From: a virus | Taxonomy: Duplodnaviria > Heunggongvirae > Uroviricota > Caudoviricetes | IMG/VR virus record: IMGVR_UViG_2617270953_000002 | Reading direction: 5' to 3' (one strand) | DNA: 8,455 nucleotides | In this document: positions 1-8,455 of the stretch, one piece after another | How positions within the stretch are numbered: position 1 is the first letter of the stretch | How the letters are laid out: every line of letters starts with the position of its first letter | The notes under the pieces: generated by a model | Seen by the model: only the letters and a program-made list of their open reading frames with translations | Told to the model about the DNA's origin: nothing | The model's database searches: none | Position numbers and translations under genes: made by a program

Positions 1-329
1 CGCTGTGGCGGCGTAAGAGGCCCCGGAACGTTATCGTTCACACGGACCGTGGAGGCCAGTACTGTTCAGCAGATTATCAGGCGCAACTGAAGCGGCATAA
101 TCTGCGTGGAAGTATGAGCGCAAAAGGTTGCTGCTACGATAATGCCTGCGTGGAAAGCTTCTTTCATTCGCTGAAAGTGGAATGTATCCATGGAGAACAC
201 TTTATCAGCCGGGAAATAATGCGGGCAACGGTGTTTAATTATATCGAATGTGATTACAATCGGTGGCGGCGGCACAGTTGGTGTGGCGGCCTCAGTCCGG
301 AACAATTTGAAAACAAGAACCTCGCTTAG
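1..329 (+). CDS. IS3-family transposase OrfB (DDE catalytic subunit), C-terminal fragment; 5' end lies outside the window
   Basis: Reading from nt 3 gives ...[54 protein letters not shown]...YNRWRRHS...[11 protein letters not shown], ending at TAG 327-329. The HTDRGxQY, CxDNA..ESFF..LK and YNR.RRHS motifs are the typical C-terminus of IS3-family DDE transposases; the tail resembles IS600. Recognised from memory. Confidence 0.85.
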
Positions 330-359
330 GCCTGTGTCCATATTACGTGGGTAGGATCA
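330..359. repeat. IS right terminal inverted repeat (IRR), ends with CA at nt 359
   Basis: Sequence gcctgtgtccatattacgtgggtaggatca directly follows the transposase stop and has the TG...CA termini and TGGACAC core typical of IS3-group IRs. The exact boundary is inferred, not confirmed against the left end. Confidence 0.6.
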
Positions 360-1551
360 TATGGCCCATAATCTGCGCAACAATACCTGTTGGTACTTCG
401 ACCCATTCAGCGAGGGTCCCAAAACTACGGCGCAATCCGTGCAAGCTGATATGTGGTAACTCCGCGCGAGTTAATGCTCTATTATGTGCTGAACGCGGTT
501 CAATAATTTTGCCACTTTTGCTGTTACTTCTGAAAACCCAATTCTCCTCGTTTGTACCACGATTGGGGATCTCCATCAGTGAGCGTAACAAGTCAGAAAC
601 ATAGGGAGTGAGGGGGATAATTCGCTCGCCTTCGATCTTGTCTTTAATTCTCATGCTTGACCATTTGAAATCTATGTCAGACCAGCGAAGTGAGGAAATT
701 TCTTCACGCCGTGCACCGGTGAGCAAAAGCACTTGGAGATAGGCTGATGCAATGGGATTATTGAGGCTACGCACGGCACTGAACCAGCTTTTGAGCTGTT
801 CTTTTTGTAAGCAATCTCCCGCTTTGCTCGCTGATATTGGAACCATTTTTCTCACGTTATGATCTTGTGCAAGATCGCCATCGATTATTCCCTGATATTT
901 TTTCTGGTAATTAGCCCATTTGATGAATGCACGCAACAGACGGTAGGCATGAGCAGTGACGGTAGGCCGATTTTGTCTCTCTGTACTTAGCCATTCGGCA
1001 ATGTTCTCTGGTGTTAGTTCTGATAATGGTCGGTCGAGCAGGCTAGCCAGTGGCCCAGGTGAGGTTGGGCCCCGGCCTCTTTTTTTACTTTCGCCTCCAC
1101 GACTGGACAAGTTAACGTGATCGGCAATGTAGCGTGCAGAGTAGGGGCGTTTAGTTTTTGCGCTGATTCCGGTTCTCAATTCATCAAGATAATCTTCCCA
1201 AGCGCTTGAAAAGGTTGCCTTCGTTTTACGAGATTCAGCCTGCTGTGATTCCGCTTCAGCAATTTTTTCCGCCTTAGCTATACGCGGATCTATCCCAGTA
1301 TCGATTAATGTTTGCAGTCGCCTGGCTTCGGCCCTCGCATCATCAATCCTCCAATCGTTAATGTTGCCAATGGTCATGCGAAGGGTTTTTCCCGCATACA
1401 GGCTTTGGAATACAAAGGCTTTTGCTCCACGAGTTGCTCGACATGCCAAGCTTGTTACGTCCGTATCCCAAAGGAAAACTTGGTTTTTCCCTTCAGGTAA
1501 AGTAAATCTTCGAATTCGTTCGAAGGTTAGTTTTTGTCTTGAAAGCGCCAT
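343..1551 (-). pseudogene. int: Tyrosine recombinase (phage/island integrase), C-terminally truncated by the IS; the last five codons and stop come from IS sequence
   Basis: 402-aa ORF with ATG at 1551 and AGGAA about 9 nt upstream. It has box I (LLLTGARREEISSLRWSDID) and box II (LHGLRRSFGTLAEW...AQIMGH), but the ORF stops 5 codons after the GH, with the junction at nt 359/360 inside the Met codon. The catalytic Tyr expected about 10 residues later is absent. Confidence 0.75.
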
Positions 1552-1734
1552 TTTTAGGGTTCCTGTTGGGGATTACGGTTTACAGTAATGTAACGGCTGG
1601 TGTAAGTAAATTGAAAGGATAAACATCAACACTCATCAATTTACATCAACAGGTTTTTTGTTTTAATATTATGATTTAAAATGATAAATTTGTGATTTCT
1701 GATGGTTGTTCAAGCAGTTAAAATATAAAAACTT

Positions 1735-1783
1735 CGCATTCGTAATGCGAAGGTCGTAGGTTCGACTCCTATTATCGGCACCA
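1735..1783 (+). other. 3' fragment (about 49 nt) of tRNA-Thr(CGU), thrW-like: anticodon arm, variable loop, T-arm, acceptor 3' strand and CCA. An att core/direct repeat, not a complete tRNA gene
   Basis: cgcattcgtaatgcgaaggtcgtaggttcgactcctattatcggcacca: anticodon loop TTCGTAA (anticodon CGT), T-stem GTAGG/CCTAT, T-loop TTCGACT, acceptor TATCGGC + A + CCA. The preceding bases (aaaatataaaaactt) carry no D-arm or 5' acceptor strand. The 5' boundary is approximate (1733-1737). Confidence 0.8.
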
Positions 1784-1797
1784 TTTAAATCAATAAG

Positions 1798-2958
1798 TTA
1801 CCTCGCATTTAAGTAAACTACGTTCTCCTCTTGTGCCGTATTTGTGCCATTGCGATTTATAATCGCATCGATTTTGCTCGCGTGCTCGGTGAGATGCCCG
1901 GCTGAAAGGTGGGCGTATCTTTGAACCATTTCGAGAGTTTCCCATCCTCCCATCTCTTTAAGCGCAAGAAGAGAGACACCGGACTGAACCAGCCAGCTTG
2001 CCCAGGTATGCCTCAGGTCATGGAAGCGGAAGTTGCTAATGCCTGCCCGCTTTAACGCTCCCTTCCATGCCTTGTTGCTGTCGGTTCTCATCTTCCTTAC
2101 CGCTGCTGTTTTTGTTCCGTCGCTTCGGTAGGCAGGTTTGGTGTGGACAAATACCCATCTCTTATGGAGCCCCTGCTGTTTTCTTAATATCTGGCATGCG
2201 GTTTCGTTAAGAGGAACTCCGATCGCATTGCCAGCTTTTGTTTCATCAGGGTGCATCCATGCCATTTTCTTATCCAGATCGACCTGTGACCACTCAAGGT
2301 CTGTAACGTTGGAACGGCGAAGGCCTGTCGTGATTGCAAACATGACCACAGGGAAGAAATGAGGAGCAATTTCTGCAAACAGGCGCTTCGATTCCTCCTC
2401 TGTAAGCCATCTGATTCGTCCATTCTTAACGCGTGGTGTTGATATTTTGGGCGTCCTGTCAAGCCATCCCCATTCAACAGCCATATTGAGAATAGCGCGA
2501 AGTATTGCCAGATGCCGCGTCTTCGTTCCTTTGCTTGCCAGCTTTGGTTTATACTCCGGCACTGGCTTGCCAAGCCGCAAACACCTGTCCCGGCTCATCT
2601 CCCAGTTCAGGCGATGGCGGCGGTTTTCCATCCCGTCTACCGCCTCCATTATTTTTTCTGTTGTTATGTCAGAGAGAATGGTTTCTCTGAAGTGCAACAT
2701 CCAGAACGATATAATGCTCTTGTCATCATCAATGGACTTCTTATCCGATTTCTCACGCAGCCACCGTATGCAGGCTTCCTTGAATAGCTTTTTCGGTGAT
2801 TCCCCGAGATTTTTTACTCTCCACGCTTCTGCTTTCAGACGATCGTGAAGTTCTTGCGCTTGCCTTTTGTCCGATGTTTCAAGAGAGCGTCTAACTCTTG
2901 ATCCATCTGGCGCGACGAAATCACAGTGCCACGTGCCACCGCGTAGTTTGATTGACAT
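1798..2958 (-). CDS. int: P22-type lambdoid tyrosine integrase, apparently intact
   Basis: 386-aa ORF with ATG at 2958 and AGGAGG 8 nt upstream. N-terminus MSIKLRGGTWHCDF...SDKRQAQELHDRLKAEAWRV and C-terminus FRFHDLRHTWASWLVQSGV...EMGGWETLEMVQRYAHL closely match the phage P22 Int pattern (recalled from memory). The stop lies 14 nt from the tRNA-Thr fragment, as expected for int next to attL. Confidence 0.9.
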   Translation of the reverse strand: MSIKLRGGTWHCDFVAPDGSRVRRSLETSDKRQAQELHDRLKAEAWRVKNLGESPKKLFKEACIRWLREKSDKKSIDDDKSIISFWMLHFRETILSDITTEKIMEAVDGMENRRHRLNWEMSRDRCLRLGKPVPEYKPKLASKGTKTRHLAILRAILNMAVEWGWLDRTPKISTPRVKNGRIRWLTEEESKRLFAEIAPHFFPVVMFAITTGLRRSNVTDLEWSQVDLDKKMAWMHPDETKAGNAIGVPLNETACQILRKQQGLHKRWVFVHTKPAYRSDGTKTAAVRKMRTDSNKAWKGALKRAGISNFRFHDLRHTWASWLVQSGVSLLALKEMGGWETLEMVQRYAHLSAGHLTEHASKIDAIINRNGTNTAQEENVVYLNAR

Positions 2959-3182
2959 GCTTTAACCTCCTGCACATCAACCGCATTCACCGCGCTATTG
3001 TGTCTCACAGACTTAAGCGCCGCAATGCAGTCTGACTTGCAAATGCGATATGGACTTTTAGGTTTATCTGGATTTATCTTTGCGGCCTGAAGTCGTCCAC
3101 TTCGTATCCACTGCGTGATAGTGCCTTTGTCTACCTTCAGATACGATGCTGCCTCTTCACGAGTGAAGATTTCTTCTTCCAC
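2835..3182 (-). CDS. xis: Excisionase (Xis/AlpA-type HTH DNA-binding protein), 115 aa, GTG start
   Basis: N-terminal IFTREEAASYLKVDKGTITQWIRSGRLQAAKI is a typical excisionase helix-turn-helix. It sits immediately upstream of int and overlaps it by 124 nt in another frame. GTG at 3182 is preceded by GGAGA. The length is consistent with P22 Xis being unusually long (about 116 aa, from memory). Confidence 0.65.
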   Translation of the reverse strand: MEEEIFTREEAASYLKVDKGTITQWIRSGRLQAAKINPDKPKSPYRICKSDCIAALKSVRHNSAVNAVDVQEVKACQSNYAVARGTVISSRQMDQELDALLKHRTKGKRKNFTIV

Positions 3183-3267
3183 TTGGAATCTCCATTTATT
3201 GAGTTGGTATTATTGCGGTAGGTCTGGATATCTTGAGAAATGAACAGGCCTCATCGAGTGTGAGGCG

Positions 3268-3612
3268 TTAGTCCTTGCGTAGCTCGCTGATTCTTCTGTA
3301 AGTCTCTGGTGCTTTGTTCCCGTACGTCTTCATTTCAGACTTCAACAGAGCAACGAGTGAATCCCATTCGTTGAGGATTCCTTTGAATGCCGGAACGCGC
3401 TTTGCAACCTTGTCGAATGAATCTCTGATTTCTGGAATCTGCTCAACAAGTGCAACGCATCGTCGGAAATCTGCTGCGTCATGTGGAGCGCCGAAGTGAT
3501 GACCATAGATATTCTTTTTCAGTCCACATGCGATTGAGGCAATAGTTGCGCTACTGATGCCGACATCGCCAGTCGATTGCCATTTCAAAACCTTCATAGC
3601 CAAATCTGACAT
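3268..3612 (-). CDS. Hypothetical prophage accessory protein, 114 aa
   Basis: ORF-track ORF 3268..3639 trimmed to the internal ATG at 3612, which is preceded by GGAGA with about 7 nt spacing. The longer N-terminal extension would run through the terminator hairpin. No family recognised. Confidence 0.6.
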   Translation of the reverse strand: MSDLAMKVLKWQSTGDVGISSATIASIACGLKKNIYGHHFGAPHDAADFRRCVALVEQIPEIRDSFDKVAKRVPAFKGILNEWDSLVALLKSEMKTYGNKAPETYRRISELRKD

Positions 3613-3623
3613 TTCTTGTCTCC

Positions 3624-3648
3624 AATAAAAAACCGCCATCAGGCGGCT
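3624..3648 (-). terminator. Putative intrinsic (rho-independent) terminator on the minus strand
   Basis: Minus strand reads AGCCGCC-tgat-GGCGGTT followed by TTTTTTTATT: a 5-7 bp GC stem, 4-nt loop and U-run, 65-90 nt downstream of the stop of the 3713..3892 gene. The stem is short, so strength is uncertain. Confidence 0.45.
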
Positions 3649-3712
3649 TGGTGTTCTTTCAGTTCTTCAATTCGAATATTGGTTACATTGTTTTCATATA
3701 TGAATAAATAAA

Positions 3713-3892
3713 TTAGCTTTTTTCGTTGCCTTCGCTTTCTTTATTAATTTTGACAAACTCGTTTTTACCACGCTCTCCAAATGCGTCTTTAGAGTCGTTG
3801 TATCCGCAATCGCAGCACACATAATCATCAGACCATCCACGCATTGTTTTTTCTTTTGCAATATTTCCAGAACCGCATTTTGGACAAGACAT
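3713..3892 (-). CDS. Small zinc-ribbon protein (CPxCG ... CCDCG), 59 aa, moron-like
   Basis: ORF 3713..3925 trimmed to the ATG at 3892, which is preceded by GGAGGT about 8 nt upstream. Product MSCPKCGSGN...YVCCDCGYND has two Cys pairs spaced for a zinc ribbon. The locus is strongly AT-rich. Confidence 0.6.
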   Translation of the reverse strand: MSCPKCGSGNIAKEKTMRGWSDDYVCCDCGYNDSKDAFGERGKNEFVKINKESEGNEKS

Positions 3893-3988
3893 ATCACTAC
3901 CTCCAAAGCATGAGTGAGATGACAACGTAACATTGATTGGAGATTAACAATAGATTGCTGATGTAAAAGATATGTATAAGCTTCGCTT

Positions 3989-4627
3989 TCAAAGTGGAGG
4001 CTCTGGTAGCGGCATCCAGTGTGACGGCTCACATACCCCCTCAACACCATTCATGTAAAAGAATTGAAATAACCCATTACCTTTGTGAAACCCTACCATC
4101 TGCTCTTTAGTGTCTGAGCAATAAACCAAAACATCTTCTTCGTTTGGCATTCGATCACTACAGCTTATCCAACCATCAGGAGTTACCGGAGAGTTGCCAC
4201 CGGGAATATTTTCCGGAATATTTTGTTGTGCGTTTTGTGGTTGTTCGGATTTACCCTGAAGCATGGCGGCGCGGCAGGCGTTCCAGCCAGCTGTTCGCCC
4301 AAGCGCGTAAACTTCAGATGGCTCAAGATAATCAATGTCATGCCCATCCTCATCGTCGTTCTCAGGTAATGCAGCAGGTACTACCGGTACTGGCGGAGCG
4401 GCGTAGACTTCAATAATCCCATTATCAATAGGCCATTCCCCATCCTTGATGTAGTCACTTGTGCCGTCAACTTGCTGTTCTGCAATGTGGAATGCGCCAA
4501 TAGGCTCTGCTTCCAGCGATGCCAGTGCGATTTCATAAGCCCGACGCTCAATATTGTCTCGGACGTCCAGGCTGCCTATACGCTCTTTGATTTCTTTAAT
4601 CAGTTCTTTGTCGGTGAACGTTGTCAT
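3989..4627 (-). CDS. DUF551-domain prophage protein with an N-terminal helical domain and Pro-rich/acidic linker, 212 aa
   Basis: ATG at 4627 with AAGGA about 8 nt upstream. The C-terminal segment PDGWISCSDRMPNEEDVLVYC...GVCEPSHWMPLPEPP matches the DUF551 signature common in lambdoid 'ea' regions (from memory). The central linker is AAPPVPVVPAALPENDDEDGHDIDY. Confidence 0.75.
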   Translation of the reverse strand: MTTFTDKELIKEIKERIGSLDVRDNIERRAYEIALASLEAEPIGAFHIAEQQVDGTSDYIKDGEWPIDNGIIEVYAAPPVPVVPAALPENDDEDGHDIDYLEPSEVYALGRTAGWNACRAAMLQGKSEQPQNAQQNIPENIPGGNSPVTPDGWISCSDRMPNEEDVLVYCSDTKEQMVGFHKGNGLFQFFYMNGVEGVCEPSHWMPLPEPPL

Positions 4628-4637
4628 GTGTTAGTCC

Positions 4638-4901
4638 TTATCCTGCTGTGCTTTCAACTGATGAGGGGAATAAAATCTTTTCATCAAATCCGGCATTCAT
4701 ATCATGGACAGCAACACACCAATCCACCGACGAACGATTATCAAGAGCCTCCATGATTTCATCCATGCGGCGTAGGTCATAAAGGTAAATGCTTTTATCG
4801 CCAATGGTGTAAAAACCAATTTTTTTCGGTGATGGACAGCGATCAAGAACGTCCTGTAATTCGCTCAACCATGCTTGTTCTTTTTTTGTCAAAGTTGCCA
4901 T
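4638..4901 (-). CDS. Hypothetical prophage protein, 87 aa
   Basis: ATG at 4901 preceded by AAAGGAGA 6-7 nt upstream; the start lies 1 nt after the TGA of the upstream gene. No family recognised. Confidence 0.65.
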   Translation of the reverse strand: MATLTKKEQAWLSELQDVLDRCPSPKKIGFYTIGDKSIYLYDLRRMDEIMEALDNRSSVDWCVAVHDMNAGFDEKILFPSSVESTAG

Positions 4902-4902
4902 A

Positions 4903-5394
4903 TCACTCTCCTTTGATGCGAATGCCAGTGGTACTCATTCTCCTGATTTCCCAGAGCACACGAGGAACACCACCGTTTCCGACCGGATCGCGCTTACTCC
5001 GCATGGCGACGCTTGATTCCGCCCAGCTTTTTCTTGGAGGAAGCTCTTTCACACGAACAAAACCAGCTGCGCGAAGAGATGCTCCTGATTCATCTGCCTG
5101 GGTGTACGTAATACAACGTTGATAACCCATAGCCTTTGCTGCCCGCCAGACAGCACCATAAAGCGCGCTGTTAGCGTTGCGTTCTCCTGTGGTACATGTG
5201 CGATTTACTTCAAGCGTTAATCCATCGTCCAAATGTCGTGCAACAGGTCGACCAGCTGTCGCCACACCTATCAATTCTCCGGCATTATTTCTCAGACCAA
5301 TGCTGAATTTATGCCCCACTGGTGGTTTATTGTGTCGGTGGTGCTGTGCGATAAATTCCTGCGCCGCTTTCAGCGTTATAGGTGAAATGACCAT
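4903..5394 (-). CDS. Conserved prophage protein, 163 aa; possibly an acyl-CoA N-acyltransferase (GNAT-like) fold, assignment unverified
   Basis: ATG at 5394 overlaps the TGA of the upstream gene (TGATG), with AAGGAGGAG about 9 nt upstream. The ORF-track GTG at 5397 is one codon further upstream. Sequence shows HHRHNKPPVGHKF...LIGVATAGRPVARHLDDGLTLEVNRT...SALYGAVWRAAKAMGYQRCITYTQADESGASLRAAGF. The fold call is pattern intuition only. Confidence 0.7.
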   Translation of the reverse strand: MVISPITLKAAQEFIAQHHRHNKPPVGHKFSIGLRNNAGELIGVATAGRPVARHLDDGLTLEVNRTCTTGERNANSALYGAVWRAAKAMGYQRCITYTQADESGASLRAAGFVRVKELPPRKSWAESSVAMRSKRDPVGNGGVPRVLWEIRRMSTTGIRIKGE

Positions 5395-5873
5395 CACTCA
5401 GACTCCTCCTTGATGCCAGCGGCGCGGGAATCATTCCATCGCTTTACTTCTTCACTAATTACGTCAATGCATTCTTTCGAATCCATTAGGTAATCTTCAT
5501 CAAAAAGACGTTCCTGTTCGTTTTCTATCGCAACAATGATTGCTTCAACTAATTTTTGTGCCTGAGAATCACTTTCTAACTCTGCAATGCGCTTACTCCC
5601 ATCCGAGATAACACCTTCGTAATACTCACGCTGCTCGTTGAGTTTTGATTTTGTCTCCTCAAGCTCAACACGCAGCTTCCCTACCGTTAGCGCAATATCC
5701 TCGTTCTCCTGGTCGCGGCGTTTGATGTATTGCTGGTTTCTTTCCCGTTCATCCAGTAGTGCCAGCACAACCTGAGGTGTGACCTTCATACGAAATGCCA
5801 GCAATTTTTGTGGTGTGGCTGCTATTTTTATTGCTTCTGCCGCATCACGCAGTGCCTGATAGTCAATTGTCAT
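5394..5873 (-). CDS. Ead/Ea22-like early protein (coiled-coil), 159 aa
   Basis: N-terminus [22 protein letters not shown] matches the Ead/Ea22-like family start found in P22/lambda-type early regions (from memory); the centre is a charged coiled-coil-like segment. ATG at 5873 overlaps the upstream TGA (ATGA), with GAAGGA about 8 nt upstream. The ORF track starts 3 codons earlier. Confidence 0.7.
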   Translation of the reverse strand: MTIDYQALRDAAEAIKIAATPQKLLAFRMKVTPQVVLALLDERERNQQYIKRRDQENEDIALTVGKLRVELEETKSKLNEQREYYEGVISDGSKRIAELESDSQAQKLVEAIIVAIENEQERLFDEDYLMDSKECIDVISEEVKRWNDSRAAGIKEESE

Positions 5874-6514
5874 TCTCGCCATCCTTCACAGTTGTAATCA
5901 CTACAGCCTTCAAAATCATATGGGCTGTACTGCCAGGAGATTTTTCCGCAATGCGGACAATTCCAACGCACCTTCCCGCTTCGCGACTTCTTTCTTCTGT
6001 TCTGCTCTTTCAACCAGTCAGGCATGACCAAACCTGCGCCCTGAACCATTGTTCTGCGGTTAAAGTTATTGATATTGAACGTCCTGCGCTTTGCTGCATC
6101 AGCAATGGAAAATGGCAACCAAACTATTCCTGGTTCGTTTTTGTTGGCGACGCTAAAGATGGTCGCTTTACTGAAGTCATCTGTTGGCAATCCACCGTGT
6201 TGAAGCCAGTAAACATCGTTGCCGTTCCAGCTACCTTTTTTGTAGGCCACATACGCAGTGCAATCTGACTCAATCAGGCTTTCTGTAGGGATGTACTGGC
6301 AATCAACGTGCCACACTGCCATTGCATCCACGCTATCAGCGCAAACAGGCTGATCGATATCTCGCCCACAATTCCAGGCTTTTTGGGCTTCTTCCAGCGT
6401 GTAAACATGAGCGCGATCGATATCAGAACTGTAACCATTGCCGTTATGGCAATGGAATGAAGCGTTATTGCCCACAGTTTCACGCGAGCACATCATGTAA
6501 AAACGGTTAGTCAC
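5870..6514 (-). CDS. Hypothetical Cys/His-rich prophage protein, 214 aa, with a C-terminal zinc-ribbon-like motif
   Basis: Probable GTG start at 6514 overlapping the upstream TGA (GTGA), with strong AAGGAGG 6 nt upstream. The ORF-track start at 6535 is also GTG but lacks an SD. N-terminal [10 protein letters not shown]; C-terminal [11 protein letters not shown]...CSDYNCEGW. No family recognised. Confidence 0.7.
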
Positions 6515-6678
6515 TGGCTGCCTCCTTTGCGCCACATCGCATTCAGATATTTGTTTTCATTCACTGATGGAAAAGAATTTCTCTTAAGTAATTCCTCTCT
6601 CGATGGCATTGGCTTTACGCGTTGGCGAATAATCATTTCTGCCGGAAGAATGCCGGGATTGTATGCAAGTCCTCTCAT
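6511..6678 (-). CDS. Small hypothetical protein, 55 aa, translationally coupled to neighbours
   Basis: ATG at 6678 preceded by GAGGAA (about 7 nt spacing) which overlaps the TGA of the 6689..6982 gene. Its own TGA overlaps the GTG of the next gene. The ORF-track version (105 aa) has an N-terminal extension overlapping the upstream gene. Confidence 0.5.
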
Positions 6679-6688
6679 GGTAAATTCC

Positions 6689-6982
6689 TCAGTCATTACT
6701 GATAGCGCCATAACGTGAGCGGTAATTACGCAGGCGCGGGTCAATTTCAGGGAAGTGGGTATATGTGGCTTTGCGGAATGGTCGGATTGATGTCTGGTAA
6801 ATTCGCTCGCGTTCTTCTTTCTCTGCAAGCCATATACAGTGGCGAAATTCCTTTTCCTCTTTCGTTTCCTGCGGTAGAGACATTATCCGGTCGTAGTTTT
6901 TTCTGAATTTATCCAGCACCTCCGATACGGAATTGCCGGAACAGCGGCGCACGTCGTCCGCACCATACAGAGGCGCTGGCAT
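6689..6982 (-). CDS. Hypothetical prophage protein, 97 aa
   Basis: ATG at 6982 with AAGGA about 9 nt upstream, 23 nt after the SSB stop. No family recognised. Confidence 0.65.
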
Positions 6983-7005
6983 AATTAAATCCTTATTGTT
7001 CTAAA

Positions 7006-7389
7006 TCAGAATGGGATGGAATCGTCGTATACAGGAGTGTTCTGCTGGTTACTACTTTGCCGCTGCGGGCCATTTCCTGAAGCTGCAAATCCAATCTTTG
7101 CATTCAGTAATTCAAGAGTGATTGATTGACCATTTTGCCCCTGATAAACATCAACCCTGATGTTTTCTCCGGTAATTTCCACAATTCCACCTTCAACAAG
7201 AACACTACGGTAGTAATCCGCTTGCGCTCCCGGCTTGGCAAATACAACGGCGCTGTAGTTTATCCATTCTTTCTTTTTTGTCTGGCGATCGTAATACTGA
7301 ACGCCAGCACGGATGTTGAATCCGATATTTTCCCCGGCCTGAAACTCTCTTGCGGGCTTGTTTAGTCTTACAGTAATCGAATGTGCCAT
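7006..7389 (-). CDS. ssb: Phage single-stranded DNA-binding protein (compact OB fold with acidic SSB-type C-terminal tip), 127 aa
   Basis: ATG at 7387-7389 overlaps the erf TAA (TAATG). The C-terminus ...NTPVYDDSIPF matches the conserved DDDIPF tip of bacterial SSB. The body (ITVRL...EWINYSAVVFAK...VLVEGGIVEITGENIRVDVYQGQNGQSITLELLNAKI) resembles OB-fold strands. The ORF track's 30-aa N-terminal extension would overlap erf. Confidence 0.7.
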   Translation of the reverse strand: MAHSITVRLNKPAREFQAGENIGFNIRAGVQYYDRQTKKKEWINYSAVVFAKPGAQADYYRSVLVEGGIVEITGENIRVDVYQGQNGQSITLELLNAKIGFAASGNGPQRQSSNQQNTPVYDDSIPF

Positions 7390-7994
7390 TAAGCAGCCGC
7401 TCCTTCTAATTCGTCTCGTCTGATGTTGTAAACGTCCTGCGCTTTGTGCTGCTCCGGTGTGCCTTCGAGCATCTTCCACGCTTTGGCGAACGCCTGTTTA
7501 AGCTCTTCCACGGTGTTTTTCTGCATTGCTGCGTCAGTGAATGCTTTTAGAACCTGTTCAGGTGTAGGTGATGGTTTTGATTGCTTTGCTGCTGCGTTCT
7601 GCTGATGTTTATGCTCGTCTGTATCTGCATCTTTCGCATCATCAATGCCGAACAAACCATTAAGGCAATACTTGCGCGCATAAGAGCTTGTAGCTCCAGT
7701 AACTTGTGCAGAATCCATTCCTTTCTTGCTTTCTTCCTCTCTTGCGAGAGCGGTTGCCGTATGACTGTTTTCGCCATCGGTAATAGTTGCCGTGGCTTTC
7801 ACGTAATACCGATCACCAATCAACACAACTTCATCGCTGATTGATAAAAACAGGCCATTCAGTAACGGCTTAACGCCTTCAAGAATGTCTTCGCAGCTTC
7901 TGTATTTATATTTACCGAATGAGTTGTACTGATTCTTTGGCGCGTTCAGATTCTCCTGAATAGCTGCCAGTCTTGCATAAAATTCTTTGCTCAT
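7389..7994 (-). CDS. erf: Erf-family single-strand annealing recombinase (essential recombination function), 201 aa
   Basis: From the ATG at 7994 the product begins MSKEFYARLAAIQENLNAPKNQYNSFGKYKYRSCEDILEGVKPLL...GDRYYVKATATITDGENSH...GATSSYARKYCLNGLFGIDDAKDA, matching phage P22 Erf through the N-terminal annealing domain (from memory). The C-terminal third seems divergent. Confidence 0.9.
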   Translation of the reverse strand: MSKEFYARLAAIQENLNAPKNQYNSFGKYKYRSCEDILEGVKPLLNGLFLSISDEVVLIGDRYYVKATATITDGENSHTATALAREEESKKGMDSAQVTGATSSYARKYCLNGLFGIDDAKDADTDEHKHQQNAAAKQSKPSPTPEQVLKAFTDAAMQKNTVEELKQAFAKAWKMLEGTPEQHKAQDVYNIRRDELEGAAA

Positions 7995-8095
7995 ATGATT
8001 GTTCTCAGAATGGACACGGCCCAAGGAAATAACGCTGATTTAATACTTCTACTCGGGACAAATTAAGGCATACCCGCATTCCTTCGCGGTCGCCA

Positions 8096-8254
8096 TTATG
8101 GCGATACCAGAGAGCTTTCTGCGTGTACATGCGTCTCTGTAACTTGCTCTCCTTCACTGTGGTTGCAAGTGACATGAATATCTCCTTCGTTACCGATTAA
8201 ATCTTTCATCTGACGAATGAATTCTTCGTCTGACCAGTTATCTGTAAAACTCAT
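8096..8254 (-). CDS. Small acidic/His-containing hypothetical protein, 52 aa, in the position occupied by kil in P22/lambda
   Basis: ATG at 8254 overlaps the TGA of the cIII-like gene (ATGA). Product MSFTDNWSDEEFIRQMKDLIGNEGDIHVTCNHSEGEQVTETHVHAESSLVSP. The functional call is positional only. Confidence 0.5.
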   Translation of the reverse strand: MSFTDNWSDEEFIRQMKDLIGNEGDIHVTCNHSEGEQVTETHVHAESSLVSP

Positions 8255-8421
8255 GGGCGGCCTTGTTGTTTCAAAATATCCCAAAGCTTTTCGAGCAAAC
8301 TTTTCATTCTTGGTTGTTTAAAGTCTGCTCCGGTTAGAATGTTTTTTCGTGAATGCTGTACCGATAAAATCGGGTTGAAAGGGCGAACCGATGCCGCCCC
8401 TGCAATAGCGAACTGTTGCAT
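8251..8421 (-). CDS. cIII: cIII-like small regulatory protein (candidate FtsH inhibitor), 56 aa; below the ORF-track size cutoff
   Basis: Hand translation of the minus strand gives ATG (8421) to TGA (8251): MQQFAIAGAASVRPFNPILSVQHSRKNILTGADFKQPRMKSLLEKLWDILKQQGRP, with strong GAAGGAG about 7 nt upstream. N-terminal MQ.FAIAG and C-terminal LL..L.DIL.Q.G.P resemble lambda CIII (MQYAIAG...RLIDILNQPGVP, from memory). The position upstream of kil/erf fits lambdoid order. Confidence 0.55.
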   Translation of the reverse strand: MQQFAIAGAASVRPFNPILSVQHSRKNILTGADFKQPRMKSLLEKLWDILKQQGRP

Positions 8422-8455
8422 AGGATGCTCCTTCTGTTTGATTGCATAACGAAAA

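Follow-up and report, generated by a model that had tools for sequence, protein, structure and literature searches.

Our analysis indicated that a complete IS3 element very probably transposed into codon 398 of an IntF-type integrase gene. The gene belongs to a CP4-6-like island at thrW that carries scrKYABR, and the island is expected to have lost self-excision and integration as a result. The window analyzed here, the whole stretch of 8455 nt, is the entire contig JNQE01000008.1 of the E. coli draft assembly GCA_000704105.1, read in reverse. It starts inside IS3. The following features are located in it.

1..359, + strand: the 3' part of IS3, 359 nt, an exact match to a 1258-bp IS3 joined from two contigs of a sister assembly.
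3..329, + strand: the last 108 codons of the IS3 transposase gene orfB, whose stop codon is at 327-329; Pfam rve_2 (1.9e-21), rve_3 and rve.
321..359, no strand: the right terminal inverted repeat (IRR) of IS3, ending ...GGTAGGATCA at 359.
343..1551, - strand: the truncated IntF-type tyrosine integrase ORF, 402 aa, from the ORF list and Pfam.
360..362, no strand: the right-hand copy of the target-site duplication, TAT; TAT is also found at the left junction in the same assembly.
1552..1734, no strand: the region upstream of the integrase gene (int), up to the thrW remnant; presumed int promoter and island-side att arm, by analogy with ptwF-intF of K-12.
1735..1783, + strand: a 3' remnant of the tRNA-Thr gene thrW (ptwF-like), 49 nt; it serves both as the island's distal att repeat and as the site at which the adjacent prophage is attached.
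1798..2958, - strand: the intact prophage integrase, 386 aa; PF00589 profile positions 2-170 of 172, E = 9e-35, with HDLRH...W...RYAHL.
2835..3182, - strand: an excisionase-like HTH_17 (PF12728) gene of the prophage; the mEp213 homologue is annotated as similar to SfX excisionase.

Window 1-359 corresponds to nt 900-1258 of a 1258-bp copy of IS3, and differs at two positions from the annotated IS3 copy of VREC0864. The last 14 of these nucleotides (346-359), ACGTGGGTAGGATCA, are the canonical right terminus of IS3. The element is full length, at 1258 bp, and the two junction contigs of GCA_000713275.1 overlap by 1241 nt. Its left repeat (IRL) and IRR, 39 nt each, match at 28 of 39 positions, and both start with TGATC. 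In a related contig the element encodes ORFs of 99 aa (HTH_Tnp_1) and 288 aa (HTH_21, rve, rve_3 and rve_2). Gene calls on related contigs give the full transposase either as 387 aa or as 288+99 aa, and RefSeq notes a 'programmed frameshift' in an IS3 copy with 1-3 mismatches to the copy of the window's lineage. The element therefore has every characteristic expected of IS3: a length of about 1258 bp with imperfect TG...CA inverted repeats, overlapping orfA and orfB joined through a programmed -1 frameshift, and a 3-bp duplication. IS3 itself is present in 5233 of 5426 E. coli genomes searched with megablast. The preliminary description had placed the end of the right repeat at nt 359, within the last Met codon of the integrase ORF, and this is correct to the base. 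The end falls inside that codon (358-360) because only nt 360 of it is native.

The interrupted gene encodes a product of 402 aa, and an AGGA motif is located 9 nt upstream of its ATG. Residues 1-397 are native (window 361-1551), Met398 is encoded by the hybrid codon 358-360, and the ILPT tail and the stop come from the IS3 IRR (343-357). The product reads ...LHGLRRSF...AQIMGH-MILPT*. Pfam assigned Arm-DNA-bind_3 (PF13356) to residues 24-95 and Phage_integrase (PF00589) to residues 248-397. Positions 3-156 of the 172-position PF00589 profile are covered, compared to coverage up to position 167 in the intact 439-aa allele. R281/R282, K305, H371, R374 and H397 are retained, and these residues are invariant in a 13-sequence alignment. 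However, the nucleophilic Tyr of a tyrosine recombinase, located about 9-10 residues after the last His, is missing, and no Tyr is found downstream of residue 371. The gene is a member of the tyrosine recombinases by descent, and judged from its sequence the predicted product is not a complete enzyme.

The uninterrupted form of the gene is found in other E. coli strains. Megablast against 5426 complete E. coli genomes gave matches with 99.7-100% identity that start exactly at nt 360 and end at 1784-1800. The matched loci are those of ECONIH4, CAVP776, AW1.7, MS6192 and others, and none of the 5426 genomes carries the IS3 junction at nt 359/360. The uninterrupted minus-strand integrase is 439 aa, ...AQIMGH-KPSALAEKHYRRRPLDLL..., and in ECONIH4 the frame goes on past box II as ...AQIMGH KPSALAEKHYRRRPLDLLRKWHEKVELWILEEAKIKNNVDKR*. 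The intact allele contains ...GHKPSALAEKHYRRRP..., in which Y407 aligns to the nucleophile.

A database search found thousands of homologues, and those with near-full query coverage are typically 430-466 aa. We aligned 12 intact homologues of 432-621 aa and 44-99% identity, from Escherichia, Salmonella, Pectobacterium, Yersinia, Aeromonas, Aquitalea, Paraburkholderia and others. All 12 extend past the GH of box II, following the pattern (K/T/A)(P/A)(S/Q)...E(K/Q)(H/N)Y.RRP.(D/E).LR.WH, and in each the Tyr aligns to Y407 of the 439-aa allele. A PDB sequence search with the integrase returned one weak, partial match (E = 0.0014), and the Tyr was assigned from the homologue alignment and Pfam coordinates. 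The preliminary description had read ORF 343..1551 as passing through box II (HGLRRSF...AQIMGH) into MILPT and a stop, without the nucleophilic Tyr, and had called for an alignment to intact homologues. The ORF and the alignment bear out both the breakpoint and the missing Tyr, which all 12 intact homologues possess; none of them ends at this position, and no catalytic Tyr lies inside the ORF. The Tyr motif had been given as the R.YAH type, and here a correction is needed, as the motif of the island integrase family is EKHYRRRP.

The 439-aa form is annotated as intact by NCBI elsewhere and is widespread, with 242 contigs in Cronobacter and 35 in E. coli. In ECONIH4 (locus L001, 3873-5267) and MS6192 (locus L011, 19873-21267), the uninterrupted allele is flagged by PGAP as a pseudogene ('internal stop'). 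The flagged stop sits in a 25-codon extension upstream of the conserved Met, which was modeled on relatives of 457-466 aa. This extension is missing from Yersinia, Aeromonas and more distant homologues, all of which start at the Met of MA..RQKLT. Since the stop lies in an upstream extension that distant homologues do not have, the flag on the 439-aa allele is probably an artefact of start-site modeling.

Contigs carrying the 402-aa gene all break inside IS3. The left junction was built in silico for duplications of 0-6 bp, and the predicted junction ORFs were looked up by exact sequence. The ORF predicted with a 3-bp duplication and a TTG start exists in GenBank: MLGKINKPSALAEKHYRRRPLDLLRKWHEKVELWILEEAKIKNNVDKR, KDX36403.1 and KEM81828.1. 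The other nine of the ten predicted junction peptides, which include partial-gene forms and 4-bp duplication forms, are absent from GenBank. The left junction is located on contig JNQE01000161.1 of the window's own assembly, and on JORR01000155.1 of GCA_000713275.1. With a slash at the junction, it reads ...GGCTTAT/TGATCTTACCC, and in longer form ...GAGCGCTAGGCTTAT/TGATCTTACCCAGC...; the window side reads ...GGTAGGATCA/TATGGCCCAT. When IS3 and one TAT were removed in silico, the resulting sequence was identical to the ECONIH4 locus at 1400 of 1400 nt. This match to the empty site indicates a simple transposition, with no deletion or rearrangement. The IS left end and the displaced int 3' end, which the preliminary description had suggested looking for together with a 3-4 bp duplication, are thus located on JNQE01000161.1, and the duplication is the 3-bp TAT.

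The displaced int 3' end, together with a TTG start in the IS3 left repeat, forms an ORF annotated as a 48-aa 'putative phage integrase protein' (JNQE01000161.1, 370-516; JORR01000155.1, 1236-1382). This ORF is a by-product of the IS3 insertion. Both int fragments carry a 'phage integrase' annotation in GenBank.

The right junction recurs in four NCBI assemblies, two ENA metagenome scaffolds and several Logan contigs, and the matching left junction with the same TAT is found in two assemblies. Among the JGI metagenome contigs scanned, neither the predicted left junction nor the right junction was found, and the right junction was also not found in the GTDB species-representative genomes scanned. 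The junction-bearing lineage is simply absent from these collections. A separate case is found in VREC0864 (locus L002, 3877-6463), where an independent IS3 insertion with an ATC duplication interrupts a related thrW-island integrase, with two IS5-family transposase genes nearby. IS insertions in the thrW-island integrase gene therefore recur.

The structure of the island can be seen in MS6192. There, the uninterrupted gene is located at the far end of a 42.7-kb island, which extends from thrW to the thrW remnant adjacent to int. The island starts at an intact tRNA-Thr gene thrW beside proA. Its opening module, ykfI, ykfH, ykfG, yafX and ykfF, is typical of K-12 CP4-6. It carries scrK, scrY, scrA, scrB and scrR, with an AlpA-like HTH gene, the integrase and the thrW remnant at its end. 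A 10.1-kb stretch of contig JNQE01000161.1, which takes in the HTH_17 and scr genes, matches the MS6192 island with 99.98% identity. The scr genes of the disrupted island constitute a complete sucrose regulon, scrK/scrY/scrA/scrB/scrR (JNQE01000161.1, 5201-10516; locus L011 of MS6192, 8640-15188). The accessions of the scr proteins are common to Citrobacter-type proteins, and the 439-aa integrase is also common in Cronobacter sakazakii. This sharing suggests that the island has spread between genera.

Several features relate the integrase to IntF of CP4-6. It has an N-terminal Arm-DNA-bind_3 (DUF4102) domain and a catalytic domain. It is divergent from the thrW remnant beside it (remnant at 1735-1783 on the + strand, int start at 1551 on the - strand), and the end of the island with the full thrW was read in MS6192. 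In addition, window 362-1800 is 82.8% identical at the nucleotide level to the intF region in K-12 derivatives. Compared to the full thrW of MS6192, the remnant is identical from 1735 to the CCA at 1783 and at the next base as well, and comprises the 3' two-thirds of thrW. A complete thrW inside the window was considered and rejected, since ARAGORN finds no complete tRNA in the window. The mEp213 record labels the equivalent of the remnant 'prophage attachment site (type CP4-6)'. A promoter scan upstream of int gave two weak sigma-70-like matches on the minus strand, no more than expected by chance. The thrW locus as a whole is a tandem array, in which the remnant that closes the CP4-6-like island (window 1735-1783) doubles as the site at which the next element is attached. 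Downstream of thrW in MS6192, three elements that carry an integrase are found in succession (locus L014, 26903-26978; locus L011, 21400-21424).

The element next to the island in the window is a lambdoid prophage. At 1161 nt, its integrase gene matches in length that of mEp213, a viable phage, with 96.8% identity across the region. Across the int-xis-abc2-erf region, identities to mEp213, mEp043, HK542 and HK446 are 96.8-97.3%. The neighboring int had previously been described as intact and P22-like. It is indeed intact, with 386 aa and Pfam coverage of 2-170 of 172 positions, but the neighbor is a lambdoid prophage of the mEp213/HK542 type and not P22. The prophage xis-like ORF (2835..3182) overlaps the int 5' end by 124 nt (2835-2958), an arrangement shared with mEp213. 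The early-left region (window 3268-8455) is mosaic, and contains Erf, a 127-aa ORF, the anti-RecBCD protein Abc2, DUF2737, Ead/Ea22-like, DUF551 and Lar-like genes. The closest phages cover only about 50-55% of this region. No family could be assigned to several early-left ORFs, for example 4903..5397 and 5870..6535. In a BLASTP comparison, the island and prophage integrases are about 29% identical over 142 residues, and the alignment extends only up to box II.

The neighbor of the disrupted island is not always the same. In GCA_903972055.1, the lambdoid prophage next to the same IS3::int allele is another one, and its integrase of 387 aa shares about 80% identity with that of the ECONIH4 neighbor (locus L003, 8591-9754). 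In one metagenome scaffold, it is located beside a third flank (locus L008, 1-31). These differing neighbors suggest that the insertion predates at least some of the neighbor turnover. Indirectly, the sequence data are consistent with the island being an older, decaying element.

Several other explanations of these observations were weighed. The 402-aa protein could be a naturally short integrase that is still competent, with a native end at this position or another Tyr serving as the nucleophile. The truncated protein does still reach 62 bits in Pfam, which is above the threshold. However, its last five codons are IS3 terminal-repeat sequence, the intact homologues are all at least 432 aa and possess the Tyr, and the missing 3' end is found on the other side of the IS. 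Junction reconstruction and alignment together refute this explanation, and the probability we leave to it is negligible. Equally little weight can be given to an assembly artefact, in which a chimeric contig was formed at a repeat. The contig does end inside a multicopy IS. Against this stand the identical right junction in the NCBI assemblies, ENA scaffolds and Logan contigs listed above, the matching left junctions with TAT, and the 1241-nt contig overlap across the IS. The junction is not an artefact of assembly because it recurs in independent data sets. It is also quite unlikely that the integrase was already dead before IS3 came, so that the insertion was without functional consequence. 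CP4-6 of K-12 and related thrW islands are generally regarded as cryptic, and the PGAP pseudogene label on the uninterrupted allele of ECONIH4 and MS6192 points in the same direction. But the stop behind that label lies in the extension that the Yersinia, Aeromonas and distant homologues lack, all active-site residues are conserved, and the 439-aa form is widespread and annotated as intact.

The remaining explanations accept the insertion and concern what the island or the truncated protein may still do. The C-terminal segment mediates protomer contacts in tyrosine recombinases such as lambda Int and Cre, and this segment is missing from the 402-aa product. Arm-DNA-bind_3 and most of the catalytic and core-binding regions are kept, and the allele persists in several strains. 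The truncated protein could therefore be imagined to keep a non-catalytic role, in which it would bind arm and core sites by the thrW remnant, repress its own promoter and perhaps occupy the shared att. The analogy comes from K-12, which has the same divergent layout of ptwF and intF; there, IntF was shown to repress PintF, the promoter of its own gene, about 23-fold (Panis et al., 2010; PMC2951348). Persistence of the allele is equally expected for a neutral pseudogene, however, and we consider such a role doubtful. A more elaborate form of this proposal seems very improbable to us. In it, the Tyr-less integrase would be made, bind DNA at a hybrid thrW att, repress its own promoter and, by occupying the shared core, alter excision of the prophage; or else the insertion would have been selected for locking the sucrose island. 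We also regard it as very unlikely that the island is still mobile through another integrase acting in trans, either that of the adjacent prophage or a paralogue elsewhere. Island and prophage have an identical thrW core of 49-50 bp, and the mEp213 att is annotated as 'type CP4-6', both of which would favor such an exchange. However, the low identity of the two integrases, and the presence of Arm-DNA-bind_3 only in that of the island, make shared recognition of arm sites unlikely.

We thus favor inactivation of a previously intact island integrase by IS3. The 1258-bp element entered int by a simple cut-and-paste or copy-in event, which generated the 3-bp TAT duplication and left the flanks intact. 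As a result, int is split into the 402-aa ORF and an orphan 3' fragment that codes for the final 42 residues. The displaced 3' end, which contains the Tyr codon, has been kept at a distance of 1.26 kb. The predicted 402-aa product contains the arm-binding and core-binding regions and most of the catalytic domain, and lacks the equivalent of Y407 and the later C-terminal helices. Tyrosine recombinases cleave DNA via a covalent 3'-phosphotyrosine. With the Tyr lost, the 402-aa protein is therefore not expected to catalyze strand exchange. The island would no longer excise or integrate via its own integrase, and was presumably immobilized by the IS3 insertion. Its AlpA-like HTH gene, the scr cargo and both 49-50-bp thrW repeats would remain. 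This would hold the island in the chromosome, barring its loss through homologous recombination between the thrW repeats. The adjacent lambdoid prophage keeps its full-length integrase and excisionase, and should be unaffected.

The insertion explains why these drafts have a 402-aa and a 48-aa 'phage integrase' ORF on different contigs, and the IS3 copy links two contigs of the assembly. It also marks a small E. coli lineage (GEMS-type isolates) whose thrW scr island has probably lost self-mobility. In addition, the locus shows thrW occupied by an island and then a prophage in tandem. The significance extends little beyond annotation. Integrase genes of cryptic islands are commonly disrupted by an IS. 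IS3, the intact IntF-type allele and both annotated fragments are already in public databases, and integrase decay by IS is of an ordinary, already known kind.

Among the closest known systems is IntF of the cryptic prophage CP4-6 of K-12. IntF likewise combines Arm-DNA-bind_3 and PF00589, and in both cases the gene diverges from a 3' remnant of thrW that marks the far end of the island. Unlike intF, the allele in the window is broken at codon 398 and has no nucleophilic Tyr, and the cargo of its island is scrKYABR and other genes instead of that of CP4-6. The inserted element is simply E. coli IS3 (IS3 family, IS3 group) in a new position, with no material difference: both have 1258 bp, imperfect 39-nt TGATC...GATCA repeats, orfA/orfB with HTH and rve domains, and a 3-bp duplication. 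The adjacent prophage, which is not part of the disrupted element, resembles mEp213, mEp043, HK542 and HK446. These phages have thrW-site integrases, and the mEp213 att is annotated as the thrW/ptwF (CP4-6) type. However, phages of the mEp213/HK542 type cover only about 50-55% of the window segment, owing to the usual mosaicism of the early-left genes. Finally, the window resembles the IS-disrupted integrases of other decaying islands and cryptic prophages, in which the loss of the recombinase to an IS likewise leaves the element fixed in the chromosome. Compared to these, the insertion in the window is located very near the 3' end of the gene, so that a nearly full-length, Tyr-less protein could still be made.

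Follow-up and report, generated by a model that had tools for sequence, protein, structure and literature searches.

The tRNA-Thr gene thrW is a recognised hotspot for genomic islands (PMC7545054), and several described systems at this locus resemble the DNA considered here. In E. coli K-12, the right end of the cryptic prophage CP4-6 carries the integrase gene intF beside the tRNA fragment ptwF, which duplicates the 3′ end of thrW, an orientation that Panis et al. classed as a rare divergent ('OD') integrase–tRNA arrangement (PMC2951348). The K-12 PintF fragment, extending from −145 to +71 relative to the ATG, is repressed ∼23-fold by IntF, a negative autoregulation (PMC2951348). A group of lambdoid phages (SfX, HK75, HK446, HK542, mEp213, mEp043, mEpX2 and ECP1) also uses thrW, and in several of the phage records the 46–48 nt that recur in the window are labelled attP, 'type CP4-6, similar to thrW and ptwF'. 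Phage P22 has the same target tRNA in Salmonella. Finally, experiments on Shigella flexneri have demonstrated that SfX and SfI can integrate in tandem at thrW, where an att core is located between arms of different elements (Sun et al. 2011, PMC3306764).

The window analyzed in this study is the entire 8,455-nt draft contig JNQE01000008.1 (GCA_000704105.1; assembly L008), presented as its reverse complement. One end of the contig lies in IS3, and the other lies in mosaic phage DNA. Positions 1552–1800 very probably constitute a hybrid att junction between two tandem elements at the thrW hotspot of E. coli (or Shigella), in which the int-side arm of an island is followed by a shared core and then by the int-side arm of a phage. 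The features of the window are as follows.

1–359, plus strand: right end of IS3, comprising the C-terminal part of the transposase and then the terminal inverted repeat, which ends ...GTAGGATCA at 359.
360–1551, minus strand: IntF (CP4-6)-type tyrosine integrase, truncated by IS3, with 89% amino acid identity to K-12 IntF residues 26–422.
1552–1734, no strand: int-side arm of the island att site with the integrase promoter region, colinear with the K-12 intF–ptwF spacer.
1586–1612, plus strand: 27-nt motif TAATGTAACGGCTGGTGTAAGTAAATT, which precedes the core by ∼152 nt on the left in all of the island copies examined.
1708–1783, plus strand: ptwF-type pseudo-tRNA-Thr, with a degenerate 5′ half (1708–1734) and then the exact 3′ 49 nt.
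1722–1752, minus strand: terminator-like 9-bp hairpin (1752 to 1732) with a U-rich tail, from a pattern scan.
1738–1783, plus strand: att core, 46 nt in common with phage attP sites.
1784–1797, no strand: 14-nt spacer, part of the phage int-side arm, with one mismatch relative to the mEp213 attP.
1798–2958, minus strand: phage tyrosine integrase of 386 amino acids, apparently intact, with 99.5% amino acid identity to HK446 Int.
2835–3182, minus strand: excisionase (HTH_17, PF12728) overlapping the start of int, annotated as excisionase in the matching mEp213, HK542 and SfX.
3268–8455, minus strand: early-left (nonessential and recombination) region of a lambdoid prophage, identified from the Pfam families of L008; the region continues past the end of the contig.

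The center of the junction is a tRNA fragment. On the plus strand, 49 of 49 nt at 1735–1783 match the 3′ end of K-12 thrW, from the anticodon arm to CCA. This is the longest thrW suffix in the whole 8,455-nt window and occurs as a single copy, and ARAGORN calls no tRNA in the window. These results uphold a claim made in an earlier note on this DNA that only the 3′ 49 nt of a thrW-like tRNA-Thr is present. Exact identity to a tRNA 3′ end is combined here with two adjoining tyrosine integrases, as at att sites that duplicate the 3′ end of a tRNA gene. Within the fragment, the 46-nt core is unchanged in all eight of the sequences aligned, so that polymorphisms do not place the crossover point more narrowly. 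The annotated P22 attP core maps to window positions 1745–1767. Copies of the 49-nt core are common in the species, with 7587 occurrences in 5017 E. coli genomes and a maximum of four in one genome.

The 27 nt immediately upstream of the 49 nt resemble a degenerate tRNA 5′ half. When the Rfam tRNA model is applied, a match of 36.3 bits spanning the full model length is obtained at 1708–1780 (gathering threshold, 29 bits). For comparison, thrW scores 71.8 bits, K-12 ptwF 45.5 bits and a third island variant 29.5 bits, whereas the mEp213 attP gives no match to the model despite its identical 46-nt core. By a hand count, 10 of the 27 nt at 1708–1734 are identical to thrW. The Rfam alignment of 1708–1780 contains two non-pairs in the acceptor stem, and our own reading of the alignment adds three G–U pairs in that stem and one mismatch in the D stem. 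A full cloverleaf in which both the acceptor stem and the D arm are paired, as is expected for a functional tRNA-Thr(CGU), was not found at these positions. Because the island arm carries this decaying tRNA-like 5′ half, the feature, as judged from its sequence, is a ptwF-type pseudo-tRNA and not a working tRNA.

To the left of the fragment, the integrase gene begins with an ATG at 1549–1551 on the minus strand. The spacer between this ATG and the fragment (1552–1734) measures 183 nt; its location agrees with the earlier note, which had counted 184 nt. A total of 397 native codons are kept, and the open frame continues into IS3 to position 343. Pfam identifies Arm-DNA-bind_3 and Phage_integrase domains in the product. 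The alignment with IntF stops at residue 422 of 466, directly after the conserved 'IMGH', such that the last 44 residues are missing. In the window the protein ends '...IMGHMILPT*', whereas the full-length alleles of ECONIH4, AW1.7 and MS6192 go on '...IMGHKPSALAEKHY...'. The boundary between IS3 and the island is at 359/360, with island homology beginning at 360. Annotated IS3 copies from thousands of E. coli genomes match positions 1–359 at 100% identity, and rve-domain open reading frames are called in the sister contigs L007 and L009. Thus, the integrase is truncated, as had been proposed, and the complete catalytic domain of the CP4-6/IntF family is lacking, with the equivalent of IntF residues 423–466 removed by IS3. 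This truncation presumably also removes the catalytic tyrosine, and the island would therefore no longer be self-mobile.

The similarity of this side to K-12 CP4-6 extends well beyond the integrase. Positions 362–1852 are colinear with the K-12 intF–ptwF region at 82.8% identity over 1491 nt, and this colinearity runs from inside intF to 69 nt past the core. The two loci share the 27-nt arm motif, the degenerate 5′ tRNA half, the 49-nt core and the divergent ('OD') orientation. On the strength of this colinearity, the left side of the window is homologous to the right end of CP4-6 rather than only similar to it, and the parallel with K-12 that the earlier note had drawn proves to be a real homology. 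The window therefore presents the family arrangement, in which the arm is homologous and the IntF-type integrase and the ptwF-type pseudo-tRNA are divergently oriented, and the tRNA fragment is a homologue of ptwF because the colinear region includes both the 27-nt motif and the degenerate 5′ half. There are also differences. The K-12 integrase is not cut by IS3, its annotated start is 25 codons upstream of the shared MALSRQK ATG, and the distance from this ATG to the core differs by small indels. In addition, the core in K-12 is followed by a 69-nt int relic and yagP, whereas the core in the window is followed by 6.7 kb of intact-looking prophage.

Since the 183-nt spacer is homologous to the autoregulated K-12 intF promoter, it corresponds to the promoter and arm region of the island. 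A pattern scan yields promoter-like sites on the minus strand in 1552–1734. The TAATGTAACGGCTGGTGTAAGTAAATT motif within this spacer recurs in the CP4-6 left arm of K-12 and ECONIH4, there 54 nt to the right of the core, and is absent from the attP regions of mEp213 and P22. Such a distribution is typical of arm-type integrase sites, and the motif is probably an arm-type binding site for IntF.

To the right of the fragment, the DNA is of phage origin. The stop codon of the second integrase is at 1798–1800, which leaves the 14 nt (1784–1797) that had been noted earlier between the core and int. Phage homology begins at 1738, within the core, and continues through int and xis at 98–99% identity to ECP1, mEp213, mEp043, HK542, HK446, mEpX2, HK75 and SfX. 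For int DNA by itself, the identity to mEp213, mEp043, HK542, mEpX2, HK75 and SfX is ∼98–99%, and across the thrW lambdoid phages int and xis are 98–99.5% identical to the window. The same 46-nt core and 14-nt spacer are found in these phages. Hence the region has the composition of a phage int/xis/attP module, with int and xis near-identical to those of isolated phages and the core located 14 nt past the int stop. What distinguishes the window is the DNA on the other side of the core: In free phage DNA, the left arm is phage DNA from the tail-fibre side, and in ordinary lysogens it is the thrW 5′ half, whereas in the window it is the island arm. The same int adjoins an annotated intact tRNA-Thr gene in many complete E. 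coli genomes (536 and others), where homology to the window starts at exactly 1735. That configuration is an ordinary attL.

The right-hand integrase had been described as P22-type and its phage as P22-like. The first part of this description holds, since the protein is 54% identical to P22 Int with the RHR-H-Y motifs aligned. P22 and the window also share the target tRNA, the 46-nt core, the convergent int–core layout and an int stop that is likewise 14 nt past the core, although the arms have diverged. The second part goes too far, because the window contains no late genes and none of the virion genes, such as portal, coat and tailspike, by which a P22-like phage would be recognised. Its closest phages are HK446, HK542, mEp213, mEp043, HK75 and SfX. 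Among the Pfam families in the early-left region are DUF551, Ead/Ea22, Abc2 (6689–6982) and Erf (7389–7994). The erf and abc2 types are shared with P22, but are mosaic modules that also occur in HK022 and the mEp phages. The best whole-phage matches are mosaic as well, with 49–55% coverage at ∼97% identity to mEp213, mEp043, HK542 and HK446, and partial early-left matches are found to HK022 and Stx phages. In mEp213, a near relative, the tail-fibre genes are annotated as HK97-like. What can be asserted from the sequence is that the right element is a lambdoid prophage with a P22-family integrase of the SfX/HK75 type.

The mechanism proposed for the formation of this junction follows the lambda/P22 paradigm. 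The left part is very probably the int-proximal end of a CP4-6-family island, with the IntF-type integrase read away from the core. The right part, from inside the shared 46-nt core, is very probably the int-proximal arm of a thrW-specific prophage of the SfX/HK75/mEp213 type. By analogy, phage Int would have recombined the attP core with a chromosomal copy of the core, and a crossover inside 1738–1783 would account for the island arm to the left of the core and the phage arm to its right. The earlier claim that two integrative elements share one thrW core thus agrees with the arms observed, which are CP4-6-homologous on the left and that of thrW lambdoid phages on the right. If this mechanism is correct, then a second copy of the core is expected at the far end of the prophage and intact thrW is expected beside proA at the far end of the island. 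Excision by phage Int and Xis should remain possible and would restore the island end.

Because the window is the whole draft contig, the far ends in its own strain are out of view, and related genomes must be used as a guide. In the complete genome of ECONIH4, proA is followed by thrW (2179906–2179981), a 44-kb island, an IntF-like gene, the core, a prophage of ∼40 kb that begins with int, a second core (2095571–2095616) and a CP4-6-like element. Thus, this analogue shows both of the features that the earlier note had called for, an intact tRNA elsewhere and a further core where the prophage ends. The comparison it had suggested with a locus lacking the prophage is provided by AW1.7, which carries the same island (98% identity). 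There, the terminal core directly adjoins the yagP′/paoD backbone, and this is the prophage-free state. In ECONIH4, AW1.7 and MS6192, the islands that have this integrase carry cargo other than that of CP4-6 (ykfI/yafW, yagK–N and others), such as sucrose-utilisation genes; for the window, the body of the island is located past IS3 and hence off the contig. The thrW site of O157:H7 has an IS-truncated integrase 14 nt after the tRNA gene.

When positions 1400–2100, which span the hybrid junction, were used as a query at a coverage of at least 80%, matches were obtained in only two of 5426 complete E. coli genomes (ECONIH4 and CAVP776), both of which have a different phage downstream from the junction. 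At the same coverage, none of the 5426 matched window positions 1–3300. The identical junction is present in three separate NCBI assemblies (L007, L008 and L009), in which the identical 402-aa IS3-truncated allele adjoins this phage. In L006, the same truncated allele adjoins a phage whose int-side arm is P22-like and whose integrase has 387 amino acids, and in L010 and L011 it adjoins the left end of CP4-6. A scan of species-representative genomes for the island-arm/core junction returned one MAG contig with yet another right-hand neighbour.

These comparisons bear on the order in which the two elements arrived. We consider it likely that the island came first and the phage later. Most probably, an island crippled by IS3 was already resident and the phage used its terminal core as a ptwF-like secondary attB. 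The reverse history, in which a phage lysogenised plain thrW first, the island next inserted at the attL of this phage, where thrW is intact, and so displaced the core and the phage to its right, and IS3 was acquired last, is the strongest competitor, although we regard it as rather unlikely. Recombination geometry implies that both orders yield an identical junction, and there is a precedent for the reverse order in the SfI–SfX tandem, in which SfI entered the attL (intact thrW) of resident SfX in a laboratory lysogen and in all 24 of 24 converted isolates (PMC3306764). That tandem, however, consists of two phages with the newcomer at attL, whereas the window joins an island and a phage at the distal core of the island. 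The same IS3-truncated allele has at least three different neighbours on its right, a fourth adjoins the same island in the MAG, and a phage-free version of the same island exists in AW1.7. Since an island hit by IS3 is unable to integrate itself, most of these right-hand neighbours must be later arrivals or have been swapped in. A dead integrase cannot place the island beside each neighbour, and therefore the island bearing the lesion was most simply the resident and its terminal core the landing site. The proposal in the earlier note that a phage integrated into a resident island is accordingly favoured by the shared truncated allele, even though the structure of the junction is equally compatible with the opposite order.

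A somewhat less likely possibility still is that the right element is a decayed remnant, a larger version of the 69-nt int relic of K-12, and that the site is a fossil. K-12 and AW1.7 have such a relic at the same position, the truncated integrase of O157:H7 offers a comparable case, and the window covers only 6.7 kb of the element. Against this, int, xis and all early-left open reading frames are open and are 95–99% identical to those of plaque-forming phages.

Another reading assigns a role to the hairpin at 1722–1752. This structure is made of the tRNA anticodon arm plus three bases of the island arm, and the stretch has a predicted minimum free energy of −10.9 kcal/mol. On the minus strand, the stop codon of the phage int precedes it by 46 nt, and the promoter of the island integrase comes after it. 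K-12 ptwF and thrW have a shorter version of the hairpin, and the mEp213 attP has none. Conceivably, the hairpin could serve as a terminator or insulator and shield the autoregulated IntF-type promoter from int–xis read-through, with the tRNA fragment exploited as a regulatory RNA, but we consider this improbable. Its loop, UUACGAA, mimics the anticodon loop of tRNA-Arg2 and could be a candidate TadA-edited 'ptwF-as' site. If the regulatory reading were true, then the arms of the CP4-6 family would have been shaped by evolution to make use of the tRNA fragment in this way.

There is very little chance that the junction is an assembly artefact in which short reads joined an island arm to a phage arm through the 49-nt repeat. 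The core is a multicopy repeat, Logan contigs with the same integrase stop inside the core at 1764, the contig of the window is itself small and has repeats at its borders, and the sister contigs all end at IS3 or within the core. Nevertheless, the repeat is shorter than a typical read length, and mis-assembly is unlikely because the junction is the same in the three NCBI assemblies and because the complete circular genomes of ECONIH4 and CAVP776 show the same layout of island arm, core and phage int. Weakest of all is the idea that 1708–1783 is a functional, complete tRNA-Thr gene, which has practically nothing left to recommend it once the full-length Rfam match above threshold is set against the far higher score of thrW, the silence of ARAGORN, the divergent 5′ half, the acceptor- and D-stem defects and the lack of a PGAP tRNA annotation at the homologous sites listed for ECONIH4, MS6192 and AW1.7.

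The arrangement described here is of a known kind at a well-described locus and, in this sense, is already known. Its significance is small beyond the correct annotation of the contig as a join between an IS3-inactivated island and a thrW prophage. Because the contig joins the two through a shared att core, positions 1708–1783 should be annotated as a ptwF-type pseudo-tRNA/att site rather than a tRNA gene. The locus is one further case in which mobile elements are stacked at the thrW hotspot, and it suggests that the terminal ptwF-like core of a dead island is still usable as a landing site for phages.

At the right end of CP4-6 in E. coli K-12, the 69 nt lying directly 3′ of ptwF, the 3′ duplicate of thrW, match the last ~18 codons and the stop codon of the SfX/mEp213-type phage int in sequence comparisons. 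This match and the other features considered here are located as follows.

Window 1784-1852; L004 (the K-12 intF-ptwF locus) 5256-5323, NC_000913.3 about 297255-297322: int-relic homology
Window 1708-1734; L004 5179-5206: degenerate tRNA 5′ half adjoining the exact 49 nt of the thrW core (Rfam tRNA model)
Window 1586-1612; L005 3002-3028; also L016 (ECONIH4 thrW region): 27-nt direct repeat TAATGTAACnGCTGGTGTAAGTAAAT
Window 1722-1752, minus strand: terminator-like 9-bp hairpin with a U-run
Window 1552-1626, minus strand: N-terminal extension of the island integrase

Strain AW1.7 carries the same int relic as K-12, and its end point is identical. Because the homology to the tail of int follows ptwF, the supposedly chromosomal flank at the right end of CP4-6 is itself the scar left by an old thrW prophage.

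The island arm also retains traces of the tRNA upstream of the core. With the Rfam tRNA model, this stretch reaches 45.5 bits in K-12, 36.3 bits in the window and 29.5 bits in VREC0864, and the model finds no match in phage attP carrying the same core. These scores suggest that a whole tRNA copy was once present in the attP of the CP4-6 family. CP4-6-type att sites carry the 27-nt repeat in each of their two arms, and it was not found in the attP regions of mEp213 or P22. It is probably an arm-type binding site for IntF.

On the minus strand, the hairpin and its U-run are built from the tRNA anticodon arm together with island bases, with the stop codon of the phage int 46 nt upstream of them. 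The hairpin loop, UUACGAA, is similar to the anticodon loop of tRNA-Arg2. An antisense "ptwF-as" TadA editing site has been listed in K-12, where Sanger validation was unsuccessful (2026; PMC13170351).

The full-length island integrases of ECONIH4, AW1.7 and MS6192 are labeled as pseudogenes with an "internal stop" by RefSeq/PGAP. This stop falls within a 25-codon N-terminal extension patterned on the K-12 intF start, and the frame is open when read from the methionine of MALSRQK. Therefore, the choice of start site may have produced the pseudogene call as an annotation artefact.

We also observed that three elements are stacked at thrW in ECONIH4 (NZ_CP026399.1, about 2.04-2.18 Mb; L016-L018).

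Element 1: 44-kb island that carries scr (sucrose) genes as well as conjugation remnants
Element 2: ~40-kb prophage that includes genes for tail sheath and baseplate
Element 3: CP4-6-like element with a heat-resistance locus (clpK, yfdX, kefB-GI)

To the right of the core, the same island integrase has several differing neighbors (contigs L006, L010, L011 and L025). Where the IS3 cut is identical, the core is followed either by a phage whose arm is P22-like or by a CP4-6 left end; in the metagenome-assembled contig (L025), unrelated sequence lies 3′ of the core. Given these varied neighbors, the island's terminal core behaves as a reusable landing pad.

Follow-up and report, generated by a model that had tools for sequence, protein, structure and literature searches.

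A 59-codon reading frame on the minus strand of a viral contig (IMGVR_UViG_2617270953_000002) raises the question of what kind of genetic unit a small, AT-rich gene forms when it stands apart from its neighbours with a hairpin behind it. The whole stretch of DNA that was analysed, 8,455 nt long, is called the window here. A first-pass annotation read the frame, its ribosome-binding site and the hairpin as a laterally acquired moron. A moron is a promoter-gene-terminator unit lying between genes that are adjacent in relatives, as described for HK97/HK022-type phages. Comparison with phage and prophage records points elsewhere: the locus is quite probably the eaG module of a P22/lambda-type prophage, lying in the variable distal part of the early-left (pL) exo-xis/ea region, read from pL and followed by a hairpin that serves both as a stop and as an exchange joint.

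The eaG gene and its surroundings

Judged from its sequence, the flagged frame is the catalogued eaG of P22 and its relatives ('Eag protein') and is not new. A megablast search with positions 3560-4060 matched 198 phage records, and 3606-4021 is 97.6% identical in nucleotides to Salmonella phage P22, whose curated records call the ORF eaG (BK000583) or label it 'EaG(?)' (L06296). The encoded protein, MSCPKCGSGNIAKEKTMRGWSDDYVCCDCGYNDSKDAFGERGKNEFVKINKESEGNEKS, differs from P22 EaG by three residues and from HK620 EaG by one, and matches phrog_2945 over residues 1-58 (E=4.2e-31). At 95% identity or more, eaG occurs in 39 phage records, with coding-sequence nucleotide identities of 97.5-99%, and in 329 E. 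coli genomes, annotated as 'Eag protein'. P22 eaG (NP_059587 / AAC18881) and HK620 hkaD share with the present locus the gene itself, the leader, the ribosome-binding site, the downstream hairpin and the place in the genome.

Gene order tells the same story. Along the minus strand, the window carries Erf-like, SSB-like, Ea22-type, Mom-like, 87-aa and DUF551 genes, then eaG, the hairpin, a 114-aa gene, an HTH excisionase-like gene and int, which places eaG two genes upstream of xis and int. P22 reads eaA (DUF551-type), eaG, terminator, eaC, xis and int, and the succession of an EaA/DUF551 or Ea22-type gene, eaG, hairpin and xis/int is common to P22, HK620, HK629, a further locus (L006) and the present stretch. 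In two lineages (P0037 and P0038) divergent homologues stand at the corresponding position, preceded by recT/ea22-type genes and followed by int. At 1745-1767 lies the attP core of P22, ATGCGAAGGTCGTAGGTTCGACT, as quoted in PMC8022706; it shows where the prophage ends, within a thrW-type tRNA fragment.

The present locus also departs from P22 on both sides of the gene. Its DUF551 gene is unlike that of P22 except over the last 33 nt, and a 114-aa gene (phrog_1229) follows the terminator where P22 has eaC. The same 114-aa gene stands after orf55 and the hairpin in prophage L005, and after lambda t3/t4-type hairpins in prophage L103. The paI/aI antisense unit of P22 is absent here because it lies inside eaC, which the 114-aa gene replaces. 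Table 1 collects the features of the module.

Table 1. Features of the eaG module and its downstream neighbour, in window coordinates and in the order of reading
Feature	Position	Strand	Remarks
DUF551 (EaA-type) gene, last ~33 nt (ending HWMPLPEPPL, stop)	3989-4021	minus	5' edge of mosaic module
Leader, DUF551 stop to eaG ATG	3893-3988	minus	96 nt; 35.4% G+C
Leader motif ACATATCTTTTACA (family consensus ACAYAWCWTTTWCA)	3962-3975	minus	14 nt, ~83 nt 5' of ATG
-10-like hexamer TACGTT	3924-3929	minus	ends 32 nt 5' of ATG
Shine-Dalgarno GGAGG	3900-3904	minus	7 nt 5' of eaG ATG; read directly from sequence
eaG coding sequence	3713-3892	minus	59 aa; modelled Cys4 zinc ribbon (residues 1-40) and predicted charged, disordered tail
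AT-rich joint	3687-3712	minus	11.5% G+C; eaG stop to lambda-type sequence; 3' end of eaG-specific DNA
orf55-type remnant, non-coding	3638-3686	minus	15 codons VTNIRIEELKEHQAA and TGA in hairpin loop; lambda match
Intrinsic terminator (predicted), GCCGCC-TGAT-GGCGG and U-run	3624-3649	minus	pattern scan and RNA fold
114-aa gene, phrog_1229	3268-3612	minus	P22 eaC position, terminator-xis interval; context, outside module

The coding sequence runs from an ATG at 3892 to a TAA at 3715-3713 and begins MSCPKCGS...YVCCDCGY. The gene had been credited with its own Shine-Dalgarno sequence, and the GGAGG is in place at the expected side of the ATG; the P22 record L06296 annotates the equivalent GGAGG as the eaG ribosome-binding site. 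Between lineages, codons 1-40 show pS values of 0.6-1.0, with synonymous sites saturated, against pN values of 0.05-0.33, and dN/dS is 0.05-0.37 where it can be calculated, dS being saturated. This substitution pattern indicates that eaG is a real gene under purifying selection.

The 96-nt separation from the DUF551 gene (3989-4627; Pfam E=1.5e-18), with its stop at 3989, also agrees with the earlier count. The accompanying picture of tightly packed neighbours holds in part: genes across 4638-6535 overlap or lie 1-10 nt apart, but a second gap of 85 nt (3183-3267) occurs two genes downstream of eaG, and the 96-nt gap is not the sole one in the arm. A different view of this gap is that it is itself a small gene, with packing that runs stop-to-start after all. 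A 31-codon hydrophobic ORF at 3992-3897 fills it exactly, its TTG start overlapping the DUF551 stop and its TAG lying 4 nt before the eaG ATG. The leader of the P0037 lineage holds a 21-codon ORF as well, with a strong AGGAGG coupled to the upstream stop and with some variants that are only synonymous, but this ORF uses a different frame relative to the shared leader motif and encodes an unrelated peptide. Read by eye, the corresponding frame in loci L010 and L017 lacks a start codon and is cut by stops, while the leaders of EaG proper are too invariant to gauge coding constraint. The 31-codon ORF, unconserved in the divergent leader sequences inspected by eye, was rejected, and the chance that the gap is a gene appears slim indeed.

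The mosaic unit and the predicted terminator

Alignments of phage and prophage loci indicate that eaG travels as a mosaic unit of about 400 bp (4021-3623) and that this unit is one of several that can fill the slot just upstream of a hairpin common to lambdoid phages. The unit comprises the last 33 nt of the DUF551 gene, the leader, eaG, the AT-rich joint and the shared hairpin segment. P22, HK620, HK629 and the present stretch are alike downstream from the 4021 edge and unrelated upstream of it. Among 80 eaG-bearing IMG/VR loci, the upstream break in similarity falls within 4020-4027 in 55 loci and around 4190-4203 in another 17; the downstream break falls at 3623-3627 in 42 and past the 114-aa gene in 28.

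Homologous prophages that lack the cassette do exist, and they lack it as a replacement between shared joints, not as a clean insertion. In the O157:H7 prophage L103, 187 nt holding lambda t3/t4-type hairpins separate the DUF551 gene from the same 114-aa gene, and eaG is missing; in prophage L005, an orf55-type gene and the hairpin precede that 114-aa gene. L103 thus brings together the genes that flank eaG here, with a spacer that holds other hairpins. Nor is the cassette a constant feature of related genomes: eaG is present in 329 of 5426 complete E. coli genomes, as against 2488 with the hairpin segment.

The minus-strand hairpin and U-run reported at 3624-3648 were reproduced by a pattern scan and by RNA folding. 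The stem (3649-3630) has eight pairs, five of them G-C, around a 4-nt loop and leads into the T-run TTTTTTATT; the fold reaches a dG of -13.4 kcal/mol (z = -2.85), and one of 200 shuffles folds as well. This hairpin is the predicted t5 of the lambda exo-xis region, found there by Erpin and RNAmotif (Bloch et al., Table 4; PMC4195576), and, by identity with lambda, the element labelled t'I in the P22 record L06296. BK000583 annotates the same hairpin as the terminator of the antisense aI RNA. The match to lambda t5 covers the hairpin and its upstream flank, and the tails diverge past the T-run.

The idea that this terminator arrived with the gene does not survive comparison. The 64 bp at 3623-3686 are common to lambda, HK022, 434 and Stx phages without eaG, and a search with 3600-3712 alone matched 184 phage records, most of them sharing only 3623-3686. 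In the complete E. coli genomes, the hairpin segment occurs at 3204 places. Since it is present in so many more genomes than eaG, the terminator is best taken as a shared backbone joint and was not acquired with the gene.

Lambda shows what the segment contains. At 98.4% identity it matches lambda 29102-29165, the coding 3' end of lambdap35/orf55, where the last 15 orf55 codons run into a hairpin whose loop holds the TGA, with the T-run behind it. Because these 15 codons stand non-coding in the present stretch, the body of an orf55-type gene seems to have given way to eaG, with the end of that gene persisting as a scar. The 26-nt joint between the eaG stop and this remnant is also found in P22 and is absent from lambda and from the O157 prophage L005. 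Lambda carries the same 64 bp at the same place, just upstream of its integration and excision genes, and likewise has a small accessory gene directly 5' of the hairpin. The difference is that in lambda the segment codes for the end of orf55, whose alpha/beta product resembles T7 Gp2 in a model (PMC8614690), whereas here the codons are silent and an unrelated zinc-ribbon gene fills the slot.

Base composition gives a mixed picture as well. The hand counts of the first-pass annotation, about 26% G+C over 3661-3760 and about 53% over 4201-4300, compare with computed values of 26.0% and 54.0%, and only 1.1% of 100-nt windows reach a G+C content as low as that of 3661-3760. The strongly AT-rich island in which the protein was placed calls for a qualification, as the trough is not the gene itself: the minimum arises from the Lys/Asn/Glu-rich tail, the joint and the non-coding remnant. 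The coding sequence has 38.9% G+C, the 7th percentile of 180-nt windows, in a window with a mean of 46.2%; its last 60 nt have 33%. GC3 is 0.33 for eaG and 0.36-0.52 for its neighbours, and orf87 (4638-4901) has a G+C content nearly as low as that of eaG. Across the family the deviation recurs, with homologues 4-12 G+C points below the surrounding locus in all seven lineages checked.

The predicted zinc-ribbon protein

Database searching returned 13 cluster representatives at E<=0.001 among 1.84 billion, which together form a small EaG family. Many of the seemingly divergent matches of the first search are frameshifted copies. True divergent members, at 34-59% identity, keep C3, C6, C26, C29, P4, S8, K13, G19, W20, D23, Y24 and F38. 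In the CPxCG...CCDCG pattern noted earlier, the four putative ligand cysteines C3, C6, C26 and C29 are invariant in eight diverse members; C27, the second Cys of the CC pair, varies.

An AlphaFold model places strands at residues 11-16, 19-26 and 32-34, with pLDDT values of 79-86 over residues 1-40, and leaves the variable, charged tail disordered. The two conserved CxxC knuckles sit on this predicted three-stranded fold, and the prediction for residues 1-40 is one Cys4 zinc ribbon whose GW-x-x-DY loop is invariant. A PDB fold search with the model ranked ribosomal and RNA-polymerase zinc ribbons best, none at E<0.5, and a BFVD fold search returned nothing at E<1e-3. PDB sequence searches gave weak matches to archaeal ribosome-associated zinc ribbons only (E about 0.006-0.04). 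Pfam matches of the family are all sub-threshold and spread over generic zinc-ribbon models, including HVO_2753, TFIIB, Lar, Zn_ribbon_8 and others, and PADLOC, run on EaG and five neighbours, found no defence-system match.

One of these matches suggests a function, namely that EaG is a distant member of the Lar/RalR group and acts in type I restriction alleviation, as Lar does in Rac, or as a RalR-like DNase toxin. The likeness is broad: Lar/RalR of Rac (PF14354) is also a protein of about 60 aa with a CxxC...CxxC pattern encoded between recombination genes and xis/int, and the Rac order recT, ralR, rcbA, xis and int puts ralR in a position analogous to that of eaG. EaG of the present stretch matches the Pfam Lar_restr_allev model at E=1.2e-4, the best value among eight family members, five of which match that model. 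Several EaG clusters carry a precomputed PF14354 label, BLASTP against RalR gives E=0.003 at 28% identity, and prophage L005 has a Lar-family pseudogene in the corresponding region. The Pfam score of 22.7 bits, however, is below the gathering threshold of 28.6, and the same EaG members match HVO_2753, TFIIB and other zinc-ribbon models as well as or better than Lar. A profile-profile comparison with hhalign reached a probability of 4.3% over 26 aligned columns that cover the Cys knuckles only, a weak negative given the shallow RalR profile of seven close sequences. The GW-x-x-DY loop of EaG is missing in RalR, and the RWN motif of RalR is missing in EaG; no RalA-type antisense RNA like that of Rac is annotated here or was found in the Rfam search. 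NCBI names the protein 'Eag protein', not Lar, and P22-like phages already have ral for type I restriction relief (PMC8022706). Membership in Lar/RalR is very unlikely, and it was rejected as a family assignment after BLASTP, Pfam scans of the eight members and profile-profile comparison, which indicate generic zinc-ribbon similarity.

In the literature searched no function is reported for EaG, and its sole mention lists the protein as 'Unknown'. Other small zinc proteins of the lambda exo-xis region are Ea8.5, a homeodomain-like/zinc-finger hybrid, and Orf73, a TraR-like C4 protein: both are small, non-essential, early and zinc-binding and come from the same region as EaG. The Pfam and PDB searches with EaG brought up neither family, sequence similarity to the two was not found, and the EaG model is a plain three-stranded ribbon without helices. 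By analogy with such exo-xis proteins, and because W/Y/F and Lys residues are exposed, one may guess that EaG is a non-essential early factor that would bind a host nucleic-acid-handling machine, or nucleic acid itself, through the aromatic and basic face of the ribbon. This guess is much less certain than the identification of the gene.

Expression and a possible control region

Transcription from pL is, on the arrangement seen here, sufficient to explain the expression of eaG. The exo-xis/ea region is transcribed from pL and every gene in it is accessory (BK000583; PMC4195576; PMC8614690), and the early-left operon depends on antitermination by gp24 (PMC8022706). Read-through from pL would be the main route of eaG expression, with translation from the gene's own strong ribosome-binding site. 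Directly beyond the hairpin, HK620 and HK629 have the cII-dependent integration promoter and xis, which is why the hairpin may be given two roles: to stop polymerase unmodified by the antiterminator before the xis/int block and, because the segment is conserved across phages, to offer a homologous joint for module exchange.

Some observations tell against this reading of the locus. Leader elements are kept, and some transcription or regulation could start inside the module; the gel-band assignment in the original P22 record is marked 'EaG(?)'; and in four other lineages (L017, L018, L019 and L012) unrelated predicted intrinsic terminators directly 3' of the homologue give the look of a self-contained unit. 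The family is not confined to the exo-xis region either, as the homologue of lineage P0036 (L010) lies in the nin region of the rightward operon.

The leader itself is nearly identical in P22, HK620 and HK629, with one mismatch, in P22. A search for -35/-10 elements in 3893-3988 had been suggested. A consensus scan of the minus strand finds no sigma-70 promoter there, and the best promoter PWM score in the leader is matched by 36% of shuffles. As RNA, the leader folds no better than chance as a single sequence (z = -0.28), and the alignment fold is essentially without consensus structure. An Rfam search of the window at E<=1 returned nothing but a tRNA fragment outside the leader. The TTGC-N6-TTGC signal of a P22-type cI/cII-activated antisense promoter is not enriched and does not occur in the 114-aa gene; LexA boxes are not enriched in the window, with none near eaG; both candidates were rejected.

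Two short elements recur across the family, in lineages whose neutral sites are saturated. The 14-nt motif stands at -81 to -84 in five homologue lineages with otherwise diverged leaders, among them one nin-region lineage, and occurs once in the window against an expectation of 0.07. It contains TTTACA and has two TACAY-like half-sites one helical turn apart. A search of viral contigs for the exact 14-mer ACACATCTTTTACA gave at least 120 environmental matches, and among the matches listed none precedes a CPxC...CxxC ORF. A scan of genome contigs for relatives returned a single short locus, which was left out of the analysis.

The second element is a hexamer of the form [TC]ANNNT that ends at -31/-32 in nine of nine lineage leaders, where 2000 shuffles reach at most six of nine at any position, a count that speaks for constraint but, since the leaders share ancestry, should not be taken as a probability from independent trials. 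Other lineages have TATTAT, TATGAT, TATCAT or TATAAT, and the TACGTT of the present stretch is the poorest of the family. It could serve translation, as an AU-rich element, or be the -10 element of a promoter that is weak or regulated. Motif and hexamer lie about 32 nt apart and therefore do not make up a single ordinary sigma-70 promoter between them. An operator is one possible reading of the two; others are a promoter that needs an activator and an AU-rich translational element.

These elements carry most of the case for a true moron, in which a weak or activator-dependent leader promoter would drive eaG as an autonomous, pL-independent unit, possibly switched on in the repressed prophage for the benefit of the lysogen. 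The hexamer kept in all nine lineages, the TTTACA motif near -83 kept in five lineages despite saturated synonymous sites, and a gap of about 90-160 nt 5' of nearly every homologue among otherwise fused genes all favour it, as do the independent terminators of the four lineages named above, the A+T-richness of the gene in every lineage checked, and presence/absence polymorphism at one site. Against it, TTTACA and the hexamer do not form a -35/-10 pair with legal spacing, the promoter scans are negative or within shuffles, the hexamer is at its poorest in the present stretch, and the terminator here is common to phages without eaG. The curated P22 and HK620 records annotate no promoter at this place, and a position-fixed AU-rich element 5' of a ribosome-binding site could equally be translational. 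On balance a true moron is unlikely, though it deserves more weight than the other alternatives.

Comparison with the HK97/HK022 morons leads to a similar division. Like them, eaG is patchy in distribution, A+T-richer than its flanks, followed by a terminator and set apart from packed neighbours; unlike them, it has no demonstrable promoter and shares its terminator with phages that lack the gene. It also lies inside an early accessory operon, whereas those morons lie between late structural genes. Judged by the refuting conditions that the first-pass annotation itself set, the moron idea survives. Of that reading, the mosaic unit, the patchy presence, the low G+C content and the four invariant cysteines are supported; the private terminator is not, the promoter scans gave no sigma-70 match better than shuffles, and the coding sequence deviates only mildly in composition. 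The pL-read eaG module remains the preferred reading.

A bolder proposal is that eaG belongs to an autonomously regulated mini-operon with a private control region, made up of the -83 motif, a -10-like element without a -35 and usually a terminator. It would be switched on by a DNA-binding factor and move between leftward and rightward early operons, and its product would act on RNA polymerase, the ribosome or a defence nuclease. This proposal is improbable, more so than a true moron.

For decades the P22 and lambda records have included this gene together with its ribosome-binding site and terminator, and as such the find matters little. Mosaic exchange is textbook lambdoid biology. The locus does offer a concrete case of it, in which a shared 64-bp terminator segment serves as the recombination joint for swapping orf55, eaG and other genes, with the 15-codon scar still visible. 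The exo-xis region, which reportedly affects both the choice between lysis and lysogeny and the induction of Stx prophages, encodes many small early proteins that await characterisation, EaG among them. The conserved leader architecture of the family may be the one potentially new item: its elements, kept despite saturated neutral divergence, would give a defined and cheap handle on the control of such genes.

Prophage end and flanking DNA

The prophage ends at a tRNA-like fragment. Within it lies ATGCGAAGGTCGTAGGTTCGACT, the attP core of P22, which is the attachment site at thrW. Rfam detects this fragment, while ARAGORN calls no tRNA gene there. The G+C minimum of the entire window (21-25%) also falls at this end rather than at eaG, the 59-aa Cys4 zinc-ribbon gene. 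Immediately outside lies a second integrase, a 402-aa tyrosine recombinase, suggesting that this tRNA site also holds another element, in tandem with the prophage. At the window start, the C-terminal portion of a transposase ORF appears, by eye, IS3-family-like.

Positions of features in the window and of the stretches that hold them in the compared loci
Feature	Sequence	Position (strand)	Match
Transposase ORF, C-terminal portion	window	114-329 (+)	
Second tyrosine integrase	window	343-1551 (-)	
G+C minimum	window	around 1600-1750	
tRNA-like fragment	window	1708-1780	Rfam, 36.3 bits
P22 attP core	window	1745-1767	inside tRNA-like fragment
31-codon ORF	window	3897-3992 (-)	
164-aa protein	window	4903-5397 (-)	Pfam Mom, sub-threshold
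221-aa protein	window	5870-6535 (-)	
LexA-like box	L104	1672-1760	
LexA-like box	L014/L015	4175-4245	
LexA-like box	L017	1579-1670	
t3 + t4 hairpins, predicted	lambda (L003)	1800-1870 (lambda 29300-29370)	
t3/t4 hairpin pair	O157:H7 prophage (L103)	2290-2370	

Coding content around eaG and its homologues

Two further proteins are encoded in the accessory region of eaG. For the 164-aa protein, Mom of Pfam is a hit below the cut-off (24.2 bits vs 27.1; E=2.9e-5), and its gene, in the same operon as eaG, is possibly a DNA-modification or acetyltransferase-like accessory gene. The 221-aa protein matches nothing in Pfam or PADLOC; it carries CPHCG...C-x5-C at its C-terminus and is putatively another zinc-binding protein.

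A hydrophobic 31-codon ORF, MKAKLIHIFYISNLLLISNQCYVVISLMLWR, exactly fits the 96-nt gap between eaG and the upstream DUF551 gene, starting at a TTG that shares bases with the stop codon of DUF551. The divergent loci show no conserved counterpart, and the ORF is probably spurious. In the divergent P0037 lineage (L104-L119), a 21-codon upstream ORF, M[APST]KSAAERKAALTQ[PH]FQFSAA*, occupies about 115-50 nt before the ATG of the eaG homologue. Most loci give it an AGGAGG site, and its own ATG there overlaps the upstream gene's TGA; some variants differ only synonymously. The 14-nt leader motif shared by five homologue lineages lies within this ORF.

The apparent diversity of the eaG family is inflated by frameshifted reads. 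Five database "homologues" at 54-81% identity (P0019, P0024, P0029, P0032 and P0033) are reads of eaG itself that either shift to the frame overlapping it or run on into the non-coding remnant of orf55 (...NNVTNIRIEELKEHQAA).

Predicted SOS control and terminators

In three divergent lineages (L104, L014/L015 and L017), the element TTGACA...TACTGTATATAAATACAGT, which reads TACTGTGTATGCATACAGT in L017, precedes the gene 3' of the eaG homologue. The element reads as a near-perfect LexA (SOS) box lying over a predicted promoter; the gene between the eaG homologue and int would accordingly be SOS-controlled in these lineages. No LexA box was found near eaG in the window.

In lambda, the interval from ea8.5 to orf55 holds another two hairpins in tandem (t3 and t4, both predicted), and the O157:H7 prophage has a t3/t4 hairpin pair in place of eaG. 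Terminators typically flank the small genes of this region on both sides and also act as mosaic joints.

Follow-up and report, generated by a model that had tools for sequence, protein, structure and literature searches.

The DNA analysed here is a stretch of 8,455 nucleotides from a tailed phage (Caudoviricetes; IMG/VR record IMGVR_UViG_2617270953_000002), which we refer to as the window. It corresponds to the early-left arm of a P22-like/lambdoid prophage, and the operon genes are all located on the minus strand (Table 1). The gene of interest lies between an Ead/Ea22-like gene and phrog_1714. On the strand of the gene, no promoter-like site was found between position 8248 and the gene itself, and a tRNA scan of the window did not identify any tRNA. 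Most simply, then, the gene is an internal member of the early operon (erf-ssb-abc2-ea-xis-int) that is silent in the lysogen and expressed upon induction. As far as this window is concerned, the result is a modest one: an already-annotated accessory gene in the mosaic “ea” region of a P22-like prophage.

Table 1. Genes, translation signals and protein motifs in the window, listed in the direction of transcription.
Feature	Position	Strand	Evidence or remark
ERF recombinase	7389-8024	minus	
SSB-like	7006-7479	minus	
Abc2 anti-RecBCD	6689-6982	minus	
phrog_2457	5870-6535	minus	
Ead/Ea22-like	5394-5882	minus	
Shine-Dalgarno AAGGAGGAG	5403..5411	minus	8 nt before the ATG, inside the 3' end of the Ead/Ea22-like gene; direct reading
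TGATG stop/start overlap with the Ead/Ea22-like ORF (5394-5882)	5392..5396	minus	ORF list and sequence
CDS, XF1762-family Mom-like predicted GNAT-fold transferase, 163 aa + TGA	4903..5394	minus	ORF and translation; NCBIfam, PHROG and Pfam profiles; AF2 model
H19-R20-H21, “HRH” motif of the family	5332..5340	minus	71/72, 71/72 and 69/72; hhalign
R65 in strand β4 (EVNR), aligned with essential Mom R111	5200..5202	minus	72/72; aligned in all hhalign runs
N73-A-N-S76, non-canonical β4-α3 loop	5167..5178	minus	N73 66/72, S76 68/72; hhalign N73↔N121, S76↔S124
E102, conserved acid in the β5-α4 loop	5089..5091	minus	70/72
Residues 119-144, basic low-confidence β6-β7 insertion with W124	4963..5040	minus	pLDDT 55-58, 4-residue helix
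phrog_1714	4638-4901	minus	
DUF551	3989-4627	minus	
Zn-ribbon, sub-threshold Lar match	3713-3925	minus	
phrog_1229	3268-3639	minus	
Excisionase	2835-3182	minus	
Integrase	1798-2958	minus	

The gene starts with the ATG at position 5394 and ends with the TGA at 4903-4905 on the minus strand. The ORF call, the translation and the thousands of homologue clusters described below establish that the gene of 163 codons that an earlier note on this DNA had placed here is real, and all four strings quoted in that note (HHRHNKPP, GVATAGRPVARHLDDG, SALYGAVWRAAKAMGY and ESGASLRAAGF) are found in the translation. On the minus strand, the start region reads ATC AAGGAGGAG TCTGAG TGATG GTC. The TGA of the Ead/Ea22-like ORF (5396-5394) and the ATG of the gene have one A in common, and this overlap implies that the translation of the gene is coupled to that of the Ead/Ea22-like ORF. 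The strongly coupled start that had been claimed from the TGATG overlap and a strong Shine-Dalgarno sequence, AAGGAGGAG, was thus confirmed for both elements. An alternative start, the GTG at 5397, is located three bases upstream and would result in a protein of 164 aa; the ATG is favoured because the homologues begin with M-x-I-x-P-I-T-L. Immediately downstream, the ATG of the next gene (at 4901) follows one base past the TGA stop.

The protein is a full-length member of the XF1762 family, a family name that carries no function: it matches NCBIfam model NF045478 (XF1762_fam) with 207.4 bits (E 7.7e-62; residues 3-136 aligned to positions 2-130 of the 143-position profile), the curated cutoff of this model being 50 bits. 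It also matches PHROG 1384, “Mom-like DNA modification protein” (E 9.8e-44), a family that is matched by Mom of phage Mu with an E-value of 7.9e-84 and by the homologues of phi1026b and of a Mycobacterium prophage with E-values of ~1e-40. Weak PHROG matches of the protein to endonuclease-type families were detected as well. Even at E<=10, the protein matches a single Pfam family, Mom (PF25680; 24.0 bits, E 3.6e-5, profile positions 3-126 of 202), and the score is below the gathering threshold (GA) of 27.1 bits. Among 72 diverse relatives, 48 match Pfam Mom at E<=0.01, a few of them above the threshold (27.3-28.1 bits), and none of the 72 matches an ordinary acetyltransferase family of Pfam. 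A PADLOC search of the protein did not result in any match to a defence system. The gene and its family are therefore already catalogued, as “XF1762 family protein” in RefSeq and as “Mom-like DNA modification protein” in PHROGs and several RefSeq phage records.

The relationship with Mom is visible only through the Pfam and PHROG profiles, hhalign and structure. A pairwise BLASTP comparison did not show significant similarity to Mu Mom (E 0.24), and Mu Mom matches neither the XF1762 HMM nor any other NCBIfam model; because of these two results, we consider XF1762 and Mom to be distinct families that are joined at the profile level. When PDB chains were searched by sequence, neither the single protein nor either of two family profiles retrieved the Mom structure 8BV8. 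A comparison by hhalign of a 72-sequence XF1762 alignment (40-89% identity) with a 42-sequence Mom alignment gave an E-value of 2.2e-4 and a probability of 45% over 119 columns, compared with a probability of 15% in an earlier run with a shallow alignment (Neff 1.7). Global and greedy hhalign runs carried the alignment on to the C-terminus.

The family is widespread. Homologues of the 163-aa protein form 5,881 clusters at 90% identity and 3,296 clusters at 50% identity, the latter at E<=1e-3, and with such numbers the gene is far beyond chance; with the same search tool, Mom proper yields 852 clusters at 90% identity. The gene is present in 144 of 5,426 complete genomes of E. coli (~2.7%) with a DNA identity of 95-99.6%; it is annotated “XF1762 family protein” in every case and is plasmid-borne at 20 of the 151 places. 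Proteins that are identical to that of the window, or nearly so, are encoded by 80 IMG/VR viral contigs and by phages Kapi1 (with a 97.5%-identical gene), TL-2011a and PhiR44_2. Remoter copies are found in phages or prophages of Pectobacterium (ZF40, 72%), Mycobacterium abscessus (55%), Burkholderia (phi1026b gp66), Streptomyces, Microbacterium, Synechococcus, Pelagibacter and Vibrio, and bacterial genomes with homologues include those of Clostridia, Acidobacteria, Planctomycetes, Thermodesulfobacteriota and others.

An AlphaFold2 model based on a 42-sequence alignment (pLDDT 84.5, pTM 0.77) has the topology β1-α1-β2-β3-β4-α3-β5-α4-β6-β7, which is the order of elements in GNAT proteins; at the level of the predicted fold, the protein is certainly a GNAT. 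When the model was compared with the PDB by Foldseek, the top match was the crystal structure of Mom (8BV8; E 4e-8, TMq 0.69); hundreds of GNAT acetyltransferases came next (E ~5e-7, TMq 0.53-0.65). Among predicted viral structures (BFVD), the nearest neighbours are XF1762-type domains, one of them inside an 877-aa ART-PolyVal polyvalent protein; next come many proteins of 400-700 aa annotated as “endonuclease-like” or “homing endonuclease” that contain the domain, together with an annotated Mom, and generic GNATs appear only from rank 34 on. The specific tie to the Mom clade is supported by the sequence profiles and these Foldseek rankings.

From the letters alone, the earlier note had guessed at a GNAT-like or Mom-type acyltransferase fold. 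This intuition was correct, albeit not new: Mom is the sole Pfam family, PHROG 1384 is common to both proteins, and 8BV8 is the top match in Foldseek. The note had also taken the conservation pattern for that of an enzyme core rather than a structural protein and had proposed profile and structure searches as a check. Both were carried out; no unrelated non-enzymatic fold was matched, and residues of catalytic type turned out to be conserved among the homologues. As to the accessory role in modifying DNA or proteins that the note had suggested as a candidate, the support comes from homology, fusions and gene context.

The canonical pyrophosphate loop of GNAT proteins between β4 and α3 (Q/R-x-x-G-x-G/A) is absent. 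The corresponding segment, R72-N-A-N-S-A77, does not contain glycines. Rather, an R-N-x-x-S loop replaces the canonical CoA loop in the XF1762 family as well as in Mom, where it reads R-N-S-E-S-R.

The donor used by Mom of phage Mu is Gly-tRNA(Gly), whose glycine is placed on N6 of adenine in double-stranded DNA; a subsequent rearrangement leads to N6-carbamoylmethyl-adenine (Silva et al. 2026, PMC13219725). According to the same study, R111, S124 and R151 are essential, the essentiality of R111 having also been reported by Karambelkar et al. (2020, PMC7261163); D149A strongly lowers activity and D149 is listed as essential; and H58, Y59, Y159, W181 and W48, the latter located at the dimer interface, are important. 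The HTH-like insertion of Mom (~175-209), a predicted DNA binder, is indispensable, since its deletion abolishes activity; the N-terminal region 11-19 contributes to activity; and the homologues assayed are described as keeping the insertion (PMC13219725). The residue numbers of Silva et al., used here, are those of the 231-aa protein plus 10 (R101 = R111, N111 = N121, S114 = S124, W171 = W181 and D139 = D149).

We counted residue conservation over the 72-sequence XF1762 alignment (40-89% identity). The blocks quoted in the earlier note do hold truly conserved residues, namely H19, R20 and H21; G48, R49, P50 and R53; S76, L78, Y79, R84, G90 and Y91; and E102, G104, S106, L107 and G111. The most telling block, EVNR with the invariant R65, had been overlooked.

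Several residues that matter in Mom have an equivalent in the family. R65 and S76 align with R111 and S124, respectively, in every hhalign run, H19 aligns with H58, N73 with N121, and G104 (71/72) with G156. W124 (68/72) aligns with W181 in the extended hhalign runs, which is an alignment of lower confidence. Other positions differ. Y59 of Mom corresponds to R20, which is an Arg in 71 of the 72 sequences, and Y159 to L107, a Leu in 65 of them. R151 aligns with the variable position 99 (L, Q or R; Arg in 13/72). D149 falls in an hhalign gap; the closest conserved acid is E102, which may be a functional counterpart of D149/E150. The dimer-interface residue W48 corresponds to K9, a position occupied by Lys or Arg in the family, and the first ~29 residues of Mom, including its basic tail, are absent from the window protein. 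The β6-β7 insertion of the window protein, residues 119-144, contains 5 K+R versus 2 D+E and occupies the place in the topology where Mom has its HTH-like insertion; it is ~18 residues shorter, and no HTH is predicted. According to these alignments, XF1762 proteins keep the Arg/Ser/His core of Mom, including part of its essential residues, and its unusual donor loop, with a remodelled acceptor side. Judged by sequence, the window protein is a member of a compact sister family of Mom and not a Mom orthologue, because several essential Mom residues and the essential insertion are missing.

The neighbourhood of the gene was analysed in close and in diverse relatives. Among 80 close relatives, phrog_1714 is located directly downstream in 34 of 78 loci and Ea22 directly upstream in 11 of 75; such variable flanks indicate that the gene moves as a single-gene module. 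Clustering of the neighbours of 39 diverse loci by BLASTP did not reveal a recurrent neighbour family, and a Pfam scan of 121 flanking ORFs from 36 diverse loci did not reveal an obligate partner, no family being present in more than 2-3 ORFs. The commonest functionally specific Pfam class in these flanks consists of DNA methylases (5 of the 121 ORFs from the 36 loci; three C5 and two N6/N4), which is a modest association. In phi1026b, the gene shares 4 nt with the DNA methyltransferase gene located downstream of it, and a ParB-like gene comes next; in M. abscessus prophages, a DNA methyltransferase gene is located 1 kb upstream and an HNH endonuclease gene directly downstream; and in ZF40 the gene lies between lysis and terminase genes.

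Fusions were sought among the longer members of the best 150 representatives at 50% identity. The fusion partners found in this set are a C5 DNA methylase, a D12 N6-adenine DNA methylase, PAPS reductase, the polyvalent-protein domains YodL and LPD28, DUF6884, a recombinase fragment and a domain of the β-lactamase fold; some of these fusions could be gene-calling artefacts. The viral structure neighbours in BFVD add endonuclease fusions. The domain is thus recurrently fused to, or adjoins, DNA-modifying and DNA-cutting enzymes, and fusions of a Mom domain with an endonuclease have been read as momylation-plus-restriction modules (Iyer et al. 2021, PMC7824862). The window protein is strongly basic: its pI is 10.5, the median of the family is 9.9 with values above 8 for 69 of the 72 members, and the pI of Mom is 9.9.

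The explanation that we prefer, and to which we give an even chance, is that the gene encodes a stand-alone Mom-like transferase of the GNAT fold that would place an acyl or aminoacyl group on a nucleobase of DNA and protect this DNA against host nucleases. Largely by analogy with Mu Mom, we infer that DNA is the molecule modified, what kind of donor is used, which product is formed and that the modification counteracts restriction. By this analogy, an activated acyl or aminoacyl donor, either the 3' end of an aminoacyl-tRNA as in Mom or possibly acyl-CoA, would be bound in the GNAT cleft, which would be lined by the non-canonical loop with N73 and S76. R65 would act together with E102 and the H19-R20-H21 motif to hold the acceptor in place and activate it, and the acyl group would be moved to an exocyclic amine of a DNA base. 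Transcription would take place within the P22-like early-left operon after induction or infection, so that replicating phage DNA would be marked, and progeny with marked DNA would withstand restriction or other nucleases when the next host is infected. Given that the family has preserved neither Y59, R151 and Y159 of Mom nor its HTH-like insertion, the donor, the target base or the product may well differ from those leading to the N6-carbamoylmethyl-adenine of Mom.

DNA modification is favoured by the pI of 10.5, the fusions with DNA enzymes and polyvalent proteins, the occasional methylase neighbours and the anti-nuclease genes of the operon; the presence of abc2 (anti-RecBCD) and of the Lar-like zinc ribbon gene in the same operon was counted in its favour. 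Against it stand the weak likeness to Mom as judged by BLASTP (E 0.24) and hhalign (45%), and the lack of key residues and of the HTH-like insertion. The unregulated place in an early operon also counts against it, because such a place is unexpected for an enzyme as toxic as Mom. More specifically, XF1762 proteins might form a branch of the Mom clade that is minimal and HTH-less, that modifies a base of DNA or of another nucleic acid to something other than 6-NcmdA, using another aminoacyl-tRNA or acyl donor or another target base, and that is expressed early by temperate phages across many bacterial phyla; we regard this as possible but doubtful.

Three other explanations were weighed. The protein might be a true functional orthologue of Mom that glycylates adenine N6 in double-stranded DNA from Gly-tRNA(Gly), yielding N6-carbamoylmethyl-adenine and broad anti-restriction. 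PHROG 1384 is common to both proteins, Mom is the top match in Foldseek, the catalytic R111 and S124 are kept as R65 and S76 in addition to the common RNxxS loop, and both are single-gene systems. However, the family has not kept R151, which is essential in Mom, or Y59 and Y159, which are important, D149 is unaligned, and the HTH-like insertion, whose deletion kills Mom activity (PMC13219725), is absent or truncated; the N-terminal basic tail and the dimer-interface W48 are absent too, and the Pfam score is below the threshold. In addition, the gene is part of an early operon, and neither a com-like translational activator nor a late-gene position is present at the locus, whereas mom of Mu is overlapped by com, and both lie downstream of gin and of a late promoter. 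We consider orthology in this functional sense improbable.

With the HTH-like insertion missing and residues of the acceptor side replaced, there is room for a target other than DNA, which could be a protein or small molecule, or else RNA. In the former case, the protein would be an acyl-CoA acetyltransferase acting, for example by lysine acetylation, on a target involved in host defence or takeover, and the link with Mom would be mere shared ancestry. A precedent is AcrVA5, a GNAT anti-CRISPR protein that acts by lysine acetylation. This explanation, which we rate as unlikely although less so than Mom orthology, has to cope with the lack of the canonical CoA loop, in which N73 and S76 are conserved in place of glycines, and with the fact that no Acetyltransf-type Pfam family is matched even at E<=10, only Mom. 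Moreover, the invariant β4 arginine is conserved among Mom homologues and not among GNATs at large (Karambelkar et al. 2020, PMC7261163), the fusions and neighbours indicate DNA enzymes and not protein targets, and the pI is extremely basic. In the latter case, the protein would acylate tRNA or aminoacyl-tRNA in the way of TacT, AtaT or TmcA and would reprogram or stop host translation early in infection. Mom binds charged tRNA and tRNA-acting GNATs exist (PMC13219725), and the very basic character of the protein, its early expression and the missing counterpart of the proposed DNA-binding insertion of Mom would all suit an RNA substrate. We nevertheless give it the lowest probability of the three, since no conserved adjacent antitoxin-like gene was found (phrog_1714 in 34/78 and Ea22 in 11/75 of the close loci, and no recurrent partner in 36 diverse loci), TacT- or AtaT-type structures are not among the top 50-60 fold matches listed, PADLOC did not give a match, and the domain is fused with DNA methylases and endonucleases rather than with translation factors. 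A toxin of the type II toxin-antitoxin GNAT class (TacT/AtaT type) was rejected, as a conserved small antitoxin gene is lacking in the 80 close and 36 diverse loci; among the Pfam families with at least two matches in the 121 flanking ORFs, there are no antitoxin families.

We classified the gene as encoding a minimal Mom-like GNAT. Since the family is already annotated, the novelty is confined to its chemistry; a literature search for “XF1762” retrieved no paper naming the family and no experiment on any of its members. The chemistry of Mom itself was solved only recently, and XF1762, its closest relative and several-fold larger by the same search tool, is spread over phages and prophages of Proteobacteria, Actinobacteria, Firmicutes, Cyanobacteria, Planctomycetes and others. 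If the family does modify DNA, it could bring to light a novel base modification, together with a minimal scaffold on which nucleic acids are acylated in a tRNA-dependent manner, and this would matter for the evasion of restriction, for artefacts in the sequencing of genomes rich in prophages and for enzyme tools. Otherwise, the family would illustrate how the Mom fold has been recruited to or from another function. Should the HTH-less branch proposed above exist, it would represent a widespread, undescribed DNA hypermodification that is commoner than momylation (5,881 versus 852 clusters at 90% identity).

Among the systems known, Mu Mom (8BV8; PF25680), a tRNA-dependent glycyl-transferase acting on N6 of adenine in DNA, resembles the window protein in its GNAT fold and its PHROG family (1384), and the window protein has equivalents of H58, R111, N121, S124, G156 and probably W181. 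The R-N-x-x-S loop, the extra β6-β7 segment, the basic pI and the organization as a phage-encoded single gene are also common to both. The two differ in size (231 aa for Mom versus 163 aa), and mom is a late gene that is heavily regulated (com, Dam, OxyR-type), whereas the gene in the window is located in an early operon without such control. FemX, L/F-transferase, MprF and PacB have the GNAT fold in common with the window protein and possibly also the use of an aminoacyl-tRNA ester as donor, as has been argued for Mom (PMC13219725). These enzymes, however, use peptides, proteins or lipids as acceptors and are not encoded by accessory genes of phages, and sequence similarity to them was not detectable in the Pfam and PDB searches. 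Finally, the fusions of Mom domains with endonucleases in jumbo and other phages (PMC7824862) differ from the window protein, which is a stand-alone protein with no nuclease partner either elsewhere in the window or among recurrent neighbours; the domain is common to both, and the logic of self-DNA protection would match.

The XF1762 gene, which encodes the Mom-like GNAT-fold protein, is directly followed by a gene starting one base past its stop codon, whose product belongs to PHROG 1714. These two genes adjoin each other in 34 of the 78 closely related viral loci, and the PHROG 1714 protein could be a functional partner of the XF1762 protein, or merely a linked mosaic module. The features considered here are listed below.

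Features of the window and of the phi1026b locus (L003, in its own coordinates)
Feature	Position	Strand	Basis
IS3-family transposase fragment, 71 aa	114-329	+	rve_2/rve_3
Second tyrosine integrase, P4-type Arm-DNA-binding domain	343-1551	-	domain matches
Zinc-ribbon protein, 70 aa, PHROG 2945	3713-3925	-	PHROG match
PHROG 1714 protein, 87 aa, function unassigned	4638-4901	-	PHROG match, no Pfam
PHROG 2457 protein, 221 aa	5870-6535	-	PHROG, E 9e-119
SSB-like ORF, listed with GTG start	7006-7479	-	ORF listing
gp66 (XF1762 homologue) and gp67, Burkholderia phage phi1026b	L003 3995-5739		

In phi1026b, gp66 is followed, with a 4-nt overlap, by gp67, a 433-aa DNA methyltransferase, and then by a ParB-like protein; gp66 and gp67 are possibly a two-enzyme cassette for DNA modification. 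Fused or tandem XF1762 domains were found in the longer proteins P0324, P0285, P0386, P0332, P0358 and P0267, one of which has a tandem double domain. The fusion partners are a C5 DNA methylase, a D12 N6-adenine methylase, PAPS reductase, YodL plus LPD28 polyvalent-protein domains, and DUF6884. Some of these fusions, known from protein records alone, may be gene-calling artefacts.

The PHROG 2945 zinc-ribbon protein matched the Lar restriction-alleviation protein below threshold (22.1 bits; threshold 28.6). Because of this match and the presence of the anti-RecBCD gene abc2 (6689-6982), the operon is a cluster of anti-nuclease functions, counting abc2 and the candidate Lar-like zinc ribbon. 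A Pfam search with the PHROG 2457 protein returned no family; its cysteine-rich C-terminus (CPHCGK...CSDYNCEGW) resembles a zinc ribbon.

At the window start, the IS3-family fragment adjoins the second integrase, whose catalytic-domain match ends at profile position 156 of 172. Together they look like the remnant of a separate integrative element, interrupted by an IS, beside the prophage integrase (1798-2958). No tRNA genes were found in the window.

As listed, the SSB-like ORF overlaps the 3' end of erf (7389-8024, minus strand) by 91 nt. Since an internal ATG at 7389 (MAHSITV...) would give a one-base stop/start overlap with erf, the GTG start seems to lie too far 5', which suggests an over-extended ORF. 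The one-base overlap obtained from this ATG is of the same kind as that at the XF1762 gene.

What the first reader, a model, noticed from the sequence alone, without database searches (positions are those of the whole stretch)
7006..7994. Erf recombinase paired with a compact SSB carrying a host-like DDSIPF tail
Erf and an SSB-like gene overlap by TAATG, forming a coupled recombination module. The SSB-like protein is only 127 aa yet ends in ...YDDSIPF, the motif host SSB uses to recruit partner proteins. A phage copy could redirect host SSB-interacting proteins to phage DNA or compete with host SSB. The Erf C-terminal region appears to differ from P22 Erf.
Basis: partly seen in the sequence, partly recalled or inferred. 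Interest (0 to 1): 0.45.

Follow-up and report, generated by a model that had tools for sequence, protein, structure and literature searches.

The report
Phage Erf recombinase with its own SSB
This is the known recombination module of HK97-like prophages: an Erf strand-annealing protein translationally coupled to a small, highly diverged single-stranded-DNA-binding protein that keeps the host-type acidic "IPF" tail. It is real but ordinary.

Summary
On the minus strand, erf (7994-7389, 201 aa) and a 127-aa gene (7389-7006) overlap by one base (TAATG). The small protein ends in YDDSIPF.

The two genes are about 97% identical in DNA to phage HK97 erf and gene 40. They occur in about 1,100 of 5,426 complete E. 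coli genomes.

The 127-aa protein has no Pfam hit. Four results still place it in the SSB family:
- AlphaFold2 gives a confident OB barrel, a disordered linker and a tail.
- Fold searches return almost only bacterial SSB and PriB.
- A diverse family profile matches canonical SSBs (hhalign 98%; PDB hits are SSBs only).
- The D-D-x-I-P-F tip is kept across homologues while the linker varies freely.

Erf is 93% identical to P22 Erf over residues 1-125 and 30% over residues 153-201. The exchanged cassette is the Erf C-terminal three-helix domain plus the downstream gene, which is abc1 in P22.

A 2025 paper already names HK97 gp40 "SSB-1b" from its predicted fold, and erf-ssb modules are well known, so novelty is low.

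Two new results:
- The Erf C-terminal domain subtype co-varies with the SSB tail subtype in 25 of 26 lineages.
- A gp40-type SSB sits at a chromosomal, non-phage locus in Rheinheimera.

The parts
7389..7994 (-). erf: ERF-family single-strand annealing protein, 201 aa. Residues 1-~125 form the annealing/ring domain, ~126-150 a linker and ~146-201 a C-terminal three-helix domain (CTD).
   Evidence: PF04404 E=2e-44 and PHROG 155 E=2e-57. 75% identical to P22 Erf overall and 93% over residues 1-125. 100% identical to the Erf of HK446/HK97-like phages.
7392..7577 (-). Erf C-terminal domain (last 62 aa): a three-helix bundle, the part that differs from P22 Erf. Homologous domains end RecT, Rad52-like and Sak4 annealases.
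   Evidence: AF2 pLDDT 90.3 with helices at 6-19, 23-36 and 42-61. tblastn finds the domain on Erf, RecT, Rad52/22-type and Sak4 proteins (alignment A2). 30% identical to the P22 CTD.
7006..7389 (-). SSB-1b (HK97 gp40 homologue), 127 aa. OB domain at residues 1-~103, short disordered Q/N/S/G/P linker at ~104-120, acidic tip YDDSIPF.
7387..7391 (-). TAATG stop/start overlap (erf TAA 7391-7389; ssb ATG 7389-7387), consistent with translational coupling.
   Evidence: Read directly from the sequence. The same one-base overlap or direct abutment occurs between annealase and SSB in 12 other loci, and between P22 erf and abc1.
6993..7517 (-). Mosaic cassette with no DNA similarity to P22: the last ~42 codons of erf plus the whole SSB gene. 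P22 carries its own Erf C-terminus plus abc1 here.
   Evidence: blastn against P22 J02471 gives homology only at window 7994-7518 (79%) and 6992-6536 (86%). There is no protein similarity between the 127-aa protein and Abc1.
6689..6982 (-). abc2: anti-RecBCD protein, the third gene of the recombination module.
   Evidence: 93% identical to P22 Abc2. Annotated 'phage anti-RecBCD protein' in RefSeq E. coli genomes.
8005..8175 (-). Small gene (56 aa) immediately upstream of erf. It is a homologue of HK97 gp42 and occupies the position of P22 arf.
   Evidence: PHROG 1723 E=9e-36. HK97 annotation. Present in all 80 IMG/VR loci that carry this Erf.

Best explanation
This is the early-left (PL) recombination module of an HK97/HK022-like lambdoid prophage, with gene order gp42-like, erf, ssb (SSB-1b), abc2. 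By analogy with P22, Abc2 converts host RecBCD into a resection machine. The 127-aa protein is a very diverged member of the bacterial SSB superfamily and coats the resulting single-stranded DNA. Its C-terminal acidic tip (YDDSIPF) is a docking peptide. Erf, made in fixed proportion through the TAATG coupling, is recruited to the SSB-coated DNA and anneals it to a complementary strand. The Erf C-terminal three-helix domain is the most likely receptor for the SSB tip. The gene identities, the OB fold, SSB-superfamily homology, tail conservation, module organisation, and the domain mosaic are shown. ssDNA binding, the tail-CTD contact and any capture of host SSB partners are inferred.
For: - Identity: about 97% DNA identity to HK97 erf and gene 40. 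Present in 1,089 of 5,426 complete E. coli genomes.
- Erf: PF04404 at E=2e-44.
- SSB homology: hhalign of a 71-sequence family profile against canonical SSBs gives 98.35% probability, E=1e-14, and aligns W42 and F50 with E. coli W54 and F60. The same profile against PDB sequences hits only SSBs, including yeast Rim1 over the OB domain alone.
- Tail: conserved while the linker varies in length and sequence.
- Context: all 80 IMG/VR loci with this Erf also carry the SSB, abc2 and the gp42-like gene. SSB-1b homologues sit directly after an annealase in every intact enterobacterial locus examined: P22-like Erf, a divergent ERF, or Sak4.
- CTD-tail coupling: in 26 collapsed lineages, all 13 [FY]DDSIPF-type tails go with CTDs ending ELEG-like, and 12 of 13 W/PPF-type tails go with CTDs ending ELELP[AIV]. 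The intervening OB domain barely separates the two classes (83.1% within the W/PPF class, 82.0% between classes), and the annealase N-terminal class is independent of both.
- Literature: HK97 gp40 is called SSB-1b from its AF3 fold (PMC12315714). Sak4 of HK620 needs the C-terminal tail of its cognate SSB (PMC5928155). The Redbeta three-helix CTD binds the SSB C-terminal peptide (PMC6393309). Erf-ssb adjacency and a shared C-terminal domain among SSAP families have been described (PMC8093625).
Against: - There are no biochemical data for HK97 gp40 or its homologues.
- CTD-bearing annealases also occur with no phage SSB (P22, Tyrion, phiV10, Erwinia phage 59). According to the paper, HK620 Sak4 is a core-only RecA-like protein, yet it depends on an SSB tail. 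The CTD may therefore have another or an additional partner.
- The CTD-tail covariation could reflect host-range-structured gene pools (Enterobacteriaceae versus Serratia/Rahnella-type hosts) rather than direct contact. There is one exception (L091).
Confidence: 0.8

Rival explanations
1. The small protein mainly hijacks or decoys the host. Its host-like tip recruits or titrates host SSB-interactome proteins (RecQ, RecJ, ExoI, PriA, RecO, the chi subunit and others) to or away from phage DNA, or displaces host SSB. It would not serve Erf.
For: The tip differs from E. coli DDDIPF by one residue, and the invariant P-F is kept. Rheinheimera chromosomal homologues carry the exact EPxIDFDDDIPF host-type tail, which shows that this OB type can work with a host interactome. 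The gene is not restricted to one annealase class.
Against: The gene is always embedded in, and usually translationally coupled to, a recombination module. Tail subtype tracks the annealase CTD subtype even though the host SSB tail is, from my general knowledge, DDDIPF in both host groups. The closest experimental precedent (HK620 SSB/Sak4) shows the tail serving the phage annealase (PMC5928155). The two roles are not mutually exclusive.
Confidence: 0.3
2. The 127-aa protein is the functional counterpart of P22 Abc1, an accessory factor that modulates RecBCD with Abc2, because it occupies exactly the abc1 slot.
For: It lies in the same position between erf and abc2, with the same one-base overlap with erf. 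The HK620 gene in this slot was once annotated abc1 (PMC5928155).
Against: It has no sequence similarity to Abc1. It has an OB fold and profile-level homology to SSBs. The HK620 'abc1' proved to be an SSB (PMC5928155). The molecular function of Abc1 is unknown (PMC12315714).
Confidence: 0.07
3. It is an OB-fold protein of another kind (PriB-like, an anti-defence factor or a defence trigger), and the IPF tail is incidental or a mimic.
For: PriB and other OB proteins also appear among the fold hits. According to the introduction of a 2026 preprint, phage SSBs are sensed by some retron defence systems (bioRxiv 10.64898/2026.07.10.737580).
Against: Sequence-profile hits are to SSBs only. The SSB-specific architecture (OB, disordered linker, acidic tip) is conserved family-wide.
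Confidence: 0.05

Closest known systems
HK97 gp40 / 'SSB-1b' and the anti-RecBCD + SSB + SAP functional Rec-module class (prototype HK75; PMC12315714, Genome Res 2025)
   Same: It is the same gene: about 97% DNA identity over erf, gene 40 and abc2, with the same order and coupling. That paper infers SSB function from an AF3 fold, and this work reproduces the result independently.
   Different: Nothing substantive differs. The paper's main text has no match for an SSB tail or for CTD-tail pairing, and it states that partner-domain shuffling was outside its scope.
E. coli SSB and the bacterial SSB family (PF00436)
   Same: Both have an OB fold with a helix between beta3 and beta4, a disordered linker and an acidic D-D-x-I-P-F tip. 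W42 and F50 align with the DNA-stacking residues W54 and F60. Profile-profile probability is 98%.
   Different: Identity is about 15-18%. There is no PF00436 or NCBIfam hit for the single sequence. The linker is about 17 aa against roughly 60 aa. The tip has S in place of the third D. A family profile finds only 218 clusters among 1.84 billion representatives, so the family is small and distinct.
P22 erf-abc1-abc2 module
   Same: The Erf N-terminal domain (93%) and Abc2 (93%) are nearly the same, and the operon layout and stop/start overlap match.
   Different: The last ~42 codons of Erf and the downstream gene are replaced: SSB-1b here, Abc1 in P22. P22 has no phage SSB.
HK620 Sak4 + SSB-HK620 (SSB-2) (PMC5928155)
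   Same: The SSB gene also lies between the annealase and abc2. That SSB has an acidic tail ending in PPF, which is required for annealase loading and recombineering. This is the best experimental model for how the present pair should work.
   Different: The annealase there is a RecA-like ATPase, and the SSB belongs to an unrelated sequence family. According to the paper, HK620 Sak4 lacks a C-terminal domain.
Lambda Redbeta C-terminal domain binding the SSB C-terminal peptide (PMC6393309; PDB 6M9K, 8TFU)
   Same: It is a small three-helix bundle at the C-terminus of an annealase that is dispensable for DNA binding. It is a proposed functional analogue of the Erf CTD. The literature reports a shared C-terminal domain in Sak4, RecT, Erf and Rad52-type proteins that is remotely homologous to it (PMC8093625).

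Membership tests
ERF superfamily of single-strand annealing proteins (PF04404) | Match to the family HMM above the curated cut-off | tested here: met
   151.6 bits against a cut-off of 25, E=2e-44, residues 5-143. PHROG 155 E=2e-57.
ERF superfamily of single-strand annealing proteins (PF04404) | Close relationship to the founding member, P22 Erf | tested here: met
   75% identity overall and 93% over residues 1-125.
ERF superfamily of single-strand annealing proteins (PF04404) | Ring oligomers, ssDNA binding and strand annealing | not testable with these tools
   Needs biochemistry or electron microscopy.
Bacterial SSB family (PF00436-type) | Match of the protein itself to the curated family HMM | tested here: not met
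   No Pfam hit at E<=1 and no NCBIfam SSB model. The Rheinheimera, F7 and Colwellia homologues also have no Pfam hit.
Bacterial SSB family (PF00436-type) | Homology detectable at profile level | tested here: met
   hhalign of A4 (71 sequences) against the canonical SSB alignment A5 gives 98.35%, E=1.1e-14 over 141 columns. hmmsearch of A4 against PDB sequences finds 7F2N at 2.7e-8, E. coli SSB at 9e-6 and Rim1 at 6e-5 over the OB domain only. PHROG 44 SSB E=8e-25.
Bacterial SSB family (PF00436-type) | SSB-type OB fold | tested here: met
Bacterial SSB family (PF00436-type) | Disordered linker followed by the acidic C-terminal tip D-D-D-I-P-F | tested here: met
   Residues 107-119 have pLDDT below 50. 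The tip is YDDSIPF. The tip is conserved and the linker hypervariable in homologues.
Bacterial SSB family (PF00436-type) | Cooperative ssDNA binding and homotetramer formation | not testable with these tools
   Only single-chain prediction was available.
Lambdoid Rec module, anti-RecBCD + SSB + SAP functional class (HK97 arrangement) | Contiguous annealase, SSB and abc2 genes in the early-left operon | tested here: met
   Gene order and spacing. Abc2 is 93% identical to P22 Abc2. Collinear with HK97. The same four genes occur in all 80 IMG/VR loci.
Redbeta-CTD-like SSB-tail/exonuclease-binding domain | Small three-helix bundle at the annealase C-terminus | tested here: met
   AF2 pLDDT 90.3 with three helices.
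Redbeta-CTD-like SSB-tail/exonuclease-binding domain | Specific sequence or structural similarity to the Redbeta CTD (6M9K/8TFU) | tested here: inconclusive
Redbeta-CTD-like SSB-tail/exonuclease-binding domain | Binding of the SSB C-terminal peptide | not testable with these tools
   The only indirect support is CTD-subtype/tail-subtype covariation in 25 of 26 lineages.

The most novel reading that the evidence does not exclude
The Erf C-terminal three-helix domain and the SSB-1b C-terminal tip may form a co-evolving private recognition pair (CTD ending ELEG with [FY]DDSIPF; CTD ending ELELP with WDDxPPF). This pair would be shuffled as a cassette among Erf, Sak4, RecT and Rad52-type annealases. 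Separately, the SSB-1b OB lineage may be a complete SSB in its own right, able to serve as the chromosomal housekeeping SSB, as its conserved position after an MFS transporter in Rheinheimera suggests. On this reading the phage copy replaces host SSB on phage DNA while keeping recruitment of its own annealase specific.
Probability: 0.3. Interest if true: 0.55.

Novelty: already known. Interest (0 to 1): 0.28.

Why it matters
The finding adds little as it stands. The genes are those of phage HK97. Pairing of an annealase with a cognate SSB through the SSB tail is an established theme, and gp40 has already been called an SSB from its predicted fold.

It has three practical uses:
- RefSeq still labels this widespread protein "hypothetical" (a cluster of 1,653 members; about one in five complete E. 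coli genomes carry the locus). The profile-level link to SSBs justifies a better name.
- The CTD-subtype/tail-subtype covariation gives a concrete, cheap experiment on annealase-SSB specificity, which is relevant to making recombineering systems portable.
- The Rheinheimera chromosomal homologue, if it is the only SSB there, would be a case of an essential replication protein with a non-canonical OB domain.

Tried and rejected
- Single-sequence searches of the 127-aa protein against PDB sequences gave no SSB hit. The first hhalign with a shallow alignment gave only 70.8%. A diverse alignment was needed.
It was redone with CTDs from the Erf search.
- The CTD profile hit a 28-residue helix of colicin E2/E3/E9 at E=5e-5. 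I judged this a chance helical match.
- The first IMG/VR scan with Erf returned 80 near-identical loci. These confirmed the constant module content but were useless for diversity.
- The locus L088 upstream ORF is a degraded annealase remnant that keeps only the CTD.
- The 56-aa gene upstream of erf is not a homologue of HK75 gp33, the OLD trigger described in a 2026 preprint.
- There is no tRNA in the window.
- I rejected the Abc1-analogue reading (no similarity) and a generic-OB or PriB reading (profile hits are SSBs only).

Full report
**1. What is in the sequence**

All genes in the region lie on the minus strand and are tightly packed.
- The first gene runs from the ATG at 7994 to the TAA at 7391-7389. 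It encodes 201 aa starting MSKEFYARLA.
- The second runs from the ATG at 7389-7387 to the stop at 7008-7006. It encodes 127 aa, from MAHSITVRLNK to NTPVYDDSIPF.
- The stop and start share one base, which gives TAATG. An AAGGAG Shine-Dalgarno sequence lies inside the end of the first gene.
- Downstream, after a 23-nt gap, lies a 97-aa gene (6982-6689). Upstream, after a 10-nt gap, lies a 56-aa gene (8175-8005).

**2. Identity of the genes**

- The 201-aa protein matches Pfam ERF (PF04404) at E=2e-44 and PHROG 155.
- The 97-aa protein is 93% identical to P22 Abc2, the RecBCD modifier.
- The 1.2-kb region is 96-98% identical to phages HK106, HK97, Sf101 and CUS-3 and to several Stx-converting phages. 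It occurs in 1,089 of 5,426 complete E. coli genomes.
- In HK97 the genes are abc2 (gp39), gene 40, erf and genes 42/42.1.
- All 80 best IMG/VR loci with this Erf carry the same four genes.
- The rest of the window is the left arm of a lambdoid prophage: integrase, excisionase, accessory genes and a Mom-like modification gene. It lies next to a second, IS3-disrupted integrase.

**3. Is the 127-aa protein an SSB?**

Taken alone, the sequence matches no Pfam or NCBIfam family and no solved SSB. It does match PHROG 44, "single strand DNA binding protein", at E=8e-25.

*Fold.* With a 49-sequence alignment, AlphaFold2 gives a confident model (mean pLDDT 85.7). It has a beta-barrel with one helix (residues 55-63) over residues 1-103, a disordered stretch at 107-119, and then the tip.
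- Foldseek against the PDB returns only bacterial and mitochondrial SSBs and PriB in the top 50. E-values go down to 3e-5, but TM scores are only about 0.45.

*Profile homology.* A shallow profile gave 70.8% hhalign probability against E. coli SSB. That alignment placed W42 and F50 on W54 and F60, which I recall as DNA-stacking residues of E. coli SSB.

A profile search of 1.84 billion cluster representatives found only 218 family members at E<=0.001. The family is therefore small and separate from the canonical SSBs.

Aligning 71 of those diverse members (A4) settles the relationship.
- hhalign against an alignment of canonical SSBs (E. coli, Sf6, HK75, mEp044) gives 98.35% probability and E=1.1e-14.
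- The profile against all PDB sequences hits SSBs only: Klebsiella 2.7e-8, E. coli 9e-6, and yeast mitochondrial Rim1 at 6e-5. The Rim1 match is confined to the OB domain, with no tail involved.

The protein is thus a highly diverged member of the SSB superfamily. It fails the curated Pfam model but passes profile-level, fold-level and architecture-level tests.

**4. The tail**

- Among close homologues the OB domain is 50-95% identical. The linker changes freely in length (total length 123-180 aa) and in sequence. The last residues remain [FYW]-[DE]-[DE]-x-[IP]-P-F.
- Among 120 full-length representatives of the whole family, 67 end in this motif and 11 more have it followed by a short extension.
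- This pattern, with a variable linker and a constrained tip, is the signature of a functional SSB C-terminal docking peptide.

**5. Erf compared with P22 Erf**

- Identity is 93% over residues 1-125, 71% over the linker (126-152) and 30% over residues 153-201.
- At DNA level, similarity to P22 covers window 7994-7518 and 6992-6536. The 525 bp in between have no similarity. They hold the last ~42 codons of erf and the whole SSB gene.
- P22 carries its own Erf C-terminus and abc1 in that place.
- The C-terminal 62 residues fold as a confident three-helix bundle (pLDDT 90.3).

**6. The C-terminal domain is a shuffled module**

tblastn of the 61-aa CTD against 50,697 phage records finds homologous domains on four kinds of annealase:
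- Erf proteins.
- RecT proteins (Tyrion, phiV10 RecET, SPN1S).
- Rad52/22-type annealases. Those of HK75 and Sf6 carry the P22-type variant.
- A Sak4 ATPase (Erwinia phage 59).

In bacterial genomes, SSB-1b genes sit directly after three kinds of annealase: a P22-like Erf, a divergent ERF (27% identical N-terminal domain) or a Sak4/AAA_24 protein. Each of these ends in this CTD.

The literature had already noted a shared extra C-terminal domain among Sak4, RecT, Erf and Rad52-type proteins. It called the domain remotely homologous to the Redbeta CTD (PMC8093625). That domain binds the SSB C-terminal peptide (PMC6393309).

**7. Covariation of CTD subtype and SSB tail subtype**

Using further loci from public assemblies and IMG/VR, I extracted each SSB-1b gene and the annealase ending at its start. 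Near-identical pairs were collapsed, which left 26 lineages.

| SSB tail type | CTD ending ELEG-like | CTD ending ELELP[AIV] |
|---|---|---|
| [FY]DDSIPF-type (13 lineages) | 13 | 0 |
| Trp-containing: WD[DE]xPPF, WDDDAPF, DDWDIPF (13 lineages) | 1 | 12 |

The single exception is a Sak4 locus, L091.

Three points bear on whether this is more than linkage.
- The annealase N-terminal class is independent of the split. P22-like Erf and divergent ERF each occur with both CTD subtypes.
- The OB domain lying between the CTD and the tail hardly separates the classes. Mean identity is 83.1% within the W/PPF class, 88.6% within the IPF class and 82.0% between classes.
- The CTD does separate them: 55.9% and 66.0% within classes, against 45.2% between classes.

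This fits co-adaptation of the CTD and the tail. Two caveats apply: the genes are adjacent, and the two classes live in different host groups. The result is suggestive, not proof.

**8. Mechanism**

By analogy with P22, Abc2 turns RecBCD into a resection enzyme. SSB-1b coats the single strand. Its tip recruits Erf, probably through the CTD, and Erf anneals the strand. The TAATG overlap keeps the two proteins in fixed proportion.

The closest experimental precedent is HK620. There the SSB encoded in the same slot stimulates Sak4 annealing and recombineering only if its C-terminal NDYPPF is present (PMC5928155).

Capture of host SSB partners by the tip is possible and not exclusive, but nothing here tests it. 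CTD-bearing annealases with no phage SSB (P22, Tyrion, phiV10) would use the host SSB tail.

**9. Novelty**

A 2025 Genome Research paper on lambdoid recombination modules already lists HK97 gp40 as "SSB-1b" on the basis of an AF3 fold. It defines the anti-RecBCD + SSB + SAP module type (PMC12315714). Erf-ssb adjacency is the rule in many phages (PMC8093625). The finding is therefore real but already known.

This work adds four things:
- The profile-level proof of SSB homology.
- The family-wide conservation of the tail.
- The exact mosaic boundaries relative to P22.
- The CTD-tail covariation.

**10. Side observation**

In at least eleven Rheinheimera or related genomes, a 210-215-aa protein sits directly after an MFS transporter among ordinary chromosomal genes. 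It has a gp40-type OB domain (53% identity), a long Q/G/P linker and the tail EPxIDFDDDIPF.

From memory, that is where housekeeping ssb lies in Pseudomonas. NCBI labels the protein hypothetical. I could not check whether these genomes also hold a canonical ssb.

Noticed in passing
L093-L098, L100-L102, L104, L105, L109 (e.g. L094:4001-4633): Rheinheimera and Alteromonadaceae chromosomes encode a 210-215-aa protein with a gp40-type OB domain (53% identical to the window protein), a long Q/G/P linker and the host-type tail EPxIDFDDDIPF. It always lies directly after an MFS transporter in a non-phage context. It has no Pfam hit and NCBI calls it hypothetical. It may be the housekeeping SSB of the genus.
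   Followed up: partly
L112:2687-3193 (HK75 SSB); L113:3170-3649 (Sf6 HNH); proteins P0257, P0288, P0289, P0394: Some phage SSBs, both canonical and SSB-1b type, carry a conserved extension after the tip of the form ...IPF-AP[VIF][GT]L..., for example DDDIPFAPVTLPFPRHAIHAI. The same 14 residues end the Sf6 HNH endonuclease. The IPF is then no longer C-terminal. The function is unknown.
   Followed up: no
window 66-341 and 343-1551 (-): An IS3-family transposase fragment abuts a P4-like tyrosine integrase that appears truncated at its 3' end. A second integrase (1798-2958) and an excisionase (2835-3182) follow. In other E. coli genomes that second integrase lies next to a tRNA-Thr gene. This suggests two elements integrated in tandem.
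   Followed up: partly
window 4903-5397 (-): A 164-aa protein matches PHROG 1384, Mom-like DNA modification protein (E=4e-44), among the prophage accessory genes.
   Followed up: no
alignment A2 (Erf-type CTD) against PDB 1UJW, 2YSU, 5EW5: The CTD profile matches a 28-residue helix of the colicin E2/E3/E9 receptor-binding coiled coil (ERQAKAVQVYNSRKSELDA) at E=5e-5. This is probably a chance helical match, but the identity is striking.
   Followed up: no
L091:1029-2293 (Serratia sp. H1w): This is the only exception to the CTD/tail pairing. A Sak4 annealase with an ELEQ-type CTD sits in front of an SSB-1b with a WSDEPPF tail. That SSB is 94-95% identical to SSBs paired with ELELP-type Erf proteins, so this is probably a recent recombinant.
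   Followed up: partly
window 5870-6535 (-): A 221-aa protein of unknown function (PHROG 2457, E=9e-119) has a C-terminal cysteine-rich segment (CPHCGK...CSDYNC).
   Followed up: no

Follow-up and report, generated by a model that had tools for sequence, protein, structure and literature searches.

The window, by which we mean the whole 8,455-nt stretch of Caudoviricetes DNA analyzed here, carries close to its end a divergent cIII-type coding sequence of a third sequence class (8251..8421, minus strand), comprising 56 codons and a TGA stop and encoding the protein MQQFAIAGAASVRPFNPILSVQHSRKNILTGADFKQPRMKSLLEKLWDILKQQGRP. A Shine–Dalgarno (SD) sequence, GAAGGAG (8428..8434, minus strand), precedes the ATG (8421-8419) with a 6-nt spacer, and AAGGAG is placed identically ahead of the lambda and HK97 cIII genes. 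At its other end the gene runs into its neighbor through an ATGA stop/start overlap (8251..8254, minus strand; TGA at 8253-8251, next ATG at 8254-8252). The original prediction, made from the letters of the sequence, had described just such a minus-strand 56-aa ORF, with a GAAGGAG SD and a TGA overlapping the next start, and the ORF coordinates bear out each of these elements. The overlap is also a mosaic junction, where sequence homologous to HK97 and to many E. coli prophages picks up again. The downstream gene (8096..8254, minus strand) encodes 52 aa of the HK97 gp42.1 N-terminal type (phrog_2123) and is weakly Arf-like, not Kil.

Upstream of the start codon, positions 8422..8455 (minus strand) hold the 3' end of a non-coding leader common to lambda and HK97 cIII; this segment is identical to that of phage HK542, and the remainder lies beyond the window end. 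The HK542 leader is in turn identical to the HK97 cIII leader at 110 of 114 positions and to the lambda cIII leader at 62 of 76. The reading frame is open upstream as far as the window end, and a 91-aa version of the gene is annotated in some databases (P0003; mEpX1 gp36). We rejected this longer form: its extension crosses a terminator hairpin as well as the non-coding leader common to lambda and HK97 cIII, and the 56-aa start is therefore the correct one.

Coding status and distribution

Open reading frames of at least 30 aa number 100 in this window, so a length of 56 aa is in itself little evidence. What places this ORF far beyond chance is a match to the PHROG 550 profile, the occurrence of the identical protein in more than 30 lambdoid phage records (HK542, HK140, mEpX1, and SPN9CC among them), and an excess of synonymous change. 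Between the window ORF and the comparison sequence L008, 28 changes are synonymous and 13 are non-synonymous; dN/dS for the ORF is 0.03-0.3. These changes are unevenly placed along the gene. Codons 1-15 (8377..8421, minus strand) are nucleotide-invariant across lineages, with 0 changes relative to L008, whereas the codons downstream are synonymously saturated, codons 16-56 including 22 with synonymous and 9 with non-synonymous changes. The invariant block extends from the SD through +45.

The identical protein is encoded in 349 of 5426 complete E. coli genomes, and diverged copies with 41-84% identity are found in phages or prophages of Enterobacter, Atlantibacter, Buttiauxella, Hafnia, Erwinia, and Yersinia. 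Across 38 diverged clusters the frame is preserved, as is a length of 53-63 aa. Conservation in related prophages, on which the original prediction had staked its identification, thus ranges from 100% in HK542, HK140, mEpX1, and SPN9CC to 41-84% elsewhere. Independent annotators have already labeled the product "putative cIII protein" or "CIII-like protease inhibitor"; mostly, the gene being missed by Pfam and by the NCBI pipeline, it appears as "hypothetical protein," in the wrong 91-aa form, or not at all (as in phage Gally, where the ORF is omitted). The ORF is a genuine small conserved phage gene of a lambdoid prophage.

Relationship to known CIII proteins

CIII, the textbook example of an FtsH inhibitor encoded by a phage, is a lysogeny factor that shields CII from this essential protease and sets the lysis–lysogeny bias. 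A likeness to lambda CIII had been proposed for the window protein, and alignment upholds it at the level of profiles. PHROG 550 matches the protein over residues 1-56 (E = 1e-22), and the same profile recovers lambda CIII (1.4e-31) and HK97 CIII (2.6e-13), although pairwise BLASTP is weak (E = 0.025 against lambda, 0.055 against P22). The label of this profile is "CIII anti-termination," of which "anti-termination" is a misnomer. Comparison with lambda-type CIII by hhalign is significant, with a probability of 93-94% and E = 4e-7 to 9e-8. By the same method the HK022/HK97 class, which is accepted as CIII, lies at an equal distance from lambda (E = 6e-7), and such divergence is therefore compatible with CIII identity. 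In reciprocal HMM searches, moreover, each family is the other's best outside match. These profile comparisons support the protein as a distant CIII homologue, of a third class beside lambda/P22 and HK022/HK97.

The profile–profile signal is mostly N-terminal, in a region where the codons are RNA-constrained. The N-terminal 13 columns alone give E = 4e-8; when the first 13 residues are removed, 13 columns still align, at E = 5e-4 and 31% probability. Against HK97-type CIII, hhalign aligns the N-terminal 20 residues only (45% probability). Other searches did not make the connection. Neither PF02061, for which lambda CIII as a positive control scores 105 bits, nor PF08134 matches the cIII-like protein even at E <= 10, and a precomputed PF02061.22 match is absent in every family member; scans of the protein against Pfam, NCBIfam, and PADLOC likewise gave no matches. 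A tblastn search of a phage collection with the protein did not reach the cIII genes of lambda, P22, or HK97 even at E <= 10. An exhaustive profile (HMM) search of 1.84 billion proteins retrieved no lambda-type CIII, and sequence-to-profile methods therefore fail to bridge the classes. Searching PDB sequences with the profile of the family gave nothing beyond chance-level matches (E = 0.06).

Protein motifs and predicted helix

The resemblances to lambda CIII that were first noticed by eye, at the N-terminus (MQ.[FY]AIAG) and at the C-terminus (L.DIL.Q.G.P), are real. The protein has an N-terminal motif of the M-x-x-A-I-A-G type with its conserved glycine; in a Yersinia phage member the N-terminus reads MQYAIAGYPASGC, against MQYAIAGWPVAGC in lambda. 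The C-terminal match (KLWDILKQQGRP / RLIDILNQPGVP) falls outside the RNA-constrained block and recurs family-wide as ..FLNQPGDP.

Between these ends the protein goes its own way. The best-conserved part is a family-specific central motif (8320..8364, minus strand; residues 20-34, SVQHSRKNILTGADF) with the consensus SIQHSRxNILTGADF, in which T30, A32, and F34 are invariant, and which is absent from lambda-type and HK97-type CIII. Lambda's invariant ESLLERITRKLR, in the first half of its essential region, is replaced by an unrelated motif containing proline and glycine; this replacement, SVQHSRKNILTGADFKQP, brings about 10 extra residues. Of the lambda essential region as a whole (residues 14-37, E-S-L-L-E-R-I-T-R-K-L-R-x-G-W-K-R), alignment is confined to the distal part, where K25-L37 pairs with R38-L50. 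Alanine substitution at any of five lambda CIII residues, S17, R24, L26, R27, and R32, abolishes function (PMC1838920). In the hhalign register, which is uncertain in mid-protein, S17, L26, R27, and R32 correspond to S20, M39, K40, and K45, so that four of the five are identical or conservative, and R24 corresponds to a proline, P37.

A moderately amphipathic C-terminal helix is predicted at residues 38-55 (RMKSLLEKLWDILKQQGR; 8257..8310, minus strand), aligning with lambda CIII K25-V42. The AF2 model, of low confidence overall (pLDDT 61), is essentially one short helix of 11 residues (42-52; mean pLDDT 81 for residues 41-50), against a helix of 21 residues (18-38) in the lambda-type control. 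Its hydrophobic moment (muH) of 0.60 is reached by 84 of 2000 shuffles; the values for lambda (0.83) and HK97 (0.72) are each reached by 0 of 2000. Measured against the long amphipathic helix of CIII proteins, the predicted C-terminal helix is about half the length of lambda's and more weakly amphipathic.

A predicted mRNA switch at the gene start

The nucleotide invariance at the start of the gene coincides with predicted RNA structure. An mRNA hairpin is predicted at 8375..8405 (minus strand; +17..+47), with the core AGGGGCGGC-AUCG-G-UUCGCCCUU, beginning at the conserved Ala-Gly codons. Its 3' arm includes an anti-SD, CGCCCUUUC (8377..8385, minus strand; +37..+45), complementary to the SD region. 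Two alternative pairings are accordingly predicted: the SD with the anti-SD, or the anti-SD inside the coding-region hairpin. The SD/anti-SD duplex has a calculated energy of -8.1 kcal/mol (lambda, -7.4). Each of the 14 distinct cIII-class sequences that we folded, those of lambda, HK97, and P22 among them, is predicted to form an equivalent hairpin; in all three CIII classes this hairpin occupies approximately +18 to +45, with its 3' arm complementary to the SD. A synonymous-recoding control on 13 of these 14 sequences gave p = 6e-6 (0.98 for a control region), and complementarity of the SD to the hairpin 3' arm gave p = 3e-4.

Alignment-based folding of the 5' coding region by RNAalifold found weak structure on one MAFFT alignment and none on another, and the positions of the hairpin arms vary by 1-3 nt from one sequence to another; for these reasons we folded the sequences individually and compared them with synonymously recoded versions and with control genes. 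As to occlusion of the SD, the MFE fold of the window sequence shows a small local SD hairpin, and the duplex calculation gave a clearer result than MFE and pair probabilities. An Rfam covariance scan found no family at the gene start, and the Lambda_thermo family, RF01804, which describes the same SD/anti-SD pairing in lambda, matched neither the window nor L001 at E <= 10. Lambda itself, as a positive control, scores 88.5 bits with RF01804; HK542, Yersinia, P22 c3, and HK97 cIII are also unmatched at E <= 10, and the failure of the latter two marks the model as too narrow to exclude anything. As a separate observation, ARAGORN found no tRNA in the window, despite an Rfam tRNA match.

Genomic context

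The cassette that carries the gene has its boundaries at the SD and at the stop codon, and relative to HK97 it replaces both cIII and kil. In every case the cIII-like gene is flanked by N on one side and by a recombination module on the other. The cII gene co-occurs in 13 of 14 informative contexts, the exception (L023) being a distant member in a prophage without detectable cII. A lambda-type or HK97-type cIII was found in none of the 4 whole genomes and 10 loci carrying the gene, a small sample. Context, therefore, supports the cIII-like identity that the original prediction had drawn partly from gene order: the leader is the same, the position in the P_L operon is that of cIII, cII is present, and there is no other cIII.

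The particular gene order put forward does not hold. The window had been likened to P22, with c3-kil-arf-erf; the actual order is cIII-like, arf-like, gp42-like, erf. Nor is the next gene, which had been assigned to the kil position, a kil homologue. A Kil identity for it was rejected in favor of an Arf/gp42.1-like one (phrog_2123), and neither this neighbor nor the ORF itself shows similarity to Kil of the lambda, HK97, or P22 types. No kil homologue was found in phages carrying the cassette.

Discussion

We put at roughly 0.65 the probability that this lambdoid-prophage gene, sited in the P_L cIII slot, encodes a distant CIII homologue that is probably governed by an mRNA switch and acts in the manner of CIII. 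Translation probably begins at the strong SD, and is probably tuned by a switch of the lambda cIII type; in one conformation, the hairpin spanning codons 6-16 would hold the anti-SD and leave the SD free, and in the other the anti-SD would pair with the SD. The C-terminal amphipathic helix of the resulting peptide, and possibly its central motif too, would engage FtsH/HflKC, with the peptide serving as both competitive inhibitor and substrate. The phage CII activator would then be transiently stabilized and lysogeny favored. Literature searches turned up no experiment on this third class.

The closest comparison is with lambda CIII and P22 C3 (PF02061; in NCBI, "protease FtsH-inhibitory lysogeny factor CIII"). 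These share with the window gene the N-terminal M-x-[YF]-A-I-A-G, the C-terminal [KR]-L-x-D-I-L-x-Q-x-G-x-P, a size of 52-56 aa, the leader, the P_L-operon slot, a strong SD, a hairpin with its anti-SD in codons 6-16, and the presence of cII. However, the window gene has no overlapping downstream kil, being overlapped instead by the next gene through ATGA; and its protein stops at G-R-P without lambda's C-terminal tail, lacks a Pfam match, has ESLLERITRKLR replaced, and has a helix of 11 rather than 21 residues with a weaker moment. The CIII proteins of HK022, HK97, and H-19B (PF08134) form a second class, recognized by Kobiler et al. (2007; PMC1838920). This class shares the near-identical leader (110/114), the same slot, and a hairpin at the same place, but in HK97 the CIII protein has a long amphipathic helix and kil comes next, and the window gene stands in place of both cIII and kil.

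At the RNA level, a thermoregulator is ascribed to lambda cIII (Altuvia et al., 1989, as cited in PMC4166951 and PMC4908349). The pattern captured by RF01804, in which the SD pairs with a C/U-rich stretch at about +37..+45 that is otherwise held in a hairpin at the Ala-Gly codons, recurs in the window gene; the covariance model is nevertheless unmatched, so that the likeness is one of architecture rather than sequence, and is known here from predicted folds. A looser parallel is SpoVM of Bacillus, an FtsH-inhibiting amphipathic peptide that has been compared with CIII (PMC1838920). The window protein is likewise short, amphipathic, and helical, and FtsH could be its target, though SpoVM belongs to another biological context and no sequence kinship would be expected.

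A different possibility, with appreciably lower odds, is that the gene occupies the same slot and carries the same 5' regulatory RNA module, but that its protein has another function directed at a host target, with a Kil-like division inhibitor, a factor acting on another protease or adaptor, and an anti-defence role as candidates. Constraint on the RNA does explain the common N-terminus, and without that N-terminus the similarity to lambda CIII drops to 13 columns; yet the KLWDILKQQGRP / RLIDILNQPGVP match, recurring as ..FLNQPGDP, lies outside the constrained block. The replacement of both cIII and kil of HK97, in carriers without a kil homologue, would suit a substitute for Kil, but the protein matches no Kil family and no PADLOC model. 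One member lacks a detectable cII, and the best-conserved central motif is without counterpart in known CIII; set against these are the strict exclusivity with both canonical cIII classes and the nearly constant presence of cII.

We regard as rather doubtful, though worth stating, the proposal that the central S-I-Q-H-x3-N-I-L-T-G-A-D-F is a new interaction module, conferring either a different mode of FtsH/HflKC inhibition or another host target. If so, all that the protein shares with known CIII may be a C-terminal tail of 13 residues and an N-terminus whose sequence the RNA switch dictates; with cIII and kil both displaced by the cassette, the protein might also take on the missing kil role.

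Very little credence attaches to the idea that the gene, being translationally coupled to the arf-like gene and erf, serves the Erf recombination module as an accessory factor and has its role in recombination rather than lysogeny. The ATGA overlap with the next gene is suggestive of such coupling, the gene is always the first upstream of the recombination genes, and it lies two small genes from erf in phages of Hafnia, Erwinia, and Yersinia as well. But the gene stays in place while the recombinase varies (Erf, RecT, Rad52, or a DUF3799 exonuclease with RecT), and the role of Erf cofactor is rejected for this reason; the intervening small genes are, moreover, unrelated, and canonical cIII holds the same position relative to the recombination genes in lambda, P22, and HK97. 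Least credible of all is an incidental, non-coding ORF conserved for its RNA or DNA elements (leader, hairpin), which would account for its omission from several annotations (phage Gally) and for the nucleotide-level constraint on its first 45 nt, but not for the many synonymous and few non-synonymous changes in codons 16-56, the frame and 53-63 aa length kept across 38 diverged clusters, or the strong SD at ideal spacing.

The reading of the gene as a distant cIII is a correct and fairly ordinary finding, and its practical gain, better annotation of lambdoid prophages, is modest. The gene represents a third CIII sequence class, to be added to the two recognized in the survey of Kobiler et al. 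(2007; PMC1838920); about 6% of complete E. coli genomes carry it, as do many phages of Salmonella and E. coli. In that survey, the function of the conserved N-terminal CIII residues was described as unknown; the codon 6-16 hairpin and its anti-SD, predicted in all three classes, offer an explanation for their conservation. Further, if the third class does inhibit FtsH, comparison of three such different peptides would help to narrow what inhibition requires; their common denominator would be a short, basic amphipathic helix with Q-x-G-x-P at its end.

The gene, its start and its conservation

The original prediction was of a 56-aa minus-strand ORF with a GAAGGAG Shine-Dalgarno (SD) sequence and a TGA overlapping the start of the next gene, and all of these features were confirmed on the window sequence. 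The 56-codon ORF (8251-8421, minus strand) encodes MQQFAIAGAASVRPFNPILSVQHSRKNILTGADFKQPRMKSLLEKLWDILKQQGRP; the SD lies at 8434-8428 (-), with the ATG 6 nt downstream, and the TGA forms an ATGA overlap with the ATG of the next ORF (8096-8254, -). Upstream of the 56-aa ATG, the same frame is open as far as the window end, and some databases hold a 91-aa form of the protein (P0003; mEpX1 gp36). This longer start was rejected because the extension crosses a rho-independent terminator, annotated in mEpX1, and leader sequence that is non-coding before lambda and HK97 cIII; the 56-aa start is the correct one.

The ORF is conserved in related prophages: the identical protein occurs in more than 30 phage records, HK542, HK140, mEpX1, and SPN9CC among them, and diverged relatives (41-84% identity) occur in (pro)phages of six genera, Enterobacter, Atlantibacter, Buttiauxella, Hafnia, Erwinia, and Yersinia. 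Of 5426 complete E. coli genomes, 349 contain a 205-nt query comprising the gene and 34 nt upstream. When 1.84 billion representative proteins were searched exhaustively with a profile, only 38 clusters came up. Three of these are long repeat-containing proteins matched by chance, and some are ORF calls that are truncated or extended at the N-terminus; the rest are small proteins of ~53-63 aa. Against diverged DNA copies, dN/dS is 0.03-0.3, with 28 synonymous and 13 non-synonymous changes separating the window gene from its copy in locus L008. The ORF is a real gene.

Public annotation of the gene is inconsistent. In mEpX1 (26895-27170) and in P0003, an over-extended 91-aa CDS includes the annotated terminator; in Gally (25187-25354), the gene is absent from the public annotation; and in the listed E. 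coli records carrying the 205-nt query, its PGAP name is 'hypothetical protein'. Existing labels include 'putative cIII protein' (mEpX1) and 'CIII-like protease inhibitor' (a Hafnia phage), the PHROG-derived RefSeq name 'CIII anti-termination' misstates CIII function, and most other records read 'hypothetical protein' or leave the gene unannotated.

Relationship to known CIII proteins

Two CIII classes were recognised in a 2007 survey (PMC1838920), and Pfam holds two CIII families, PF02061 (lambda/P22) and PF08134 (HK022/HK97). Lambda and HK97 CIII match their families at ~1e-30; the window protein matches neither even at E <= 10, nor any NCBIfam model, and it lies outside both curated Pfam families. 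PHROG 550 unites all three proteins (window 1e-22, lambda 1.4e-31, HK97 2.6e-13). The predicted resemblance to lambda CIII is weak in pairwise BLASTP (lambda E = 0.025, P22 C3 E = 0.055) and significant on profile-profile comparison, where the window family, that is, the 56-aa protein and its relatives, matches the lambda family at 93-94% probability and E = 4e-7 to 9e-8. This distance equals that between the lambda and HK97 classes (92%, 6e-7). In reciprocal HMM searches covering all ORFs of the fetched loci, the top matches of the lambda-type model outside its own family were window-family proteins from Yersinia (2.6e-5) and Hafnia (1.9e-3) phages, together with HK97 CIII (2.2e-3), and the top match of the window-family model outside its family was lambda CIII (3.5e-3). 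This profile-level similarity, together with the lack of a match to either curated family, makes the window protein a distant CIII homologue representing a third class.

The similarity is concentrated at the ends of the protein. The family has three conserved segments: N-terminal (M-x-x-A-I-A-G), central (F-[DN]-x-I-x-S-[IV]-[QE]-[HF]-x3-N-I-L-T-[GS]-x-[DS]-F, with T30, A32, and F34 invariant), and C-terminal (K-S-x-L-x-x-L-x-x-x-L-x-Q-x-G-x-P). The N-terminus of the Yersinia phage member, MQYAIAGYPASGC, is nearly identical to that of lambda, MQYAIAGWPVAGC, and hhalign pairs the N-termini, as well as the tails EKLWDILKQQGRP and KRLIDILNQPGVP. Where lambda CIII has an invariant ESLLERITRKLR, the window family has ~10 extra residues. 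With the first 13 residues removed, just 13 tail columns align (E = 5e-4). In the hhalign register, which is uncertain in mid-protein, four of the five lambda residues at which alanine is lethal to function are identical or conservatively replaced in the window protein, and lambda R24 stands opposite a proline.

A C-terminal helix is predicted, shorter and less amphipathic than that of lambda-type CIII. The AlphaFold2 model of the window protein, built on the family alignment, has low confidence (pLDDT 61), and its sole helix of any length spans residues 42-52; the control gives one helix at 18-38 (pLDDT 84-90), in agreement with the experimentally defined essential region of lambda CIII, residues 14-37 (PMC1838920). 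The hydrophobic moment of window residues 38-55 is 0.60, equalled in 84 of 2000 shuffles, against 0.83 for lambda and 0.72 for HK97 CIII, values that none of 2000 shuffles reach.

Leader, cassette and operon context

In HK542, the 120 nt upstream of the gene, which take in window 8422-8455, are identical to the HK97 cIII upstream region at 110 of 114 positions and to that of lambda at 62 of 76, including a terminator-like hairpin and the AAGGAG SD. The leader holds two such hairpins in comparison locus L001 (3555-3612, -), namely GCCCTCCAGTGTGAGGGC and AACGCTTCAyTCGAGGCGTT, each followed by a T-run; window 8445-8455 has only the T-run and following bases. In L008 and L009, the second hairpin carries a G:C to A:T double change that keeps the pairing, and in L010 and L011 a different hairpin (AATGG..CCATT) takes its place.

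Homology between the window and HK97 breaks off precisely where the next gene starts, at 8254, and HK97 has kil and cIII there; the ORF is therefore a cassette, running from SD to stop codon, that replaces cIII plus kil. Window matches to HK97, HK106, CUS-3, Stx1a phages, and many E. coli prophages all end at this same position, a clean gene-boundary recombination joint at the gp42.1-like start codon.

The contexts compared were those of HK542, mEpX1, Gally, Hafnia, Erwinia, and Yersinia phages, and eleven metagenomic or genomic loci. Wherever the compared stretch extends into the immunity region, the gene belongs to the leftward early operon and comes after a cI-type repressor gene; it follows N wherever an N gene was recognised, and throughout it is placed just ahead of recombination genes. 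Neither a lambda-type or HK97-type cIII nor a kil homologue was found in four complete phage genomes and ten loci with the gene. CII is encoded in 13 of the 14 contexts reaching the cro-O region. The other, L023 (GCA_024793925.1, 1-5186), carries the most distant member (P0136, 61 aa); no CII homologue is detectable in this prophage, where a cro-like gene directly precedes a DnaT-domain replication gene, making it a possible exception to the cIII-cII link. An Erf-specific accessory role is excluded because the adjoining recombination module varies (Erf, RecT, Rad52, or DUF3799 with RecT) and the small genes between are unrelated among contexts.

A P22-like order, c3-kil-arf-erf, had also been proposed. 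P22 itself has this order, but the window does not: the next gene (8096-8254, -) encodes a 52-aa protein corresponding to the N-terminal part of HK97 gp42.1 (88% identity; phrog_2123), with a weak Arf-like SDEEFI match (E = 0.047). A 56-aa ORF at 8005-8175 (-) encodes the gp42 part (phrog_1723), and Erf (PF04404) follows. Compared with HK97, the window lacks one base at each of two sites near 8120-8127, which breaks the 83-aa gp42.1 into these overlapping ORFs. Each half matches its own PHROG, so the split form is common; it may reflect frameshifting, decay, or a fusion in HK97. HK542 has yet another C-terminus.

An RNA element at the gene start

Codons 1-15 show zero nucleotide changes among the window, L008/L009, and L012, and codons 16-56 hold 22 synonymous and 9 non-synonymous changed codons between the window and L008. 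Because the upstream leader of L012 is unrelated, the invariant island extends from the SD to +45. We folded +10..+57 of 14 distinct sequences: eleven window-family genes, lambda cIII, HK97 cIII, and P22 c3, the last as an independent test (the window; L002, lambda; L004, HK97; L024, P22; L005-L007; L017-L023). A hairpin of ~9-14 bp at ~+17..+47 (codons 6-16), starting from the conserved Gly codon, was predicted in 14/14, and its stem sequences diverge widely. In the window, the hairpin and SD together span 8375-8434 (-). Whole-segment MFEs were -12.7 to -20.8 kcal/mol, against a mean of -7.3 kcal/mol for twenty control genes, and native sequences were more stable than synonymous recodings (combined p = 6e-6; control segment +58..+105, p = 0.98).

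All 15 genes tested have a hairpin 3' arm that complements the SD region, with a mean duplex energy of -6.9 kcal/mol (window -8.1, lambda -7.4) versus -3.1 and -4.1 in control segments (p = 3e-4, 6e-4). For lambda, this SD/anti-SD pairing is drawn in Rfam RF01804, the lambda cIII thermoregulator, a model that matches lambda alone and misses even P22 c3. Given this shared complementarity, the window gene appears to keep the lambda cIII switch architecture, and the hairpin resembles a generalised form of the mRNA switch of lambda cIII. Lambda cIII translation reportedly relies on two alternative mRNA structures and on RNase III (Altuvia et al. 1987, 1989, as relayed in PMC2777011, PMC4166951, PMC4908349), and part of these findings may already be in print for lambda, HK022, and P22.

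Other features of the window and comparison loci

A fragment with an IS3-family transposase C-terminus (114-329, +), tandem tyrosine-integrase genes (343-1551, -; 1798-2958, -), and then an excisionase-like gene (2835-3182) suggest that two integrative elements lie stacked at a single attachment site. An Rfam tRNA match at 1708-1780 (+; 36.3 bits, mispaired acceptor stem), 18 nt from the end of the second integrase gene and not called by ARAGORN, is probably a tRNA-derived attachment-site remnant. In Yersinia phage vB_YenM_30.14 (L007), 233-419 (+) matches the bacterial SSU rRNA model (positions 113-308; 47 bits, E = 1.3e-10, just under the gathering score) within an annotated hypothetical CDS of the early-left region.

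Discussion

The cIII-like interpretation was essentially right, borne out by distant homology, shared leader and slot, and cII co-occurrence. In the most likely reading, to which we assign a probability of roughly 0.65, the leader would be read through by N-antiterminated P_L transcripts, an equilibrium between the hairpin and anti-SD pairing would modulate translation from the strong SD, and the peptide would stabilise CII by serving FtsH/HflKC as both substrate and competitive inhibitor, in the manner of CIII. The readthrough and translation steps are supported computationally; we infer FtsH/HflKC inhibition and CII stabilisation from homology, slot, exclusivity with the other cIII classes, and cII co-occurrence. 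In the main rival reading, conceivable if rather unlikely, the regulatory module was retained and the protein body is aimed at a different target; in its favour are the RNA constraint on the common N-terminus, the novelty of the central motif, and the displacement of kil by the cassette.

A divergent CIII, the reading we prefer, is unsurprising in mosaic lambdoid phages, and our literature search turned up no description or test of this class. The family is useful to annotators and offers a comparison for how small peptides inhibit FtsH. The function of the conserved N-terminal CIII residues was called unknown by Kobiler et al. (PMC1838920); the RNA switch would explain their conservation.
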